From a virus (lineage: Duplodnaviria; Caudoviricetes): a stretch of DNA of 64,000 nt. The position numbers and the translations under genes are program-made. Location: IMG/VR virus record IMGVR_UViG_3300043812_000026. One strand, 5' to 3'. Shown here piece by piece: positions 1 through 64,000 of this stretch. Below the pieces are notes generated by a model, which was given only the letters and a program-made list of their open reading frames with translations, was not told the DNA's origin and made no database searches. How positions within the stretch are numbered: position 1 is the stretch's first letter; each line of letters begins with the position of its first letter.

Positions 1-1479
1 AAGGAGTTAGAGCTTTATCCAGCAAATCCAGATATGTTTATGAATTACATTTACAGTTTAGTTACTGGTGATACAATGCTGGTAAAGAACGATCAAGCTT
101 ACCTTAAATTTAATGATATGCTCCTTGATTCTAATTCTACTAATGACTTTGTTTATTCATTAATGCACGAATATGACAGTAACCATTCAACGCCTTCACT
201 AAGATCATTAGTTAATCGTTACCACAAGATGTTCTTAATCCTACGTAAGAATGCTCCTTCAAGAGAAGAAAGACGTTTCTACAATCGTATCATGCGTCAA
301 GGTAAGAATACTAAGAAAAATTACCGTCAAAAAGGTATTTTAGATCAGTTGCCAGAATACATTAAAGGTGAAGTATCTTTTACTGAAAAGCAGATTTTAG
401 GTGCTTTATCTAATGCTAGTACCTATAAATTAGCTCGTATTTATACTTATCTAGTTAACCTAAATAAGAAAGATAAGAATGGATCGCTATATCGAATCCG
501 TAACGGTAAGTCTTATTATGTATCTGGTAAGGAAGACCTCGATGATATTTTTAACTCATTTATCTCCTTTAAGAATGTTGCTGATAATAAAGTGATTAAG
601 GATTTAGTTTCTAAGATTGTAGATGAGCTTCTCCAGCGGGGACAAAATGCTTTTGCTGATAACGATAATAAAACTGTTTACTATATTCCGGGTGGGCTAT
701 ATTATAGCATTCCTACCTCTGGTAAGCAGTTTACTGGTAATATTCCAGATTACACTAGCTTTGACTTCCAATTGACTGGTGACGAACGACTTGGTGTAGG
801 TATCCACTGGGACAAGCAAGCAGATCTCGACTTACACGCTGTTACCTTAGATGGTGATACCTTTGGTTGGAATACTGATTGGTTGGACGATGATAGTAAG
901 GTTGTCTATTCTGGTGATATGACACGTTTAGATGATAGTGGAAATGCTAGTGAAATTATGTCCCTTTCTAAGGACTTAGATAAACCAGTCTTATTATCTG
1001 TATCTCCATACTATGTTGACGGGGGCTACAAAGATTTCAACTTTGACTTATTTGTAACTCGTTTTAATCAAGGAAAACTTAGTTCAGATTTAAACTCAAC
1101 GCCTGAGGTTTATGTTAAAAGTATCTCCAAAGATGCTTTTAACATTAATAAGTTATCCTTTAAGAATCAAAGTACCATGACTCTAGGGGTGATTATTCCT
1201 CGTGGGGACGGAAAATTTAGCTTTGTAATTACTAATTTTAATTTCGGTGCAGTACACGTCCCAAACCAAGATCAGAATAAGCAATTATTAAGCTACCTCA
1301 ATGATTATACTGAAAATGTTCCGCTCTTAAATAATATTCTCGGTGGTAAGTTAGTTGATGATAAAGACTTATTACCACACTACACAGAACAAGGTTACAA
1401 GGTAGTGGACTTATCGCCAGCCAATGTAACTGTTGATACTTTCACTGATTTAATTGATGAGTTAGATGAAAACAAATAG
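1..1479 (+). CDS. Large conserved phage hypothetical protein with TerD-like C-terminal motifs, 5'-truncated by the window
   Basis: Frame is open from base 1 (KELELYPANPDM...); motifs DLDLHAV and YSGDMT resemble TerD-type stress domains. Confidence 0.55.
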   Translation, partial: KELELYPANPDMFMNYIYSLVTGDTMLVKNDQAYLKFNDMLLDSNSTNDFVYSLMHEYDSNHSTPSLRSLVNRYHKMFLILRKNAPSREERRFYNRIMRQGKNTKKNYRQKGILDQLPEYIKGEVSFTEKQILGALSNASTYKLARIYTYLVNLNKKDKNGSLYRIRNGKSYYVSGKEDLDDIFNSFISFKNVADNKVIKDLVSKIVDELLQRGQNAFADNDNKTVYYIPGGLYYSIPTSGKQFTGNIPDYTSFDFQLTGDERLGVGIHWDKQADLDLHAVTLDGDTFGWNTDWLDDDSKVVYSGDMTRLDDSGNASEIMSLSKDLDKPVLLSVSPYYVDGGYKDFNFDLFVTRFNQGKLSSDLNSTPEVYVKSISKDAFNINKLSFKNQSTMTLGVIIPRGDGKFSFVITNFNFGAVHVPNQDQNKQLLSYLNDYTENVPLLNNILGGKLVDDKDLLPHYTEQGYKVVDLSPANVTVDTFTDLIDELDENK

Positions 1480-1488
1480 TTAATTAAT

Positions 1489-1515
1489 AAGAGACTTTTA
1501 GGTCTCTTTTTATTT
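1489..1515 (+). terminator. Rho-independent terminator
   Basis: AAGAGAC(T)-TTTA-(G)GTCTCTT hairpin followed by T-run. Confidence 0.75.
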
Positions 1516-1534
1516 TTAATTTTTTGTACAAAAG

Positions 1535-1565
1535 TAGTTGAAAATTCAACTAAAAGTGTTATACT
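1535..1565 (+). promoter_or_regulatory. Class-II sigmaA promoter with palindromic operator over the -35 box
   Basis: TAGTTGAA-AA-TTCAACTA palindrome; TTGAAA-N16-TATACT with extended TGn; near-identical copies at 6192, 25196 and 44085. Confidence 0.75.
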
Positions 1566-1596
1566 TATAATTGAAATAAGGAAAGGAAGGGATAAG

Positions 1597-2145
1597 ATGA
1601 GTTTATATGGTAATTATGTTCCAGAAAACATCGAAATGACTTATAGTAAATTCCAAGAACTAGAAGGTAAGCAAAAAGCTCTACAAGAAGAATACGAAGA
1701 TAAAGCTAAGTTTATGATGAGTGACTATAATTTATATGATCCTAATATCAAAACTCTGGTAACTGGTTATTCTTTAGGTGAAGTTATTTTTAGTACTTGG
1801 GAACATGATTTATATGATGATGTTACTAGTATCTTTTATGACCTAGTTGCAAGTGTTGAAAAAGCAATTTATATGAAAAAAGGTAAAAAAGTTGCTAATG
1901 ATACTGATCTTGTCGGTAACTTTGTAAAATGTTTTAGTAAGTCTTACGATAATGACTTGGCTAAATCTGATGCTGAAGAATTTTGCTTCGGTCTTGATGA
2001 TTGGGTTGAAGAATTAAAGATTGAACATGATAGTCAATATTTCTATGTTCCAGACCCCCTGCTTCTCTTACAGAATACAGACAATAATGACATAAAAGGG
2101 CTTGCCGAAATTATTTATGAAGGCGGGGTTAAGAAAGTATGCTGA
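1597..2145 (+). CDS. Acidic hypothetical protein
   Basis: 182-aa ORF with strong AAGGAAAGGAAGG RBS behind promoter. Confidence 0.8.
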   Translation: MSLYGNYVPENIEMTYSKFQELEGKQKALQEEYEDKAKFMMSDYNLYDPNIKTLVTGYSLGEVIFSTWEHDLYDDVTSIFYDLVASVEKAIYMKKGKKVANDTDLVGNFVKCFSKSYDNDLAKSDAEEFCFGLDDWVEELKIEHDSQYFYVPDPLLLLQNTDNNDIKGLAEIIYEGGVKKVC

Positions 2146-2393
2146 GTTTACAGACGGTTAAATTAGTTAAGGTATTAAAGGAACGTCCTTTACCAGAAAA
2201 GATTGCTAAAGAACTTGAAAGTTTAAAACTAAACCCTAACAATTATGTGTTTGTTGACTATGATGTTACTTGTCCTATTGGTCATCGTCATTATACAGAT
2301 CGTATCTGTCTTAAAGACGAATGGGAAGTTCTTAAATCAACTGGTTATGAATTAGAGTATGTAGATTACGACAAGATTATCCCTAATGGCTAA
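2139..2393 (+). CDS. Hypothetical protein
   Basis: 84-aa ORF overlapping the upstream stop. Confidence 0.7.
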   Translation: MLSLQTVKLVKVLKERPLPEKIAKELESLKLNPNNYVFVDYDVTCPIGHRHYTDRICLKDEWEVLKSTGYELEYVDYDKIIPNG

Positions 2394-2466
2394 AAATTGT
2401 GCTAGCGTTTTTGTGATTTGTTGGTAAATTTTGTTTAATGAATTTAGAAGTTAAAGGACTGTTATA

Positions 2467-3063
2467 ATGTTTAAAGTATATTTTAATTATGGTTGTATGA
2501 AATCTGGTAAAACCGCTGATTTATTAATTACAGCACATAATAATAGAGAGAAAGGCGTACCTGTTTATATCCTTTCTCCTAAAATTGATAATCGTAATGG
2601 TGAGGGTGTAGTTTCTACTCGAATTGGTATCTCAGCTAAGGCTGATTTTATCTTGGATAAGTATGATAAAGAATTACATGACTTTCTTATCAAAGTTTAT
2701 AATGAAGACGGAATGATTATTATTGACGAATGCCAATTTGTTGATCCACTTACGGTTCATTCAATGTGTAAGTATTGTCGGGATTTAGATTTTAGTAATA
2801 CAAGCCAAAAGACTAATTTTAGTATTATTGCTTATGGTCTTCTAACTGATTATCGTTCTAGCTTATTTGACGGAACTATTGCTTGGCTAGACGAAGCAGA
2901 TTCAATTAATAAGATTAAATTTAGCTGTGCTTATTGTTCCAGACAGGCTACTCGTAATCTGCTAACTAATAAAGTAGATCAAGATGGTAATGTTTTAATC
3001 GGTGATAGTGAATATAAGCCTGTCTGTTCTTATCACTATTGGAAGTATAATAATAATTTTTAG
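2467..3063 (+). CDS. tdk: Thymidine kinase (TK1/type II)
   Basis: P-loop YGCMKSGKT, IIIDECQF, YGLLTDYR, Zn-binding CAYC...PVC. Confidence 0.93.
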   Translation: MFKVYFNYGCMKSGKTADLLITAHNNREKGVPVYILSPKIDNRNGEGVVSTRIGISAKADFILDKYDKELHDFLIKVYNEDGMIIIDECQFVDPLTVHSMCKYCRDLDFSNTSQKTNFSIIAYGLLTDYRSSLFDGTIAWLDEADSINKIKFSCAYCSRQATRNLLTNKVDQDGNVLIGDSEYKPVCSYHYWKYNNNF

Positions 3064-3083
3064 CTAATATGGAGTGGGAGTAA

Positions 3084-3236
3084 ATGAATAAGTATATTGG
3101 AATAGGTTTGTTGATTGCGTTTTTAGTAGTTCTAAAACTATTTTCAGTAGCGATTGCTAGTGCAATTACAATTACATTAATTTTAGGAGTTGCACTAGTT
3201 TGTGATTTGTTAGAAAGGAATAATTTAGATGAATGA
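3084..3236 (+). CDS. Small membrane protein (50 aa, below ORF-track cutoff)
   Basis: GGAGTGGGAG RBS, MNKYIGIGLLIAFLVVLKLFSVAIASAITITLILGVALV..., two hydrophobic stretches. Confidence 0.65.
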   Translation: MNKYIGIGLLIAFLVVLKLFSVAIASAITITLILGVALVCDLLERNNLDE

Positions 3237-3417
3237 TTTAGAAAAAGCTTATTGGTTAGTATTTGATAGTGGACTTACGCCTTATGAATTGTCAAAGAAG
3301 TTAGGTGTATCTACTACTTTAGTTTATCGTTGGCAAAAGGATAGTGATACCCTACGCCGTATTCAGCGAAAAACCTTAGATAAGTTGGTAAGTGTTTATG
3401 ACTCGATTAAAAAATAA
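3229..3417 (+). CDS. Small HTH (Cro/XRE-like) DNA-binding protein
   Basis: LTPYELSKKLGVSTTLVYRWQK helix-turn-helix pattern; AAAGGA RBS. Confidence 0.8.
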   Translation: MNDLEKAYWLVFDSGLTPYELSKKLGVSTTLVYRWQKDSDTLRRIQRKTLDKLVSVYDSIKK

Positions 3418-3556
3418 AAAGTTTAGTTTTAATAAAGTGGTAGCAGGATTAACCTTGGTTGAAGTCTTGCTGTTTTTAACCTACTTCGATTGGTTCTTGT
3501 ATTTGTTTCCTATATGGATAATTTTAGGCAGTTGGTGGGTGATGAAAAATGTCTGA
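3398..3556 (+). CDS. Small membrane protein (52 aa)
   Basis: Hand-translated MTRLKNKKFSFNKVVAGLTLVEVLLFLTYFDWFLYLFPIWIILGSWW...; fills the gap between overlapping genes. Confidence 0.55.
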   Translation: MTRLKNKKFSFNKVVAGLTLVEVLLFLTYFDWFLYLFPIWIILGSWWVMKNV

Positions 3557-4070
3557 TAGTACAAAAGAAGTTTTAGATACCTTGGATCGAGCGTACGTTA
3601 ATGAGTTTATAAAACATCACATTCTATATAAGAAGATAGATGATTATAATTACCTGCTAATGCACCAAGGAAAGTTCTGCTATTTGTTCTGTACAGGTAT
3701 TGCTCGTCCATTTTTAGCTTATTATCCCTTGTTAAAAAAATTTAATTCTGATATTTTCAATAATGTTTTAAAACAGATTATTACTAAAGTTTCTAATTCA
3801 AATACTAAAGAATACGGTTTTAGTACTATACTTAGTAGTTCTAAGTATCCAAACTACGGAGACGTAATTGGAGATCTTAATTTCTATCAAGGTAGGTGTA
3901 AAAATTATGAAAATACGATTCATAAGAATAAATGTGCCTATCACTGTAGAATTAAAAATGGGTATCTTGATGAGTCTAATCGTATTTTGTTAGATAGAAT
4001 TAGACTGTCATTGTTAGGTTATAAGAATTTTAAGAAAATGCGACAAAAGGTCTATGGTGATTTATTATGA
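3549..4070 (+). CDS. Hypothetical protein
   Basis: 173-aa ORF in operon. Confidence 0.7.
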   Translation: MSDSTKEVLDTLDRAYVNEFIKHHILYKKIDDYNYLLMHQGKFCYLFCTGIARPFLAYYPLLKKFNSDIFNNVLKQIITKVSNSNTKEYGFSTILSSSKYPNYGDVIGDLNFYQGRCKNYENTIHKNKCAYHCRIKNGYLDESNRILLDRIRLSLLGYKNFKKMRQKVYGDLL

Positions 4071-4243
4071 AAAGGTTTTTAAGTGCTTGTGGTGTTATCT
4101 TAGGTGTTGTAGCAATTGGTGTTTGCTATACTCTGTATCTCTATTTAATTTTCTCTGTTTTAACTGGTTTGATTAGCGTGGTTGTAGCTCTTATTCCAGC
4201 TATCCTAGTTTTAATATTCTTGGCGGTGCATTCCATTGACTAA
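4067..4243 (+). CDS. Small membrane protein (58 aa)
   Basis: ATGA overlap with upstream stop; MKRFLSACGVILGVVAIGVCYTLYLYLIFSVLTGLISVVVALIPAILVLIFLAVHSID. Confidence 0.7.
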   Translation: MKRFLSACGVILGVVAIGVCYTLYLYLIFSVLTGLISVVVALIPAILVLIFLAVHSID

Positions 4244-4493
4244 AAGTAAAATTGTATATACCTTAGAGGATAATTATAAGTTAATCTTAATCCGTGATAC
4301 CATTGAAGACGACGCTGTATTTTATATTACAGGTATAAGTAGTACTATTCATTTGCGTCAATTACCTAAAACTGACTTGCATACATTAATAAAATCAATT
4401 ACTGATGACTTGCCTGCTTGGATTCATGCGGTTTATATTGATAGAATGTTAATGTGGTGGAAGTATGATCAGATAAAACCAATAACAATATAA
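4236..4493 (+). CDS. Hypothetical protein
   Basis: 85-aa ORF, TTG start. Confidence 0.65.
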   Translation: MTKSKIVYTLEDNYKLILIRDTIEDDAVFYITGISSTIHLRQLPKTDLHTLIKSITDDLPAWIHAVYIDRMLMWWKYDQIKPITI

Positions 4494-4506
4494 AGGAGGC
4501 TTTTTA

Positions 4507-5079
4507 TTGGTTTACTTTATCTCACCTTATATTACTGCTGTTAGAGCGAAAAAATATAAGCGTAATGTGTTGCAACAAATTAATCACACCTATACTGCAA
4601 CCCGTTATTTAATTTATATTCCGGTTTTTATTGCTGGTTTAATTCCTAATGACTTAAATAATCCTAAACAGTACTTTTACTATGTAGGGGCAATGGTTCT
4701 TGTTTGCTTGTTAGCTTACTTATGTATTCGTTTGATTGCTTACTATTTTAAGTATTCGGTTAATAGAACTTCAATTGGCTTGCTTGATTATGTGATCTTG
4801 TATGAGACCAAAGAAGACCTGCCTTTAGACACAGTTAATCCATTGATTCCAACTTTTGAATATAATCGTACTCACCCTAAGAATAAGGTCTATTTTGGTG
4901 GCTATACCTTAGAGGAATTCCGAAAGGCTATGCAGGAGGTTTATGAAGCTAAAAACGATCGGCGATATGGAGAAGATACTCACCGTTATTTAGCTTTACT
5001 ATTCCATGATATGGAAGATTATTATATCCATACTTTGTCTGACCCCGCAGTAGAGCAAGAGGTGATTAAACATGACTAA
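4507..5079 (+). CDS. Membrane protein
   Basis: AAGGAGG RBS; two hydrophobic segments. Confidence 0.75.
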   Translation: MVYFISPYITAVRAKKYKRNVLQQINHTYTATRYLIYIPVFIAGLIPNDLNNPKQYFYYVGAMVLVCLLAYLCIRLIAYYFKYSVNRTSIGLLDYVILYETKEDLPLDTVNPLIPTFEYNRTHPKNKVYFGGYTLEEFRKAMQEVYEAKNDRRYGEDTHRYLALLFHDMEDYYIHTLSDPAVEQEVIKHD

Positions 5080-5557
5080 TGATAATGATAAATTAGATAA
5101 GGTAGAAAAAGCTTTAGACAAAATACGTGACTCCTTTCTGTTTCCTCGCCCAGAACTGAACAGCACTTTGGAAAAGAATACTAGAAATCTACTTGATGTT
5201 AGCTATTCACTTCTCTATTCGGCAAAGGAACAGCAATCTGAAATTGAAAAATTAAAAGAAGACTTAGCACGAAATAGTATATCAGACGAAGATCAAGTAG
5301 TTATCTGGGTTGATAATAAATATTATCTAATTATGAAATTGTTATACAATAATGTATCATTTGCATTGTCAAAGCCTCATTGTAATTGTGTTGGTTGTTA
5401 TTCCTATGGGGATGCTAAGTTTGTTTTAGATGGTAGTGATTATCATTCTTTACACCTTTTAGAGGATCATAATGTTGAGCTTATCCCGATAAAAGATTTT
5501 AACAAAAAACTAGAAACTAGTTATAGTTTCGTGGGGTTAGATTTTCATGAAGAATAA
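5072..5557 (+). CDS. Hypothetical protein
   Basis: 161-aa ORF, GAGGTG RBS. Confidence 0.75.
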   Translation: MTNDNDKLDKVEKALDKIRDSFLFPRPELNSTLEKNTRNLLDVSYSLLYSAKEQQSEIEKLKEDLARNSISDEDQVVIWVDNKYYLIMKLLYNNVSFALSKPHCNCVGCYSYGDAKFVLDGSDYHSLHLLEDHNVELIPIKDFNKKLETSYSFVGLDFHEE

Positions 5558-6143
5558 ATGGATTGTAATTTATTTTATTTTAGGCATTTTAGGGTTAGCT
5601 CTATTATTATTATTGGTTATCCCAGTTAATATTAAAACTGTTCGTACGCAGACTATTAATGTTTCAGACTCTCCACAAGTTAAAGTGGATCATATTAATG
5701 CAACGGTTGATTATTATGGAATGCCTAGCGATTGGGCTGATCCAGATTCTAGCGTTGACTGGGATTCTCTGTATAGTTTTGAAGCTGATCTAATGGATAG
5801 TTCTGACAATTATTTAACAGAAGGTGATAGGGTAGTGGATGAGTCTGTAATTAGAACTCTTAATGCAGTACCAGCTTATAACTATTATTCCCATACTAAG
5901 CACAGTTATCAAAAGGTTACACATCGTGTTACTAATATTTATGGTTTGCATTGGAATTACAGTTCTGATAATGATCATGATACATCTAAAATTGTACAGT
6001 CTAATGATAAATCTTATATCCCTATCTATTTAGATATTGATTGTCACTATAAACAAGGTAAGTATTCCCGTTCTAGGGATCTGCACTATAAGCTTGTGCC
6101 TAATGGGGATAAGTATGCAATGGTTAGTGGTGCTGATGATTAA
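5547..6143 (+). CDS. Membrane-anchored/exported protein
   Basis: N-terminal MKNKWIVIYFILGILGLALLLLLVIP anchor followed by hydrophilic domain. Confidence 0.75.
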   Translation: MKNKWIVIYFILGILGLALLLLLVIPVNIKTVRTQTINVSDSPQVKVDHINATVDYYGMPSDWADPDSSVDWDSLYSFEADLMDSSDNYLTEGDRVVDESVIRTLNAVPAYNYYSHTKHSYQKVTHRVTNIYGLHWNYSSDNDHDTSKIVQSNDKSYIPIYLDIDCHYKQGKYSRSRDLHYKLVPNGDKYAMVSGADD

Positions 6144-6146
6144 ACT

Positions 6147-6172
6147 AAAGTCCTTTATAGGGCTTTTTATTT
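6147..6172 (+). terminator. Rho-independent terminator
   Basis: AAAGTCCT-TTAT-AGGGCTTT hairpin plus T-run. Confidence 0.65.
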
Positions 6173-6191
6173 TTATCTTTTTACACAAAAA

Positions 6192-6222
6192 TAGTTGAAT
6201 ATTTAACTAAAAGTGTTATACT
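6192..6222 (+). promoter_or_regulatory. Class-II promoter with operator (copy 2)
   Basis: TAGTTGAATATTTAACTA-AAAGTGT-TATACT, same downstream leader as the 1535 copy. Confidence 0.75.
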
Positions 6223-6254
6223 TATAATTGAAATAAGGAAAGGAAGTTGTAAGG

Positions 6255-6410
6255 ATGGTTTTATACTTAGTTTACATTGCTCTTTGTTTTGCCTTTCTAT
6301 GGGGCATTACTCAAGCATTCCCATATTTTAAGCTTTTCATCTACTTAGGTGGGTGGATATTCTGTACTGTTGTCTATTTATTTTTGGTACTATATAATCC
6401 GGGGTGTTAA
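6255..6410 (+). CDS. Small membrane protein (51 aa)
   Basis: Directly behind class-II promoter and RBS; MVLYLVYIALCFAFLWGITQAFPYFKLFIYLGGWIFCTVVYLFLVLYNPGC. Confidence 0.7.
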   Translation: MVLYLVYIALCFAFLWGITQAFPYFKLFIYLGGWIFCTVVYLFLVLYNPGC

Positions 6411-6684
6411 TAATGGTAATTCTATTAATTTTGCTTTTAATGACTACGTTTGATTTAATAACTTTGTTGGTTGTCAATAACATTAAGCATGGAGTGAGGT
6501 AACTGTTAATAAAAATGCAGAGCTATAAGAATGATATAGAAACATATGCTATAGGTAAATCGTAGAAAGAATAAATGTAGGCGATTTATCAAGGATAATT
6601 GAATGAAACTAACTGAAAAATAGAAGAATTGTAAGTATTGTCATTATCCCTGGAAGAAAATCATTGTAGAGAGGTGGTAGAATA

Positions 6685-6879
6685 ATGTTAACAACACAAG
6701 CACGTTTGGCAAAGAAGAATAAACAGCCGGTTAGGTTAGTTGGTGACCTGTATCGCATAATTGACATTAAGCACGTTAATGGAACAAGAAAGATGGTTGC
6801 CACAATTAAGAAAATAGGCTTGGATCAGTATCGATATAAGCCAATTGATGTTGACGTTGATTATTTAGAACAAGCATAA
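6685..6879 (+). CDS. Small basic hypothetical protein resembling Lactobacillus prophage proteins
   Basis: GAGGTGG RBS; 64 aa; terminator downstream. Confidence 0.65.
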   Translation: MLTTQARLAKKNKQPVRLVGDLYRIIDIKHVNGTRKMVATIKKIGLDQYRYKPIDVDVDYLEQA

Positions 6880-6900
6880 CTATAGTGAATAACATATTAG

Positions 6901-6937
6901 AGACCAAAAATTTTATTATTAGATTTTGGTCTTTTTT
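6901..6937 (+). terminator. Rho-independent terminator ending the + strand block
   Basis: AGACCAAAA...TTTTGGTCT plus TTTTT. Confidence 0.7.
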
Positions 6938-7252
6938 GTTTTGCTTCCTTTTCTAAATTCCAGTTAGGTAAAAAGACGGGGGTGTACTAGAGGCAAGATA
7001 AAGATATAGATAGGGGTAAAACAAGGACATTAATAGAGATAAAGATAGCTGTTCATGAATCGGGTGAACAGCAGAATTTCTAGTATAAAAATTTTTTGGG
7101 CTGGGGAATAGAGAACCTAGCCTTTTGTGAACCTAGCCTTCAAGATTAACGGGGGTGTGGTCTCAACCGTATTAACTAGACCCGAAGACTAGAAAACCTA
7201 TTTAGCAAAATAAAAAAGCCCCTTCGGTAAAAAGTACCAAAGAAGCTAATAG

Positions 7253-7465
7253 TTAGATTAGGTTAAATTTTAATTTTAGGAATAAGACAATCAACAATAA
7301 ACCAGCACCAGCAAAGCTTACTAGTATAGTGCAGACACCAGTGCAAGCCGTTGAGTATTCAATTCCGAGTAGTTTAGAAGTAGCCTTACAAGTTAGCTCC
7401 AGCAAGCTAATTAAAGCATTAGCAAGCAAATAGAATAAGTTATAAACACTAATTAATAAAGTCAT
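7253..7465 (-). CDS. Small membrane protein (70 aa)
   Basis: Start MTLLISV placed at the repeat RBS; hydrophobic. Confidence 0.7.
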   Translation of the reverse strand: MTLLISVYNLFYLLANALISLLELTCKATSKLLGIEYSTACTGVCTILVSFAGAGLLLIVLFLKLKFNLI

Positions 7466-7811
7466 GATAAAACTTCCTTTTTCTTTATTTCTTATTACAT
7501 TATTATAATACAATAAGCATTTTATATTGTCAATACATAATCATAAAATAAAAGGTTAATTATCATATAGCCTTAATTGCTTGTATAAGGCTTTCTAAGA
7601 CGTTTTATGATAGTTAGGTGTAATTAATCATTAAAGCAATAAGACAAGCACAGACAAGCAAACAGACTAAAATAATAATAAACTGAGTTAAATAGATAAG
7701 AATAAAGGGGATGATTTATAATAATGTTGCAAATGCAACAATCCATCCCCTGCATAGATAAGACTGATAATAAAGCAAAAATAAAAAGGACTTATGAAAA
7801 GCCCTTGAATA

Positions 7812-8240
7812 TTATTTAAATCCTAATTGGTCGTTAATGTAGTTCACAATGCTATCTGCTTGCGGGTCGGTTAAGTCTTCTTCAATATCAATATCAAACT
7901 CATCACTTAAATCATTTAACACGCATTCTATGTTAATATATGCAACCATATTAGCAACCTTTTTAGGGTCGCTTAAATCTGTATTAACTAATCCAAATTG
8001 TTCAGTTTCATAACTCTTGACGTACTCAATAGCACCAAAGACACCGTTTAAATTAGTGCTTGCATAAAGCTGATCTTCCTCACTAAACTCTTCTAATGCT
8101 TGTGAAGCCTTATATGTTCCAATAATCCATAAATTGTTGCTAGTAGTATTCATTTGAATATCTTCAAGTGAATTGCTTCCGTTTTCTAATGCATCCGCAA
8201 TAGTTGATAACATAGTGTTGTAGTTAAATTCTTCAGTCAT
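7812..8240 (-). CDS. Highly acidic early protein, candidate Ocr-like DNA mimic
   Basis: D/E-rich 142 aa; WIIGTYKASQAL...GAIEYVKSYETEQFG...TDLSDPKKVANMVAYI; own promoter cassette. Confidence 0.5.
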   Translation of the reverse strand: MTEEFNYNTMLSTIADALENGSNSLEDIQMNTTSNNLWIIGTYKASQALEEFSEEDQLYASTNLNGVFGAIEYVKSYETEQFGLVNTDLSDPKKVANMVAYINIECVLNDLSDEFDIDIEEDLTDPQADSIVNYINDQLGFK

Positions 8241-8327
8241 AATAATTACTTCCTTTTCTTTATTTATCTTACATTATAATAATAACATTGTTAGTTATTA
8301 TTGTCAATAAAAAATTTAACTTTTTAT

Positions 8328-8657
8328 TTATACAATAGCTGGAAAGTCTTTACCAGTTACGTAGTTTTCTAGCTTGTCGCCTTGATAGTTGGCTGAAAAT
8401 TGCTTTGCAAATTCCTTTTCGTGACGGCTAGTAGTAGCGCTATAAATACCATTAGATAAAAACTTTCCATCTGGTAAAATGCAAGCTACGACCACATTAT
8501 AAGATAATAGCAACTTTACACCATTTACCAGGCTTTTGACCTTGGCTTTACCATAGAATGATTTTCGGCTATCATAACGGGGGTTCAAATCTTCCCAATT
8601 AGTAGCGCTTTGAGCATTGAGCAATTCATTTAAGTTATAAGCAAATTTCTTCATCAT
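8328..8657 (-). CDS. Conserved phage early hypothetical protein
   Basis: KSFYGKA...LLSYNVVVA...YSATTSRH motif; own promoter cassette. Confidence 0.75.
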   Translation of the reverse strand: MMKKFAYNLNELLNAQSATNWEDLNPRYDSRKSFYGKAKVKSLVNGVKLLLSYNVVVACILPDGKFLSNGIYSATTSRHEKEFAKQFSANYQGDKLENYVTGKDFPAIV

Positions 8658-8728
8658 TTTAATAACTTCCCTTCATTTGATTACATTATAATAATAACAT
8701 TGTTGGTTATTATTGTCAATAGTTTTAT

Positions 8729-9037
8729 TTAATTTTGTTGTAATTCTTCCCACGTAGACTCATCATCGTAATAATCAACAGTCCCCTCAATGTAATTATC
8801 GATTTCCTTATCTTCGCCCCCGTTTTCCCAATAATGATCAAATTGTTCTTGAGTCCAATTTAAGTCATACATATAATAATCAATAGCGGATTCATACACT
8901 ACTTCTGACAATCCAGTGTTAGCGATGACAAGTTCTTTTTCTTCTTTACCCCGTTTCATTGTTAAAATAGCTTCACCGTAAGTTGTTTCAATAAGACTAA
9001 CTAATTCAGTTTTTACCTTGTCTGTTAATTTTTCCAT
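8729..9037 (-). CDS. Acidic early protein
   Basis: 102 aa, E/D-rich; own promoter cassette. Confidence 0.8.
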   Translation of the reverse strand: MEKLTDKVKTELVSLIETTYGEAILTMKRGKEEKELVIANTGLSEVVYESAIDYYMYDLNWTQEQFDHYWENGGEDKEIDNYIEGTVDYYDDESTWEELQQN

Positions 9038-9126
9038 TTTTATTACTTCCTTTTCTTATTACATTATAATAATAACATTGTTAGTTATTATTGTCAATAG
9101 TTTATTTAAATTTTTATCTGGTCTGA

Positions 9127-9381
9127 TTATTTTAGTTTGTTAAATTCTTCAATTCTATCAATTCTATTAATTAGTTTGATAACTAAATTATTAGTGATTC
9201 CATTGGCTTGTAACTGTTCCTGCTCCTTTGGTGTAAGCAATTGCCAACTATCGTTAACAATTAGATTTTGTGGAAAAATGTTAGCATTATCATGTACAGT
9301 CTGTAAACTGATACTAGCATTAGTTGCTTCCCTTACCTTGTTAGCTAAATCATTCAGAACATTTTTAATATCATTAGTCAT
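9127..9381 (-). CDS. Early hypothetical protein, paralog of 12564-12836
   Basis: Shared motif VN(D/N)SWQL(L/M)TP(K/R)EQE...RI(D/N)R. Confidence 0.8.
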   Translation of the reverse strand: MTNDIKNVLNDLANKVREATNASISLQTVHDNANIFPQNLIVNDSWQLLTPKEQEQLQANGITNNLVIKLINRIDRIEEFNKLK

Positions 9382-9448
9382 TTTTATAACTCCCTTTCTT
9401 TATTACATTATAATAATAACATTGTTGGTTTAGATTGTCAATAGTTTT

Positions 9449-9505
9449 TCTAAATAATTAAGAGTTTAAGCTTAACTCTCAAAATAAATCCTTGTTTCTT
9501 ATTAC
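9449..9505 (-). ncRNA. Repeated non-coding hairpin unit, copy A
   Basis: GUAAUAAGAAACAAGGAUUUAUUUU-GAGAGUU-AAGCUUA-AACUCUU-AAUUAUUUAGA directly after a promoter. Confidence 0.5.
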
Positions 9506-9755
9506 ACTTTTATAATAGCATACTTTTAACATAATGCAAGCCCTAATTTTAATTTTTATTGATTGATTTTAGCAATTATAGCACCTACTAGATAAACAAT
9601 AACTAGAATAGCCCTAATTTTCCATGTAAGCTATTCTGAGGCGTTTTATCATTGTTTAGGTATAATCTATCATTAAAGAATAAAAATGAATTATACGGGG
9701 TTATATAAAGAAATAGGGCTATAGGATAATCAAGTTTCTTTTTTCTAAATAAGTA

Positions 9756-9950
9756 TTGACAATGAAGCCTAATAATGTTATTATAATAATGAAAGGTAAA
9801 TAGAACAAGCCCAGATAGCTGGTAAGGGAAACCGTTTTGGTTGTTGTTAGCTAGATATGTTTAGAGTAATCCGTACTTTTTTAAAAATCAATTGTCTACT
9901 TCCCTAATCATATACATCCACCGTATAGCCCTAATTAATCCAAGGCTATA
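9756..9950 (+). ncRNA. Candidate small RNA from an oppositely oriented early promoter
   Basis: TTGACA(9756)-N17-TATTAT(9779); no ORF; stem 9816-9825/9844-9853; closing hairpin 9924-9950. Confidence 0.45.
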
Positions 9951-10524
9951 TTCTGTTCTCAATGTTACAGTCCATATTATTCAGTTGTTTAATTAGTTTG
10001 TTTTTATCCTTATCACTTCCCTTCCTTAACTTTCAATTATATTATATCATTATGTAATCGTATTGTCAACACATTTATAGAATTAATTGGATCGATCCAC
10101 TTATTAATAATGCTATTATATCAGTCTTCACGGGGCTTTTTTAACTCTAAAATTTATCAGTTGTTAAAATATTTTTATTAATTTATTTATACATTTTTGG
10201 TTCCATTCTGTTTTGATTAGTCTTTAATTAGTTTACTTTGCCTTTAATTAGTCCTTTATTGTTTGAATATTGTTATGTATTAGTCCTATATAGCTAATAT
10301 TATGCTTGTTTTAGGCTTTATTAGTCTAATTAAGGCTTTTTATCCTCTTTTATTGGCTTTTATAAGGCTTTTTTATTGTTTTTAATTAGTGAAAATCATC
10401 ACTAATTACTCTTGTTATGCTTATCTTTTATATATAAAATTAAAAGGGTGAAAACTCGTTAAACGTTGATATTACAACATTCTCAGTTTTTACCCTTGCT
10501 TGTGAATTGTTTAATTTATTCCCT

Positions 10525-10845
10525 TTACCGGAAAAGCTTATACTCTTCAACTAGTTTTTGCTTTAATTCAAAGATAACACTAGCTAGTCTATCGCTTAAA
10601 TCCTTATATTCTGCATTATCATAGCTTAACAGAATTGAGTCAAGGCGGTGTAATTCCTTATAGTATATACTATCAATATAATGAAGTGTATTATCCTTTA
10701 CTAGTGCAATATCGCCCACGCCTAAACTCTTGTAATTCTGATTCATGTAATAGTTATTACTATCTTTAAAATAGCTTACTTTTATTTTGTCTTTATTACC
10801 ATTAATACTAACAGTAACTTCTTTTTGTTCTAGTCCTTTTTTCAT
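10525..10845 (-). CDS. Early hypothetical protein
   Basis: 106 aa; AAGGAAGGAAG RBS; upstream promoters including TTGACT-N17-TATAAA at 10925-10953. Confidence 0.75.
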   Translation of the reverse strand: MKKGLEQKEVTVSINGNKDKIKVSYFKDSNNYYMNQNYKSLGVGDIALVKDNTLHYIDSIYYKELHRLDSILLSYDNAEYKDLSDRLASVIFELKQKLVEEYKLFR

Positions 10846-11067
10846 TGTGATACTTCCTTCCTTATCTTTTAATTATATTATATCATATTGTATTTACTTT
10901 GTAAAGATACAATTTTAAGATTATTTTATACCACAACAACCGCAAGAAGTCAAGGCTTTTACTGGGTAAAGTTATAAAGTTAGGTTTGTCTAAATTATGT
11001 TGTATTTGCAACAATTTTTTAATCTATTATTTGACTTTTACAACAAAAGAAGGTAGGGCTGAATATA

Positions 11068-11115
11068 TTGTTTTATTCTGCTTACTTGTTTTATTCTGCT
11101 TACTTGTTTTATTCT
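11068..11115. repeat. 18-bp tandem repeat (~2.7 copies)
   Basis: TTGTTTTATTCTGCTTAC repeated. Confidence 0.85.
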
Positions 11116-11139
11116 TTGATATAAAAAAAAGAAGGTAAA

Positions 11140-11322
11140 CTAATCACCTTCTTTAATTACTTTATATACAATTGAATTTTTTTCTAGCTCATCCAATCCT
11201 ACTAGATACTTATAGTTAGGGTTAATATTAATTACTTGATAATTTTTATCAAAATAGCAATTATCACCTTGTGAATTTTGAAAATCAATCATATCTTTAC
11301 CCGTCATTACAATAGGCTCCAT
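11140..11322 (-). CDS. Early hypothetical protein
   Basis: 60 aa, AAGGAG RBS. Confidence 0.7.
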   Translation of the reverse strand: MEPIVMTGKDMIDFQNSQGDNCYFDKNYQVININPNYKYLVGLDELEKNSIVYKVIKEGD

Positions 11323-11337
11323 TTTAATTGCTCCTTA

Positions 11338-11655
11338 TTAATAATCATATTCTGAACGGCGTAAACCTAAATAATAACACTTACCATCTTCAGCTTTACC
11401 AAATGATTTGTAAAGATAACTTTCTGGGTCGTCATCATCCGTTGTATAAGCTTCACCCATGCAAAATGTTTGAATGAACTTGATACCTAACTGATTTTCT
11501 AAAATTTTTTTCGTTGCTTTTTCTAATGGATAAGGTGGCAAAACTTCATACATTTCAGAATAGATTTCATAGTCAACTTCTTGAAATAACTTTGGATTTA
11601 ATTCACCAGTTGCTTCATTATTCCAATCTTCCATAGTATATACATTATTAGTCAT
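11338..11655 (-). CDS. Acidic early protein (possibly DUF1419-like)
   Basis: EIYSEMYEVLPP...FCMGEAY...YYLG pattern; own promoter cassette. Confidence 0.6.
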   Translation of the reverse strand: MTNNVYTMEDWNNEATGELNPKLFQEVDYEIYSEMYEVLPPYPLEKATKKILENQLGIKFIQTFCMGEAYTTDDDDPESYLYKSFGKAEDGKCYYLGLRRSEYDY

Positions 11656-11732
11656 AATTATAACTCCCTTTCTTTATTACATTATTATAATAACATTGTT
11701 TTGTTATATTGTCAATAGATTAAATTAAAAAA

Positions 11733-12044
11733 TTAAATATGTTCGATAATATTATCATAGTCAAATTCTTGTAATAAATAACGGTTTAAATCTTTCATAA
11801 AATAAGTAACTTTCATTTTACCCTCTTTTTCTAGTTGGTTGTTTTCTAGGTCAAAAAATCCAAAATCACCAGTTATAAGATTAACAACTTGAATATCACC
11901 ATAATAGTTAACAATCATTCCAAAGTAGACTTGATTTTTATTATTAACAAATAGTCGAGAATTACTATCAAAATTATCAAAATCCAAATCTTCAGCAATT
12001 CCACACGCTTGATTAAGGTTGTTCATATATGTTTCAATAATCAT
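11733..12044 (-). CDS. Acidic early protein
   Basis: 103 aa; hairpin unit lies in its 5' leader. Confidence 0.75.
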   Translation of the reverse strand: MIIETYMNNLNQACGIAEDLDFDNFDSNSRLFVNNKNQVYFGMIVNYYGDIQVVNLITGDFGFFDLENNQLEKEGKMKVTYFMKDLNRYLLQEFDYDNIIEHI

Positions 12045-12080
12045 TTTTATTACTTCCTTTTCTTATTCTTATTAATAAAG

Positions 12081-12136
12081 TCTAAACACGTAAAAGTTTA
12101 AGCTCAACTCTTGAAATAATCCTTGTTCCTTATTAC
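12081..12136 (-). ncRNA. Repeated hairpin unit, copy B
   Basis: AAGAGUU-GAGCUUA-AACUUUU (C>U change keeps a G-U pair). Confidence 0.5.
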
Positions 12137-12180
12137 ATTATTATAATAACATTATTGTGTTATATTGTCAATAGATAATA

Positions 12181-12534
12181 TTAAAAAATTGAATAAGGTT
12201 TGAAATAAATACCTGCAGGCGTTTGTTTATAACTTTTTAATTCTTGTTGAATAGGTAAAGGGTAATCGTTGAACAAGTCTTTAATAGCATTCTCACCATT
12301 AACCAATAAATACTCTTCTTGTAGCGTATCTTCTGGATAATAGCCTAATTCTAGCTTATTAGCTAATTCATTAAGGTTAGTACTTGACCCTTCAACGTTG
12401 CCTTCCCAATCAGTTAAAACGTGTTCATAAGTAACTGAATAAAGTTCTGCATTTTTGTAGTCATTAGCCTTTGAATAAACAAAATGCTTGTAAAAACGGG
12501 AATCACCATACTCTGGTAGTTTGTAGATTTTCAT
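12181..12534 (-). CDS. Early hypothetical protein
   Basis: 117 aa; repeat-type RBS without its own promoter. Confidence 0.75.
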   Translation of the reverse strand: MKIYKLPEYGDSRFYKHFVYSKANDYKNAELYSVTYEHVLTDWEGNVEGSSTNLNELANKLELGYYPEDTLQEEYLLVNGENAIKDLFNDYPLPIQQELKSYKQTPAGIYFKPYSIF

Positions 12535-12563
12535 TTTTATAACTTCCTTTTCTTATTTTAATA

Positions 12564-12836
12564 TTATGCTTCTAATCGATTAATCCGATCAGCTAATTTT
12601 TTAGCTAACTCCCAGCTTGAACCGCAAAGCAGAACTTCTTCTTGTTCCCGTGGGGTCATTAATTGCCACGAGTTATTGACTACGAGAACGTGTTCAACAA
12701 TGTTAACAGGGTCATCAATTGCTTTATAGTCAATCATCGCCCGTACCTTAAGATAGCGGGAAACCATACCAGCCAATTCATGGAATTTGTCGCAAGCGTA
12801 AATATTGACTTCTTGTTGTTCAGTTAAACGTTTCAT
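12564..12836 (-). CDS. Early hypothetical protein, paralog of 9127-9381
   Basis: Start MKRLTEQQ at the repeat RBS; shared SWQL.TP.EQE motif. Confidence 0.8.
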   Translation of the reverse strand: MKRLTEQQEVNIYACDKFHELAGMVSRYLKVRAMIDYKAIDDPVNIVEHVLVVNNSWQLMTPREQEEVLLCGSSWELAKKLADRINRLEA

Positions 12837-12904
12837 TTTGATAACTTCCTTTTCCTTATTACAATTATATAATAACATTGTTAGTTATTATTGTCAACCC
12901 TTTT

Positions 12905-12960
12905 TCTAAATAATTAAGAGTTTAAGCTCAACTCTTGAAATAATCCTTGTTCCTTATTAC
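12905..12960 (-). ncRNA. Repeated hairpin unit, copy C
   Basis: Sits alone between two tandem promoters (12990 and 12892). Confidence 0.5.
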
Positions 12961-13008
12961 ACTTTTATAATAACATTATTGTGTTATATTGTCAATACTA
13001 ATTACATA

Positions 13009-13467
13009 TTATTTTTTGGGAATTTTAAAATCCTTGTCTTTTAAGAATTTCAAAGAATTATACATATTATACGAGTGTCCGTATTCTCTTTGATTTGTTA
13101 GTAAATCAATAAATATGTTATTAATAAAAATGTAGTTATCAAAAACAGTTAACATCCTTTTATAGCGGGGTTGCCAAACTAATAAGCAACTTGAAAAGTT
13201 AGGGGCGTAAATTCTAATGGTATCAATTTTAATTACTTGCTTTAATTCATAATCTAACGCCTTGAATGTAATTAGATTAGTTTCTGAATCTGGTTTTGTG
13301 TAGTCATCCATGTTAATCATATATGAACGGTAAAAACTATACATAGATTTAGGCTTGTTTTGCGGTTTGATTTTGAAAAAATCTTTTAAGGTTAACACAA
13401 TCCAGTCAACCCCCTTTATCTTCTTACCCACAATGGTGTCATAATTGTTACAAAAATAATTATCCAC
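13009..13467 (-). CDS. Early hypothetical protein
   Basis: 152-aa ORF; start uncertain. Confidence 0.6.
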   Translation of the reverse strand: MDNYFCNNYDTIVGKKIKGVDWIVLTLKDFFKIKPQNKPKSMYSFYRSYMINMDDYTKPDSETNLITFKALDYELKQVIKIDTIRIYAPNFSSCLLVWQPRYKRMLTVFDNYIFINNIFIDLLTNQREYGHSYNMYNSLKFLKDKDFKIPKK

Positions 13468-13613
13468 CAGTTAGCAGGGTCAAGCATAGATAACACGATA
13501 ATAGGAGTAACAAGCACCAGTAAACAGATAATAATTATTTTTTTGATCTTTTTATAAGATTCTGGAATCTGTTTATCACGTACATAATTACGGCGGTTGT
13601 CCCTTTCATTCAT
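13416..13613 (-). CDS. Small membrane protein
   Basis: Poly-G RBS then MNERDNRR; two hydrophobic segments. Confidence 0.65.
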   Translation of the reverse strand: MNERDNRRNYVRDKQIPESYKKIKKIIIICLLVLVTPIIVLSMLDPANWWIIIFVTIMTPLWVRR

Positions 13614-13629
13614 AATTGCCCCCCCCCTT

Positions 13630-13920
13630 TTATCTACTCTCAATTAATGCTTCAACCGTGTTAAGGCTATCAGTAATTACTTGACTAACTTTTTCTAATT
13701 CCTTATTAGTAGGATTGTTACGGTTAATCAATAGCTTGTGTGTACCACTGTTATTAGTCGTGTAGATTAATACATCGTTTTTGTCGGTGCTATCATAGTC
13801 AAAAAGCCAATTGCCTTCATAATAAACGTTCAATAAATCAAGGTCGATTGTAATATCATCGCCTTCAAGCACAAAGTCTACAAGTTCCATGATTTTATTA
13901 GTTAATTCCACATTAGTCAT
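13630..13920 (-). CDS. Early hypothetical protein
   Basis: 96 aa; own promoter cassette. Confidence 0.8.
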   Translation of the reverse strand: MTNVELTNKIMELVDFVLEGDDITIDLDLLNVYYEGNWLFDYDSTDKNDVLIYTTNNSGTHKLLINRNNPTNKELEKVSQVITDSLNTVEALIESR

Positions 13921-13987
13921 TTTGATTACTTCCTTTTCTTTATCTTACATCATTATAATAACATTGTTGGTTAGTATTGTCAATAGA

Positions 13988-14395
13988 TTATTTAAAATAT
14001 ATCGATAAATAATTTATTAAATCGTATTGTAATTTTTTGCTAGTCTTAGCAATAGTAATAACTTTTTTAGTATTGTCTAATTCTACTACTTTCCACCATT
14101 TTTCATTGACTAAATTGTTAACGTCAACTTCATGGATACCGAGTACATTGTACTGTATTTTATTATAATTATTGAGTTCAAATTTTTGGATGTATTGACT
14201 TAAAACATCAATCGCAATTTTTGACCCCGCTTTCCCACTTGTAAGAACATCCAAAGCCTTATCAAATTTACTTTCAGAAACAAGGTCAAAGGCTTTTTCT
14301 AAGTATTCAAGTTGTTTCAATGTTTTTGCATCCTTCTTGCATAAGTCTTTTTTGAGTTCTAAATTGTGATTAAATGTTTTTGTAATGTTATCCAT
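13988..14395 (-). CDS. Early hypothetical protein
   Basis: 135 aa; hairpin unit in its 5' leader. Confidence 0.8.
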   Translation of the reverse strand: MDNITKTFNHNLELKKDLCKKDAKTLKQLEYLEKAFDLVSESKFDKALDVLTSGKAGSKIAIDVLSQYIQKFELNNYNKIQYNVLGIHEVDVNNLVNEKWWKVVELDNTKKVITIAKTSKKLQYDLINYLSIYFK

Positions 14396-14429
14396 TTTAA
14401 TATACTTCCTTTTCTTATTAAATTTACAG

Positions 14430-14486
14430 TCTAAACACTTAAGAGTTTAAGCTCAACTCTTGAAATAAATCCTTGTTCCTTATTAC
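14430..14486 (-). ncRNA. Repeated hairpin unit, copy D
   Basis: AAGAGUU-GAGCUUA-AACUCUU. Confidence 0.5.
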
Positions 14487-14530
14487 ATTATTATAATAAC
14501 ATTGCTAGTTATTATTGTCAATAGATAATG

Positions 14531-14936
14531 TTAAAAAATTAGCTTAAAAATATTAGTAATATAATTATCTTTTAAGTCTAGTATATTATTACGATAATAT
14601 AGATTGACACCATCAACACCAAGGTAATCATGTAAGATTGTAGAATTAACATTTTCTAAAAAAATATACTTCTCACTTGCATCCATCCAGTTAAACAACC
14701 ATAAAGCAATAGGCGTTTCATCATTATCATGGTTATCGTACCAGTCATCGAGTTCAGTCCAGCACTCACGAAGTCCAGTTTCATCTTCTTCCATGAAAGC
14801 CATCGAAGTCACCATCGTATAAATCGTTAACTGTATCATTAACACGATTTTCAAGGTCAATAGCGCTTAAGGCTTGAACTTGCGCACTCTTTAATTCCAT
14901 TTGATTAATAACATTCATGATTTCTTCATTAGTCAT
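14531..14936 (-). CDS. Acidic early protein (~134 aa) broken by one extra base at ~14800
   Basis: MTNEEIMN...DGDFD joins AFMEEDETG after removing one G (GATGGCT to GATGCT); start at the repeat RBS. Confidence 0.7.
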
Positions 14937-15004
14937 TTTTATTACTTCCTTTCCTTATTACATTATTATAATAACATTGTTAGTTATTATTGTCAACCCT
15001 TTTT

Positions 15005-15061
15005 TCTAAATAATTAAGAGTTTAAGCTCAACTCTTGAAATAAATCCTTGTTCCTTATTAC
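15005..15061 (-). ncRNA. Repeated hairpin unit, copy E
   Basis: First unit of the early block, between two tandem promoters. Confidence 0.5.
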
Positions 15062-15287
15062 ACTTATTATAATAGCATACTTTTAACGAAATGCAAGCCC
15101 TAATTTTAATTTTTATCTGGTTTGGTAACTATAACCCCTACTCACTCAACAGATACACAATTTTTTAGATTATTTTCTTCATATAATAGCAAATAGGACA
15201 AATTTAACACGCTTATAAATACCACACTAATCAATAGAAGTCAAGGCAAAACAACACATTTTTTAATCTGTCTTTTTTCTTAAAAAA

Positions 15288-15370
15288 CCTCTGGTACTCG
15301 AAAATTAATATAATATAAAAGGAACCCATTTTACTGGATTCCCTCTGGTACTCGAAAATTAATATAATAT
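15288..15370. repeat. 29-bp perfect direct repeat flanking a minus-strand terminator
   Basis: CCTCTGGTACTCGAAAATTAATATAATAT at 15288 and 15342; between them GGAATCCA-GTAAAA-TGGGTTCC-TTTT (minus strand); partial third copy at 17847. Confidence 0.85.
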
Positions 15371-16176
15371 TAGTCTAGTTTATTGGTAGCAGTTAACATA
15401 CTAACCACCATTATCAATAAGTTTCCTTCTGTACCTCGTAGTGTAATTTCTGTTTCTAGTGCGCTTTCGCCTTTGATAAATTTATTTAAGGACTCCTCGG
15501 AATTAGTTCCGTCTAATTTTCTCCAAGCACTAGAGTCACAATTAACTAATGTTAAAGGTTTAGTATCTAATAACATATGGTAATTATTTCTAATATCAAT
15601 ACCATAAGCATTAAAATAGGTAGTTCTTACTACGCTAGAGTCTAAGTCTTTAATCTCGCTAAAAAATATCGGCGTACTGTTAAACATTAATTTAGTTACT
15701 CGTCCTAATAAACCTAAATTAATTAACTCAGACAAATTATAAAGACTAATATCTTTATCATCCCAACTAGGCTTAATTAGTGGGGTAATTAGATACTCCC
15801 TTTCCCCCATTAATAGGTTAAACACGTATTGGTCATAGTAAAGCTTAACAATCGTATAGTCATGATTATCAACTTTAAATTCTCGATACTCATAATAACG
15901 GGGTACCTTATTTAGAAAAGTCCATTCATGAGGTTCACTTTCCTCAAACAGACCGGAGGGGTCATTCTTCAAATTCCATTCTAGCATTTCTTGACTTGAA
16001 AAAGTGCTGAATTGTAATAGTTCTAAGTCTTTACTAAAACGGGGTTGAGCAACTAGATAAGTAAAACCTCTTTGACCTACATCTTTAGCTTGGCTAATAC
16101 TCATGCTAATTAAGTGGTAGTTTTCTATGTGGTTAGCCATTGCCCGAGATGTTTTTAACTTCTTATACGTAATCAT
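15370..16176 (-). CDS. Hypothetical protein
   Basis: 268-aa ORF. Confidence 0.8.
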   Translation of the reverse strand: MITYKKLKTSRAMANHIENYHLISMSISQAKDVGQRGFTYLVAQPRFSKDLELLQFSTFSSQEMLEWNLKNDPSGLFEESEPHEWTFLNKVPRYYEYREFKVDNHDYTIVKLYYDQYVFNLLMGEREYLITPLIKPSWDDKDISLYNLSELINLGLLGRVTKLMFNSTPIFFSEIKDLDSSVVRTTYFNAYGIDIRNNYHMLLDTKPLTLVNCDSSAWRKLDGTNSEESLNKFIKGESALETEITLRGTEGNLLIMVVSMLTATNKLD

Positions 16177-16177
16177 A

Positions 16178-16471
16178 CTACTTCATTCTTTCACTGTATT
16201 TTTTGAGCATAGCTTTCGGATCCATAATGTCGTCTAAAATCCCACTTTCATCTAGTTGTTTCATTAAGTCCAATAGAGCAGGAATGGCATATGCTTTAAT
16301 GTTATTATTAACTACTTTCGGTGTTAAATCAAGGATGTAATTAATAATATGTTGGTCTGGTGTTAAATCCCCAGCATTAAAAATAAAGTCGATTAACTGT
16401 ACTAAATGTTTCTTGGTTAAAACATGATCTGAGATTGATTTCAATTCATTTTCTAAGACACCTAAGATCAC
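16178..16471 (-). CDS. Hypothetical protein
   Basis: 97 aa, tightly packed operon. Confidence 0.7.
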   Translation of the reverse strand: MILGVLENELKSISDHVLTKKHLVQLIDFIFNAGDLTPDQHIINYILDLTPKVVNNNIKAYAIPALLDLMKQLDESGILDDIMDPKAMLKKYSERMK

Positions 16472-16472
16472 A

Positions 16473-16766
16473 TTAAGCGTAGAGTCTTCTACAGTCTACC
16501 TCTTCAATCTTACTGATTAGTAAGTCCCGATCATATCCATATTTAGAAACACCTGCACCAGCAATCGTCTTCTCTAACGTTTCATGTAGTTGAGTACTAC
16601 CCATCTCTCTTAGTGCTTTATAATTTTCAAGTCCGAATGGAATAAAGTAAGTATCTTTATCCACTTTAATTACACTAAAGTTTTCAATTGGAACAATTTG
16701 TACGGCAACATCACCCATACTAGTCATATAGTAGCTAGTGTTATGTCTCATTGCATTAAATTTCAT
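16473..16766 (-). CDS. Hypothetical protein
   Basis: 97 aa, GGGGAG RBS. Confidence 0.75.
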   Translation of the reverse strand: MKFNAMRHNTSYYMTSMGDVAVQIVPIENFSVIKVDKDTYFIPFGLENYKALREMGSTQLHETLEKTIAGAGVSKYGYDRDLLISKIEEVDCRRLYA

Positions 16767-16780
16767 TATTAATCTCCCCT

Positions 16781-17495
16781 TTAGTTTAAGCTTAACCCAG
16801 CATTGTTTAATTGTCTAATTAATTCTTTACCATCTTTAGTTGCACCAATCTGATTAACAATCTGGTTTACTCGCTTATCAATTTCATTTAAGGCTTCTTC
16901 TTGTTTATCTTTAGGAATGTATCGAACAAAAATTTCCTTTAGTGCAGTCATTTCAGACTCTTTAATTAATTGGTACTGCATAAGAGCTTCCGCAGTCAAA
17001 CCTCTTGTTCTGCTACCGAAGTATTTAGCATGAAGACTTAGGGCACTCATTAATGTTTTAGGGTCAATAAATTCAGACTCCTCAATAGTTTTTATACCCT
17101 TGTCAATAATCATTTCCAAGGCTTGATCCTCAGAATATAACTTTCTTACTGGACCAGTTGCAGAGTTGCTTACTACTGGTTGTTGACTTTGACTTTTAAG
17201 TTCATTAGTTTTACCAGTAAAGCCAACAATCTTATTACTGTCTACATCATCAATAGAATTCTTTTCTCGCTTATCCATTAACTGTTCTAATGGAATATTT
17301 TGTTCTTGTGATTCTTTAATTCTTTTCTTAAGTTTAGTAAGGTTTCCCTTAGCCATTTTATAGCCTTTGGAATTTAAATAGCGAATGATATAATCATAGC
17401 TCATTTGTTGTTCCATTAGTCCCGATAACCTTACTAAAAATAGCCTTATTGTTATAAAGCTCTTTTAAGCTTAGTGATTTTAAGTCTGTAGCCAC
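16781..17495 (-). CDS. Conserved phage protein with possible N-terminal HTH (~237 aa), broken by an extra G at ~17422
   Basis: AGGAGG RBS plus GTG at 17495; MATDLK...KVIG joins LMEQQMSY after removing one G. Confidence 0.7.
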
Positions 17496-18057
17496 TCTAA
17501 GCCCTCCTAATTGATTTTAGTATAATTTATCATGAACAAATTAAAATCGCTAAAACAGGCTCTTATAGCCTAATTTGAGCATATATAAATTGAGTTTTAA
17601 CCTAGATAGGAATGTTTTAAAAATCGGTTCTTGCTTACTGTCTGTAAGTATCTTCTAATCGTAGTCCTAACTAGGCTCTGTTTATAGTTTAACTCAATAA
17701 ATTTAAATATATGCTGAATTATAGCCATTTTAAGGAGTTTTAGCTGATTTTAACCCACTTAAAATAAGTACACTAAATTGTGTGTTATTCTTGGTTTTCA
17801 AAAATTAATATAGTGAACAAAAGCTAATGAAAATGTGAATACTTTTTCTGGTACTCAAAAATTAATATAATTCTACATACAAAACTGTAGACAAAAAGGA
17901 CTTTGAATAGCCTTAAAACCACTCAAAATCCCTATGTTTAGCGTCTATGATAATTAATTAGGATTGGTAAAGAAGCACCAGTTACAAACCCTAATGCAGT
18001 AGTTAACTCTAGCATTTGCACATGAGGCAAACCTAAAACATAGCCAATCAAATAACC

Positions 18058-18230
18058 AGCAAATACAATACCTTGCCGTCAACTACCTAGCACTAAAGTA
18101 CTAGGCTTGTAACTCACAATTAGTTATCTAGCTAATTAGAAGTACAAACATTATTAGTATCTAATAACTCCTTCGTAACGTGGTTACATTGGGCTGGTTG
18201 ACAACAACCTCTACTATTAACATATCAGTC
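18058..18230 (-). ncRNA. Putative omega/reRNA of TnpB #1 with flanking guide GGCAAGGUAUUGUAUUUGCU
   Basis: Non-coding region between the tnpB stop and the RE, plus 3' flank; 5' end uncertain. Confidence 0.65.
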
Positions 18231-19445
18231 AATAGCGTTAATTATTTCAAATTTAGGATTAGGATTACCAGTAATATACTGTTTCCCAAGATCATATAAG
18301 TTTATAGCACCAATCCGATCATCATTAGTCTTAAAACCGCAATGGTCACAGATATATAGGTGTAATTTATGATTACGGTTATCCTTTCTAATTTGTCCAC
18401 ATCTAGGACAGCGTTGGCTTGTATATTGTGCTGGCACCTCTAGTACAGTTGATCCTACTAAGTTAGCCTTATATTTTAACTTTGTTTCTAAATCATAGAA
18501 TGCCCACGAATGTAAATCTCTAATATTATCCTTAGACTGCATTCTTTGTTCAAAGGAAACATCAGTTAAGTCTTCTAAGACAAATAGTGTATTTTTACCA
18601 CAGTGGTCAATAAGTGTCTTCGACAAACAATGATTAACATCATTCATCCAGCGGTTCTCTTTTTGACCTAGTTTCTTTAATTTGTGCTTAGCAGACTTAG
18701 TACCACATTTTTGCAATTGTTGTCGTAAGTATTGATACTTCTTACGTCTATAAGCAATTGTCTTACCATTAAAGAACTTAGTATTACCTTGTTCATCATA
18801 GAGAGTCATGATCTGTCGTAACCCACGATCTATACCAACAATATGTTGGTTATTATCCTTAGTCCAATCTAGGCACTCCCGTTCATAGGAAATATGTAAA
18901 TACCATTTACCTTGATTATGAACTAACTTAGCTCCACCCAGTTTAACTTGGTCATTAATAAGAATATTAATGTAAGTTTGGTCGTAATCAACCTTAATTC
19001 TTTTGCCAATAACATTCATGGAAATTTGTGTTGCATTCTTGACAAATGAGTAATTAGATTGACGAACATAATCAGCCTGTGGTCGCTTAAAATTAATTGG
19101 TTTTTGCAACCAACCTAAGTTTCGATATTGCTTATACCACTTACCAGTATTCTTATCTTGATAATGATAGGGATGCTGTTTTATCTGTGTTTCTACGGTT
19201 TTATATCTAGCTACCACAGTCCTAAAAGTAGATTGAACCATCAATGAATTTAATTCACTATTAGATCGTAACGGATAGTACATTTCTTTTTGAAATTCTT
19301 TCCTATTAGGCTTGAAATAGCTATCAAAATACCATTGACTTACAATGTTACAAACTCGTTGATATTCCTTAGATACTGCTTTAAGCATACCAGCCTGTTC
19401 TTGGGTAGGATATAGTCTAACTTTAGCAGTTAAATTTTGTATCAT
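18225..19445 (-). CDS. tnpB: TnpB RNA-guided endonuclease
   Basis: N-term KVRLYPTQEQ; RuvC I GIDRG, II VLEDL, III DDRIGAIN; Zn finger CPRC...CDHC. Confidence 0.93.
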   Translation of the reverse strand: MIQNLTAKVRLYPTQEQAGMLKAVSKEYQRVCNIVSQWYFDSYFKPNRKEFQKEMYYPLRSNSELNSLMVQSTFRTVVARYKTVETQIKQHPYHYQDKNTGKWYKQYRNLGWLQKPINFKRPQADYVRQSNYSFVKNATQISMNVIGKRIKVDYDQTYINILINDQVKLGGAKLVHNQGKWYLHISYERECLDWTKDNNQHIVGIDRGLRQIMTLYDEQGNTKFFNGKTIAYRRKKYQYLRQQLQKCGTKSAKHKLKKLGQKENRWMNDVNHCLSKTLIDHCGKNTLFVLEDLTDVSFEQRMQSKDNIRDLHSWAFYDLETKLKYKANLVGSTVLEVPAQYTSQRCPRCGQIRKDNRNHKLHLYICDHCGFKTNDDRIGAINLYDLGKQYITGNPNPKFEIINAID

Positions 19446-19467
19446 ATTATCACCTCTTTTCTTTAAT

Positions 19468-19506
19468 CACTAATTATATTATACAGTTTGATTAAAGCAT
19501 TGTCAA
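19468..19506 (-). promoter_or_regulatory. Consensus sigmaA promoter inside the IS left end, driving tnpB
   Basis: TTGACA-atgctttaatcaaactg-TATAAT. Confidence 0.8.
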
Positions 19507-19646
19507 ATATAAAAAAGAGATAATTCATCTCGTCACTAAAGTAACGAGTTTTCTCATCTCCTTAATTCATAAAAAGCTATAAACAACCGTCATTATAAGG
19601 GTCATTAACAACCAATTATTAATTAGCTTTTTCATCTGCGATTACC

Positions 19647-19982
19647 TTATTTCTTAGCTGTAGTAGTTGTCTTTTTAGCTGATGTTCTAGTAACTTTCTT
19701 AGTTGCTGTCTTCTTAGGCTTAGGTTCTTCTTTCTTTAAGGGCAAGAATCCCCACTCAGTATCATAAATCCCATGTTCTACGACTTTAACATTCTTAAAA
19801 TCTGCTGTTAATTGTACAGTATAGGACTTGATAACACCAGTATTAGGTTCTTTAACTCTGAAAGTAGGCAAACCATTAAGGCGATTGTATTCTTGGTCCT
19901 TAGCTCTAACTTCATACTGCTTAAAAGCCAAGCTGTCAATCAATTCATATGTTTTCTTTTCAACAATCCGTTTATTAATCAT
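19647..19982 (-). CDS. Hypothetical protein with K/T-rich basic tail
   Basis: 111 aa; AAGGAGAG RBS. Confidence 0.75.
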   Translation of the reverse strand: MINKRIVEKKTYELIDSLAFKQYEVRAKDQEYNRLNGLPTFRVKEPNTGVIKSYTVQLTADFKNVKVVEHGIYDTEWGFLPLKKEEPKPKKTATKKVTRTSAKKTTTTAKK

Positions 19983-19984
19983 TT

Positions 19985-20551
19985 TTATCTCTCCTTGTAT
20001 TTACGTCTAATATTTTCTTGCTTATTCTCGTGTAATTGTACCTTACGGGACACCTTTTTCTTACCTATTTTGCGTCCTTTACCGTAACCGGGGTTTTTAT
20101 GAGTAACTCTGCTATCCAGAGAGTCATGAATATTAAAAAAGTCACGTGAAGTGGTACGATAGCGATAATTATACATAATTGTAATATAGTTTTCAGATAA
20201 GACCTGTGCAGTAATGTAAAGTTTACCATTAATCATTGCCCCAGTCCTTACTTGGTATATTTCAGTAGTGGTTGAAATAGTACCTTTCTGATCTATCTTT
20301 TTTAGCTGTAGTAGTTTTAAGTCAATCTTTTCATACCTAGAGACCAATTCCAGACCATACTTTTCTGCGTTGTATAGGTCCTTTTTACTGGCTTTATTAA
20401 TCTTAGTAAAGAAACCCTCTAAGTAATATCCTCTTTTACTATTTAAAAACCCTGCGCCGGTTAGCGACAGACCTTTGATGCCACTTTCGTTTTTCTGCTT
20501 TGCTATGAAACTCACCACCTGTTGTAGTATCGTGTGTATAGATATTGCCAA
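19985..20551 (-). CDS. Conserved basic phage protein (start uncertain)
   Basis: ORF track; annotated TTG start overlaps the upstream gene and lacks an RBS. Confidence 0.6.
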   Translation of the reverse strand: MAISIHTILQQVVSFIAKQKNESGIKGLSLTGAGFLNSKRGYYLEGFFTKINKASKKDLYNAEKYGLELVSRYEKIDLKLLQLKKIDQKGTISTTTEIYQVRTGAMINGKLYITAQVLSENYITIMYNYRYRTTSRDFFNIHDSLDSRVTHKNPGYGKGRKIGKKKVSRKVQLHENKQENIRRKYKER

Positions 20552-21164
20552 AATGGTAACGTTGTAAAGATTTTTTAGAATCTAACATACCTTTGATATA
20601 AAGACTGGCAATTACTTTTTGTTGATTATCCCTATTAAACATCTCGCCAAATAGATTTTCTGCTTCTACCCGTCTACGCTTTTCTCGGATATGAGTTTTA
20701 GCATTAAGGATAGCATTAAGTTCGCTAGACCATAAAATGGAAGTAGTCCCTCTTAAAGTTACTTTAGGCGAAGGTTCAGCCTTTTTAATCATTCCTGTAA
20801 TTGCTTGGTCTTCAAATTGCTCATAGCTAATAATACCTACACAACTTAATTCTGGATTACTTTCAATCAGCTCTTTTACTTTTTTAACGTGGGAGTCGTG
20901 GCAATAAACATAAGTATATTTACAAACTCTTATATAATCTGCTAACTGATGAGGAAGTCTTCTGAGAGTATCATATTCAGTTTTAATTTCAATTCCAATG
21001 ATACCCTTATTACTACTAAACAGTAGGCAATCAGCAATTGTTTTCCAGTTAATTGTCTTTTCGTAGATAATTAAGCTGTTACCAATTGGACCATAACGAT
21101 CAAATAGGTTTTTATTATGTAAGATACTGTTTTTAATCTCATCTTCCATTAATCGTTTCATCAC
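20439..21164 (-). CDS. PD-(D/E)XK nuclease-like protein (sce7726-like)
   Basis: IADCLL...GIEIKTEYDTLRRLPHQLADY. Confidence 0.7.
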   Translation of the reverse strand: MMKRLMEDEIKNSILHNKNLFDRYGPIGNSLIIYEKTINWKTIADCLLFSSNKGIIGIEIKTEYDTLRRLPHQLADYIRVCKYTYVYCHDSHVKKVKELIESNPELSCVGIISYEQFEDQAITGMIKKAEPSPKVTLRGTTSILWSSELNAILNAKTHIREKRRRVEAENLFGEMFNRDNQQKVIASLYIKGMLDSKKSLQRYHFGNIYTHDTTTGGEFHSKAEKRKWHQRSVANRRRVFK

Positions 21165-21721
21165 ATTGCCCCCGAAGAAGTTAATACATTAAAGTAAGGC
21201 ATATAGGTACTGTATAAAGGTCCAATATACCCTTTCCAGCGATCGAATTGGTAAGTATCTTTTAACCATTTAACATTATTAAGACCAATGAATATACCAG
21301 TCTTTTCCATCTTTTCATATTTACCTGTCTTTGGTCCTACTAACACTTTTTTGTGCATTTCGGGGAAACCTAAGCCCCAATTACCAGTAACTGTATCAGT
21401 ACCCCTAATGACTGGAGTAGTAAAAATAGCTGGCAAGTAGTTGAATTTACGTTTAACTTTTAACTTACGCTTATTATTGAGATGTTGAGCTAAGCTTGTT
21501 CCCTCATAAGGCTTTTCCTTAGTCTCTACTAGCATTCGCTTCTTAAACAATACGTTTGGGTCCTTAGTTTGCTTATAAAGTTCAATTCCTTTAGTACCTA
21601 GTTCATAGGCAATTACTAATTTACCATCGTCACCTTGGATTAAGTCTATATAGTAATAAGGCTCATTATCAACAATAACAACGCCTGATTGTACATCAAG
21701 CATCTTTTCCAGTTCGTTCAT
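21161..21721 (-). CDS. Conserved Herelleviridae-type hypothetical protein
   Basis: ORF in syntenic position; KTGIFIGLNNVKW. Confidence 0.7.
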   Translation of the reverse strand: MNELEKMLDVQSGVVIVDNEPYYYIDLIQGDDGKLVIAYELGTKGIELYKQTKDPNVLFKKRMLVETKEKPYEGTSLAQHLNNKRKLKVKRKFNYLPAIFTTPVIRGTDTVTGNWGLGFPEMHKKVLVGPKTGKYEKMEKTGIFIGLNNVKWLKDTYQFDRWKGYIGPLYSTYMPYFNVLTSSGAM

Positions 21722-22067
21722 TCTTATCACCCATTACTTTATGTTCATAATATTTAAGTCTAGCTTTATACTGATAAGCGATAAACTTACGGACGATTAC
21801 AGAGTCAATAATATCTCTTACCCAGAAAGCTAAAATTAAGCCAATAATAAATGCAACTTCATTTTCAAGCCCTAAGTAAGTGTATACAATGTATATACCA
21901 GTTACTCCTAATAGAATGGTTAAGGTATAAGAGATTAAGATACTAACACTGTAAACGTTTCTTTGGAATCTGGTTATGTTTTGCTTATCTTGTCTAATAT
22001 TAGTATAAGCAGAGATACCTTCAAAGATTTCAACTATAATATAAGTAATTATACAATATTGTATCAT
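21696..22067 (-). CDS. Membrane protein
   Basis: Three hydrophobic segments. Confidence 0.7.
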   Translation of the reverse strand: MIQYCIITYIIVEIFEGISAYTNIRQDKQNITRFQRNVYSVSILISYTLTILLGVTGIYIVYTYLGLENEVAFIIGLILAFWVRDIIDSVIVRKFIAYQYKARLKYYEHKVMGDKNERTGKDA

Positions 22068-22699
22068 TAGTCTGTTATCACCTCTTTATTGTCCTCTGTT
22101 TTTACTTCACCGTCTAAGGCAATAGGTAAATTCATAATTTTACCATCGAAGTCTTTAATGTGTTCATTAACATAAGCTTGAGCAGAGTCTTTACTAGAAA
22201 AAGTAAGAACAGCATTAAGCTCATCAGACCAGAATAGTTGGTTGTCATTAGTTAATAAGTAGTAAGCACCACTAATACAGTTATTTTCCCGTTGGAACCC
22301 TTGAATAATCTTACTATCAATTAAATGCTGTGCTTCTAACTTCTGTAATTCATTTGATTTTTTGTTATTACCGAATTCTTCGTATAGGTCTGCTAAGTTC
22401 TCAGTATTAGACAAGAACATAACTTCCTTTTCACCTTTTTCGTTTAGACGACTTACCACTAATTCGTCATAATTATAAAATAGTTCCTGTTGTCCTAAGT
22501 TATACATTGTTTCACCTAGCACAACTATACCAATAACTAAGAGGACTAACCAAGCCCAAACACCCCACATAGGTATAGTATACCCAGTAACAATGGCAAT
22601 AATTAGCAATGTAAATAATGCGATTAATAAACCAAAAGACCAATGAAATCTGTTAATTAATTTATCATATGGAATATTCATAATTTTATTATCTTTCAT
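22067..22699 (-). CDS. Membrane protein
   Basis: Two N-terminal TM helices, GAGG RBS. Confidence 0.75.
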   Translation of the reverse strand: MKDNKIMNIPYDKLINRFHWSFGLLIALFTLLIIAIVTGYTIPMWGVWAWLVLLVIGIVVLGETMYNLGQQELFYNYDELVVSRLNEKGEKEVMFLSNTENLADLYEEFGNNKKSNELQKLEAQHLIDSKIIQGFQRENNCISGAYYLLTNDNQLFWSDELNAVLTFSSKDSAQAYVNEHIKDFDGKIMNLPIALDGEVKTEDNKEVITD

Positions 22700-22765
22700 T
22701 AAATTAAAAACCTCACTAAATTTATTAACTTAATTATAGCTAATAAATAGTGAGGTTTAATTATT

Positions 22766-24256
22766 TTATAGGTTTACTACCAATGGTGTAATTGTTTCTG
22801 GAGTAACATTTAACATTACTTGACTAGCAGAAGCATAGCACCCTAGTCGATCGCTGTATTCTGTAGGACCAATCAGCGACCCTGACTGAACTACTAGCCC
22901 ATTATTTTCTTTAATCATTAATGAATGTAAATGACCTCCTACCAATGCGTCTAAAGTAGTATGTTCAAATGCTCCAACCTTAGCAAGACAGTTGTTGTCA
23001 TTAACCTTATCTAAATCTCCATGAACAAAAGCTAAATTATGACCTTGCACATTAACAATATGACGGTATTCTGTATCTGGATTAATGACTTTAAAATTAG
23101 TCATTGCTTTATTAGTATTTTTAAAGCTCTTAGTTAATTCTCGTGCTACTACAGCAACACTATCACCGTAGAGTTGATCTTTTTTATTAGGAGCAAAGCG
23201 ATCATGATTACCTGCCAATTCAGTAAATTCAAATTGAATATTAGGAAAACTAATCGCTAAGCTGGATAAGAAACTATCTTGTAATTCGGTAGCTTTAACA
23301 ATCTGATTAGACAATTCAAATTCAGTGTAGTAACCTTGGTTTTGTCTCATCTGGGAATTTTCAATTAAGTCACCTAGGTTAATAATCTTAATATTACTTG
23401 GCTTGTATAATTGAACAGCCCGACAAATAGCTTGAATGTATTTATCTAAACGCTGTTGAGCAATCGCATAGCTGTATTCATTATTCTTAAGTTCTACTTT
23501 AGCTCCAATGTGCCAGTCAGATGTAATAATAATTAAAGTGTCATTATTATTAACACCAAGATTATCTTTTACATATCTATTAGTACGAATAACTCGGGGC
23601 TTACTAATATTCTTAATTAGTTCTCGACTAAAGATCGTTTGATCTGTTAATTTACGTTGTAATTTATTAAGCTCACGATTTTTATTTTGTAATTCCCGTT
23701 TCTTAATCTGGTATTCGCCTAATTCGCTACCAAAGGCTTTATTAACAAATTGTTGTTCTGTTGCTGAAAGCTCTTGTCTAGGAGACTGTTCTAATTCGTC
23801 TTTACGTCTCATGACTAATTCTTTAAAGTCTCTACTTGGCGAGAAGACTAAATCTAATTCTTTAGCCTTGGCTCTAACCTTACGCCATGAAATAGATTTA
23901 CTAGGACTAGCATTTTCTAATTCTCTAACAATCATCACAACCTTATCCAATTCCGTTGTCGGAATAGACAAAACTTCATCTCTAGTATTAACATAATGAA
24001 CTTTAACTGGAGAAGAAGTTAAACCCAGAACAGATTCAATAGTTTCACTACCCTCTTTAACACTCATATATACTTTATGAGCGCTACTATCTTTATCAGA
24101 TAGGTTACTAATGAATTGATCTAGGTCTTTAGAGTTGATTGTTTTTTGACTATAGTCTCTTAAATAAGAGTTAATGATACCAAGAGAAACTTGGTTATTA
24201 AATTTACGAGCAATATCACCTAAAATTGCATATACAAGCTTTGTATTGATTAGCAA
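22766..24256 (-). CDS. Calcineurin-like metallophosphoesterase with N-terminal coiled coil
   Basis: SDWHIG, LGDLIE, GNHDR, VHGD, GHLH motifs. Confidence 0.88.
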   Translation of the reverse strand: MLINTKLVYAILGDIARKFNNQVSLGIINSYLRDYSQKTINSKDLDQFISNLSDKDSSAHKVYMSVKEGSETIESVLGLTSSPVKVHYVNTRDEVLSIPTTELDKVVMIVRELENASPSKSISWRKVRAKAKELDLVFSPSRDFKELVMRRKDELEQSPRQELSATEQQFVNKAFGSELGEYQIKKRELQNKNRELNKLQRKLTDQTIFSRELIKNISKPRVIRTNRYVKDNLGVNNNDTLIIITSDWHIGAKVELKNNEYSYAIAQQRLDKYIQAICRAVQLYKPSNIKIINLGDLIENSQMRQNQGYYTEFELSNQIVKATELQDSFLSSLAISFPNIQFEFTELAGNHDRFAPNKKDQLYGDSVAVVARELTKSFKNTNKAMTNFKVINPDTEYRHIVNVQGHNLAFVHGDLDKVNDNNCLAKVGAFEHTTLDALVGGHLHSLMIKENNGLVVQSGSLIGPTEYSDRLGCYASASQVMLNVTPETITPLVVNL

Positions 24257-24264
24257 ACCTTCCC

Positions 24265-25167
24265 TTACTCTAACGAATTAAGTAATAGGTTTTTTAAGTT
24301 AATCTCTGATACAGCATAGCCGACTTTGCTAATTGGCTGTTTAGGTATAAAAGTATTATTTGTCAAGAATTCTTTGAGTTTTTCATTATTGTAAGCACTA
24401 GGATGTAACACTAGGTACTTAGCGACTGAATTCTTCGAAGCTTTAATATCAAACGTAACCAATACATCAGCTTGCTGGTATTGACCTAATACGAAGCGAG
24501 ACTTACGATAGTCTCCTTCTTCTCTAGCAATAACAATATAAGTGTCATAATACTTAATCATTGTACTATCTGGTTTAGTATACATATTAATCACTTTAGG
24601 CATATAGTAATAAAGTTTGTTAGATTGTAAGTAAAAATGAGTATTAACTACAACCTTAGTGTTAATAAAATTATAAACGTCTTTAGTATCTAGGTCAGGG
24701 ATTTTTAGTCCATATTCTAATTTATCCAGTTCATCAATCAAGTTATATGATTTATTGTGTTCTTGGTCAAATAGAATTGGTAAAATTCCTGTAAAGTAAG
24801 ATACCATTGCTAAAACGTTAGGTCTCATATCATCAGAGTAATAACTAAAACCATACCCTTCACATATTATACTACAATTTGAGATATTTTTAACAGTTTT
24901 TTCATAATTTGTCCAATAAGGATTAAAAGAAATAAACTCTTGACCTGCTAAACTAGATAGGTTAGTTTGTGGCGATAAAGCAATTCCAATCAAAATGATT
25001 TTAACGGGCTGTTGGGAAGTAATACCCTCTAATTGACTTAGATAACTAATAGAATACATATCAACCTTATATCCCTTATTAAGGTAATAGGCTTTAGCTA
25101 GTAAACCAGCTAAATAACTTACTCTATCTGTGTGGTGATAGATAATAACAGGTTTTTTAGTAGCCAT
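24265..25167 (-). CDS. Hypothetical protein, possibly degenerate DHH phosphoesterase fold
   Basis: N-terminal VIIYHHTD motif; class-II promoter upstream. Confidence 0.5.
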   Translation of the reverse strand: MATKKPVIIYHHTDRVSYLAGLLAKAYYLNKGYKVDMYSISYLSQLEGITSQQPVKIILIGIALSPQTNLSSLAGQEFISFNPYWTNYEKTVKNISNCSIICEGYGFSYYSDDMRPNVLAMVSYFTGILPILFDQEHNKSYNLIDELDKLEYGLKIPDLDTKDVYNFINTKVVVNTHFYLQSNKLYYYMPKVINMYTKPDSTMIKYYDTYIVIAREEGDYRKSRFVLGQYQQADVLVTFDIKASKNSVAKYLVLHPSAYNNEKLKEFLTNNTFIPKQPISKVGYAVSEINLKNLLLNSLE

Positions 25168-25195
25168 TATTACACATCCTTTCTCTTTTATATTT

Positions 25196-25227
25196 TAAGT
25201 ATAACACTTTTAGTTAAATATTCAACT
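25196..25227 (-). promoter_or_regulatory. Class-II promoter with operator (copy 3)
   Basis: Minus strand AGTTGAATATTTAACT-AAAAGTGT-TATACT. Confidence 0.75.
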
Positions 25228-25284
25228 GTTTTTGTACAAAGGGCAAAAATAAAAAGAGGTTAAATTAATAACCCCTTTTATTGA

Positions 25285-25497
25285 TTATCTACCTGCTTGA
25301 ACGTTGAAAGCAGGAACTTTAGCAGTATCACCGATGACTTTACCATCTGTGTAGGCTACTGTATATTCCCCTTCTTTAACTGCTTGACCAGCTTTTAAGC
25401 CTTTAATATTTACAGTGTTCTTACCAATATCACCTTGAGCTACTAAGCTACCGGCTTGGTTAAACACTTCTAAGATTAATCCTTGTCCGTTATCCAT
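25285..25497 (-). CDS. Small tail accessory protein (FN3/Ig-like)
   Basis: GLKAGQAVKEGEYTVAYTDG...KVPAF; paralog of its neighbours. Confidence 0.7.
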   Translation of the reverse strand: MDNGQGLILEVFNQAGSLVAQGDIGKNTVNIKGLKAGQAVKEGEYTVAYTDGKVIGDTAKVPAFNVQAGR

Positions 25498-25510
25498 GTT
25501 TTAAATCCCT

Positions 25511-25762
25511 CTATTCTGCGCTAATTGTTGTTCTCTTACTACTTGCAACTACTTTAATATTTGTTGGTTTTTCAATTGCCTTATTTAAGATAATTTCTGG
25601 TACGTCTACTAATTCAGACCTATTAATACCGTCACTAAAGGCTACTTTATAATCCCCAGCTTTAACGTTTTCTTTAGTGACAAAAGTAACCGTATTACCT
25701 TGCCCCACATTAACCAAGCGACCGTTCTTAAATAAGAGTAATTGTAGTCCTTGATTATCCAT
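25511..25762 (-). CDS. Small tail accessory protein (FN3/Ig-like)
   Basis: AGDYKVAFSDG...VDVP. Confidence 0.7.
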   Translation of the reverse strand: MDNQGLQLLLFKNGRLVNVGQGNTVTFVTKENVKAGDYKVAFSDGINRSELVDVPEIILNKAIEKPTNIKVVASSKRTTISAE

Positions 25763-25783
25763 TAGCTATTTATTTCTTTAACC

Positions 25784-26355
25784 TTATACTGAAGCTGGGC
25801 TTGCTGGAGTAGCTGATGTAGGCTCATTACTTTCTGCTGGTTGACTAGAGGCTGGTTCTGGAGCAGGGGCGGGTTTAGCTGTAACTTCTACATTTTGGGT
25901 TAACTTAGCCCCACCGTCTGCTGATGTCCAATTAAAGGTAGTTCTACCCGCTTTAACTAGATGAGCAGAAAATGCGTGCTTAGCGTCATCCCACTTAATA
26001 GTAGCAATACTTTCATCTGCACTAACAGCACTAACAGTATTATTAGTAACATCACTTGGATTAATGCTAGTAACTGTAACATTTAAGTCGTCACCTTCGG
26101 TACCTGTAATAGTATCTGGGGCTAAGGTGAAACTTTCCATTAGAATAGCTAAAGTCTTAAAGTCTGGGCACACTAATTTTATCGCTAGTATCTCCATTTT
26201 CCTTAACCCAAGCCTACTGTGTATGAACCGTCTGGATAATCAGTATTAGGAATTAAATCAGTAATCTCTACCTGTTTAGCTCCCTTTTCTCCAGTAGCAA
26301 TTACTCTATTATCTTTGTCATAAATTACTAAGTGTTCGTTTGTTCTATCTTCCAT
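25784..26355 (-). CDS. Ig-like tail protein (~189 aa), broken by two extra bases (~26167, ~26213)
   Basis: MEDRTNEH...GSYTV-AWVKENGDTSDKISV-PDFKTLAILMESF aligns with paralog GSYSVAYY...LPAFRTKPVIMESF; SADGGA Ig motif. Confidence 0.75.
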
Positions 26356-26369
26356 TTACTCGTACCCTC

Positions 26370-26963
26370 CTAATTTACTTTAATTGTAGCTGAATTACTC
26401 TTACTATCTACAGTTACTTCTTCTGGGGCTTCTGGTTTAGGTCTTACTTCTACAGATAGGTCAAAAGTAGCTCCACCACCGTCTAAAGCAGTAAATACAA
26501 TATCTGTTTCTCCTTCTTTTACAAAGTTAATATCATAAGTACCCCGTTGACTATTATACTTAGCGAGGGCAATATCTTCGTCTTTACTTTCTGCTTTAAC
26601 ATTAACATTAGAAGTATTAGTTGGCTTGTAGTTACCCGGAAGAACAGACTTAACTTCGCCTTCTACACCACTAATCTCTTTACCTACGTCAATATCAAAA
26701 CTTTCCATAATGACGGGTTTAGTTCTAAAAGCTGGTAGTTGCATCCGCCCGCTACCATTACCTTGTTCACTGTAGTAAGCAACACTATAAGATCCTGCTG
26801 GATAAAACGTGTCAGGCTGAAGACCAATGATTACAACTTTGTTTTCACCAGCTTTACCAATACCAATTTTGTCAGGAGACTCTAAGCCCTTAAAAGCGAC
26901 CATACGCTGTTTGGTTCGATCACCAGACATGATAAATTTTGGTTCATACTGAAAAGGTAGCAT
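26370..26963 (-). CDS. Ig-like (Big_2-type) tail protein
   Basis: PTNTSNVNVKAESKDEDIA...ALDGGG. Confidence 0.75.
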   Translation of the reverse strand: MLPFQYEPKFIMSGDRTKQRMVAFKGLESPDKIGIGKAGENKVVIIGLQPDTFYPAGSYSVAYYSEQGNGSGRMQLPAFRTKPVIMESFDIDVGKEISGVEGEVKSVLPGNYKPTNTSNVNVKAESKDEDIALAKYNSQRGTYDINFVKEGETDIVFTALDGGGATFDLSVEVRPKPEAPEEVTVDSKSNSATIKVN

Positions 26964-26985
26964 CTATCCTACTCCTTTCATTTTA

Positions 26986-27570
26986 TTACTTTTCTTTATC
27001 TGTACTTACTGTTGCTGATTTAGTCTTTGAATCTACGGTTGGGCTTTGTGGGGCTGACGGCTTAGCTGGTTTGGTTGATGCAGATTCGCCATTTTCTTTT
27101 AAATCAGCTACTAATTCAGCAAGGGTTACCAAACGTGAGTCATAACCAGAAATGTTGTAAGTACCATGAATATGGGCTTCTAAAGCTTCTAACATAGGTT
27201 GCCCAGCATCTGTACCATAGTACTTAGATTTGCGTAATACGTGGTAAGCCTCAAATGGTTGTTGTTCTTTATGATCTTGTTTCCAGATAATTTCTTTCTT
27301 ATCTGCATCAGTTGTAACAACTAATTCACCCTTAGTTGGGTCACTAGCTTGTTCTAGCTTTTTGAGATGGTAGATGTCTGTACCAACGATTCCAAAAATT
27401 AATACGTCTGCACCGCGTGGATCAAATAAATCACCAAAGTCTGTAACATCTTTAATAACAACAAACTTCGTATTTAAATCACTTGCCTTTACCTTACTTG
27501 CCTTTACAATTAAATCTCTTAAAGCGTCATTACGAGCCTTTTCTGCTTTTTCTGCGGAATGTAATTCCAT
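26986..27570 (-). CDS. Putative virion protein
   Basis: Follows the sigma gene as in phage K; C-terminal PTVDSKTKSATVS matches the tail of 26370-26963; CTATATTA box upstream. Confidence 0.6.
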   Translation of the reverse strand: MELHSAEKAEKARNDALRDLIVKASKVKASDLNTKFVVIKDVTDFGDLFDPRGADVLIFGIVGTDIYHLKKLEQASDPTKGELVVTTDADKKEIIWKQDHKEQQPFEAYHVLRKSKYYGTDAGQPMLEALEAHIHGTYNISGYDSRLVTLAELVADLKENGESASTKPAKPSAPQSPTVDSKTKSATVSTDKEK

Positions 27571-27639
27571 GTTATTTCATCCTCTCTTTTGTTATCTTTT
27601 TCTAATATAGTTACTTTTAGCCTTATTATTAGAATTTGA

Positions 27640-28398
27640 TTAAAGATAAGCTCTCATTAGCTTAACTAAAGTACCATATTCTTTTTCTAATTCACTCTTA
27701 CTTAAACGATATTGTTCTTTTACTTTATCCTTTGCCTCTTTAGCTGTTAATCCGTCTTTAGCAATATAATCTACTAGAGAATGCAGTTCAGGGTCATTAT
27801 ATCCTTGGAGCTTAAAAGCAGAATGAATTTCAGCTAAGCTATTATCCATTTCATTGGTATTAGGTGTATCAATAGCCTCTGAAACAATTCCTCGAACTTT
27901 ACCGTCTTTACGTTGTACACGATTATACTTACTCTTACGTGAATAACTAAAAGTAACGGGAGCTTTTCCATATTGCAAATCCGCTATCTCTTCGACACTC
28001 TTGTTACCATCTTTTAAAGGCGTAATATGGGACTTATAGTCTTGAATAGAGTCTAAGTAGCTTCCTCTAATTCTTGTAGGAAGCATTTTAGCTATATAGC
28101 CCGGAAAGTCCATTCCATTGCTCATATCAAACTCTCTTACAAGGTCAATAAATACCTCAGTGATGTAAGCATATAAATCTTGTCTTTCAGCGTAGGTCAT
28201 ATTAATGTTACCGAACCTACGTCCCATGTTATGAATTAAGTTAGAATATTGTTTAATTAATTGTTCGTAGTCCCTTACAAAAGTAATGTTATGGTTGCTG
28301 TTACCAATATAAACACCGTTTAAGCTATTAAATACGTTTTTGTTATCAGTATTATATCCAGTAATCCGATCTTTTTTATTAATCTTTTTTCTTGCCAT
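27640..28398 (-). CDS. Phage RNA polymerase sigma factor
   Basis: Region-2-like ERQDLYAYITEVFIDLVREFD...DFPGYIAKML; two genes downstream of recA as in Twort-like phages. Confidence 0.8.
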   Translation of the reverse strand: MARKKINKKDRITGYNTDNKNVFNSLNGVYIGNSNHNITFVRDYEQLIKQYSNLIHNMGRRFGNINMTYAERQDLYAYITEVFIDLVREFDMSNGMDFPGYIAKMLPTRIRGSYLDSIQDYKSHITPLKDGNKSVEEIADLQYGKAPVTFSYSRKSKYNRVQRKDGKVRGIVSEAIDTPNTNEMDNSLAEIHSAFKLQGYNDPELHSLVDYIAKDGLTAKEAKDKVKEQYRLSKSELEKEYGTLVKLMRAYL

Positions 28399-28501
28399 TA
28401 AACGTAAAAATTCTCCTCTCTATTAATTATTTTAAAGTAAGAGGAGAATAAATAAATTTAAGTATAGAAAAAGACAGCTACAAATGTAACTGTCTCTTCT
28501 C

Positions 28502-28792
28502 TTAATCATATAATGATGATCCGTCTTCCCAACAAGACCTATCATCAAAGTCATGACAAATTAAAGAATTATAAGTAATTGTATAAGGCATCTTTTCACC
28601 TGTTGCTTTGTTTAATACATATCCATAAACAAAGTGAGGATAAAGTTTAGTGAAAGTAACTTTAGTTGCAGAGTCTGGAACATAGATATTATGTTCAACA
28701 ATCAAAGCTTGTTCACCGTTTTCAATATGCTTACGTAACTTTTCTTTAATAACACTAACTTGATCAATCAAGCCATTACTTAAATTTGTCAT
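28502..28792 (-). CDS. Conserved protein downstream of recA
   Basis: KLYPHFV...PYTITYNSL; AAAGGA RBS. Confidence 0.7.
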   Translation of the reverse strand: MTNLSNGLIDQVSVIKEKLRKHIENGEQALIVEHNIYVPDSATKVTFTKLYPHFVYGYVLNKATGEKMPYTITYNSLICHDFDDRSCWEDGSSLYD

Positions 28793-29933
28793 TAGCACCG
28801 TCCTTTAGCAAATTATATTGTTTCAGTACCTTAAGTACTTCTCTCTTTAGATCTTCAGTGTAGTGGCTTCCCTTATATGGTATACGTATTAATTGTACAC
28901 CATGTTTCTTACAAAGAATATCTTTATTTTTATCTCTTAATTTATTTTTTATAAGGTTATTATTAAAATAGTTGATATTTTTAGAGTGTTGTAAACCGTC
29001 TATCTCTATGGCAATTTTTTTGTCTGGGAAATAGAAGTCTAAATGTTGGGGGCCTTTATATCGAAGCCACCAAAAATGTTGATGGTATTTATAATTAACC
29101 TTTAATTGATCCAACAAGTGTCTTACAATAGGTTCCGAATTAGTACGACTAGCCGTTCCACATCTATCACATCCATAGCCACTTAATAGATTATTAGGAG
29201 TTGTTTCCCATATATGACCACATTTTAAGTGCTTAATTTCTAACTTAGTAAATCTATTAATATAAGTCCCTAATACTAGATATATCCCGGACCCATATTT
29301 TAAGTCTAAATCTTTTTGAAAGTCTGCTGTAGTTTTTTTATATGCTTTATGTTGTATAGGACATCTATTACCTCTAATAAAGTCCCTAGGGCGCACCCAA
29401 TATACATATCCACATTTATTATGTTTAATCTTAATTTTTGTACCCGAATTTACATAGGTTCCTAATACACTATATTCGTCCCCAGTAAGATCTTTTACTT
29501 TTTCCTTAAACCAAGCAGTTGTATGGGTTCTATCAGCTCTTGCACACTTTGAACATCTACTACCCGCTAAGAATGATTGAGGATTAACCCAATATACATA
29601 TCCACATTTATTATGTTTAATCTTAATTTTAGTGCGAGCATTTTTATAAGGAGTAATAATGGTATACTCATTGCCTACTTCTTGGTAGAATTCTTTAGCA
29701 TATTCGTCAGCACTTTTTGTTTTAGTCTTTGAAATCCTTTTTGGCGCACACTTTGGGCAACGAGTACCATTATAAAAATTAGACGGGAGTACTTGATATA
29801 CGTATCCACACTTATTGTGCTTTAATGTCACTTTAGTAGTTCGATTAATATATTCACCAATAAGACTATAATCGTTACCTACTAAATTATATATTTTTTG
29901 TTTAAATTCTGCCGTAGTTAGCCTTTTACTCAT
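28776..29933 (-). CDS. Putative free-standing homing endonuclease: four Zn-ribbon repeats plus a C-terminal PD-(D/E)XK/Vsr-like domain
   Basis: 4x Y.N..TK...KH.KCG.....P.....G..C repeats; LDFYFPDKKIAIEIDGLQH. Confidence 0.75.
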   Translation of the reverse strand: MSKRLTTAEFKQKIYNLVGNDYSLIGEYINRTTKVTLKHNKCGYVYQVLPSNFYNGTRCPKCAPKRISKTKTKSADEYAKEFYQEVGNEYTIITPYKNARTKIKIKHNKCGYVYWVNPQSFLAGSRCSKCARADRTHTTAWFKEKVKDLTGDEYSVLGTYVNSGTKIKIKHNKCGYVYWVRPRDFIRGNRCPIQHKAYKKTTADFQKDLDLKYGSGIYLVLGTYINRFTKLEIKHLKCGHIWETTPNNLLSGYGCDRCGTASRTNSEPIVRHLLDQLKVNYKYHQHFWWLRYKGPQHLDFYFPDKKIAIEIDGLQHSKNINYFNNNLIKNKLRDKNKDILCKKHGVQLIRIPYKGSHYTEDLKREVLKVLKQYNLLKDGANDKFK

Positions 29934-29982
29934 GGTGTTAATGCAAATATAGCCACAGCTTAGTGTGACTATTTCCTTTCTA

Positions 29983-31233
29983 TTAAATTAAGTCCTTAAC
30001 TTCATTAGCAATATCATCTGGAATATTACCTGCTTGTAGTTCTTCTTTAAAGTGCTTGTAATTATAGTGTTGCTGTTCTTCGGGTAATTGTTCTTGTTGT
30101 TGTACATAGTAAGCACGTAAGCCTTTAATCATAGGGAAGTCTTGTTCGTGCATGAATAGGCTTGTGTTAAATAAAGGTGGGTAGCACTTAGGGAAATACA
30201 TTAGTAATAAACGTTGCCAGATTTCATCTCTAATGGCTTGGTTTTCTGGTTTCTTTAACTTTTGTACTAAGTTATATACATTACTACCCTTAATTTCGTC
30301 CCCATTATCGTTAACATACTTAGGAGAACGTCCCGTAGTAATAAGGCCATTTTCTTGGGCAGAGTTTACTAAGTTATATTCAAAGTCATAACCAGACTCA
30401 CCGATAATACACATGGTAAAGTCAGAACCCCAGTTATCACCGACTTTGGACTTAACAACCTTAACTCTAGTAGTAGTACCAATTGGCTCCGTATCTGTAG
30501 ATTTAGCTTTAAGCTTACCAGATTGGGCAAGACTAATATTAGTAGATAAAAGGTGTTCCCACCCTTTACCCCCTACAGTTTTAACAGAAGCATAACGGGG
30601 ATTCATAGCATTAAAATCATCACGTGCTTGATTAATCGCCAGTAAAGTACCATTGTTATGAATAAGGTTAACCTGTAGCTTACGTCCTACAGTCGCAAGA
30701 GCCTTAGCTTGTTGTCCCACTACTTGATTACCTAATTCGGTATTAGTTTGCATTTCAGAGTCTGAGATAGCGACACTATCCCAGATAAACAATACTTGTT
30801 GGTTAGGATCAGCTTCATAAACCTTAGCTAGTGTATCAATAATAGTCTTACCAATTTCTTCAATAGATAATTCTTGCATGGTCCCATCTTTTTTACGGGT
30901 AGTGGTATATGTAAGAACTTTAGAAGTATCGACACCAAGAGCTTCAAGACGAGAATTATTTTGTGTACCTTCTAAGTCAAAGTAAACTACAATGGCTCCC
31001 ATCTTAATTGCATTTTTCATAACATTGCCAGAGAAGGTACTTTTACCAGACGAGGGTTTCCCGAAAGCTTGAGAAACTCTACCGGAAGCTGGAACACCAC
31101 CTACCATATTATAATCAAAGACAGGGATTAAAGTTGGGTACCAGTCCATAATTTCACCACTGTCCGTTTGGTTAAAGGTAGTGAGCTTAGGATCTTTATT
31201 AAGTTCTCCAATAATATCAGTAATTTTAGACAA
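29983..31233 (-). CDS. recA: RecA/UvsX-like recombinase
   Basis: Walker A GKPSSGKST, Walker B FIWDSVA, INQAR, GGKGWEH, VVKSKV. Confidence 0.93.
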   Translation of the reverse strand: MSKITDIIGELNKDPKLTTFNQTDSGEIMDWYPTLIPVFDYNMVGGVPASGRVSQAFGKPSSGKSTFSGNVMKNAIKMGAIVVYFDLEGTQNNSRLEALGVDTSKVLTYTTTRKKDGTMQELSIEEIGKTIIDTLAKVYEADPNQQVLFIWDSVAISDSEMQTNTELGNQVVGQQAKALATVGRKLQVNLIHNNGTLLAINQARDDFNAMNPRYASVKTVGGKGWEHLLSTNISLAQSGKLKAKSTDTEPIGTTTRVKVVKSKVGDNWGSDFTMCIIGESGYDFEYNLVNSAQENGLITTGRSPKYVNDNGDEIKGSNVYNLVQKLKKPENQAIRDEIWQRLLLMYFPKCYPPLFNTSLFMHEQDFPMIKGLRAYYVQQQEQLPEEQQHYNYKHFKEELQAGNIPDDIANEVKDLI

Positions 31234-31248
31234 AGCAATCTCTCCTTA

Positions 31249-32619
31249 TTACTTTAAGTTGGCTAAGAATGAGTCAACATCAGAACTAGCGTTTAAGTTA
31301 GCTAATGGATCTGGTGTTGTATTCATTTGTGGTTGTTGGGTAGGGGTAGTTGGTTGTACTGGAGCTTGACTAGCTGGTGCAGGTTCTTGCATATCAGCAG
31401 AGTTAGGGAAAGGCATACTCAAATCGCTCTCTGGAGTGTCTGTAGTAGGTTGTGAGAATGGATTAGTGAAATCCCCTTGTTCTGGTGTAGAAGAGCTTAC
31501 AGGAGCTTGTGTTGATTGTGGTGCTGGTTGTGCTGGGGCTGTAGGTTGAGTAAAGTTAGAAGCAGGCTGACCAGTCATGTTAGCAACAACATCTACCTTT
31601 TGGGCTTGAGGTTGAGTAGGTGCAGTAGGTTGTGTGTTATTCATAGGTGCTTGTGGAGCTGGTTGACCAGTCGTAGGGGCTTGATTATTAGCAGGAGCAG
31701 TAGATGTTTGATTTTGATTAGGGAATGGCAAATCACTTGCGCCTACTTGTGGAGCTTGATTAAAGCTAGCACCTGTAGCATATGGGTTAGAACTTACTTG
31801 AGCCATTTGTGTGTTGTAGGATTGGGTAAGTTGCTTAAGGACGATTTGGTAGAAGTTAGGATCGGATTCAATTAAAGGCTTAGCTTCCTTTTCAATATCA
31901 TCTACATACTTCATATTACCTTGAGCATCACGTTCTAAGTAGTTAAAGTTCATAGCAGGTAAGATCATAGCTTGGTTAACACTAGCATTCCAACTACCTA
32001 CACCACCATTAGGAGCGTCAACAAACTTAGCGCTAACAGGCATTGTTTCTTTAGCAGTCATGAATTGTGCTTGGTCAGTAAACATTGGTTGACCAGTCCG
32101 TGCATTCATATAAGGCATTTCTGGAGTAAGCAAGGAAGAAATAGCATACATACCAGAGTAGCTAATTTGATAAGCTTCTACAGCAGGGCGACCTTGGTTA
32201 TCTACCGCTTGAGCATAAGTACCATTTTGGTTAGTAACGGGAACACCAAGAAAGTAAGCACGTGTACGAACAGATAGTGGGAAACGTCCAGAAGCTAATT
32301 TAATAGTATCTACTGCATAACCTTTTTCGTCCTTAGCACCTTTGTCTTTATTGAATTGAATAACCGTATTAAGAAGTTTAGCTAATTGATCATTTTGATT
32401 GCTAGGGTCAATAATTACTGGTAAGGCTGTAACACTGCCATCTTTCTTAGTAAAGCTAACCCATGCTTCACGGAATTGAACAAACGGAAATCCTCCGTTT
32501 TCTAATGGTAAGATACGACCAAAAAATGCTTGCTTTTTGCCAAGGGTAGTAGGACGAAAGTTGTTTTCGTTGCTGTTTGAGTTAAGTTGGTTAATTGCGT
32601 CTGCGAAATTCATTGCCAT
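31249..32619 (-). CDS. ssb: Single-stranded DNA-binding protein with long Q/P/T-rich tail
   Basis: RILP N-terminal motif; upstream of recA as in Twort-like phages; C-terminus DVDSFLANLK. Confidence 0.7.
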   Translation of the reverse strand: MAMNFADAINQLNSNSNENNFRPTTLGKKQAFFGRILPLENGGFPFVQFREAWVSFTKKDGSVTALPVIIDPSNQNDQLAKLLNTVIQFNKDKGAKDEKGYAVDTIKLASGRFPLSVRTRAYFLGVPVTNQNGTYAQAVDNQGRPAVEAYQISYSGMYAISSLLTPEMPYMNARTGQPMFTDQAQFMTAKETMPVSAKFVDAPNGGVGSWNASVNQAMILPAMNFNYLERDAQGNMKYVDDIEKEAKPLIESDPNFYQIVLKQLTQSYNTQMAQVSSNPYATGASFNQAPQVGASDLPFPNQNQTSTAPANNQAPTTGQPAPQAPMNNTQPTAPTQPQAQKVDVVANMTGQPASNFTQPTAPAQPAPQSTQAPVSSSTPEQGDFTNPFSQPTTDTPESDLSMPFPNSADMQEPAPASQAPVQPTTPTQQPQMNTTPDPLANLNASSDVDSFLANLK

Positions 32620-32876
32620 TAGTTGTTTCCTCCGTTGTTCTTTTCTTCTGTATCATCTTCATTTAAGGTGTCATACATAGCACCAATAGTTTCTAGTAGT
32701 CCTTTTTTAGAAAGACCATAACGTTGCATAGTGTTTACAAAGCCTACTGTAAAGTCACTTAGCATATCACTAGCATTTTTACCCTGTTTAGGGTAATCTT
32801 CAAACAAAACATTAGTTAGAAGATTGCCCTTATTGTCGTCTTTACTAACAACGACAATTCTGCGTTCTTTTTCCAT
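32619..32876 (-). CDS. Hypothetical protein
   Basis: 85 aa, AAGGAG RBS. Confidence 0.75.
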   Translation of the reverse strand: MEKERRIVVVSKDDNKGNLLTNVLFEDYPKQGKNASDMLSDFTVGFVNTMQRYGLSKKGLLETIGAMYDTLNEDDTEEKNNGGNN

Positions 32877-33586
32877 TAGGCTACTCCTTTCACTCGTTTA
32901 TCATGCAGTCGGTTAAACTCATTAAGACTTAATTTTCCTAGGTTAACAAGCTCATTTTCAATCTTATCTAAGACCATGTTTTTATCATCTACATTATTAA
33001 CAAAATCTACATTATCTAAATCTAATTTGAGAACTGGAGTATTACCATAAGAGTTATACCAGTCTCGGTAGATGTTCCATACAGACTTATAATACTCTGT
33101 TAGCTTAGGGTCTGTAGTTTCCATTTCCCGCCCACGTTTAGCAATATTACTCAACATTTGTTCAAATGGTGCTTCGAGATAGATAATTAAATCTGGACCC
33201 ATGAAAGGATGACCTGCTACGTTACGTTGCATAATATTATTAAGACGTAAGTAGTCCTTATAAAGAATCTCTGGGAATTCACCACGATTATAAAGGTTAT
33301 GACTCATAATCCCGTCACTAATAAGCGAAGAATCATAGACAGTATTTGTAATACCTTCTAGTCCTAAATGAACACCTTCCATAAGTTGCTCATATCGGTA
33401 ATCCAGAAATTCAATCTGAACTACGAATGATTTAAGCTCTCGTGAAATCTTACCATCCTCATAAAAACTATTTAATAATGGAATCTTTTCGGGTTCTTCT
33501 AAAAATGCAGGTGTACCTAAATCCTTAGATAAAATCTTAGCTAAACTTGTCTTACCGATACCGATCGGTGCGTTAATATAAATAAT
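32876..33586 (-). CDS. Deoxynucleoside kinase (dNK family) with non-canonical start
   Basis: Frame extends upstream of the track ORF to IYINAPIGIGKTSLAK (P-loop); PDLIIYLEA, IAKRGREME. Confidence 0.85.
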   Translation of the reverse strand: MIYINAPIGIGKTSLAKILSKDLGTPAFLEEPEKIPLLNSFYEDGKISRELKSFVVQIEFLDYRYEQLMEGVHLGLEGITNTVYDSSLISDGIMSHNLYNRGEFPEILYKDYLRLNNIMQRNVAGHPFMGPDLIIYLEAPFEQMLSNIAKRGREMETTDPKLTEYYKSVWNIYRDWYNSYGNTPVLKLDLDNVDFVNNVDDKNMVLDKIENELVNLGKLSLNEFNRLHDKRVKGVA

Positions 33587-33625
33587 TAAAATCCACTCCC
33601 TGTTTCTAATACAAGATATTACCTG

Positions 33626-34183
33626 TTATTTATTTTCAAGACTAATTATAAACAATACATAGTAGCCTAACAAGTCTTGTATAGTATCTGCGAGTGATTC
33701 ATCTTTTACTTTGACTGTTTTGTTACTATTAATTAGATTATCTAGTCGATTACACTTGTCTAAAATTCGCACTGAAAACGCTGGAATAGCACCTAGAATA
33801 TCTGCCACCTTTTGATAGCTAGAACCATAATCATGGTTCTTCTTAATTAGTAGCTTTTTAGTAGCAGTAGTAATAGTGCTTAAAGCCTCTACAAAGGTGG
33901 AGTTATCACTATCTGGTAAAACGCCCTCGTAGGCTAGGGCATAAATAAATCCTCGGGAACAATAATCTTTAATCATTTCAACCTGTTGATATTCTTTAAA
34001 AGTATCTTGTTGAAGATCTCGCACTAGGGTTTTACCTTCTTCACTTATTAACTTAGCAACTAGATTATCAACATTTCCTACATGACGATTAAGCACTAAC
34101 TGTTCAGAGTCTTTTAAATCTAGGGTTAAATTATAAATATTATTACAAATATCTTTTACTTTAGTTTCAAAATTATTAGCCAT
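33626..34183 (-). CDS. Nucleotide-modification-associated domain 1 (DUF1599-like) protein
   Basis: KKNHDYGSSY...RILDKCNRL...DESLADTIQDLLGY. Confidence 0.75.
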   Translation of the reverse strand: MANNFETKVKDICNNIYNLTLDLKDSEQLVLNRHVGNVDNLVAKLISEEGKTLVRDLQQDTFKEYQQVEMIKDYCSRGFIYALAYEGVLPDSDNSTFVEALSTITTATKKLLIKKNHDYGSSYQKVADILGAIPAFSVRILDKCNRLDNLINSNKTVKVKDESLADTIQDLLGYYVLFIISLENK

Positions 34184-34667
34184 TAAATCCTCCTTGTGGG
34201 ATCATTTTTTGCTGTTGTCGTTGGTTAGCACTAATGCTTTGCATCATATCAGCTTTATTTTCAATTGCCTTGGTTAACCAGTTAAGACATCTAAATTGAT
34301 AATCAGCTAGATTTCGTTGCTTATTCAATTCAACATATTTAGGATCAGATTGAATTGCCGTAGCAAGCATAGACTCGGGTGGTTTACGCCCGCCATTAAA
34401 CTTTTTAAGGCTTTCATCTTGCACGTATTGGATATATAGAGTTCCCTTTAGAGCATCTAATTGTGTATCTAAGTCTTTAGCCTCTAATCGTTTACGCTCT
34501 GCAAGTCTAGCCACTAAGTAATAGATATTGGGGTTGTTTTGCATTTCTTCAACTAATTTATTAGTATCAAAATTAAGAATTTGTTCTGGTACTAAAGTTT
34601 TAAGTTCCCCATTCATGTCTACATATTGTAGAGGACGCAGGGCATCCTTGATAATATCCGCTGTCAT
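34176..34667 (-). CDS. UvsY-like recombination mediator
   Basis: Coiled coil; KAIENKADMMQSISANQR; synteny with ssb and recA. Confidence 0.6.
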   Translation of the reverse strand: MTADIIKDALRPLQYVDMNGELKTLVPEQILNFDTNKLVEEMQNNPNIYYLVARLAERKRLEAKDLDTQLDALKGTLYIQYVQDESLKKFNGGRKPPESMLATAIQSDPKYVELNKQRNLADYQFRCLNWLTKAIENKADMMQSISANQRQQQKMIPQGGFNG

Positions 34668-34669
34668 AT

Positions 34670-34960
34670 TTACACTTCCTCTCCTTCATCCGCATAGCTA
34701 ATTAAGCAACCATTACGATAATAAGTATTCTGTTTACTTAAAGCATAACGAATGCTAGATTCTGGAACGTTAATATAACGAGCAGTTTCTCGAATACTAG
34801 GATAATAGAAGTCTTGTCCTTGAAACGTTACCTTAACTTTCTTAGGGTTGTTCTTTTCACCATATGGAATAGGGGCAGTTTGTGCTTTAACCCATTCCAT
34901 TACTTTATCTAATTTAGATTGAGCAATCTTGAATTCTTGCATTACTGCGCACTCATTCAT
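34670..34960 (-). CDS. NUMOD1-like HTH DNA-binding protein
   Basis: YPSIRETARYINVPESSIRYAL; AAAGGAAG RBS; own promoter TTGCAA-N17-CATAAT. Confidence 0.6.
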   Translation of the reverse strand: MNECAVMQEFKIAQSKLDKVMEWVKAQTAPIPYGEKNNPKKVKVTFQGQDFYYPSIRETARYINVPESSIRYALSKQNTYYRNGCLISYADEGEEV

Positions 34961-35090
34961 GTGTCTGTCTTCCTTTCTGCCCAAAGGTTTACGCATTTCT
35001 GCGCATCTAATCTTGCGCACCTCTTATTATGAACTAAAAGTGTAAGGATTGCAATAGAAAAATAAAAAAAGACAGGCTAAATTAACCCGT

Positions 35091-35405
35091 CTAGTATTGG
35101 TGGCTATCTTCTATTTCTTTTAATTGCTTAAGAGCTTTAAACTTAAACCGAAGTCTTTTTGGTACTGTTACATACTTAGAACCTTTACCCATTCCTCGGT
35201 AGTGTTTGTGACTAGGGCGAATAGTAGGTTCGATAATAAACAACTTACCAATTTTAATTCGTTGTTCTGTGTCTAAACCATAGGCAATTACTTCTGATTG
35301 AAGATTTAATACCTTTTGTATGTCTTTTAATTTTAAGCTAGGATCTCTGAATTTAATTAGCCTAGCTAAATCTGTTGTATTAAGTGTTTCCACGTCTTTT
35401 TTCAT
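35091..35405 (-). CDS. HU/IHF-like DNA-binding protein
   Basis: RIKIGKLFIIE...VPKRLRFKFKALKQLK. Confidence 0.75.
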   Translation of the reverse strand: MKKDVETLNTTDLARLIKFRDPSLKLKDIQKVLNLQSEVIAYGLDTEQRIKIGKLFIIEPTIRPSHKHYRGMGKGSKYVTVPKRLRFKFKALKQLKEIEDSHQY

Positions 35406-35450
35406 TTTAGTTTGTCCTTATAACATATTAGACAACGAATGATATAAGGT

Positions 35451-36062
35451 CTATTTATATTTCTTAATTAAGTACTTACTTAGTTTTTGGTGTTCTGCTT
35501 CACTAGAGTAACTAAGATATAGCTGAATAGTCCAGCGGGCTAGAATTTCATGTAGAGTATCAAAATAAGCCTCTTTTAAGTCTTGAGTAGCGTCATCGTT
35601 AAATTCAAGATAAACCCGATCTGCAATGAATCTAGCATCTTCTATATCAAATAGCAAAGGAGTAATCCTTGTATCTTCTGTAATGTTTGGTACATAAATA
35701 GCAGTAGTCCCAACCTCAGAAGCAGTGTTCATATTATCTAATTCTGCTTGGCTAAAGTTATGAAGTCGGTACATATAAATAGCTTTTCGATTAGATCCAA
35801 TAGCTAAAAAGACGCTCATTGGAATTAAGTCATTAGTAACATAAATGATATGGTCTTGACTCTTATATACTTTATGGTTAAGCAATAAGTCGTCACTTGT
35901 ACCATCAATTACGTAATAGTGTTCTTGATCGTCATTTAGACAAGCTAAGACTTTCTCCTTGTTTTTAGCATTAACTTTTACATAATCACGTTTCTTATCA
36001 TAAAAGTTTAGGTTTAATACCCGAAAAGTATTATCAATATTTAATTGTCTTTGTAAACGCAA
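35451..36062 (-). CDS. Conserved hypothetical protein
   Basis: 203 aa, upstream of the HU-like gene as in phage K. Confidence 0.7.
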   Translation of the reverse strand: MRLQRQLNIDNTFRVLNLNFYDKKRDYVKVNAKNKEKVLACLNDDQEHYYVIDGTSDDLLLNHKVYKSQDHIIYVTNDLIPMSVFLAIGSNRKAIYMYRLHNFSQAELDNMNTASEVGTTAIYVPNITEDTRITPLLFDIEDARFIADRVYLEFNDDATQDLKEAYFDTLHEILARWTIQLYLSYSSEAEHQKLSKYLIKKYK

Positions 36063-36067
36063 TTTAA

Positions 36068-36712
36068 TTAAACCTCGTCAATTAATTTATTTAAATCCAC
36101 TTCTTTATGCTTTACCTCATGAGTATTTAGGCTATCCCAGTTAAAACTTTTATATTGTTGATACATAAACTCTGGGTCTAGGCTCATAAAGTTATCTAAA
36201 GTGGTAACAATCATATTATACCGATTAACGGTCTCTGTACGCTCTTGTGTATAGCTAATCATTGTAGCCAATACATTATCATGGTCTTTAGCTAAAACTT
36301 GATATACACTTGCTTTGAAAGGAAATAGAGCATAGTCATTTTCTCGCTTAATATGAATAATTAAACATGGTACTGTATGACCAACCCCACCTAATCTGCT
36401 AGAGTCTGTAGTTACCTGTTCCATAAAACTAGGAATTTCACCATTAGAATTAAAGAATTGAGTAAACTTAACAGAGTCATGATTCTTTAGTTCATAATTA
36501 AAGATACTCATTGGGTGATCTGCTGGAAAGAATAAATCACCAACAAAACCCATATTCCCTGTTTGATCAGAATGGTTGTACTGGGTTTCAATTCCTCTTG
36601 TTGCCCCAGAATAAGCAGTACGACTTACATTAGTCTTATAGTGTAATGAAAACTTTTTAGCTACTTTTCTTTCGAAGACCTTGCCTTTAGATTGTTTTCC
36701 CCTACCGTCCAT
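36068..36712 (-). CDS. Holliday junction resolvase
   Basis: SKGKVFERKVAK...RTAYSGA...GDL...YELKNH (PD-(D/E)XK). Confidence 0.85.
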   Translation of the reverse strand: MDGRGKQSKGKVFERKVAKKFSLHYKTNVSRTAYSGATRGIETQYNHSDQTGNMGFVGDLFFPADHPMSIFNYELKNHDSVKFTQFFNSNGEIPSFMEQVTTDSSRLGGVGHTVPCLIIHIKRENDYALFPFKASVYQVLAKDHDNVLATMISYTQERTETVNRYNMIVTTLDNFMSLDPEFMYQQYKSFNWDSLNTHEVKHKEVDLNKLIDEV

Positions 36713-36786
36713 TTATTATCACCTATTTGTAATATAGTTTTGTTTCTTTAATGAAAAAGACTAACATAATTGTTAGCCTAATCATA

Positions 36787-37476
36787 TTAATCATACATCA
36801 TTTTTAAGTTATTAAATAGCTTGACTTTTTCTCTTACGTCTGGATCATAGATTGCCCGTTGAGTAATAAGTGGATCAAGATGACTAATGTAAGTCTTGTT
36901 TTCCTTATAAGACTTTTTAGCTAGTTTATTTAACTTCATAAATTGGTCTTGCTTATCCTTATTAGTATCAATATCTTCGGACTCGGCTAGATCTCTTAAT
37001 TGCTTAATAACCTTTAATTTAATTAAAGCTGGTTCTTTCTTAAACATATAAAGATGATCCTCGTCTTCGTCTTTAACAACTAAAATACCTAATTTGTCCT
37101 CTTTTACTAATTTAGCCATGTAAGAGTCATAATCAATTTCATCTTTTAAGTTATTGCTTACACTTTCTAGTCCCTCAAGACCTAATACAAAAGATCGAAC
37201 AACACTCTTAAATAGGGCTGAATTTAATTCCTTATCATACATAACAACACTAATCTTCTGATCTTGAATATTAACAAAAGATTCTTCAAAAACGTTAACT
37301 AATTCAGCTTGATTATCTGCTACGTCACTTTCTGAAATTCCAGCTAAAGGAGCTAAGCCAAACTCTTTATTTAAAGTCTTTACTGTATATACAGTTACAT
37401 TTCCTGTATTAACAGCTTTCTTTAATTGAGTAAAGCCAACCTCACCTAAAGCCTTTTTAAGGTCTGCTACACTCAT
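36787..37476 (-). CDS. Hypothetical protein
   Basis: 229 aa; AAGGAAGG RBS. Confidence 0.8.
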   Translation of the reverse strand: MSVADLKKALGEVGFTQLKKAVNTGNVTVYTVKTLNKEFGLAPLAGISESDVADNQAELVNVFEESFVNIQDQKISVVMYDKELNSALFKSVVRSFVLGLEGLESVSNNLKDEIDYDSYMAKLVKEDKLGILVVKDEDEDHLYMFKKEPALIKLKVIKQLRDLAESEDIDTNKDKQDQFMKLNKLAKKSYKENKTYISHLDPLITQRAIYDPDVREKVKLFNNLKMMYD

Positions 37477-37856
37477 TACTTACCTTCCTTTAAGTCTGCT
37501 ACTTGTTGCTTGAATGATTCCTGCATCTTTTCACTAGCTTTACGGTTAGCCTTATCCAATTCCTTATGAGCATCCGCCCAGATCTTATCAATTGTCTTTT
37601 CATCTAAGCCATTCTTTTGCATTGACTTATCTAACGCAATTGCAGTTAAACTAGCCCGTTGATTAATTGCAGATAATTGTTGACTAAGTGGTGAATTAAC
37701 AAGATCGATTACATCTAATACTTCTTCCATTGTTAAGCGCTTCTTGAGCAAGGTTTCAGCACTAGTCTGTTCTAACTTAGTCATTGGCATTGGTAGTTGT
37801 TTATGAACCTTAATTGCATTTAGAATTTGTACTTTACTTAGAGCTGATTTTACCAT
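37476..37856 (-). CDS. Hypothetical protein
   Basis: Start MVKSAL with GGAGG RBS. Confidence 0.75.
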   Translation of the reverse strand: MVKSALSKVQILNAIKVHKQLPMPMTKLEQTSAETLLKKRLTMEEVLDVIDLVNSPLSQQLSAINQRASLTAIALDKSMQKNGLDEKTIDKIWADAHKELDKANRKASEKMQESFKQQVADLKEGK

Positions 37857-38184
37857 TATTTTCTTCCTCCCAAATTTGTTGAGCAATTCTGCTTACTTCA
37901 TTTAATTCTTTTTCACTAATAATATGTTTTTTAACTAATAAAGTAGCTAGACTAGAAAACAAGTCCGCAGTATAGTTATTAGCTTGCTGGGCTTCACCCG
38001 TTACTTTATTAGCTAAATCTTTTAATGCTTCATAGGCTTCCTTATAGGAAACAGGGTCATTATTATGCTGAGTAACCGTTTCTGTTGGTAGCTTACCATC
38101 TTGTTTAACTAATTCCATTAACCGGATATAATCTTGAAAACTTAGTGTACTTAAGTTTCTTACATCTGGTAAGTCTCTTTTCAC
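37834..38184 (-). CDS. Hypothetical protein
   Basis: 116 aa; GTGA overlap with primase. Confidence 0.7.
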   Translation of the reverse strand: MKRDLPDVRNLSTLSFQDYIRLMELVKQDGKLPTETVTQHNNDPVSYKEAYEALKDLANKVTGEAQQANNYTADLFSSLATLLVKKHIISEKELNEVSRIAQQIWEEENNGKISSK

Positions 38185-39221
38185 TTTTTATCACCTCTTA
38201 CTAGATACAGTAATGATTGTAGATTAACAGGTTGAGCCTTGTCTAACAATTCTTTAACTATTGTACTACCTAAATCATTAGCATCTTTATCTTTATAGGG
38301 ATTTACAACTAAATATATCCGGTCTAGGCTAATTCTTTGCTTTAGTCGATCTATTAACTTAATTTCTTCTTTCATAGCGTCATTATCTAAAAATACATAA
38401 AAGTACTTAGGGTTAGCTTTAAGCATGAGATTAATCTGATCATCTGTAATTGCCTTACCTAAAGTAGCAACCCCTACATAATCAGCTATAGTCGAGCTAA
38501 TTGCATTAAAAATACCTTCGCAGATAACCATTTTGTCTTTTACATGATTAAGGTTAAAAACAACATCTTTCCTAGAGTATTCATTGTCCTTAGCCAGTGC
38601 ATTAAAAGACTTGATAAATGGATTAGGTTCAATACTTCTAGTACTCCAATAAATAACATCATTATTAAGACCATAAGTTGGGAAGATAATACTATTACTA
38701 ATAGTCATATCCTTATCTTGGGTTTTGATAGTACCAGAGGTAAGATAGCCCAGATTATATTTATATATTTGTTGTAGTGTAATTCCACGATTTTTAAGAT
38801 ACCATAAATAGGGATAAGACTCGGGATTATTAAGATTATCTCTTAATAGCTTAGTATTAGTAGGAAAAGCAGGACACTTTTTACCTACTTGTTTTTGCTT
38901 TTCTACTTTAGTGTTAAGAGCAACTAAGCGACTTAAAAGCGTTTCATTATCAACTGGCTCTACTTTAGGACTAGCGAAGTCTTCATCTTTTAACATATCA
39001 CTAGCTTCTTTATAGGAAACATCATAATATTGCATAAAAAAGCTGATTGGGCTGTTACCACGAGACTCACACTTAAAACAGATAAATTGACCTTTAGGAG
39101 AGATATAGAGCTTTTTATCATGCTCTCCACAAAAAGGACAATCTAAATGAACTTCACTCGTTGCAGTTTCTTGATAATCCTCATTAACACAATTAACAAT
39201 AATTTGTTGTTCCCGAGTCAT
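38181..39221 (-). CDS. dnaG: DNA primase
   Basis: Zn finger CPFC...CFKC; TOPRIM ICEGIFN and FLDND; KDAND. Confidence 0.9.
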   Translation of the reverse strand: MTREQQIIVNCVNEDYQETATSEVHLDCPFCGEHDKKLYISPKGQFICFKCESRGNSPISFFMQYYDVSYKEASDMLKDEDFASPKVEPVDNETLLSRLVALNTKVEKQKQVGKKCPAFPTNTKLLRDNLNNPESYPYLWYLKNRGITLQQIYKYNLGYLTSGTIKTQDKDMTISNSIIFPTYGLNNDVIYWSTRSIEPNPFIKSFNALAKDNEYSRKDVVFNLNHVKDKMVICEGIFNAISSTIADYVGVATLGKAITDDQINLMLKANPKYFYVFLDNDAMKEEIKLIDRLKQRISLDRIYLVVNPYKDKDANDLGSTIVKELLDKAQPVNLQSLLYLVRGDKK

Positions 39222-39229
39222 AATTTCAC

Positions 39230-39853
39230 CTATCTTACGTTATCCTCGTACATGATCTTGGCTACCTTTCTTTGATATTGGTTCATTCTAAATCCCATTC
39301 CAAGATCACTTAACATTGTCATTTCTTCTTTGGTTGCAAACTTTGTTGGGTTGGACTCAAGGGCGTTTGGGTTAACTCCCTCGTCATGTTCTCGTTTAAT
39401 AATCTTTTGTTCAATATTGTCTAAAGTTTGGCTTAATAATAAGTAATTTCTTTGTACGTCTTGTAAAGTATAGAAACCATCCCAAGTCTTTAGACCTATT
39501 GACTTTAGCTTAGTAGTAATTCCTAGGTTAAACATATACATAGATTTATCTGTACCGAGTTCGTCTTTTTTATATTCATAATAATTATGTAAGAAATGGT
39601 GATTATCCTTAAACCGCTCTTGAATATCCTTAGGTGCAATTGGATCAACCTTTAACATAATATTATGGAACATCGATACATAATAATAATCAAAATAAAA
39701 AGACAACGGATACCAATACATACCATATTCAGCAGGAATATAGGCAACCTCAAGATTGCCTTGGCTTGATTGGCACTTTGCAACAATATAAATCCGTCCA
39801 TCTTTTTTAGTAGCCTTAATTTTAAGACCGTTAGTATTTACTAAATCGAGCAT
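39230..39853 (-). CDS. Hypothetical protein (syntenic with the Twort-like anti-sigma gene)
   Basis: ~200 aa between sbcC and primase; function from synteny only. Confidence 0.45.
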   Translation of the reverse strand: MLDLVNTNGLKIKATKKDGRIYIVAKCQSSQGNLEVAYIPAEYGMYWYPLSFYFDYYYVSMFHNIMLKVDPIAPKDIQERFKDNHHFLHNYYEYKKDELGTDKSMYMFNLGITTKLKSIGLKTWDGFYTLQDVQRNYLLLSQTLDNIEQKIIKREHDEGVNPNALESNPTKFATKEEMTMLSDLGMGFRMNQYQRKVAKIMYEDNVR

Positions 39854-39936
39854 TAATAAACTAAAAACCCCTTATATCAAAGTATAGGTCTATTTTAAAC
39901 CCATTCGATACAAGAGGTCAAGTAACCTTTAAAAGA

Positions 39937-41829
39937 TTAATTATTAACTAGTTTCGAAGTGTTGTCAACCTTTTTAACTAATAATTGATTATCAATATTA
40001 TCATTAAACTTCATATCATCATTATGAGAAACAATAATAATATTACCTACGCTTTGCTTTAAGTCACTTAATACATTAATAACGCTATCAATCCCCGCCT
40101 TATCTAATGAATCAAACACCTCATCAAATACCACTAGGTTAAGTCCACCAATTTGTGACTTAAGATAGTTCATAAAAGCGAGATTAAGGGCAATCCCAAT
40201 TCGGCGCTTTTCACCAGAAGATAAGTCTTGATAATTGCTACCAGAAACACTAGAATCAACGTCTAAGCTAATCTGTTCATTAACCTTACCAGACTTAGTA
40301 GTAGTCTTATTATTAAGAGCTACGGTCATTGTATTGTTAGTCAATACTTTTAAGATCTTTTCTAGTTGATCATTAAGATACGGAATAACTAAAGATAAGG
40401 CTTGAGCTTTAACACCCCGATCTGAATAAACTTTAGTAAGTTTTTCAAAATCCTCTTGGGCTAATTGTTGCTTATGTAGATCTGCTTCTGTTTCCTTAAT
40501 CTGTTTTTCGATTCCAGCAGTATCTAATTGCTTTGGCTTTTCAATTGGTGTCTGTGCTTGTTCCAGTTCAGTTTTTAGCTGGTTGATGTCATTATTAAGA
40601 CGATTAATTTCATTTACTAGATTTTCTTGCTCATTGAGTTTTCGTTGGGCAACATTAAGAGCATTAGTTAGCTTACGGTACTGTTCCTGTTGCTTAGAAG
40701 CCTGCTCCTGCTCTTCTTTAGCGAGTTTAGCATAATTGTCCACGTCTTGGTTAAGAGCGCTTAGACGGGGTGAGAGAGACTTATATGAGGTCATAAGCTC
40801 ATTAGCTTTCTTATTCATATTGTTTAGCTCTAATTGCTTATGTTCTGCATCTAATACATTTCCACACCAACTACATACTGCATTCTCTGAGTTTTGCAAT
40901 TGCTTATATTGAGCAGATAAGTCAGTAAGCTGTTTCTTAATATTTTCCTGCTGTAATTCAATATTCTTTTGTTGAGCCTGTGCAGTTTGGAGCTTATTAG
41001 CATATTCATTACTATGTGTAAAGTTAAAAGCTGATACCTGTTGTTGATAAGTGTTATATTCTGTTTTAACAGACTCGTGGATTGTTGGGTTGTAATTAAG
41101 CGAGTCTAATTTAGCTTTCCTTAGCCTCATTTGATTTTCAAGATTATCAACCCGTTGCTTTTGCATAGCTACAGATTGCTCATGTTGGCGTTGTAGGGCT
41201 GTTTGACTATCCATTAAGGTATCTAGTCGTTCTAGCTCTTTTTTATCCTCTATGAGCTTGCTAGACGATTCTTTGCTGTCTTCCTTAACTAATTGTAAGG
41301 CTTGCTTATAAATATTAGTATTAGTAAGTTCTTCTAGGATTTCCTTACGGTGCTTATCTGTAGCACTAATGAATGTATTAAGCTTTTCAGGACTAAAAAT
41401 AACAGAGTTAAGTAAAGTATCAAAGCCAAAACCTAAAGTAGCTACAATCTCCTTATCCGTTTCCTTATTAGTCGATAGGGTAACGTCTTTACCATCTCGA
41501 TACATGATTACTTTATTTTTAAATTCTTTATCCTTACGGTAACGAGTAATCTCATATTCATGACCAAAATGGGTAAATACTACTTTAGCAAAACAATTCT
41601 TACCTACGTCATTCTTAATCACTTCATCACTTTTAGCACCGTCTGGAGTTTCACCATAAAGAGCATAAATCATCGCATAGATAATCGAACTTTTTCCAGA
41701 TCCATTTGTCCTCTCACTATCAATACCAGTGTTTTGACCATTAAGCAGAGTTAATCCTAGATCATTTAGTTCGAGCTTAAAGTGGCTAAAACTACGAAAA
41801 TTTTGAGCTTCAATTGTTTTTATCCTCAT
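39937..41829 (-). CDS. sbcC: SbcC/Rad50-like recombination ATPase
   Basis: NFRSF, NGSGKSS, coiled coil with Zn hook CSWC, LSSGE, FDEVFD, VSH. Confidence 0.92.
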   Translation of the reverse strand: MRIKTIEAQNFRSFSHFKLELNDLGLTLLNGQNTGIDSERTNGSGKSSIIYAMIYALYGETPDGAKSDEVIKNDVGKNCFAKVVFTHFGHEYEITRYRKDKEFKNKVIMYRDGKDVTLSTNKETDKEIVATLGFGFDTLLNSVIFSPEKLNTFISATDKHRKEILEELTNTNIYKQALQLVKEDSKESSSKLIEDKKELERLDTLMDSQTALQRQHEQSVAMQKQRVDNLENQMRLRKAKLDSLNYNPTIHESVKTEYNTYQQQVSAFNFTHSNEYANKLQTAQAQQKNIELQQENIKKQLTDLSAQYKQLQNSENAVCSWCGNVLDAEHKQLELNNMNKKANELMTSYKSLSPRLSALNQDVDNYAKLAKEEQEQASKQQEQYRKLTNALNVAQRKLNEQENLVNEINRLNNDINQLKTELEQAQTPIEKPKQLDTAGIEKQIKETEADLHKQQLAQEDFEKLTKVYSDRGVKAQALSLVIPYLNDQLEKILKVLTNNTMTVALNNKTTTKSGKVNEQISLDVDSSVSGSNYQDLSSGEKRRIGIALNLAFMNYLKSQIGGLNLVVFDEVFDSLDKAGIDSVINVLSDLKQSVGNIIIVSHNDDMKFNDNIDNQLLVKKVDNTSKLVNN

Positions 41830-41847
41830 TATTATACTTCCTTTTAT

Positions 41848-43311
41848 TTATTTATTAGGGCTAATAGCATCATTAATCGTTTGAATTAATTCTGCGTTTT
41901 TATCTATTTTATTACTAGGACGTGAATGGGTTGTATTTGATTCATCTAAAGTAGCTAAGTGGTCTGCTTGTTCATCTTTTGACTCGGGGTGCAGACGCAT
42001 AGACTTTAAATCATACCGTAAGTACATAAAGTTATCATCAAAACCAAAGTTATTACGAACCTTATCTAAATAAAGTCTAATGTAACCTTTCTTATATTCT
42101 TCTGGCGTTGAGTTCAAAGTAGCACCGAAGGCAATTGTGTTCTTCTTACGATATGAACCTTCCACATTTTCCATGGTCTTAATTTCAGCAATCCCCGAAC
42201 CACGATTAAGCTGAGAAGCAGTAAAGATTAAAGTATCTGTTTCTTGAGCTAAACGAACTAAATCTTGGTAAAGCAATTCTCCCGCTTGTGCTTCATTATC
42301 AGAATACTGTTTCTTAATAAGTAAGTCGGCATAGTCCAAGATAACTACTTCAATCTTAGTTTGCTTTTCTCGTTCTACTTTATTAATTACTTGTCTTACA
42401 TCGTCTACCGTCCATGTTAATGGGGTAGACTTTGCATAATAAACATTTCCTACCATTTGATTTTCATTTACTTTACTGTAGTAGTTATGAACTCGTTCCT
42501 TATAGTCTTCTCTGATTTCACCATCGGGAGTAAATACATCATGTATATCAGAATTAGTAATAATCCGGTCAAAACGTAAAATCTGATCGGTATTTAACTC
42601 TTCTAGTGTAATATGTAAAACATTATGGTGAGCAACCATTGAATAGTAATAAGTAAGATTGGATAAGAAACTACTTTTACCCCGTCCAGAAGGAGCATTA
42701 ATAACTGCGATTTGTCCTGTTTCTAATCCCCCACCAGTAACAACATCTAATGGTTTTAGACCAGAATACAGCTTACGATTACCAAACTCATCATAAATAG
42801 CTTCCTTACGGGCTAGGTCTTTAAAAATATCGATAACTTCGTAATCTGTTCCAGTAAGCTTAATTTCATTAATTTTAGCCATTCGCTTTTCTACCCGCTC
42901 CGAAATATGATCGGATCCTTTAGTAGCTTCTTCAATAATGGCCTGATTACCTAATTGAGTATGTACATAATTTTCCAGCTCAGTAAGAACAACTGTATTA
43001 TTATCCTCTTTTGCATTAATAAGATTAGAGGTAGTTTGAAACAAACCATTTAATACATTGTCTGGAACAGTAGTGTTACTTCTTTCTGCTTGTCTCTTTA
43101 GACGTTCTTCAACTTTTAAGTTAAGAGCATTTAGGCTTAAGGGTTCGTCTGTAGTTGCATAGTATTGGACTACAGTTTCAGCAATTAGTTTATAAGTAGG
43201 ATCTTTAATTAGCACTCCCACATTACGTGACAATACATTCTTAGCAGTATGAGCACTATGGATTGATCTTATTAATAATTGCTCTTCTTTTTGACGGCTA
43301 TCTAATTCCAT
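41848..43311 (-). CDS. dnaB: DnaB-like replicative helicase
   Basis: APSGRGKSS, ITLEE, ILDYAD, ASQLNR, DKVRN. Confidence 0.92.
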   Translation of the reverse strand: MELDSRQKEEQLLIRSIHSAHTAKNVLSRNVGVLIKDPTYKLIAETVVQYYATTDEPLSLNALNLKVEERLKRQAERSNTTVPDNVLNGLFQTTSNLINAKEDNNTVVLTELENYVHTQLGNQAIIEEATKGSDHISERVEKRMAKINEIKLTGTDYEVIDIFKDLARKEAIYDEFGNRKLYSGLKPLDVVTGGGLETGQIAVINAPSGRGKSSFLSNLTYYYSMVAHHNVLHITLEELNTDQILRFDRIITNSDIHDVFTPDGEIREDYKERVHNYYSKVNENQMVGNVYYAKSTPLTWTVDDVRQVINKVEREKQTKIEVVILDYADLLIKKQYSDNEAQAGELLYQDLVRLAQETDTLIFTASQLNRGSGIAEIKTMENVEGSYRKKNTIAFGATLNSTPEEYKKGYIRLYLDKVRNNFGFDDNFMYLRYDLKSMRLHPESKDEQADHLATLDESNTTHSRPSNKIDKNAELIQTINDAISPNK

Positions 43312-44054
43312 TAAATTATTAATCCTCTCTGATTAAGATAATGGTAAGCATTGAATAGATACTTTAATTCATCTGGGTCTCGAAGCTCTATTTCATTATT
43401 AATTCCATAATAGTAATAGCTGTATTCCGTTACTCCTAAATGATGACTTAGGGCTTCATGTGGCTCCTTACAAATCAAAAATATTACTGGTTCAAAATAC
43501 TCCACACCATCTAATAATAACATATTATCCCACGTTTTATTAGAGCGTTTTAGAAGTAATCTTCTAACCTTTTCCATTGAAACATTAATATAAGAAGTGT
43601 TACGATAGTCAAAAACTCTTTCTTTAAGATAAGTCTTTTCTTCACTATATAATTCCTTAATTGGAATTTTAAATAGCATATTAAGAGCCTTTAAGTAAAG
43701 GTTGTCTAAGGTAACATATAGGTTTATATTAGCTAGTTTTCGGTATTTATCTTTTCCATCATAAGCCTTTAGAATCATTTCTTGATTAAAGTTACCCAAA
43801 GGCATGAATGGGATAGTTTTACGTTTTCGATTAAGGTATAAATAGTAATCAAAAACGCTAGACATTAACCAGACGGGATTTTCTTGCAATTTTAAACTTA
43901 AATCATAAAAATCATTCATAATCTGCTGATCTAACTTACTAGGCTTAACAAAATAATTTACCATAGCTGTCTTATCTTCTGCTAAGGTGTAGTTAAAACA
44001 ATCATAGGCTTGTCCTAGCAGATAGACATAATCTTCTTTTAAATAATTACACAT
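43311..44054 (-). CDS. Hypothetical protein upstream of helicase
   Basis: 247 aa; stop overlaps the helicase start; class-II promoter upstream. Confidence 0.7.
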   Translation of the reverse strand: MCNYLKEDYVYLLGQAYDCFNYTLAEDKTAMVNYFVKPSKLDQQIMNDFYDLSLKLQENPVWLMSSVFDYYLYLNRKRKTIPFMPLGNFNQEMILKAYDGKDKYRKLANINLYVTLDNLYLKALNMLFKIPIKELYSEEKTYLKERVFDYRNTSYINVSMEKVRRLLLKRSNKTWDNMLLLDGVEYFEPVIFLICKEPHEALSHHLGVTEYSYYYYGINNEIELRDPDELKYLFNAYHYLNQRGLII

Positions 44055-44084
44055 TACATCACCAGCCTGTTTTATTGTTAACTC

Positions 44085-44116
44085 TACTATAACACTTTTA
44101 GTTGAATTTTCAACTA
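44085..44116 (-). promoter_or_regulatory. Class-II promoter with operator (copy 4), heading the replication operon
   Basis: Minus strand TAGTTGAAAATTCAACTA-AAAGTGT-TATAGT. Confidence 0.75.
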
Positions 44117-44169
44117 CTTTTATATAAAAAGATAAAAATAAAAAGAGAGGTAGGAATTTTACCCCTCCT

Positions 44170-44535
44170 TTATTGTAAGTGGATATGCCCTAAGATAGTT
44201 GGAATAAAGGCAATCAAAATGGGTAACCAGATCAAAGTCCATGTATTGTTCTTCTGCTGATTATCCTTTTCTAGCTGTTTACTCTTCTCTAGGGCTTCTT
44301 GTGCCTTATCCCGTGCTTTAGTGGAATCCTCTTCCACACTATCAATACGAGTATTAAAATCTTGCTTTAACTCATCAAATTTACGATTAGATTGATCTAT
44401 CTTCTCATTTAATGAATTAATTTCAGTTTGAATAGACGCATTAGAAGATTTCAGTTCCATTAACAAGTTAAAGATTGTATCGTTATCTACCTGCATAGTA
44501 GATTTACCTTGATTATTGTCTCTACTTTCCGCCAT
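44170..44535 (-). CDS. Coiled-coil protein with C-terminal TM (XhlA-like lysis accessory)
   Basis: Follows holin; C-term WTLIWLPILIAFIPTILG; start uncertain (44535 or 44496). Confidence 0.55.
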   Translation of the reverse strand: MAESRDNNQGKSTMQVDNDTIFNLLMELKSSNASIQTEINSLNEKIDQSNRKFDELKQDFNTRIDSVEEDSTKARDKAQEALEKSKQLEKDNQQKNNTWTLIWLPILIAFIPTILGHIHLQ

Positions 44536-45001
44536 TTTCAGATACTTGGTTAGTAGCTGGTTGACTTGCTTGGATATTATCTTTTCCTTGTTCTGGTACT
44601 GTTGGAGCTGGCTTTTCCACCGTAGTATTAGCACTTTTTAGTTGCTGAGGATCAGTAGGTGTAGTAGGTTGGCTCACACTTCCATAAACCTGTTCTAAAC
44701 GATCTTTTTGGGTAAACCAAGAACGTTCAATTTGTGCTTTAATTAAGCTTTCATCAACATCTGTAATACCTAAAGCTTTAAGCTGGCTATTAACAAAGTT
44801 AAGAGCATATTGGAATTGCTCATTACCAGTAAGTTGTTTTGTTAAGCCAAGCTTTTCAGCTTCTACCACTGCCATGCTAACTAGGTTCTCAATCTTATAT
44901 GCTTGTTCCCCTAGCTTATGATTATTAATCAGTTGTTGACCAATCCAGCCCATTACAACTGGAATTAATGCAATCGCAATCGCCATCAGTAAATCGTGCA
45001 T
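44522..45001 (-). CDS. Holin (LL-H-like)
   Basis: Single N-terminal TM; AVVEAEK...GNEQFQYALNFV...LIKAQIE. Confidence 0.75.
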   Translation of the reverse strand: MHDLLMAIAIALIPVVMGWIGQQLINNHKLGEQAYKIENLVSMAVVEAEKLGLTKQLTGNEQFQYALNFVNSQLKALGITDVDESLIKAQIERSWFTQKDRLEQVYGSVSQPTTPTDPQQLKSANTTVEKPAPTVPEQGKDNIQASQPATNQVSENGGK

Positions 45002-45140
45002 TTTATTCTTCCTCTCTGATTATCAATCAAGTCAGGTAAATCTAATCTGTGCTAGTTCTAATATAGGATATTTAAGGTAAAGAAAAAGTACCTAGCAGTT
45101 AAACTAAGTACTTTCTAATTTAATCTAGTTTTACAAACTA

Positions 45141-48100
45141 CTATACGTCATACTTAAAAACTCCAGATAATTTTCTTACCTTAGGGCTTCTAAAATTGCT
45201 AGAAGCATGGAGATTAAGACGAACCTTAAACTGAGTAGCTAAATGATGTTGATCCGTTGCATTAGGAACAGTTGCTTGGAAGATATAACGAGTAAAGTAA
45301 GGACTAACTTGCTTAGTTGAGGTTGGTTTAGAACCGCTAGAAGCGTCCTTATTTAACGTTGTACTCTTTCCACCGTCCTCTGGGAAATTATACCAAGTAT
45401 TCCCACCGTCTACCGAATACATAGGTAATACATAAGACTCCTCTGCTCCCGGATTAGGAATATAAGCGTCATATTGAATCTTAACCTTATTAAAATGAGC
45501 ATCACCCGACTCGTCTAAGTTAATAGATTCATAATGAGCCTTAGTACCAGTAAGGATAGATACTAAACTTAGCGACTCAGTAGTTAAGATAGGAGCAATG
45601 TATCTATCAGTAGTAAACTCAGCCATTAACTGGATAGCATAAGTGTTTTGGAATAAAGCAAGTTCACCATCAAGTTGTTGTGGATCATTACTTGTCGTAA
45701 TCTTAGGAACAGTAGTAGTAGTAGTCCCCGGAACAGATACCACTTTATTGTTATTATTAACAACTAATGGTTTCCATTGTGCCTTATCCAATATAGTAGT
45801 TAAATTATTGCTACCATCGGTATTAATATCTGATTGCTGAACTAGCTTAATGTACCAGTGCATAGCAGTGTTTTGATAAGTTAAGAAGTTAGTCAAGGTG
45901 GCTAAACGGTCAACCGCTGATAGATAAGTGTTAGGAGTTGTTCCTTTATAGTCCATGTTAGGTCCCATATCAGTTTCCTTATCCCAAACTGTATTAGCAG
46001 ATTGGTTAAAGTCAGACATAATAATTGGGTCAAAAACAACTTGACCATTATCTAAGAACTCAGCTACGTTAACTCTGAACTTCAAACTAGAAGCACCGTC
46101 AGCAGTCCAAGTCATACCATTGTTAGAAATGAATAGGTCACCATTTGAGTTAGGTGCTTTACCTAAAACATCACCCACATTAGCAGAAACAGTAGACGAA
46201 ATAACAAAGTTTTGACCAGTAGCTTGTGGGTCATCATTATAGATAGCTTGGTAGTTAGTGTTGTAACCAGTTTCAGACTTACCAGCGCTCATAACAGTTT
46301 CACCCTTAGTAGCCTTAAAGACAGTATACTCATTACTATCTGAAATTAAGACCACCGCATAACCTTCGTTAGCTTTAAGAGTAACTGGATCATCAAAGGT
46401 AATCCGAGTTGCAACACTACCGTCATTACTAGTATGAATTTCTTCTGGGTCCAGATATTGCTCTGCTCTAACTATTCGATTAGGATATTGGGTATCTCCT
46501 AATTCCCGAATTTGAACGATTAATTGAGGACGATGGGCTTCATTACTATTAGCACTAGCGGGCTTAGTCATAAAGTACAAGTCGATAGACGATAATTGTC
46601 TAGTTTCTTGTAGGTAGAATGATTGAGCTAATGGGTCCCAAAGGTTAACAGTATAAGTTTGTTTTTCAATAACGTTAGTGGTTGTTCTAAGAGTACCATT
46701 AGCGGTGTAGTTAGTAGAAGCCACATCACCACTACCATTAACAATCTTAACTACTCGGGTCCCACAACGAATAGATCCACCCGGAATTACAAAAGTACCA
46801 TGAATCTCACCTTTATTATCAGCCTTAAAGGTATTAGCTTTAGTTCCTTTATAGTTGTCGTTTTCGGGGGTAGGTTCTTGAACTGGAGTACCATCAATCG
46901 TAATTGTGTAACCATCAGTTAAAGGTCTAAAGTTAGTAGCCTTAAAAGTAATCTTCTTAGATCTCATGTATTCGACTAAAGAGTCCGTAGTAGAAGTACC
47001 CCCATCACCAATCATCCAACCAGTTTGACCTAAGGTGTTACCAGCACCAGTATCAACAACCCCGTTAAGACCACCATAACGCATTAACTGTTGACCAGCT
47101 TGATCAATGGCGTGTTCTTGTGCAGTACGACCATCATTATACCAGCCCATGCTAGTATCACTCATGTGTCTCCACCACTTATCCATGTTAATCGTACCTT
47201 TATCAACACGCTTAAAATCAGTAGTAGTCTTACTATCAATCCAATTATCAACAGCAGGATCAATAGTTAAATTACCATTAGCAGAGAAAATATTAAACTC
47301 ATTAATATTAATAACACCAGTGGCAATAGATTGGCTAAGTGCTTCAACTTCATGATAAGGTGGACGAACTAATTTACCATGCAATGAAATATTAGAAAGA
47401 GCCTTATTCATGTCAGGTGATAAATCAGCCTTAGCTTGTGCTGGAATAGAAATTTCACCATTTTCAAAGTCATATGCAACATTACTATTACTGTCGTCAC
47501 GGTTAGCAATTGTAGCAAAACTATCAGCAAAAGCATCTTTCAATACTACTGGGTCTTCTGAACGCTTGACATCAGATTGCATATAATTAAGAGCCATGTT
47601 GTATTCTGCATTATCTAAACGATGTCCCCATTGTTGTAATGATTCAAAAGTAATCCGAGTAATGGTTTGCATAGTAAAGACAGCATTATGCGAATTAGGC
47701 TCAATATATACATAACCAAGTTCAAGCGTTAATGGATCATCTACTACTGGAGGGGTAATTGAATTAATTGGTCCGGGTTGTCCCTTAATAATCTTAAATG
47801 GATTTGCTTGATCCATAGTAATTCTAATCATATCAATCCGAGCAGTAAAGTAACTGTAAGTAACATTAATTGTTGAACCCGCAACTGGTTTAGCACCTTT
47901 CATGCTATCAATATCAATAGAGGTAACACCATCTTGTACAGCTACTCGATAATCGGTACCCTCTTTAGCATTAGTAGCATAGTCATAAGTAATATTATAA
48001 CTTTGTCCGGGAGTAGGTAGGTCATTAGCATTTGGAAGAGGATTACCCTTAAGATCAACTCCCCAGTAAATAGTATTCCCTACATACGTGAAATGTTTTC

Positions 48101-49654
48101 CGTCTTCAAATTCTTTTGCATTATTCCAAACTTTACGAATATAAGTAACATTCTTATTAGTAAAGTTATCCTTAACATCACTACCTGCACCGCGTGCATG
48201 ATTAATGGTTTCACGTGACGTATAAGTAACCCCAGAAACATTTCTAACTGGTTGGTTAATTAATTGGTAATTTGAGCCATCGCCACGATAGTAGAAACCT
48301 TCGTTAGTTGCAGTACCTAATTGATTAGCAACGTCAAGTTTAAGCGTAGTAGGTTCAGAAGTAGAGATACTATAACCCTGTACATAAGCTTGTCCTGCAT
48401 CAATGTCAAGTAAAATCTTGTTTGCGTCTGTTGGGTCTTGTGCCCCTTTAGACGGATCTGGATTCTTTCTCAAGTGGGCTTCAAAACCATAAGAACGGAA
48501 AGAACCAGATTGGTCATAGGTACGTTTAGCTAAAATTGGTTCTAGGTTAGAGTAATCTGGTTTAATTGCTCTTTGATTAAGAACGTTATCTTGGAATACT
48601 ACAAAAGGTGTAGCACTGGCATCTTGATAGGTAAGAGCAACATTATAATGAAGTCGATCTGCTCCAGCTTCACCCTTAGTTACTGCACCGGGAGTATCAT
48701 CAAGTAAGGATGGGTCATCACTAGCCGTAACAATATTTTCATCTAGTCTTAAACCAATTTCTTCTCGACCAGTTCCCTTAATTGAAAAGTCTTGTTGGTC
48801 AAATTCTCGAACAGCACCGTTTAAGTATACCCGACCAGACCTTACAGTATAGTCCTTAATCCGTTCAGTATCAGAAGCAGTACCAGAGTCTTTAGAATTA
48901 ATCTTCCAATCAGTAGCCTCATTACCATCTTCAATATAAAGCTTATCAATATTAACTTCAGCAGTATTAGAAGGTTGGATCATAACCAGCATTAATTGCA
49001 AGCTTAAAACTAACAGAACCAGAAGCCTTAGTACGATACTTAACAACAAACTTATGTGAGCCATCATTAAGATTAACTTGGTTCCCATTAGTCAAAACTA
49101 AAGCAGAAGCATTAGTTAAATCAGTAATACTAGAGCTAATAGTGTTACCGTCTACAGTCCAGCTAATTAATTCTAGCTTACTGTCGTCACCCTACTAAGT
49201 TAATCTTATTTAAATTACCAGAGTTCTTACTAATAGTAAAGCTTACTACTACGCCTAACCCCTGAGTAACGTTACCAGTAAAGTCAATAGAAGGAACATC
49301 AGTAGGTAAGTTACCCTCTGTTGTTACCGTAATTCTACCGTCTCGAACGTAGCCACCCGTTGAATACTTAGAATTATTGGCAAACAAACTAGCTACTGAG
49401 AATGAGTTTGGCATTTTAGTATCTGCTGTTGTCCGATCTGGTTTTGGAATAATTTCCATCCCAGAAATAATAGCCCCTTCTTGAAAAAGGGAATCACCTA
49501 GCATTTCTAGTTGATTGTTTTGAATACTTTGCAATTCAAGCAACTCTGAACTTAGTGCAGGTCTTCCGGGGCGGAATAAAACCTTAGAAAATCTCTTAGA
49601 GAGGTTAAAGTGGTTTCCATAAGGTTGTTGGCTATCATCAATTGTTCCTGCCAT
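45141..49654 (-). CDS. Large baseplate/adsorption-associated tail protein (DUF4815-like, ~1503 aa), broken by extra bases at ~49191 and ~48973
   Basis: PYGNHF...KVLFRPGRPALSSELLELQSI N-term; GADRL, LAKRTYDQSGSF, WDPLAQSF motifs; removing two bases gives one frame. Confidence 0.85.
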
Positions 49655-49689
49655 ATACTTTTATCATTCCTTTCTACTTAGGTTTTAAT

Positions 49690-50238
49690 CTAAAACTGAA
49701 TCATGTATTTCATAATCTTACGTTGTGTATTACCATATGTTTCCATTGGTCTATTTTCATAGAAATACATATTACCCCAATTAGTAACATTTTGCTTTTG
49801 TGCTTCATGTTTTGACGGAGCATTATCTGCAATTGCTACATCTTCTGCTACACCGATTTGAGTAAAGCTAAACATTGGTAACTTAGCTACGTCTAAAGTA
49901 CCAATTAAACAAACATAGTTAGCAGGTTGGAGTAATTGGTTATTACTTAATACTTGGTCTGATCTAATAGTCTTCCACTTGCTACCCTTATAGATAACAA
50001 AATCGTCACCATCCGAAGCACTGTCTGGAACGTGTTCATCTGTCTTATAGCATAACACTAACCGATCAACCTTAACTACGGCTAATGGATTCTCAATCAT
50101 AGTAGTAGTTACACTCTCAGGGCTAGGACTAGACGGGTCCGGCCAGTCTTTATCCCGACCTAATACAAAGTAAAGATCACGTTTTTGGCTAAAATCAATA
50201 GCTTGGAGAACGTGTCCCATGTTAGTTTCAATTGCCAA
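49690..50238 (-). CDS. Baseplate protein
   Basis: LYFVLGRDKDWPDPSSP; syntenic with the ~173-aa phage-K baseplate gene. Confidence 0.7.
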   Translation of the reverse strand: MAIETNMGHVLQAIDFSQKRDLYFVLGRDKDWPDPSSPSPESVTTTMIENPLAVVKVDRLVLCYKTDEHVPDSASDGDDFVIYKGSKWKTIRSDQVLSNNQLLQPANYVCLIGTLDVAKLPMFSFTQIGVAEDVAIADNAPSKHEAQKQNVTNWGNMYFYENRPMETYGNTQRKIMKYMIQF

Positions 50239-50240
50239 TT

Positions 50241-50483
50241 CTATTCACCCCTTACTTCTACACTCGTAGTAGATACGTAGAGCTGAATAGAAGCAGGAGG
50301 ATTAGGAATGATAATATCGTCTGGTTTTGTAAAGTATTTCTTATGTAAGACTTGTGCCTCTTTTTCATCAATCCAGCCGAAATCTACAGCCTTATCGATG
50401 TACCATTCTTCCTTAAATACTCCTTTTTCATAACCCGCACACATCTGGTTATACCAATAATTGTCGTAAAATTCAGCTCTCAT
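50241..50483 (-). CDS. XkdX-like small tail protein
   Basis: YEKG...AVDFGWIDEKEA. Confidence 0.5.
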   Translation of the reverse strand: MRAEFYDNYWYNQMCAGYEKGVFKEEWYIDKAVDFGWIDEKEAQVLHKKYFTKPDDIIIPNPPASIQLYVSTTSVEVRGE

Positions 50484-51001
50484 TACTTATCACTGTCCTT
50501 TGTTGGGTCTGGAGTGTCTGGGTTTGCTGAATTAACGTCTGCTGAGCTAGAGTCAGAACTAGCTGGTTGAGCTTGACTAGTTGCGTTAGCTGGACCCGGG
50601 TTCGTCCCATTAAACATATTCATCATATTAGATAATGTACCACCATCAGGACTTGCAGGTGTAGTAGACGAGCTATCAGCAGAACTAGCTGGGGTAGTTG
50701 GTTGAATTGAACTAGAATCTCCTGAAATACTGTTATCGCCTTTAGAAGCTGAAACTAAACCATTCAATTGTGCTTCAAGAGTATTAATCTTTTTAATTAG
50801 TGGGTCATCACTTGATACAGTCCAGCTATTAGTGTTCCAATCATAACGAATACCACGATTTCCTAAACTAGCGTCTGGCATCGAAGTAACGATTGGTAAC
50901 TGTACATGAGCATTTTCTGGTACAAATACAGGATAGTAGTAGTTACCATTTTCATCTGGATAATCTGTTGTCATATATGCTTGCGTAAACTTAACAACCA
51001 T
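50483..51001 (-). CDS. Tail-fibre-assembly-like protein with S/T/P-rich tail
   Basis: P...RYDWNTNSW motif; lies before the XkdX-like gene. Confidence 0.45.
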   Translation of the reverse strand: MVVKFTQAYMTTDYPDENGNYYYPVFVPENAHVQLPIVTSMPDASLGNRGIRYDWNTNSWTVSSDDPLIKKINTLEAQLNGLVSASKGDNSISGDSSSIQPTTPASSADSSSTTPASPDGGTLSNMMNMFNGTNPGPANATSQAQPASSDSSSADVNSANPDTPDPTKDSDK

Positions 51002-51115
51002 TTTAATTGCTCCTTTAATTTATTCTTTCTTAGTATACTAGAAAGTCTCTTTTGTCTTGCTTTAATATAGTTGAATCTAAAAAGACAGGGATTAACCTGC
51101 CTCTTAATTATCATA

Positions 51116-52457
51116 TTAATCTTGTGTATACGCACCCATCTTAAATTGACCATCAGTCGATCCCATTCGCATGACACCGACACTATCGTCTTCATAATCA
51201 AAACCAAAGTAATCAACTGAAATAGATGACTGAGTATCAAACATAAACTTAACATACATAATTCCATTATTATTAAGGTAAGGTTTCAAGGTATTAAAAC
51301 TAATCCGGTATAGCTTATATTTTGAACTTAATTCATAATCAGAAAACTTTACCCACATATTATTAATAAAATCATATACATAAGGATGAATTGTTTGCTT
51401 ATTACCCAAGCCCTTAACTTTCATATAAGTAGCAAGCGTCTTGATTGGGAAGCTATCTAATTTATTAAGCACTGCTTGTTTAGGAGTACTACCAGTTAAA
51501 TTACCCCCTAAGAAAGTATAGAAGTCAATCCCCCCACCAATACCTAAAGAGTTATAATCAAAGTCTTTTGATAAGTTATCTATTCTTGACATTGCATTAT
51601 AATCTTGTAATGGTAGCATTTCTACAAATGATTTTGATTGTCCTGTATCTAAGGTTTGAGCTGGTTGGTAATCCTTTAAAACCTTACCAAGCCAAACCAT
51701 ATTATGAAAACCGCCGGGAGTGTAGTATTTCTTTCCTCCATTTAACAAGCTATCGTTATAAATAAACGGATCAGTTACATGGATAGTTCGATCAAAATTA
51801 GGAAGAATATAATTAGCGTCTCTTTCAGTAAACCCAATATAATCAACATCTTCGGTTACAAAGTTATATTTATCATAAGCAGTAAAGTCAATAATTGGTG
51901 CTTTAGTACTTAATACATTAACTAGGGAAGTAATAACCCAGATAACCCCAGCAGGTCTAAATAGATTAATAATTTCACCAGCAATTGTATTAATTGGAGA
52001 ATCAATCTGAACGTCAATTACTGCATAGCGGTAGTAAGTAGAAGGGATAAAATTTGTAAGTATTCCACTTGCTAGAATTCCAGATAAACATATCACGATA
52101 AGGCTCATAAATATAAATATTACCTACGTTAGTATGCAAGTAATCAGCAAGTGCTTGTCTAATACTGTTATTCGTACTTCGACTATGCAAAACATGGTGT
52201 TTTAACTTTTCACGATAAGTATAATCATTTTCACCACTTAGACGTTGCAACCCCAACCAGCTACCCCAATAGTCAAGCCAAACACCCCTAGCAGTATCTA
52301 AGTAAGAGTCAATCTTAGTCGAATACATACTAGCTTCTGCCCGATCTACTTCATACTGGAGCGCATTAATCAGAGCATCATTAACTTCCCCTGTAGGCTT
52401 ATTATAACCCCTTAAAGCACCTTTCCATAATGGATGTAAGTTATTAGCAATACTCAT
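51116..52457 (-). CDS. Baseplate wedge protein (~446 aa), broken by an extra C at ~52045
   Basis: YLDTARGVWLDYWG...GENDYTYR; TAT CCC TTC to TAT CCT TCT restores YPSTYYRYAVIDV...FRPAGV. Confidence 0.8.
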
Positions 52458-52469
52458 AACCTACACCCC

Positions 52470-53904
52470 CTATTTACCAATTCCATTAGCTAATACACTT
52501 GGCAAGGAATCATCTTGTGGTGCTTTATCATTGATTAAAACTGTTGGGTCTGCTTCATTAGCCTCTTGTTTGAACTTAATATTACAGATAGCTAGACGTA
52601 AGATTTCATTTGAATTAGGTTCTATAGACATCATCTATATCTAAGCCCTCTGTAATCTCATCTTGCTCTGGTTGTTTATCCTTTACAATAGAATCTTTCC
52701 AGCTCACCCCGTCTTGTTCAGTAAGCTTATTAGACTTACGACCTAAAATACCATAAGTCCCATCTTGGGTAATATCAGTAGGTCTAAGGTAGGGTTGTTT
52801 TACTTCTGCACCCTTGATATTAATAATTGTATCATCACTAATTCCGGGATTATTTAGCATCTTTCTATCTGGATAGACTTTAACGTCCACTGTCGTATCA
52901 AGTAAACCTAAATCGTCAGTATCCATTATCTTTTGAATAATGTTTGCTTTGTAAAGAGGTTCACCTACAGTAAGCGAGTTAATGTAATTAGCAAGATTTT
53001 GTTTAATTAAAGCCAGAAAGTCATTAGTTAACAAATCTGTATTATCTACTCTTACTGTAACGTCAAGAGCAACTACTGATTTATGAGTTGGATAAACCAT
53101 GACCTTAATTCCGGCTGGTTTATAATCAACTAACCGATCAGCAATCTGCTGTTTAAGATCATCACCCAAGTTACCATTAGCGTCATGTGCATAAACAACT
53201 ACTGCTCCATAGGTAGATTCATAGACATTAGCACCAGCGACTCCCGGAACACTTTCTGCAATATACTTTAAGGATTGACTAGTACCACGAGCTAAGGACT
53301 GGATCATCTGTCTAAATCGAACTTTAGCCTGTTGTGGATTCTCCTCGTCTTCACCTGTATTAAAAGCCTCGGGATTATAGACTTCTGCAATTCCACCAAT
53401 ATCAGTTGTACGATCAATTATCCGATCTGGAATGTTACCATAAGAACCAATTACAGTACAATAAACTGGAATAGTAAATGACTTAGCCCCTTTAGGAACA
53501 CGATAAGGAACCATTGTCCTATATACCTGTTCATAATTAGGGTTAGTGGAATAAAAACGAGTACCTCGGTCTACTACTAAATCCTGTTGTAAAGTTCCAT
53601 TAAGTCGAACAAAAACGTCACCAAAAGCATAGGTAGCACTCTTATGTGTAAAGCCAAAAGCCGAAGTTACTGCATCATCAATCGACTTCTGTAGGTTTTC
53701 TAATGTGTAATAATAAAGTTTTTCAATTTCAATTGCTTCGGCTTCGATTAAAGTACGAGTAATCGAACCAGTGCTAAAGTCATTAATTAAATCAGTATGA
53801 GTTCTAACTTGATCAATTTCTGATTGAATAATTTGACTAGCTTTCCGAAAAGCAAAACCATTTTTATCTATTTGTGTAGTATCTGCTGAAGTATCAATTG
53901 CCAA
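52470..53904 (-). CDS. Baseplate J-like protein (~477 aa), broken by an extra C at ~52618
   Basis: DFSTGSITRTLIEA, GEDEE, LARGT, YKPAGI; removing one C restores YRTNSNEILR...GK*. Confidence 0.85.
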
Positions 53905-53917
53905 ACCTATTCACTTC

Positions 53918-54625
53918 CTATCTAATTGAAATTTCTCCATTTTCGGATTGGTAAAGGTAAAGATTAAAAATCTTGTCTGAACCAATTGGTGTAATATCTG
54001 CTGTTAAAAACATCGAAGTATAAGACATCTTAGCAGACGTTACTGTTGCATTCTTTACTCGTGGATCGGACGTGAGCGTACGTCTAAGCTCATTTTTAGC
54101 ATCCATGAGCAACTGCCTATTCATTTGCTTACCGAGCATATCAGGCAAGAGAGACCCATATTCGGGGTGAAATAAAAGTGTTCCCTTACGTGTTAAAATC
54201 CGTAAGATTAAACTCTGTTTTAAGTTCTGTATTCCTACCACAGTATTAGGTTGGTGTCCGTCTGAGTCTAAAATACCAAAAGCTTCGTCCATATGACCAT
54301 CAGTATTAACATTTAAAGCAAGATCCATACCTAAAACAGTATCATAATAAGCTGGCTGGTAGTGAGCGGTATTAGACTCAATAATCTTATTTTCGCTTGC
54401 TCTTTGCCAAGTATCTTGATCATTAGGTAATAGCATTCGATCTCCACGAGTTAAAAGATGTTCTGGATTTCCCATCTTTTCTTGTGGAGTGTCAACAATG
54501 TATGGATATTCTAAATGATTAAGATTAACTAGCGTGTGCCATTGCTCCATATCTTGATAAAGCTTAAAGGCAATTGTCTGAATTGTGTCTCCCTCTTGAA
54601 TTACGTAATGTTTATAAGCACTCAA
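53918..54625 (-). CDS. Baseplate wedge protein (LysM-like plus gp25-like)
   Basis: HYVIQEGDTIQTIA; GIQNLKQSL...HPEYGS...DPRV. Confidence 0.85.
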   Translation of the reverse strand: MSAYKHYVIQEGDTIQTIAFKLYQDMEQWHTLVNLNHLEYPYIVDTPQEKMGNPEHLLTRGDRMLLPNDQDTWQRASENKIIESNTAHYQPAYYDTVLGMDLALNVNTDGHMDEAFGILDSDGHQPNTVVGIQNLKQSLILRILTRKGTLLFHPEYGSLLPDMLGKQMNRQLLMDAKNELRRTLTSDPRVKNATVTSAKMSYTSMFLTADITPIGSDKIFNLYLYQSENGEISIR

Positions 54626-54637
54626 AATCCCACCACC

Positions 54638-55180
54638 TTACTTAGTGTAACCATAATGATTAACAATATAATTAAGCTTATTTTCAATAAAACCTAAGTC
54701 AACCTCCAACTGTCTTAGCTTTGGAATAAAATCCAAGTACTCTGTATAGTCTCCACACCAGTCAGCCATTACTCTTAAGTTATAACGAATACGAACAATA
54801 TCCTTTTTACTAATGTACTGAATTAAATCTGGTGCATTATCTAAGTGCCAAGTTAATGACCTAATTTCAAGATAAACTGCATTTAATAACTTATAGGCTC
54901 CCGGTTTATAAGAAAACATCTTAGTATGAGCTAACTTATTAGTAAAAGATCTATCTGCTGGTGTCTTACCAAAGAAGATTGGTAAATAAGATAAGGTATA
55001 ATACTGGAACATCTTAGTTAATTCAGATACCTGTAGATGTGGTTGATTAGCTAATCCATTAAATGTTTTTAATTGTAATTCGGGAATGATTAAACGGTTA
55101 TCAGACGTAATATCAGGTAGGGAATACAAAAAATACTCATCTAATGTAATTGGGTCAAAATAATTATTCTTATCTGCCAC
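54638..55180 (-). CDS. Baseplate-region structural protein
   Basis: Synteny with the Twort-like baseplate cluster. Confidence 0.65.
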   Translation of the reverse strand: MADKNNYFDPITLDEYFLYSLPDITSDNRLIIPELQLKTFNGLANQPHLQVSELTKMFQYYTLSYLPIFFGKTPADRSFTNKLAHTKMFSYKPGAYKLLNAVYLEIRSLTWHLDNAPDLIQYISKKDIVRIRYNLRVMADWCGDYTEYLDFIPKLRQLEVDLGFIENKLNYIVNHYGYTK

Positions 55181-55764
55181 TATCTTATATCCCTCCTTAA
55201 ACTAGCAATTGCGGAACTAGTAGCATTACTCATGTTACCATCTGTCATTCCACCCTCACCGGGTCTACCAATTAATGTATTAGTACGATCACTAGCAGAC
55301 GCTTGGTCTGTGTTACCAATTACAATCATATTAATTGTGTACTTAACAAGAATTGCTTGCGATACATCTTGACTAAATTGATAACCAGAGGGTGAAATTG
55401 CTACTTTATAAGAATAGTTATCAGTATAATTGTCAAAAACTAAAACAGGGTGATTATCCTCTGTTCCAGTTGGGTAATTATTTAAATATGTATCTAAAAA
55501 AGATTTTAATTGCCATGCTTGATCTATACCTAAACCATGTTGCCAACCAGTAGTACCAGAAATAGTAATTGACTTTTGACCCATACCGAAATTCTGAACT
55601 GTTCCCCAGTCTTTAGTATTCATATAAGCAGTACGGGCTTGAGTCTGCTCTTGAATTGATTGTGGGTTAATTGAAAAATCAAAACGATTTTGTTGTGAAC
55701 CGTCACTATTTAATACTCTAAAAGCACACCGATCTAGGTAATAACGACCATCAGCCATTGCCAT
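55180..55764 (-). CDS. Baseplate hub / tube-initiator-like protein
   Basis: FSINPQS...ITISGTTG...Y.INMIVIG. Confidence 0.7.
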   Translation of the reverse strand: MAMADGRYYLDRCAFRVLNSDGSQQNRFDFSINPQSIQEQTQARTAYMNTKDWGTVQNFGMGQKSITISGTTGWQHGLGIDQAWQLKSFLDTYLNNYPTGTEDNHPVLVFDNYTDNYSYKVAISPSGYQFSQDVSQAILVKYTINMIVIGNTDQASASDRTNTLIGRPGEGGMTDGNMSNATSSAIASLRRDIR

Positions 55765-55777
55765 TATATCACCTACT

Positions 55778-55940
55778 TAATATTTACTGCTTTTAATTTG
55801 AACTTCCCCCACTTAGCTAACCCTTTGGTTTAACACTTGAAGTGGGGGATTCTGGGAACACTTAGTAGTATTTAGGATCTTACAAGTGTATTCACTAAAC
55901 CTAACTTACAGAACTAAGCTCTTTTACCATGGCTAGTCCC
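55778..55940 (-). ncRNA. Putative omega/reRNA of TnpB #2 with flanking guide AUUAAAAGCAGUAAAUAUUA
   Basis: Structured non-coding region between the tnpB stop and the TTCAA end. Confidence 0.6.
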
Positions 55941-57243
55941 TAGCCTTAATTTTCTTTAATTCTTTTAATCCTCTATTTAGAATATTAATTGAAGCATTAA
56001 TATCTCTGTCATGGTGAGTATTACATTTAGGGCAAGTCCATTCTCTAATTTCTAGTGGTTTCTTGCCAGAGTGGTAACCACAATTAGAACATATTTGTGA
56101 AGTATAGTTTGGTGAAACAACTACTAATTGTTTACCATACCATTTACATTTATACTCCAACATTTCTCTAAATAAATACCAACTGTTATTAGTAATACTC
56201 TTAGCTAAATGATGATTTTTAAGAAGGTTCTTGGTTTTCAAATCCTCTATTACAATCACATCATAATCCTTAACTAATTCAGTAGTAACTTTTTGTAAGT
56301 AATCCTTCCGCTGATTAGCTATCTTAGCTTGGTATCTAGCTTTCTGCTGTCTAGCTCTCTGCCAATTAGAATAATCATCTAACTCCATTTTTGTGTCTTT
56401 ATGATTATGATTCCATTGCCTTACTCTAACCAAAGCTCTGTGTCTACGTTTACTAAATTTAGATTGAGCTTTATTAGCTTGTTGTTCATACCAACCAGCT
56501 TCAAACTTAGAGTATTTATAACCATCACTAGTAATAGCTAAATCAGCTACTCCCATATCTATCCCAACAATAGCACCAGTCTTTTCCAAAGATTGAATAT
56601 TAGGGTCATCAACAATTAAAGATAAATAATATCTACCTGTAGGTTCTAAAGAAACAGTATATCTTTTAATCTTTAGTCCTTCTAATCTAGTAGTTTTGCT
56701 AGTTTTAATATAACCAAGCTTAGGTAGCTTCATTCTTCTCTTAGCAATTACTTTACAAGTAGATTTTCCCGTATAAGACTGTTTAGTAGCTTTACGAGAT
56801 TTAAATCTAGGATAACCACCTTGATGTTTAAATAACATTTTAAAAGATTGGTCTAAATAATGGTTTGATACCTGTAAGCTTGATGAGTCACTTTCTTTTA
56901 AAAACGGATATTCTACTTTTAGTTGCTTTACTAAGTAATTCATACCATATTCATTTACAAACTTAGAACTAGGATTATTCTTATATCTAGCTTTAGCCAT
57001 GTCTAGCATAGTGTTCCAGATAAAACGATTATTACCAAACATTTGCCATAGCTGATCCCGTTGTTTAACATTAGGATACAAGCGTAATTTAATTCCTTTT
57101 AGCATTTATTTCACCTCTTTTCTTTAATTTATGTCTTTATTCTAACTTCAATAATTTTAGAGGGCAAGGCAAAATTTTAATTTAAACAAAGACGATTCAT
57201 CACCCATTTATCGAAGTGGGAGTATTCTCGCCAATTATAGCTA
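55798..57243 (-). mobile_element. IS200/IS605-family TnpB-only element #2
   Basis: LE after TTTAT with GAGAATACTCCCACTT...ATGGGTGATGAAT; RE hairpin CCCCCACTT...AAGTGGGGG ending GAAGTTCAA; LE boundary may be off by 1-2 nt. Confidence 0.8.
55933..57105 (-). CDS. tnpB: TnpB RNA-guided endonuclease
   Basis: KLRLYPN...FGNNRFIWN; GYPRFKS; RuvC GIDMG, VIEDL, HDRDINAS; Zn finger CSNC...CPKC. Confidence 0.95.
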   Translation of the reverse strand: MLKGIKLRLYPNVKQRDQLWQMFGNNRFIWNTMLDMAKARYKNNPSSKFVNEYGMNYLVKQLKVEYPFLKESDSSSLQVSNHYLDQSFKMLFKHQGGYPRFKSRKATKQSYTGKSTCKVIAKRRMKLPKLGYIKTSKTTRLEGLKIKRYTVSLEPTGRYYLSLIVDDPNIQSLEKTGAIVGIDMGVADLAITSDGYKYSKFEAGWYEQQANKAQSKFSKRRHRALVRVRQWNHNHKDTKMELDDYSNWQRARQQKARYQAKIANQRKDYLQKVTTELVKDYDVIVIEDLKTKNLLKNHHLAKSITNNSWYLFREMLEYKCKWYGKQLVVVSPNYTSQICSNCGYHSGKKPLEIREWTCPKCNTHHDRDINASINILNRGLKELKKIKARD

Positions 57244-57272
57244 ATAAAAAGGACAGGTGTTTAACCTGCCCT
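57244..57272 (-). terminator. Rho-independent terminator whose T-run supplies the IS target motif
   Basis: GGGCAGGT-TAAAC-ACCTGTCC-TTTTTAT. Confidence 0.8.
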
Positions 57273-57277
57273 TAATA

Positions 57278-57466
57278 TTATAAGTTCTTAATTCGTTCCG
57301 TTAAGGCTTCTAAGTAAGTTTTCATTCCCGAAAGTTGCTTATGCAATAACTGAATTTGTTTGAACTTAAGATCTTTTAGCTTATCTTTATTAGTTAGGAA
57401 CGCTTCAAGTTTCTTAACCTTAGCGTCTAACTGTTCTTGTTCAGCCTCTAATTTATCTTTTAACAT
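57278..57466 (-). CDS. Small coiled-coil protein (crAss001_48-like)
   Basis: E.EQLDAKVKKLEAFL...LLHKQLSGMKTYLEALTERI. Confidence 0.6.
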   Translation of the reverse strand: MLKDKLEAEQEQLDAKVKKLEAFLTNKDKLKDLKFKQIQLLHKQLSGMKTYLEALTERIKNL

Positions 57467-57693
57467 TATTTTTTACCCTTACTAGACTTTTCATCTTTTC
57501 CAGATAAAGTATTAATTTGCTCTTGTAAAGACTTAATCTGTTCCCGCAAACGTTGATTTTCTTTTTGATAGTTTTTAATTTGAATATCTTTAATCTTAAC
57601 GTTTAAATCAAGTTCTCCCACTTGTTTCTTATAATCGTCTAAAAGTGCATTAGCATCTACATTCATTGGATTGCTTTCTTCTTGATTACTCAT
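57466..57693 (-). CDS. Small coiled-coil protein
   Basis: 75 aa; GGAG RBS. Confidence 0.7.
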   Translation of the reverse strand: MSNQEESNPMNVDANALLDDYKKQVGELDLNVKIKDIQIKNYQKENQRLREQIKSLQEQINTLSGKDEKSSKGKK

Positions 57694-57794
57694 AAACTAT
57701 TTATCTCCCTCTAAATATTTAATTTTACTATAAGTTTATCAGCTTTTCAACATAGAGTTAAAAAACCATAGTCAAATAAGCAAGCTGGACCACA

Positions 57795-58031
57795 TTATTC
57801 CGTAGTTGGTTTAGTGAAGTTGTAAAGCTTCGTCCGAGCGATTGCAACTAGATCTTTTGGTGAGAGACTATCAAATGTCTTGCCTTCGCCAAGATCGTCC
57901 TTAGTCAACTTGATGTTGGCATAGATATACTGTGATTCTTTATCCATGCCAGACGAGAAGCCGATTAGGGCATCAACCGGATTACCGTCATCATCATAAT
58001 TGTAAGTAAGCTTATTCATGTAAATATCCAT
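57795..58031 (-). CDS. Small protein downstream of the tail fibre (prophage-like)
   Basis: GGAGG RBS; locally higher GC. Confidence 0.7.
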   Translation of the reverse strand: MDIYMNKLTYNYDDDGNPVDALIGFSSGMDKESQYIYANIKLTKDDLGEGKTFDSLSPKDLVAIARTKLYNFTKPTTE

Positions 58032-58078
58032 AGTTAATCCTCCGTTTCTGCTTGAAATAATTAGTAAAGCTAATGGTA

Positions 58079-61000
58079 TTACTTAATGCCTGCTGGCTTT
58101 TCTATCATATTGTCAACATTTTGTAGACGATTATGTTCATATCCTTTGCGCTTGGCTTTAATTTCCCAGCCAAACTTAATATTCGGTTGGTTAGACTTAA
58201 CAATAAACCGGTTATGCTCACGTTGAGCAACCCAAATATATCCTGGACCATAAGCAGTCAGGAATACTTGGTATGGGATTGAAGTATTAACAGTCTCGTT
58301 AAAAAGTTTTTCAATTCCGACATAGGCAACTCCATTAGAATTAGTTTGTCCTTCACCAATGTCGCCGAAATAATATTCAGCCGTCTCATAAGCATTAATA
58401 GCAACTGTACCTTGACTAGTCCTAACAATTGAATTTTTAGAACCATCAACTCCTAGCCATCCAGTAACATGGACGTTTTTAGCAGTTAATCCATGATTAT
58501 TTCTTATATTAACTTCGCCATCAATATCAAAGTTATTAGTATTAAATGCAATACGGTTATTGTTACCAGCTGTAGTTACCCTTAATTCATTCCCATTATC
58601 ACCATCTCCGGCGTAGAATCCCACCTTATTATCTTTTTGGATGACAAATCTAGCACCTTTACCATATTCCACGTCAGGGTCTAATTGTGCTTGAATGTAG
58701 CTATTTGTAATTCCCAATTGTGTTCTGGATACCACACTAAAATTTCTGCTATGAGTAATTCGGTTACTATTCTCGGAATCTAAAGAAGCTGAGCCAATTA
58801 TTACTTCACGAGAGTCTAATATTCCTAATCCATGATGAATGTTCGTAGAGGCTCCTTCACCACTATATGTTGTTGTCACATCGATTGGTACGATTGAAGA
58901 ATAGTGATTACCATTGGCACCATGCAATTCAATAGTCCCATCTTTTAATTTTACCCAATCTTGTGTAGCGTCGTTAACTTCATATAAAGAATTAGAAGTC
59001 AGATTACTAATCGAATACACGTCAGCCCCTAAAACCGTTCCTTGATATATCGAACCATTATTAACGTGCATGCTATTAGCGTAAACATTACCATCTGGGT
59101 CAACGCGAAAAGTATTATTTCCGTTGTTAATAGTAATAGAACGTAATGTTCCGGCAGTAATGTTATTTGCATTCAGGTTGATGACACTCACATTAGCCGC
59201 ATTCAGTGTTCCAGTAGTGATAATATCAGCACTAAAATTCTTGAATTTAGTACTTTTTGCATCAACAGTACCGCCAGTAATTGTAATAGATTTAGCGGTT
59301 ACATTACCATCGGAATCAACATGGAATAACCCACCCATGTTAATATCTGAATCTTTACCACTTAATATTAGCTTAGTAGTATGAACCTCACCACTAAAGT
59401 AACCCTTATTAGTAGCAAAAGTACCATCATCTCTAATCATGGTAGTAGTTTCATCTTGACTATTAACAATTTTTAATCCACCATCTTTAATGGCAAGACC
59501 ATTAGAGCTAATAGCTACATTACCATTACTAGATAAAATAGATCCAGATACTTTCAATGAACCAGCTAGGTTAAGGCTTTGTCCAGTAAAGTTTACCCCC
59601 GAAATGTTACCAGCAGTAATATTACCTTTCATATTAAGATTACCACTAGTATCTACATGAAATACCTGTCCACTAGCATTATTAATAAGAAAGCCATCAT
59701 TAGAGTTCATAGCAACCGTTGTACTTCCTGCGGTAGCGGTTAGCCCCCTATCATTTAAGGTAACACCTCTATAGTCTCTAGTAGTCGTTGTGAGTTCAGA
59801 TTGTGATAAGCACCAAGGGGTAGCCACACTGCCTCGTTCAACTTTAAGGTGGTGGAATACTGCTTTCTTTCCTTCAGTATCACTCACACGACCAGAATAA
59901 ATGAGCAATGCGGTTTGCTTATTGGGATCTTTCATTGAATTTACTGTAATTGTTACTTGGGCGTTCCTACCTGCATTAACTTCATAATTATTAGCACGCA
60001 TTTCACCAATATCATCGCTATATAAAGTTGCACCCCATTTTGATAAATCACCTTTTCCTGTCATAGTCACATTTTCAACAGAAACAGTAATTTTATCTCC
60101 AACTTTCAAATCAGCATTAATTGGGATTGTATTAAAGCACCAACCTTGAGTACCAGTATTTGCTGTATCATCAACGACAATATCTTGACTAGTACCAGAA
60201 ACTAGATTATCATTGTACAAACTATTAGTAACACTGGGAGCCAACGAATGAATAGTTAATTGTTGCATTGTCCAATCACTAGCTGAGAATGCACCACTAT
60301 CACGTGCGGTTGTACAGAAATAAGTAGCCCCTGATTGTGTCCACGTATCACCCATAGCGTAAGGTGTGGTTGGTTGGGAAGTAAAGTTTCGTTTCTTAGT
60401 TGAGTCAAACATTGGTGCCCATGTGTAAGAAGAAGGGTTTCTACTACTGGTACTTGTATAATCTGTATAAGTTCCTAGATAACGATAGCTACTACTTATA
60501 TTTGGACTAGTTGTGAATCCGGTACTACCATCACTACTATTAGCATAAGCAACATGGAAATAACTTGTCTTACCATCTGCACCCTTAGCACCGGGAATAC
60601 CGTCATCACCCTTAATTTTAGTCCACTTGTAATCAGTAGGCGTACTTGATTCAGTTTGACTTCCTTTGTTATAAGCTATCCCTATATAGCTCATTCCAGT
60701 CGGAGAATCACTAATATTGCTACCACTACTATCAGTAGCATACTTGATCCATGTGTAGTAAGTTTTACCATCTTTACCATTAGTACCGGGTACCCCGTCT
60801 TTACCCGGATCCCCTTTAGGACCAGTGTCACCCATCTTAGCTACACTATATCCCGTTTCATTCGTGTTATCAGTATAACTCCAAATGGTTTTAGTCCATA
60901 GGTATTGTCCTGTTGGCACATTAGGTACTTGGCTATCCCAACCGCTTGTTGGGGCAGTTGTTCCTGATGTTCCAACTGCATAAGTAATTGTGGTGCTACT

Positions 61001-64000
61001 AATTCCAACCCCATCTTTACCAGCTACACCATCAGTACCATCATTACCATCTTTAGCAATATATGTTTTTTGATAGCCTGTTTCAGAAGTATCATCAGTA
61101 TAAGTCCAAACCGTCTTAGACCACAAGTATTGGCCTTTTACTAAATCGGGAACTTGGCTAGACCAGCGAGAAGGTTGAGTAGAATCAGATTCACTTAAAC
61201 CATAAGTAACTTCTGTCCTCTTTAATCCTACCCCATCTTTTCCAGCTACACCATCTTTACCATTAGCACCGGGGTCACCCTTTAATCTACTCCATGTGTA
61301 CTTTGTATGGTCAGAGGAATCTGATTCCGTAAAATCAGTATAAGTCCCAACATATAGAGCATTAGCAAAGTATTCTAGGTTAAAATCAGTATTGCCATCA
61401 CTACTATTAGCATAGGCAAAGTGTACATAACTTGTCTTACCGTCTACACCCGGCTTACCCGGTACCCCATCTTTACCATCTGTACCATCTGCACCCTTCA
61501 TTAATGACCAAGCATACTTAGTAGGATCAGAAGAATCTTCTTCATTAAAATCAACTAGCAAACCAATATAAGTAGCCCCGCTAAAGCTATCCACACTAAA
61601 ATTATTATTACCATCAGCACTAGTTGCATACGCAATATGAGTATATTGTTGTTTTGCACTAACACCGGGAACACCTTGAGGCCCTTGAGTTGGAATTGTT
61701 TTCCAAACCCCATTTTGATACTGTTTAAGGGTGGTATTGTCCATCCAAAAGTCCCCATCGATTGGGTTAGCTGGTGCGGATCCTATATAGTTATGTGAGC
61801 TAGTTGCGTCTAACAGAGGATCCCATGTATTAGTATTACGATTCCACTTGTACGCAGTATATACTACGGTATTGTTAGTTGTATCGGTACTAGTTTTATA
61901 CCAGATGTCGCCATCTTTATAATCTGTTCCAGCCGGCTGTGTAGAACTATAGTATGACCTTGGCAAAGTAGACACTGATTCTCGTACTTCTTTAATATCC
62001 TGCATACCGGGACTAATCCAAGATCCGCCATCATAAACCCTAATCTGATAAGTTCCGTCTGAATTCTCTTGGAACCATATATCATTAATATGTGGATTAG
62101 CAGGCTGTTCATAGCCTTGATAAACAGAATTCTTATTATCAGCGGTTTGCCCAATCTTACGATTTAATTGACTATTGGCAAGGTTTTGGAATTTATCAAT
62201 TGCATTATTACAATCAGATGTTAATTGCTCAACTGTATTATGGTCAAAGTTAGTAGTAGCAGTCATATCATTAAAGATAGGAGCTAAACCGTCAACCATT
62301 GCGTTATATTTATTCTGTAAATCTATTGCTACGGGATCATTACTTAAACCTACTTGCTTAGCGTAGTCTAAACTAGCCTCAGCACTAGACTTAATAGCCT
62401 TGACAATATTAGCTAAAATGGCTTTCTTACTTGGGGTATAAACATCGGGATTATCTGCGTCTAACCCGTCTAAGGTAACTCCAGAATCTTTACCATTCCC
62501 TTTAACAATAATATTACCTTCTACGATCGTCCCTAGTTTATCTGTAATATCCCCTAAATTATTGATAATCAATTTATCCGCTGTAAGAGTCTTAGCAGAG
62601 ATACTATCACCAGAAAGGTTACGAACCCTAATCTTACTAGCATCTAATAATTCCCCCTCCATATGATTAAAGGAAAGATGATCTACTTTTTCATCAGATA
62701 CAGCAAGATCTTCAATTTGAGCAGTTCCAACAGCCATATAAGCTAATTTACCACGAGTAACAGCAAGATCTTCAATCTGTGAACTACCGACAGCTTCATT
62801 AGCAATTTTAGCATTATCAATAGCCCCGTCTTCAATCATAGCAGACTTAATAATACCATTAGCAATATAGGTTTCGGTATTAATCGCTAAATACTTACCC
62901 GGAATGTAATGATCTCCTTGGGGAAAAGCAGAAGCATAGTAAATAATGTGACGCTTAATATCATCACCAATAGCCTTAGCGTTTTCTCCAGCTTTCTCAG
63001 CACTAATACCTGCTTGCTTGGCATCTTCACCAGCTTGTTTAGCTTTATCACCAGCGTCTTTAGCGTCCTTACCAGCTTGAGTAACCCGCTGATCAAAGTC
63101 CTGCCACTCTTTAGTAGTGGTTAAGTCCTTAGAGATAGCGTCTGCCAATTCTTTACTATGTTCTTTTATTGAGTCTGTAATATTTGCATTTAAAGGCTTG
63201 TCATTTAAGTAAACACCATCTGGCTTAACTGTAAGGCTAGTATTACCACCAGAAAATCCTTGGTCTACAGCCTGCATAAGAATAGACTGATCTTTACCAA
63301 TATTAAGCTCTACATATTTCTTAGCAACGTCAAAGTCTGGACTATAAACATCCTGTCCTTTGTCACCAGCTTTAATTGATGAAAGATCATTATAGTGCTT
63401 AAGAGTAAACCCGTCTTTACGAGAACCCTCTAATACAGAAACGTCACCCTCTGAGTCAGAACCCATAAGGACAATTTGAATTTCACCTTTAGGATTAACG
63501 TAGAAACGAGTACGATGACCATCGCCGTCACCATCTGGATTATCCTCATGAACTAATAACCAACTACCAGCTTCCTCTTTTAACGGATTAGTTGTTTCTC
63601 CATTATGATTAAAGAAACCAACAGACTCATAATCAGTCCAAAGCTGGTCATACTGATTAGCAGTTTCATCATCTAAAATTAAAAAAGAATGACCATTTAA
63701 TGCTTCTGCTATCGTACCAGAACCAGAACGATAGCTAGTCTGCATAGACGGATAAACCTTTTGCTCAGCTAAACCAGTCTCAGCAATTCCAGAATCATTA
63801 TCATCACCAGTTTCAAACATTGATGGTGAAATCAATTCATAATCTGGTGCAGAGTCAGGATAAACACCAATTACAATTGGATTAGAACGGTGACCATTGA
63901 TATAAGCGATTGCAATCAAGTCTCCAACTTTAACTGGACGATAATGACCAAAAACTTGACCATCTGGCTTACGCCCAAAGAAGTCAACAGGAATTGGAGC
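58079..64000 (-). CDS. Very large central tail spike/fibre (>1970 aa, start lies beyond the window)
   Basis: Frame open to 64000; gp5/OB-like GDLIAIAYING..NPIVIG; collagen GXY runs; repeated HIAYANSSDG and GQYLW.KT.W.YTD modules; C-terminal INAYETAEYYFGDIG domain. Confidence 0.85.
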   Translation of the reverse strand, partial: APIPVDFFGRKPDGQVFGHYRPVKVGDLIAIAYINGHRSNPIVIGVYPDSAPDYELISPSMFETGDDNDSGIAETGLAEQKVYPSMQTSYRSGSGTIAEALNGHSFLILDDETANQYDQLWTDYESVGFFNHNGETTNPLKEEAGSWLLVHEDNPDGDGDGHRTRFYVNPKGEIQIVLMGSDSEGDVSVLEGSRKDGFTLKHYNDLSSIKAGDKGQDVYSPDFDVAKKYVELNIGKDQSILMQAVDQGFSGGNTSLTVKPDGVYLNDKPLNANITDSIKEHSKELADAISKDLTTTKEWQDFDQRVTQAGKDAKDAGDKAKQAGEDAKQAGISAEKAGENAKAIGDDIKRHIIYYASAFPQGDHYIPGKYLAINTETYIANGIIKSAMIEDGAIDNAKIANEAVGSSQIEDLAVTRGKLAYMAVGTAQIEDLAVSDEKVDHLSFNHMEGELLDASKIRVRNLSGDSISAKTLTADKLIINNLGDITDKLGTIVEGNIIVKGNGKDSGVTLDGLDADNPDVYTPSKKAILANIVKAIKSSAEASLDYAKQVGLSNDPVAIDLQNKYNAMVDGLAPIFNDMTATTNFDHNTVEQLTSDCNNAIDKFQNLANSQLNRKIGQTADNKNSVYQGYEQPANPHINDIWFQENSDGTYQIRVYDGGSWISPGMQDIKEVRESVSTLPRSYYSSTQPAGTDYKDGDIWYKTSTDTTNNTVVYTAYKWNRNTNTWDPLLDATSSHNYIGSAPANPIDGDFWMDNTTLKQYQNGVWKTIPTQGPQGVPGVSAKQQYTHIAYATSADGNNNFSVDSFSGATYIGLLVDFNEEDSSDPTKYAWSLMKGADGTDGKDGVPGKPGVDGKTSYVHFAYANSSDGNTDFNLEYFANALYVGTYTDFTESDSSDHTKYTWSRLKGDPGANGKDGVAGKDGVGLKRTEVTYGLSESDSTQPSRWSSQVPDLVKGQYLWSKTVWTYTDDTSETGYQKTYIAKDGNDGTDGVAGKDGVGISSTTITYAVGTSGTTAPTSGWDSQVPNVPTGQYLWTKTIWSYTDNTNETGYSVAKMGDTGPKGDPGKDGVPGTNGKDGKTYYTWIKYATDSSGSNISDSPTGMSYIGIAYNKGSQTESSTPTDYKWTKIKGDDGIPGAKGADGKTSYFHVAYANSSDGSTGFTTSPNISSSYRYLGTYTDYTSTSSRNPSSYTWAPMFDSTKKRNFTSQPTTPYAMGDTWTQSGATYFCTTARDSGAFSASDWTMQQLTIHSLAPSVTNSLYNDNLVSGTSQDIVVDDTANTGTQGWCFNTIPINADLKVGDKITVSVENVTMTGKGDLSKWGATLYSDDIGEMRANNYEVNAGRNAQVTITVNSMKDPNKQTALLIYSGRVSDTEGKKAVFHHLKVERGSVATPWCLSQSELTTTTRDYRGVTLNDRGLTATAGSTTVAMNSNDGFLINNASGQVFHVDTSGNLNMKGNITAGNISGVNFTGQSLNLAGSLKVSGSILSSNGNVAISSNGLAIKDGGLKIVNSQDETTTMIRDDGTFATNKGYFSGEVHTTKLILSGKDSDINMGGLFHVDSDGNVTAKSITITGGTVDAKSTKFKNFSADIITTGTLNAANVSVINLNANNITAGTLRSITINNGNNTFRVDPDGNVYANSMHVNNGSIYQGTVLGADVYSISNLTSNSLYEVNDATQDWVKLKDGTIELHGANGNHYSSIVPIDVTTTYSGEGASTNIHHGLGILDSREVIIGSASLDSENSNRITHSRNFSVVSRTQLGITNSYIQAQLDPDVEYGKGARFVIQKDNKVGFYAGDGDNGNELRVTTAGNNNRIAFNTNNFDIDGEVNIRNNHGLTAKNVHVTGWLGVDGSKNSIVRTSQGTVAINAYETAEYYFGDIGEGQTNSNGVAYVGIEKLFNETVNTSIPYQVFLTAYGPGYIWVAQREHNRFIVKSNQPNIKFGWEIKAKRKGYEHNRLQNVDNMIEKPAGIK

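Follow-up and report, generated by a model that had tools for sequence, protein, structure and literature searches.

RNA anti-CRISPRs, which are solitary repeat units, and ToxI-type mimics are promoter-driven, ORF-less and repeated short structured RNAs of phage genomes, and the early transcripts of lambda and HK022 carry, at their nut (boxA/boxB) and put sites respectively, a short hairpin close to the promoter whose loop is conserved. The early RNAs of SP82 and SPO1, SPO1-type phages of Firmicutes, contain repeated, conserved processing hairpins (Bs-RNase III sites) in leaders and between cistrons (PMC4838370, PMC1935012), and in these RNAs the hairpin is accompanied by a purine tract that resembles an SD and works without a start codon (PMC4838370, PMC1935012, PMC7509114). 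Non-translated SD-like sequences stabilize Firmicute mRNAs, SP82 phage RNA included, and in the STAB-SD leaders of cryIIIA, aprE and gsiB such a sequence lies near the 5′ end and is not used for initiation (PMC7509114, PMC3997798). In T4-type phages, PeSL cassettes combine near-identical strong early promoters with a stem-loop and are repeated through the ORFan-rich early region, where the repeats bound indels between relatives (PMC2839356, PMC4122927).

The unit analyzed here, which is repeated in a 64-kb stretch of phage DNA (the window, meaning that whole stretch), resembles the SP82/SPO1 sites as a repeated conserved hairpin combined with an SD-like purine tract, and it would likewise belong to early transcripts of a SPO1-like phage, judging from the surrounding array of promoters and ORFan genes and from the Herelleviridae-like proteins. 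However, SP82 sites have long stems with internal loops and receive one RNase III cut, whereas the predicted and conserved stem of the unit has only 7 bp (9 bp in copy A), too short for such a cut unless two units pair. In addition, the order in the unit is SD then hairpin and in SP82 hairpin then stabilizer, no sequence similarity between the unit and SP82 sites was found, and in the complete relative the phage was not found to encode an RNase III. Lacking an extended stem, the unit was not assigned to the SP82-type Bs-RNase III sites. Like the PeSL cassettes, it attaches a stem-loop to an early promoter that recurs through an ORFan region, where indels are bounded by the repeats. In contrast to PeSL stem-loops, which are G+C-rich, strong terminators mostly within or around the promoter, its hairpin is weak and rich in A+U, lies beyond the +1 (+26 to +46 of the predicted transcript), has an invariant loop and accompanies some promoters only; it is thus not a terminator-in-promoter of the PeSL kind.

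Five promoter-linked copies in the early-gene cluster

All five copies of the 56–57-nt unit lie on the minus strand of the window, where none is expected by chance (100 shuffles). A pattern search for the hairpin core (7-nt stem arm, 7-nt loop and 7-nt stem arm) gave five matches in the window, on the minus strand only, and a covariance model run over the 64 kb with filters off found only these five units (E 1e-14 to 1e-16; next match, E 0.41). Five units of ~56 nt had been proposed in an initial sequence-only reading, and both searches recovered them. The copies are dispersed, with spacings of 0.5–2.6 kb, and no tandem array of the unit, such as the ~35-nt tandem repeats of ToxI, was found in the window.

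The extended −10 sequence TGnTATTAT of a sigma-A-type early promoter is located 7–8 nt upstream of each unit, with the −35 box 17 nt further up. Since each unit begins at this fixed distance, a +1 at its first G, as the initial reading had placed it, is plausible from the sequence. Unit E (15005–15061; 88.1 bits), with an orphan SD at the leader start, the hairpin at 15016–15036 and an AU-rich tail, follows a P1 promoter (15069–15097) with the variant −35 box CTTGCA and the extended −10 TGcTATTAT, which sequence and alignment identify as the same type as that of unit A; downstream of the unit lies a P2 promoter (14968–14996) of the canonical form TTGACA-17-TGtTATTAT, followed by an SD and an ATG at 14936. 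Unit E is also the first promoter-driven element past the terminator at 15346–15317. Unit C (12905–12960; hairpin 12916–12936; 90.1 bits) is flanked by a canonical P1 (12967–12995) and a P2 (12869–12897). Unit A (9449–9505; 82.5 bits), whose hairpin (9460–9480) has two extra closing pairs and the loop AAGCTTA, is flanked by a P1 (9512–9540) with the variant −35 box CTTGCA and an extended −10, again from sequence and alignment, and a P2 (9413–9441) followed by an 84-aa gene (9381–9127). In these three copies, the second full promoter comes 18 nt after the unit. The other two copies run directly into an SD and ATG: unit D (14430–14486; hairpin 14441–14461; 84.9 bits), behind a canonical P1 (14493–14521), leads into a 135-aa gene (14395–13988), and unit B (12081–12136; hairpin 12092–12112; 80.5 bits), behind a canonical P1 (12143–12171), leads into a 103-aa gene (12044–11733). 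All these elements are on the minus strand, and the layout originally described, three units between tandem promoters and two 5′ leaders, was confirmed.

An AAGGA or AAAGG motif is present within the first 19 nt in 17/17 distinct copies from the window and its relatives. No conserved ATG, GTG or TTG was found at SD spacing behind this motif in the 17 copies, and the sole mini-ORF of the unit, with a TTG start, is confined to copies with a G in the loop, in agreement with the initial description of SD-like motifs without a conserved ORF. By sequence, every distinct copy therefore appears to carry a STAB-SD-like or polypurine 5′ tract with no usable start codon; STAB-SD elements, however, are single-copy cellular leaders and work without a conserved-loop hairpin behind them. 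The unit consists of this common leader start, an unvarying AU-rich stretch, and a 7-bp stem, conserved in pairing and not in sequence, with a 7-nt loop around an invariant AGCU core and a second AU-rich tail. It may be a clade-specific RNA element forming the first ~57 nt of transcripts that would start at a subset of host-sigma-A early promoters, a proposal to which we give a little less than an even chance.

Stem pairing and distribution among related phages

The unit is confined to a small clade of large, Lactobacillus-type phages, consisting of the window and six related metagenomic phage records. The larger records have 4–7 copies each, always in the early-gene cluster, and all copies are sense-oriented at one distance from the predicted +1. 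The proteins of this SPO1-like (Herelleviridae-type) phage, which has a probable Lactobacillaceae host, are nearest to those of Lactobacillus, Bacillus and Staphylococcus Herelleviridae. Rfam searches with 8000–17000 or with one cassette alone returned nothing relevant at E values up to 10, and GenBank phages contained nothing like the hairpin, the matches covering promoter halves only; the initial view that the unit belongs to no described family thus held.

We next consider stem pairing in the 17 distinct copies, which come from seven records. All stem cells were paired (119/119). Three fully compensated stems (AAGAGTT/AACTCTT, AAGGATT/AATCCTT and AAGAATT/AATTCTT) and two G-U variants were present, with compensated double changes at two positions (A-U to G-C and G-C to A-U) and G-U changes at two. 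None of 500 shuffles matched the observed percentage paired or the covariation score, and shifting the partner by 1–3 columns reduced pairing to 17–60%. No variation was seen in the AGCT core of the loop or in either AU-rich flank. The G-U variants of the window (copy A, 5′-arm A>G; copy B, 3′-arm C>U) form G-U pairs on the minus-strand RNA, as originally reported, and the selection on RNA pairing proposed from them was strengthened by the compensatory double changes in relatives. Since pairing is preserved through matching mutations, the hairpin is probably functional. The phages compared are close relatives that supply no more than three stem types for the covariation, and a similar pattern could arise from template-switch correction of a DNA quasi-palindrome. 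Compared with the most distant relative, the unit was also more conserved than adjacent coding sequence (93% vs 76%, 77% vs 68% and 82% vs 59%).

These results bear on whether the unit could act as DNA, either as a hairpin or cruciform promoting cassette shuffling or as a protein site near +36 of P1 and at about −64 of P2. A DNA hairpin or template-switch repair would likewise preserve compensated arms. Between near-identical promoters, the unit is acquired and lost as one module: a single gene family occurs in three states (promoter only, P1–unit–P2 and P1–unit–leader), and PeSL elements similarly join early promoters and stem-loops, flank ORFans and recombine, once inside the loop (PMC2839356). 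Conversely, record G002 carries both AAGAGTT and AAGGATT copies and OBLI01000024 both AAGAGTT and AAGAATT copies, and such unlike stems within one genome argue against a dimeric dsDNA operator read by its bases. Moreover, both one-sided changes give G-U on the transcribed strand only and would be A-C on the other, every copy is sense-oriented at a constant distance from the +1, leader-type copies have no P2 to regulate, and the palindrome is offset by one base and is not a perfect dyad. We therefore regard a DNA-level signal as quite improbable.

We consider it very unlikely that the unit is a passive passenger, that is, a functionless relic hairpin spreading with the promoter repeat by recombination. 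The promoters are ~50-nt near-identical repeats, which can be expected to promote duplication and deletion, the folding energy of the hairpin is ordinary, and a gene can lack the unit. Yet the tandem P1 and P2 repeats, ~100 bp apart, should readily delete the unit, which is kept in 7/7 records; its conservation above neighboring coding sequence and the intact pairing of all three stem versions also speak against a relic.

Hairpin stability, loop symmetry and a possible trans-acting RNA

The folding energy of the hairpin is −6.4 kcal/mol, with a z-score of ~0 against shuffles, indicating that by itself it is thermodynamically not unusual. The stem contains 2 G-C pairs and is followed directly by AA and a poor U-tract. 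It was not listed by a scan that found the real terminators of this phage nearby, which have 8–13-bp stems with T-runs, and the hairpin was accordingly rejected as an intrinsic terminator. A weak attenuator or pause site tuning the P1 transcription that reaches the downstream gene could make use of the partly U-rich stretch after the hairpin, and PeSL stem-loops do work as terminators (PMC2839356). Nevertheless, such a role appears extremely unlikely given the short stem, the two A residues behind it and its absence from the terminator scan, and it would not need the invariant loop.

The self-complementarity of the loop, (A/G)AGCTT, which had prompted the comparison with kissing-loop signals, was confirmed as a sequence property only, with a chance level of 4% (Watson–Crick) to 11% (with G-U) for a 7-nt loop of the same composition. 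The palindrome spans 6 nt, and two units, only when they pair, are predicted to form a 20-bp duplex with two bulged A residues that is better than two hairpins by 9–11 kcal/mol, a gain equaled by ~5% of loop-shuffled controls. A dimer of this kind might form if the promoter-plus-unit cassettes made an abundant ~55-nt early RNA that sequesters a host protein; candidate targets would be a defense nuclease, an RNA-binding regulator or, via the SD-like motifs, 30S subunits. This possibility, which we judge unlikely, is favored by the fact that most copies are ORF-less cassettes ahead of a complete promoter, an arrangement poorly explained by a role in cis. The multiple copies per larger record stand behind very strong promoters, and an invariant loop core and flanks with a covarying stem are expected of a hairpin read by protein or RNA. 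However, the terminator scan and the sequence revealed no own terminator or other defined 3′ end in any copy. Furthermore, in all 27/28 copies with sufficient flanking sequence a gene start lies 31–77 nt past the unit (the locus of the 28th is cut off too early to judge), and 7/28 copies simply form a 5′ UTR.

When 185,579 prokaryote species genomes were scanned for exact matches to the core pattern, a search that diverged repeats would escape, two isolated, unrelated hits and no array came up, so that within this scope no host RNA or CRISPR repeat stands out as a model for mimicry. Like RNA anti-CRISPRs and ToxI mimics, the unit is a promoter-driven, ORF-less, repeated short structured element, but it is dispersed rather than tandem and always co-oriented with a close downstream gene. 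The decoy, CRISPR-repeat or ToxI mimic raised as an alternative in the sequence-only reading thus received no positive evidence. We think it distinctly unlikely that the cassettes are multi-copy genes for a short trans-acting early RNA that dimerizes via its AAGCUU loop and acts on a host protein as sponge or decoy; if they were, they would represent a new class of phage counter-defense RNA whose shuffling cassettes also carry the small early proteins.

Gene layout and a proposed cis-acting leader element

Sigma-A-type promoters and small ORFan genes form an array around the units, with terminators inside and at the ends of the early cluster (11154–11128, 7806–7786 and 7247–7217). A nut- or put-like site, at which the nascent hairpin would load a factor for read-through of early terminators, was among the alternatives of the sequence-only reading. 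In its favor, the hairpin is promoter-proximal with a conserved loop, like boxB, and two early transcription units begin with units E and A. However, strong promoters of their own precede all genes behind terminators, and at its end the cluster meets plus-strand genes running toward it, which leaves no downstream gene in need of read-through. Units B, C and D, among the five copies, are mid-operon, the 7-nt AGCU-core loop is not a GNRA-like pentaloop, and neither a clear boxA partner nor an N-like protein was identified. The unit is therefore not a lambda-type nut site, and any antitermination or polymerase-modifying role seems highly improbable, the layout not calling for one.

Of the roles suggested at the outset, that of an mRNA stabilizer or processing site appears to fit the sequence best, given the nearby gene start, the lack of an own terminator and the linkage between unit and gene, which orthologous genes retain from genome to genome whether or not the second promoter is present. 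Our preferred reading, held tentatively and with somewhat less than even confidence, is a cis-acting leader element in which an orphan SD and a protein-read hairpin control the processing or stability of early mRNA; marking or protecting early messages is the most likely role of the hairpin. The element would act on its own early mRNA. The orphan SD could hold a 30S subunit, as in STAB-SD and SP82 polypurine 5′ stabilizers, and a protein could recognize the hairpin with its AU-rich flanks, the simplest candidate being a host endoribonuclease such as RNase Y. If it cut at the unit, this would give the downstream message a hairpin-capped, RNase J1-resistant 5′ end, and read-through and tandem-promoter transcripts would yield defined, long-lived early mRNAs.

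This leader reading is supported by the five copies against none by chance, behind near-identical promoters at a fixed distance, by pairing that is complete even where different stems coexist in one genome, with G-U changes valid on the transcribed strand only, by conservation above that of coding sequence against the most distant relative, and by a hairpin unlike true terminators; the SP82 and STAB-SD elements provide precedents. On the other hand, ~25 nt separate the start of the hairpin from the predicted 5′ end, a distance at which it could not shield that end unless the RNA is cleaved first. The stem is weak, and the folding of full P1 transcripts gave no consistent change in downstream SD accessibility. 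The gene behind a tandem copy already owns a complete promoter and leader, making a benefit in cis hard to see, and the existence of one gene family with and without the unit indicates that it is not essential for expression. The small set of stem types and template-switch correction also count against a leader element here, and a simple stability role leaves the invariant palindromic loop unexplained. The early leaders of SPO1 itself contain repeated modules.

Promoter-linked units in the early cluster

The window contains five copies of the 21-nt hairpin core (two 7-nt stem strands around a 7-nt loop), each on the minus strand, whereas chance alone would be expected to give none. Alignment of the five loci defined a minus-strand unit of 56–57 nt, present as copies A (9449–9505), B (12081–12136), C (12905–12960), D (14430–14486), and E (15005–15061); a covariance model run over the 64 kb with filters off found no copy beyond these. 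Each of the five units is preceded by a sigma-A-type promoter (TTGACA, 17 nt, TGnTATTAT) and starts 7–8 nt past its −10 box. Eleven near-identical minus-strand promoters of this type lie between 8.2 and 15.1 kb, and units A and E add two more whose −35 box is weaker. Most early promoters lead into a leader of ~25 nt (GTAATAAGGAA..., SD, and ATG) and a small gene without a PHROG family. The units share this leader start and then carry, in place of the SD–ATG leader, an AAGGA motif without a start codon, an invariant TTATTTC, a 7-bp stem with the 7-nt loop (A/G)AGCTTA, and a tail of the form A..T.TTTAGA. In the tandem-type copies (A, C, and E), the unit is followed by 18 nt and a second complete promoter, and in the leader-type copies (B and D), an SD and ATG follow. 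Pattern counting and alignment thus confirmed the sequence-only reading, which had described a five-copy, promoter-linked repeat with tandem and leader copies.

Several other explanations of the motif were rejected: a mini-ORF inside the unit (its TTG start is missing in the copies with the A-type loop), a middle promoter for a phage sigma factor (no other occurrence in 64 kb), a plus-strand antisense promoter, TTGAAA-17-TACATT (only 9 of 12 positions match, without a TG), and avoidance of a restriction site (AGCT is frequent, with 359 sites in the window).

The early cluster consists of minus-strand genes from ~15.1 to 7.2 kb and is split into several transcription units; a terminator scan placed terminators of the ordinary strong type at 15346–15317, 11154–11128, 7806–7786, and 7247–7217. 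Genes below 6.9 kb lie on the plus strand, convergent with the cluster. The genes that follow a terminator all have promoters of their own, so this layout does not call for antitermination, and the nut/put-like site that had been offered as one option is quite improbable.

A PHROGs search with ten early proteins returned no family, and the region had no megablast match among GenBank phages. A conserved exonuclease was 30–41% identical to homologues in Lactobacillus, Bacillus, and Staphylococcus Herelleviridae, and a TnpB ORF (18225–19445) was 65% identical to plasmid TnpB genes of Ligilactobacillus salivarius and Fructilactobacillus sanfranciscensis, a clue to a Lactobacillaceae host. By these two matches, the phage is an SPO1-like myovirus of a probable Lactobacillaceae host; it is distant from sequenced isolates.

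Other features of the region were also observed. Units A and C are followed by paralogous genes (9127–9381 and 12564–12878) that belong to one blastp cluster. Compared with three relatives, the gene after unit E (14531–14936) has a 1-nt insertion that splits a 131-aa ORF into pieces of 51 and 109 aa and reflects either a frameshift or an error in sequencing. An ORF-less stretch at 9560–10520, retained at ~75–81% identity in relatives, is the target of two strong promoters that converge, one with the early-promoter sequence on the plus strand (9756–9784) and one of perfect consensus on the minus strand (10069–10041), and may give rise to overlapping non-coding RNAs. A perfect 18-nt tandem repeat of 2.7 copies (11068–11115, minus strand) lies just beyond the terminator at 11154–11128, and two copies of a ~28-nt direct repeat (cctctggtactcgaaaattaatataata; 15290–15370), just upstream of the early cluster, overlap the terminator at 15346–15317.

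Pairing and conservation of the hairpin

The isolated hairpin is weak (−6.4 kcal/mol). A canonical terminator was excluded given this stem against the 8–13 bp stems and T-runs of the early-cluster terminators, and an attenuator, which would likewise act on transcription through the hairpin, is highly improbable. The folding energy alone gives a z of ~0 against shuffled sequences; the comparative evidence for selection on the hairpin is the stronger. Stem variants were sought using loose stem-free and loop-free patterns, for which the matches listed were mostly chance. After filtering, one of these revealed an AAGGATT/AATCCTT version in the complete related phage record G002; the other loose pattern gave no additional variant among the matches listed. 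Stem-free scanning also yielded an AAGAATT/AATTCTT version in the related metagenomic record OBLI01000024. Both variant stems sit in otherwise typical units and coexist with standard copies in the same genome, and all three stem versions are represented at one orthologous position, upstream of the 135-aa gene that follows unit D.

Across the 17 distinct copies, every one of the 119 stem cells was paired, with compensated double changes at two stem positions and G-U changes on the transcribed strand at two, although this sample comprises only three stem types from closely related phages, and the appearance of compensation could also arise when template switching corrects a DNA quasi-palindrome. 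None of 500 shuffles equaled the observed percentage paired or the covariation score, sliding the 3′ partner lowered pairing to 17–60%, and RNAalifold gave the same helix. From these alignments, pairing of the hairpin looks selected, as had been proposed from the window's own G-U variants, and the compensated stems in relatives extend that proposal. A role at the DNA level is unlikely; a dsDNA operator read by its bases, in particular, is unlikely because different stems share one genome and one-sided changes give G-U pairs on the sense strand only. Neither the AGCT core of the loop nor the AU-rich flank on either side varied among the covariance-model copies, the model not forcing those parts. 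Compared with the most distant relative, the unit was 77–93% identical and the adjacent coding sequence 59–76%; that the unit is carried as a passive passenger is improbable. In large Firmicute phages, the early regions for host takeover have been read almost wholly as lists of small proteins, and a conserved, covarying RNA element is now added to one of them.

Distribution and cassette gain and loss

The unit was found in five IMG/VR records and two ENA metagenome contigs; since one of the contigs is the 152,691-bp sequence of G002, these represent six distinct related records, or seven with the window. Four larger records hold 4–7 copies each, the 53-kb fragment G006 holds one, and OBLI01000024 holds three within the 5.7-kb stretch examined, all in the early cluster. 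Promoter-motif scans and protein searches with the 135-aa gene matched only the same clade. An exact-pattern scan of 185,579 species genomes gave no real counterpart of the hairpin core. In a sensitive blastn of one cassette against 50,697 GenBank phage records, the hairpin part gave no match, and the promoter halves matched Staphylococcus and Listeria Herelleviridae. No Rfam family matched the unit, in line with the earlier impression that it belongs to no known family. The repeated element is real, clade-restricted, and undescribed.

A gene start lies 31–77 nt downstream in 27 of 28 copies (the remaining locus ends too early to judge), and none of the 28 has a terminator of its own. Gene families retain the unit across genomes, with the second promoter present or neatly absent. 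One family (window 13630–13983; loci L009, L161, and L175 in relatives) occurs with a promoter only (window 13630–13920), with promoter, unit, and second promoter, and with promoter, unit, and leader, indicating that the cassette comes and goes as a module, with recombination between near-identical promoters as the simplest route. PeSL cassettes of T4-type phages show the same modular gain and loss (PMC2839356, PMC4122927), but their stem-loops are G+C-rich terminators around a promoter, unlike the unit's hairpin. A single gene in three promoter states thus provides a clear case outside T4-type phages of regulatory cassettes shuffled between near-identical promoters.

Candidate functions of the unit

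We tentatively favor a cis-acting processing or stability element on early mRNA. A 5′ mRNA stabilizer or processing site, already among the options of the sequence-only reading, best fits the layout of a nearby gene start and no terminator belonging to the unit. RNase Y-type enzymes usually cleave where a hairpin lies between AU-rich single strands, and such cleavage at the AU-flanked hairpin would leave downstream RNA with a hairpin-capped 5′ end. The orphan SD near the transcript 5′ end could also act as a stabilizer, as is known in Firmicutes, SP82 phage RNA included (PMC7509114, PMC3997798), and SP82 early RNAs carry repeated processing hairpins (PMC4838370, PMC1935012). If it is such a signal, the unit would supply strong early expression in lactic acid bacteria from a leader that is compact and portable, and would show how these phages handle transcripts from stacked promoters.

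The cis-acting element leaves unexplained, however, both the invariant palindromic loop and the retention of ORF-less cassettes upstream of complete promoters. Because of these two features, a trans-acting RNA stays a rival, albeit a somewhat unlikely one; it would represent a new RNA-based takeover or anti-defense device. A helix of RNase III length is predicted only in a dimer of two units (a 20-bp duplex with two bulged A residues), and an RNase III substrate would need a longer helix than that of a single unit; G002 showed no Ribonuclease_3 domain (PF00636).

Two additional proposals were rejected: masking of the SD by the unit in transcripts from the upstream promoter, which showed no consistent effect, and a 5′-closing helix in leader-type copies, which is present in copy B and relatives but missing in copy D. 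SPO1 leaders contain repeated modules, as here, although their repeat families (D2, D5, and D7) have no sequence relation to the unit; these promoter, leader, and hairpin modules lie at 4378–7937 and 11811–12481 of SPO1 (L196).

Follow-up and report, generated by a model that had tools for sequence, protein, structure and literature searches.

A phage gene in the 64,000-nucleotide stretch of viral DNA analysed here (the window) is split by a tnpB-only element of the IS200/IS605 group (IS1341 type), and the element is in our judgement probably a recent non-autonomous insertion, for which we infer expression, cutting by TnpB, drive and the source of TnpA. The element occupies positions 18078-19568 of the minus strand (1,491 bp) in what is a homing-type arrangement, with filled and empty alleles in near-identical genomes and with the empty allele as the predicted target of the nuclease. 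The original prediction had read the locus as an IS200/IS605 tnpB element, and the protein domains, the D-E-D triad, the hairpins, the insertion pattern and the guide-RNA structure all agree with that reading.

The boundaries of the element were determined by comparison with sister contigs. G001 (IMG/VR UViG 3300043781_000034) aligned with window positions 17000-18077 at 96% and with 19568-20600 at 100%, and the two aligned pieces met at a single base, which gave an insert of 1,491 bp with a one-base ambiguity (a G that could belong to 18077 or to 19568). When the insert was compared by blast with all loci retrieved, eleven copies or relatives emerged; the right end was TAGTTGAC in every copy and the next base varied, the base directly 3' of ...GTTGAC being G, A, G, G, C, A, A and C among the copies and relatives. 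This variable base fixes the right end at 18078 and thus the element at 18078-19568, so that the ends originally predicted are borne out to the base by the G001 alignment and the invariant right end together. An alternative boundary, shifted by one base and giving the target TTTATR, was ruled out by the same variation.

The uninterrupted junction (TTTAT/GGCAAGG...) was intact in three contigs: G001, G002 (UViG 3300043781_000024), which comes from the same metagenome as G001, and OBLI01000024.1, a metagenome contig of 141 kb. The original prediction had looked to related phages for this junction, and the three sister contigs supply the IS-free allele. Over 1.4-5.4 kb the window flanks aligned with G001 and G002 at 94.7-98.8% identity, and empty and filled alleles differed by the exact element alone, with no target-site duplication, as expected from the predicted insertion 3' of a short AT-rich motif without duplication. 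A scan of metagenome contigs with the 18-nt guide described below returned 29 matches, comprising 28 chance matches in unrelated DNA and one true empty allele. A single filled allele of the site at 18078-19568 was found. No deposited phage genome matched the region in a megablast search, and a distant blastn search gave faint matches to Lactobacillus phages only.

The carrier looks like a large Lactobacillaceae myovirus of the virulent type. Genes for a DnaB-like helicase, a primase, a UvsX-like recombinase, SbcC/SbcD-like nucleases and baseplate proteins lie in the window, and by helicase similarity the nearest isolate is LfeInf, a virulent phage of Lactobacillus fermentum (52% amino acid identity). 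Neither the window nor G001-G003 yielded a tyrosine integrase, which is compatible with, though no proof of, a virulent lifestyle and agrees with the lytic setting proposed at the outset. An intergenic repeat family (approximately 100-190 nt, 82-95% alike) also occurs in this genome, at window positions 9371-9559, 12081-12197, 12833-12997, 14430-14541 and 14925-15078, and the sister contigs carry members of this family too.

The gene interrupted by the element and its surroundings comprise the following features.

19569-19635, minus strand: 5' part of the split membrane-protein gene, 22 codons
17938-18077, minus strand: 3' part of the split gene, in frame once rejoined
17896-17933, minus strand: terminator-like hairpin directly 3' of the split gene

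When the flanks were rejoined they yielded an open reading frame of 207 nt (68 amino acids plus stop), which was uninterrupted in G001 and G002 (L006:8298-8504, minus strand, and L005:1346-1552, plus strand); the expectation that deleting the element restores a 68-residue membrane-protein gene thus held. The protein is hydrophobic over its entire length and matched no PHROG family. In the filled allele a stop codon arises across the junction (19569-19567). Because a terminator-like hairpin follows the split gene, the gene is the last of its transcription unit and the insertion lies at the end of the unit. The two flanks differ in their history: the flank on the left-end side is identical to G001 for 204 nt, whereas the flank on the guide side (window 17961-18059), compared with loci L005, L006 and L241, carries nine substitutions in 117 nt that are absent from all three empty alleles. 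Since translation comparison showed that only one of these nine substitutions alters an amino acid, the guide-side flank represents a diverged functional allele and not decay after the insertion. The mosaic pattern of similarity therefore shifts at the insertion point, a shift that recalls phage homing endonucleases and that, coming from one filled allele, is no more than suggestive.

The element itself and its target site comprise the following features.

19569-19573, minus strand: target motif and predicted TAM, TTTAT, directly 5' of the left end
19529-19548, minus strand: left-end subterminal hairpin, 8-bp stem with a T.G pair and TTTA loop, kept in all copies
19478-19506, minus strand: sigma-70-type promoter of tnpB, TTGACA-17-TATAAT, 12/12 match to consensus
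18225-19445, minus strand: tnpB, predicted RNA-guided nuclease of 406 amino acids, Pfam OrfB_IS605 and Cas12f1-like TNB
18086-18105, minus strand: right-end hairpin, 8 bp with a T.G pair and TTTA loop, within the guide-RNA scaffold

The left- and right-end hairpins, which had been predicted to match, have in common a 10-nt core, TACTTTAGTG; their outer stems differ with complementarity kept, and comparison of relatives shows covariation in the right-end stem. At the left end the window copy has two private changes within its first 6 bases. TTTAT, the motif named in the original prediction, precedes six of the seven independent insertion sites, which is not attributable to chance given a frequency of ~0.0035 per position in the window (33.7% G+C). 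The exception, L012, is a short contig of 1.5 kb whose left flank lacks TTTAT and may be an assembly artefact. The promoter is as perfect as had been proposed (12 of 12 positions, 17-nt spacer) and is kept in copies of 85-99% identity.

Both Pfam domains of the TnpB protein score above their cut-offs (PF01385, 52.6 bits; PF07282, 66.5 bits). In an alignment of 32 homologues, D206, E291 and D375/D376 were invariant, as were the four zinc-ribbon cysteines (CxxC...CxxC), and in a profile alignment to solved Cas12f structures D206, E291 and D376 fell on the three RuvC motifs, so that the D-E-D triad was confirmed to be intact. Profile searches placed the protein nearer to Cas12f-like proteins (E = 1.5e-27) than to ISDra2 TnpB (E = 4e-7), and Foldseek with the AlphaFold model (pLDDT 84.8) gave the same order (AsCas12f, E = 1e-21; ISDra2 TnpB, E = 6e-16). 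Relative to the commonest variant the window TnpB has three conservative changes, none of them at a conserved position. The dN/dS values of tnpB were 0-0.18 among copies of ~99% identity and 0.25-0.32 against copies of 85-88% identity, and judged by these ratios the gene is under purifying selection.

The nearest bacterial relatives of this TnpB, found by profile scan, are from Ligilactobacillus (61-65% identity). A search of species-representative genomes with exact peptide patterns revealed no close bacterial copy, the relatives from the profile scan being at most 65% identical, and neither scan recovered a bacterial source of the 99% identical copies. Among deposited phage genomes the nearest relatives are the 'transposase' genes of Lactobacillus phages iLp1308 and MLC-A (50% amino acid identity), which are temperate-type phages of 34-42 kb and only distantly related. 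Two phage-like contigs, L253 (ENA contig k141_242406, 145 kb) and L252 (a GCA_011262095.1 contig, 150 kb), carry TnpB relatives that are 63-65% identical.

The RNA that would guide the nuclease was sought in the 150 nt between the tnpB stop codon and the right end, aligned with 15 relatives (45-88% protein identity).

18078-18227, minus strand: putative guide-RNA (omega/reRNA) scaffold, holding the right-end hairpin and the terminal TAGTTGAC
18058-18077, minus strand: predicted guide, the flank just 3' of the right end, taken as 16-20 nt

RNAalifold and pair counting identified four helices, namely a 5-bp stem, an 8-bp long-range stem, the right-end hairpin and a 6-bp pseudoknot in which the loop of the first stem (GUCAAC) pairs with the terminal GUUGAC. 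The scaffold cells were paired in 97.7% of cases and 12 pairs showed compensatory changes; none of 500 shuffles equalled the score, shifting the helix partners as a control lowered pairing to 25-49%, and the fold z-score was -3.9. A covariance model built from the alignment scored 111 bits in the window at the expected site alone and found two sites in G003, both linked to tnpB, and with this model no stand-alone guide-RNA copy of the first-element type was found in the window or in G001-G003. Rfam contained no family for the RNA, even at E up to 1. On comparative grounds the structure of the predicted RNA, pseudoknot included, is conserved and covarying. The guide occurs once in the window, where it is preceded by TAGTTGAC and not by TTTAT, and the window has no TAM-adjacent match to it; the empty sites of the three sister contigs match guide nucleotides 1-18 and differ at nucleotide 19, so that the guide predicted from the right flank was recovered over 18 nt in the sister phages.

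What is known of IS200/IS605 elements and of TnpB predicts that the ribonucleoprotein cuts TTTAT plus flank, i.e., the allele of the sister phages, and the following course of events would account for the locus. A Y1 (HUH) TnpA acting in trans, most likely that of the host, would paste the single-stranded element 3' of TTTAT and thereby split the dispensable 68-residue membrane-protein gene at the end of its transcription unit. The consensus promoter of the element would drive tnpB, the 150-nt 3' untranslated region would become the guide-RNA scaffold, and transcription running ~16-20 nt into the flank would supply the guide. The TnpB-RNA complex would then cut DNA bearing TTTAT and the flank sequence, which is the uninterrupted allele of the sister phages, and would spare its own locus because TAGTTGAC occupies the place of TTTAT. 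During a mixed infection the rival genome would be cut and repaired from the IS-bearing genome, so that the element is copied in (gene drive, or non-restorative homing); alternatively, the cut might destroy the rival. For repair, the UvsX-like recombinase and SbcCD-like nucleases of the phage would be available.

The first step calls for a transposase that the element lacks. There is no room for TnpA within the element, which is therefore not autonomous in the manner of IS605 or IS608, and no Y1 TnpA was detected either in G001-G003 (PF01797, 217 kb of sister contigs) or in the 64-kb window (tblastn with four Ligilactobacillus TnpA proteins). Transposition thus requires TnpA in trans, which is probably supplied by the bacterial host; Y1 TnpA genes do occur in those Ligilactobacillus genomes that hold the closest bacterial relatives of tnpB. 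A search for the hairpin and end motifs of the element beside Ligilactobacillus TnpA genes did not find the cognate TnpA and returned one loosely similar left end (L. ruminis). Copies 99.2-99.4% identical to the element were present at no fewer than four other sites, and at least three of these copies lie in the same phage lineage, as evidenced by flanks with 90-99% identity to G001-G003; tnpB is missing from G001 and G002 and present three times in G003. Because copies occupy several different sites, ordinary TnpA-dependent transposition is ongoing, with or without homing. In G003 a left-end-like hairpin of another IS605-type element (L007, 5380-5420) lies ~130 nt upstream of a copy of the present element. 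The failure of the L007 flank at this copy to align with G002 points to nested insertions there, or to successive ones.

The window also contains a second, unrelated tnpB-only element (55798-57243, minus strand, 1,446 bp) that ends in ...GTTCAA. Its TnpB (390 amino acids) carries HTH_OrfB_IS605 at the N terminus and shows 26% identity with the TnpB of the first element across ~100 amino acids. The second element was inserted directly after TTTAT and is exactly absent from G001 (64702/64703) and from G002. Pieces of 100 nt that are 83-88% identical to the guide-RNA scaffold of this second element (window 55850-55949) occur without an adjoining tnpB at the following positions.

G001:C1:9842-9941 (locus L109): scaffold-like piece
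G003:C1:36168-36267 (locus L108): scaffold-like piece
G003:C1:16832-16931 (locus L107): scaffold-like piece

One such piece is thus present in G001, whose assembled 69 kb holds no tnpB. From their similarity to the scaffold, the tnpB-less pieces may be stand-alone guide RNAs. In L253 a relative of the second TnpB type lies 3 kb from the relative of the first type, and both TnpB types therefore look endemic among these large Lactobacillaceae phages.

The main competitor to the drive mechanism is a passive-passenger reading, in which a host TnpA dropped a selfish IS into a dispensable gene and TnpB keeps to its canonical task of re-copying the element after TnpA has excised it in a TnpA-bearing host, with no part in phage competition or in spread between phages. 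Near-identical copies at several sites indicate that transposition and not site-specific homing made the present distribution, and transposition alone can explain presence and absence among the sister phages without drive; that both elements in the window use TTTAT is expected if one host TnpA family moves both, and one filled allele of the site was found. Against this, TnpB is intact and under purifying selection with no TnpA in the 64-kb window or in 217 kb of sister contigs, the sister phages retain a perfectly targetable site and two of them share a metagenome with another carrier of the element, and plasmid data show that drive is automatic wherever one cell holds both filled and empty copies (PMC11870625). 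On balance we consider a purely passive role less likely than the main reading, though it keeps an appreciable probability.

It is far less probable that TnpB has become inactive or domesticated, either as a nuclease-dead, TldR-like RNA-guided regulator or as a decaying relic. Some phages do carry repressors derived from TnpB (bioRxiv 10.1101/2023.11.30.569447), but here a protein of full length (406 amino acids) retains an intact D-E-D triad and zinc ribbon, both transposon ends are kept, the position is polymorphic and the guide merely equals the insertion flank. Least credible of all is an IS607-type element moved by a serine recombinase, for which the sole support is that the source annotations of two Ligilactobacillus homologues read 'IS607 family transposase', since the subterminal hairpins with a common loop and the insertion 3' of a pentanucleotide follow the single-strand pattern of IS200/IS605 and the junctions have no common dinucleotide (TTTAT/G... 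versus ...GTTGAC/G).

A recent insertion of a non-autonomous IS1341-type element, the reading we prefer, can be set beside three known systems. Like ISDra2 of Deinococcus radiodurans and IS608 of Helicobacter pylori, the element combines OrfB_IS605 with a zinc-ribbon TNB domain and a RuvC D-E-D triad, has subterminal hairpins at both ends, was inserted 3' of an AT-rich motif without duplication and has a pseudoknotted guide-RNA scaffold that overlaps the right end and takes its guide from the flank. It differs from them in that it lacks TnpA, has the target TTTAT and not TTGAT or TTAC, resides in a virulent-type phage and specifies an RNA with no Rfam match. The drive of IS605 through plasmids likewise involves a multicopy replicon with filled and empty alleles, a guide that records the insertion site and targets restricted to IS-free copies, with no need for TnpA; in the present case, however, the replicon is a lytic-type phage, the rivals are natural sister phages and the drive is predicted. 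As with the homing endonucleases of T4-like and SPO1-like phages (SegF, I-TevI and I-HmuI; marker exclusion), the nuclease gene is absent in relatives, the nuclease is predicted to cut the allele of those relatives and the similarity pattern shifts at the insertion; unlike those enzymes, recognition here would be by guide RNA and not by protein, and the nuclease gene lies in a transposon with its own ends that disrupts a gene.

The mechanism is not new, having been shown in plasmids and proposed for phages, and what this locus adds is a well-documented clean case. The expectation that TnpB cuts the IS-free site builds on Karvelis 2021 and Meers 2023, as summarised in PMC13565253. TnpB drives IS605 through plasmid populations independently of TnpA (Mears et al., PMC11870625), and drive between co-infecting phages has been proposed as theory under the term 'transposon non-restorative homing' (review, PMC13565253). 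An A-1(L) cyanophage preprint speculates on the spread of TnpB between phages and goes no further, and the literature searched yielded no experimental case of TnpB drive between phages.

What TnpB does in nature has been established in two settings, the retention of transposons in chromosomes and their drive through plasmid populations. The present locus is a ready natural test of RNA-guided homing: near-identical phages hold one filled and three natural empty alleles, the target motif and the guide are defined exactly, the target gene is dispensable and the phage brings recombination genes of its own. A further gain is a compact nuclease (406 amino acids, predicted) that is nearer to Cas12f than to ISDra2 TnpB, with TTTAT as its predicted TAM and with a guide-RNA scaffold that has been defined. 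We tentatively propose, as a possibility that may extend to the phage group as a whole, that TnpB elements without a transposase are kept as RNA-guided drives or marker-exclusion weapons in co-infecting Lactobacillaceae phages of ~140 kb, in which stand-alone guide RNAs might re-aim the resident nucleases; if true, these elements would be an RNA-guided counterpart of the homing endonucleases of T4 and SPO1.
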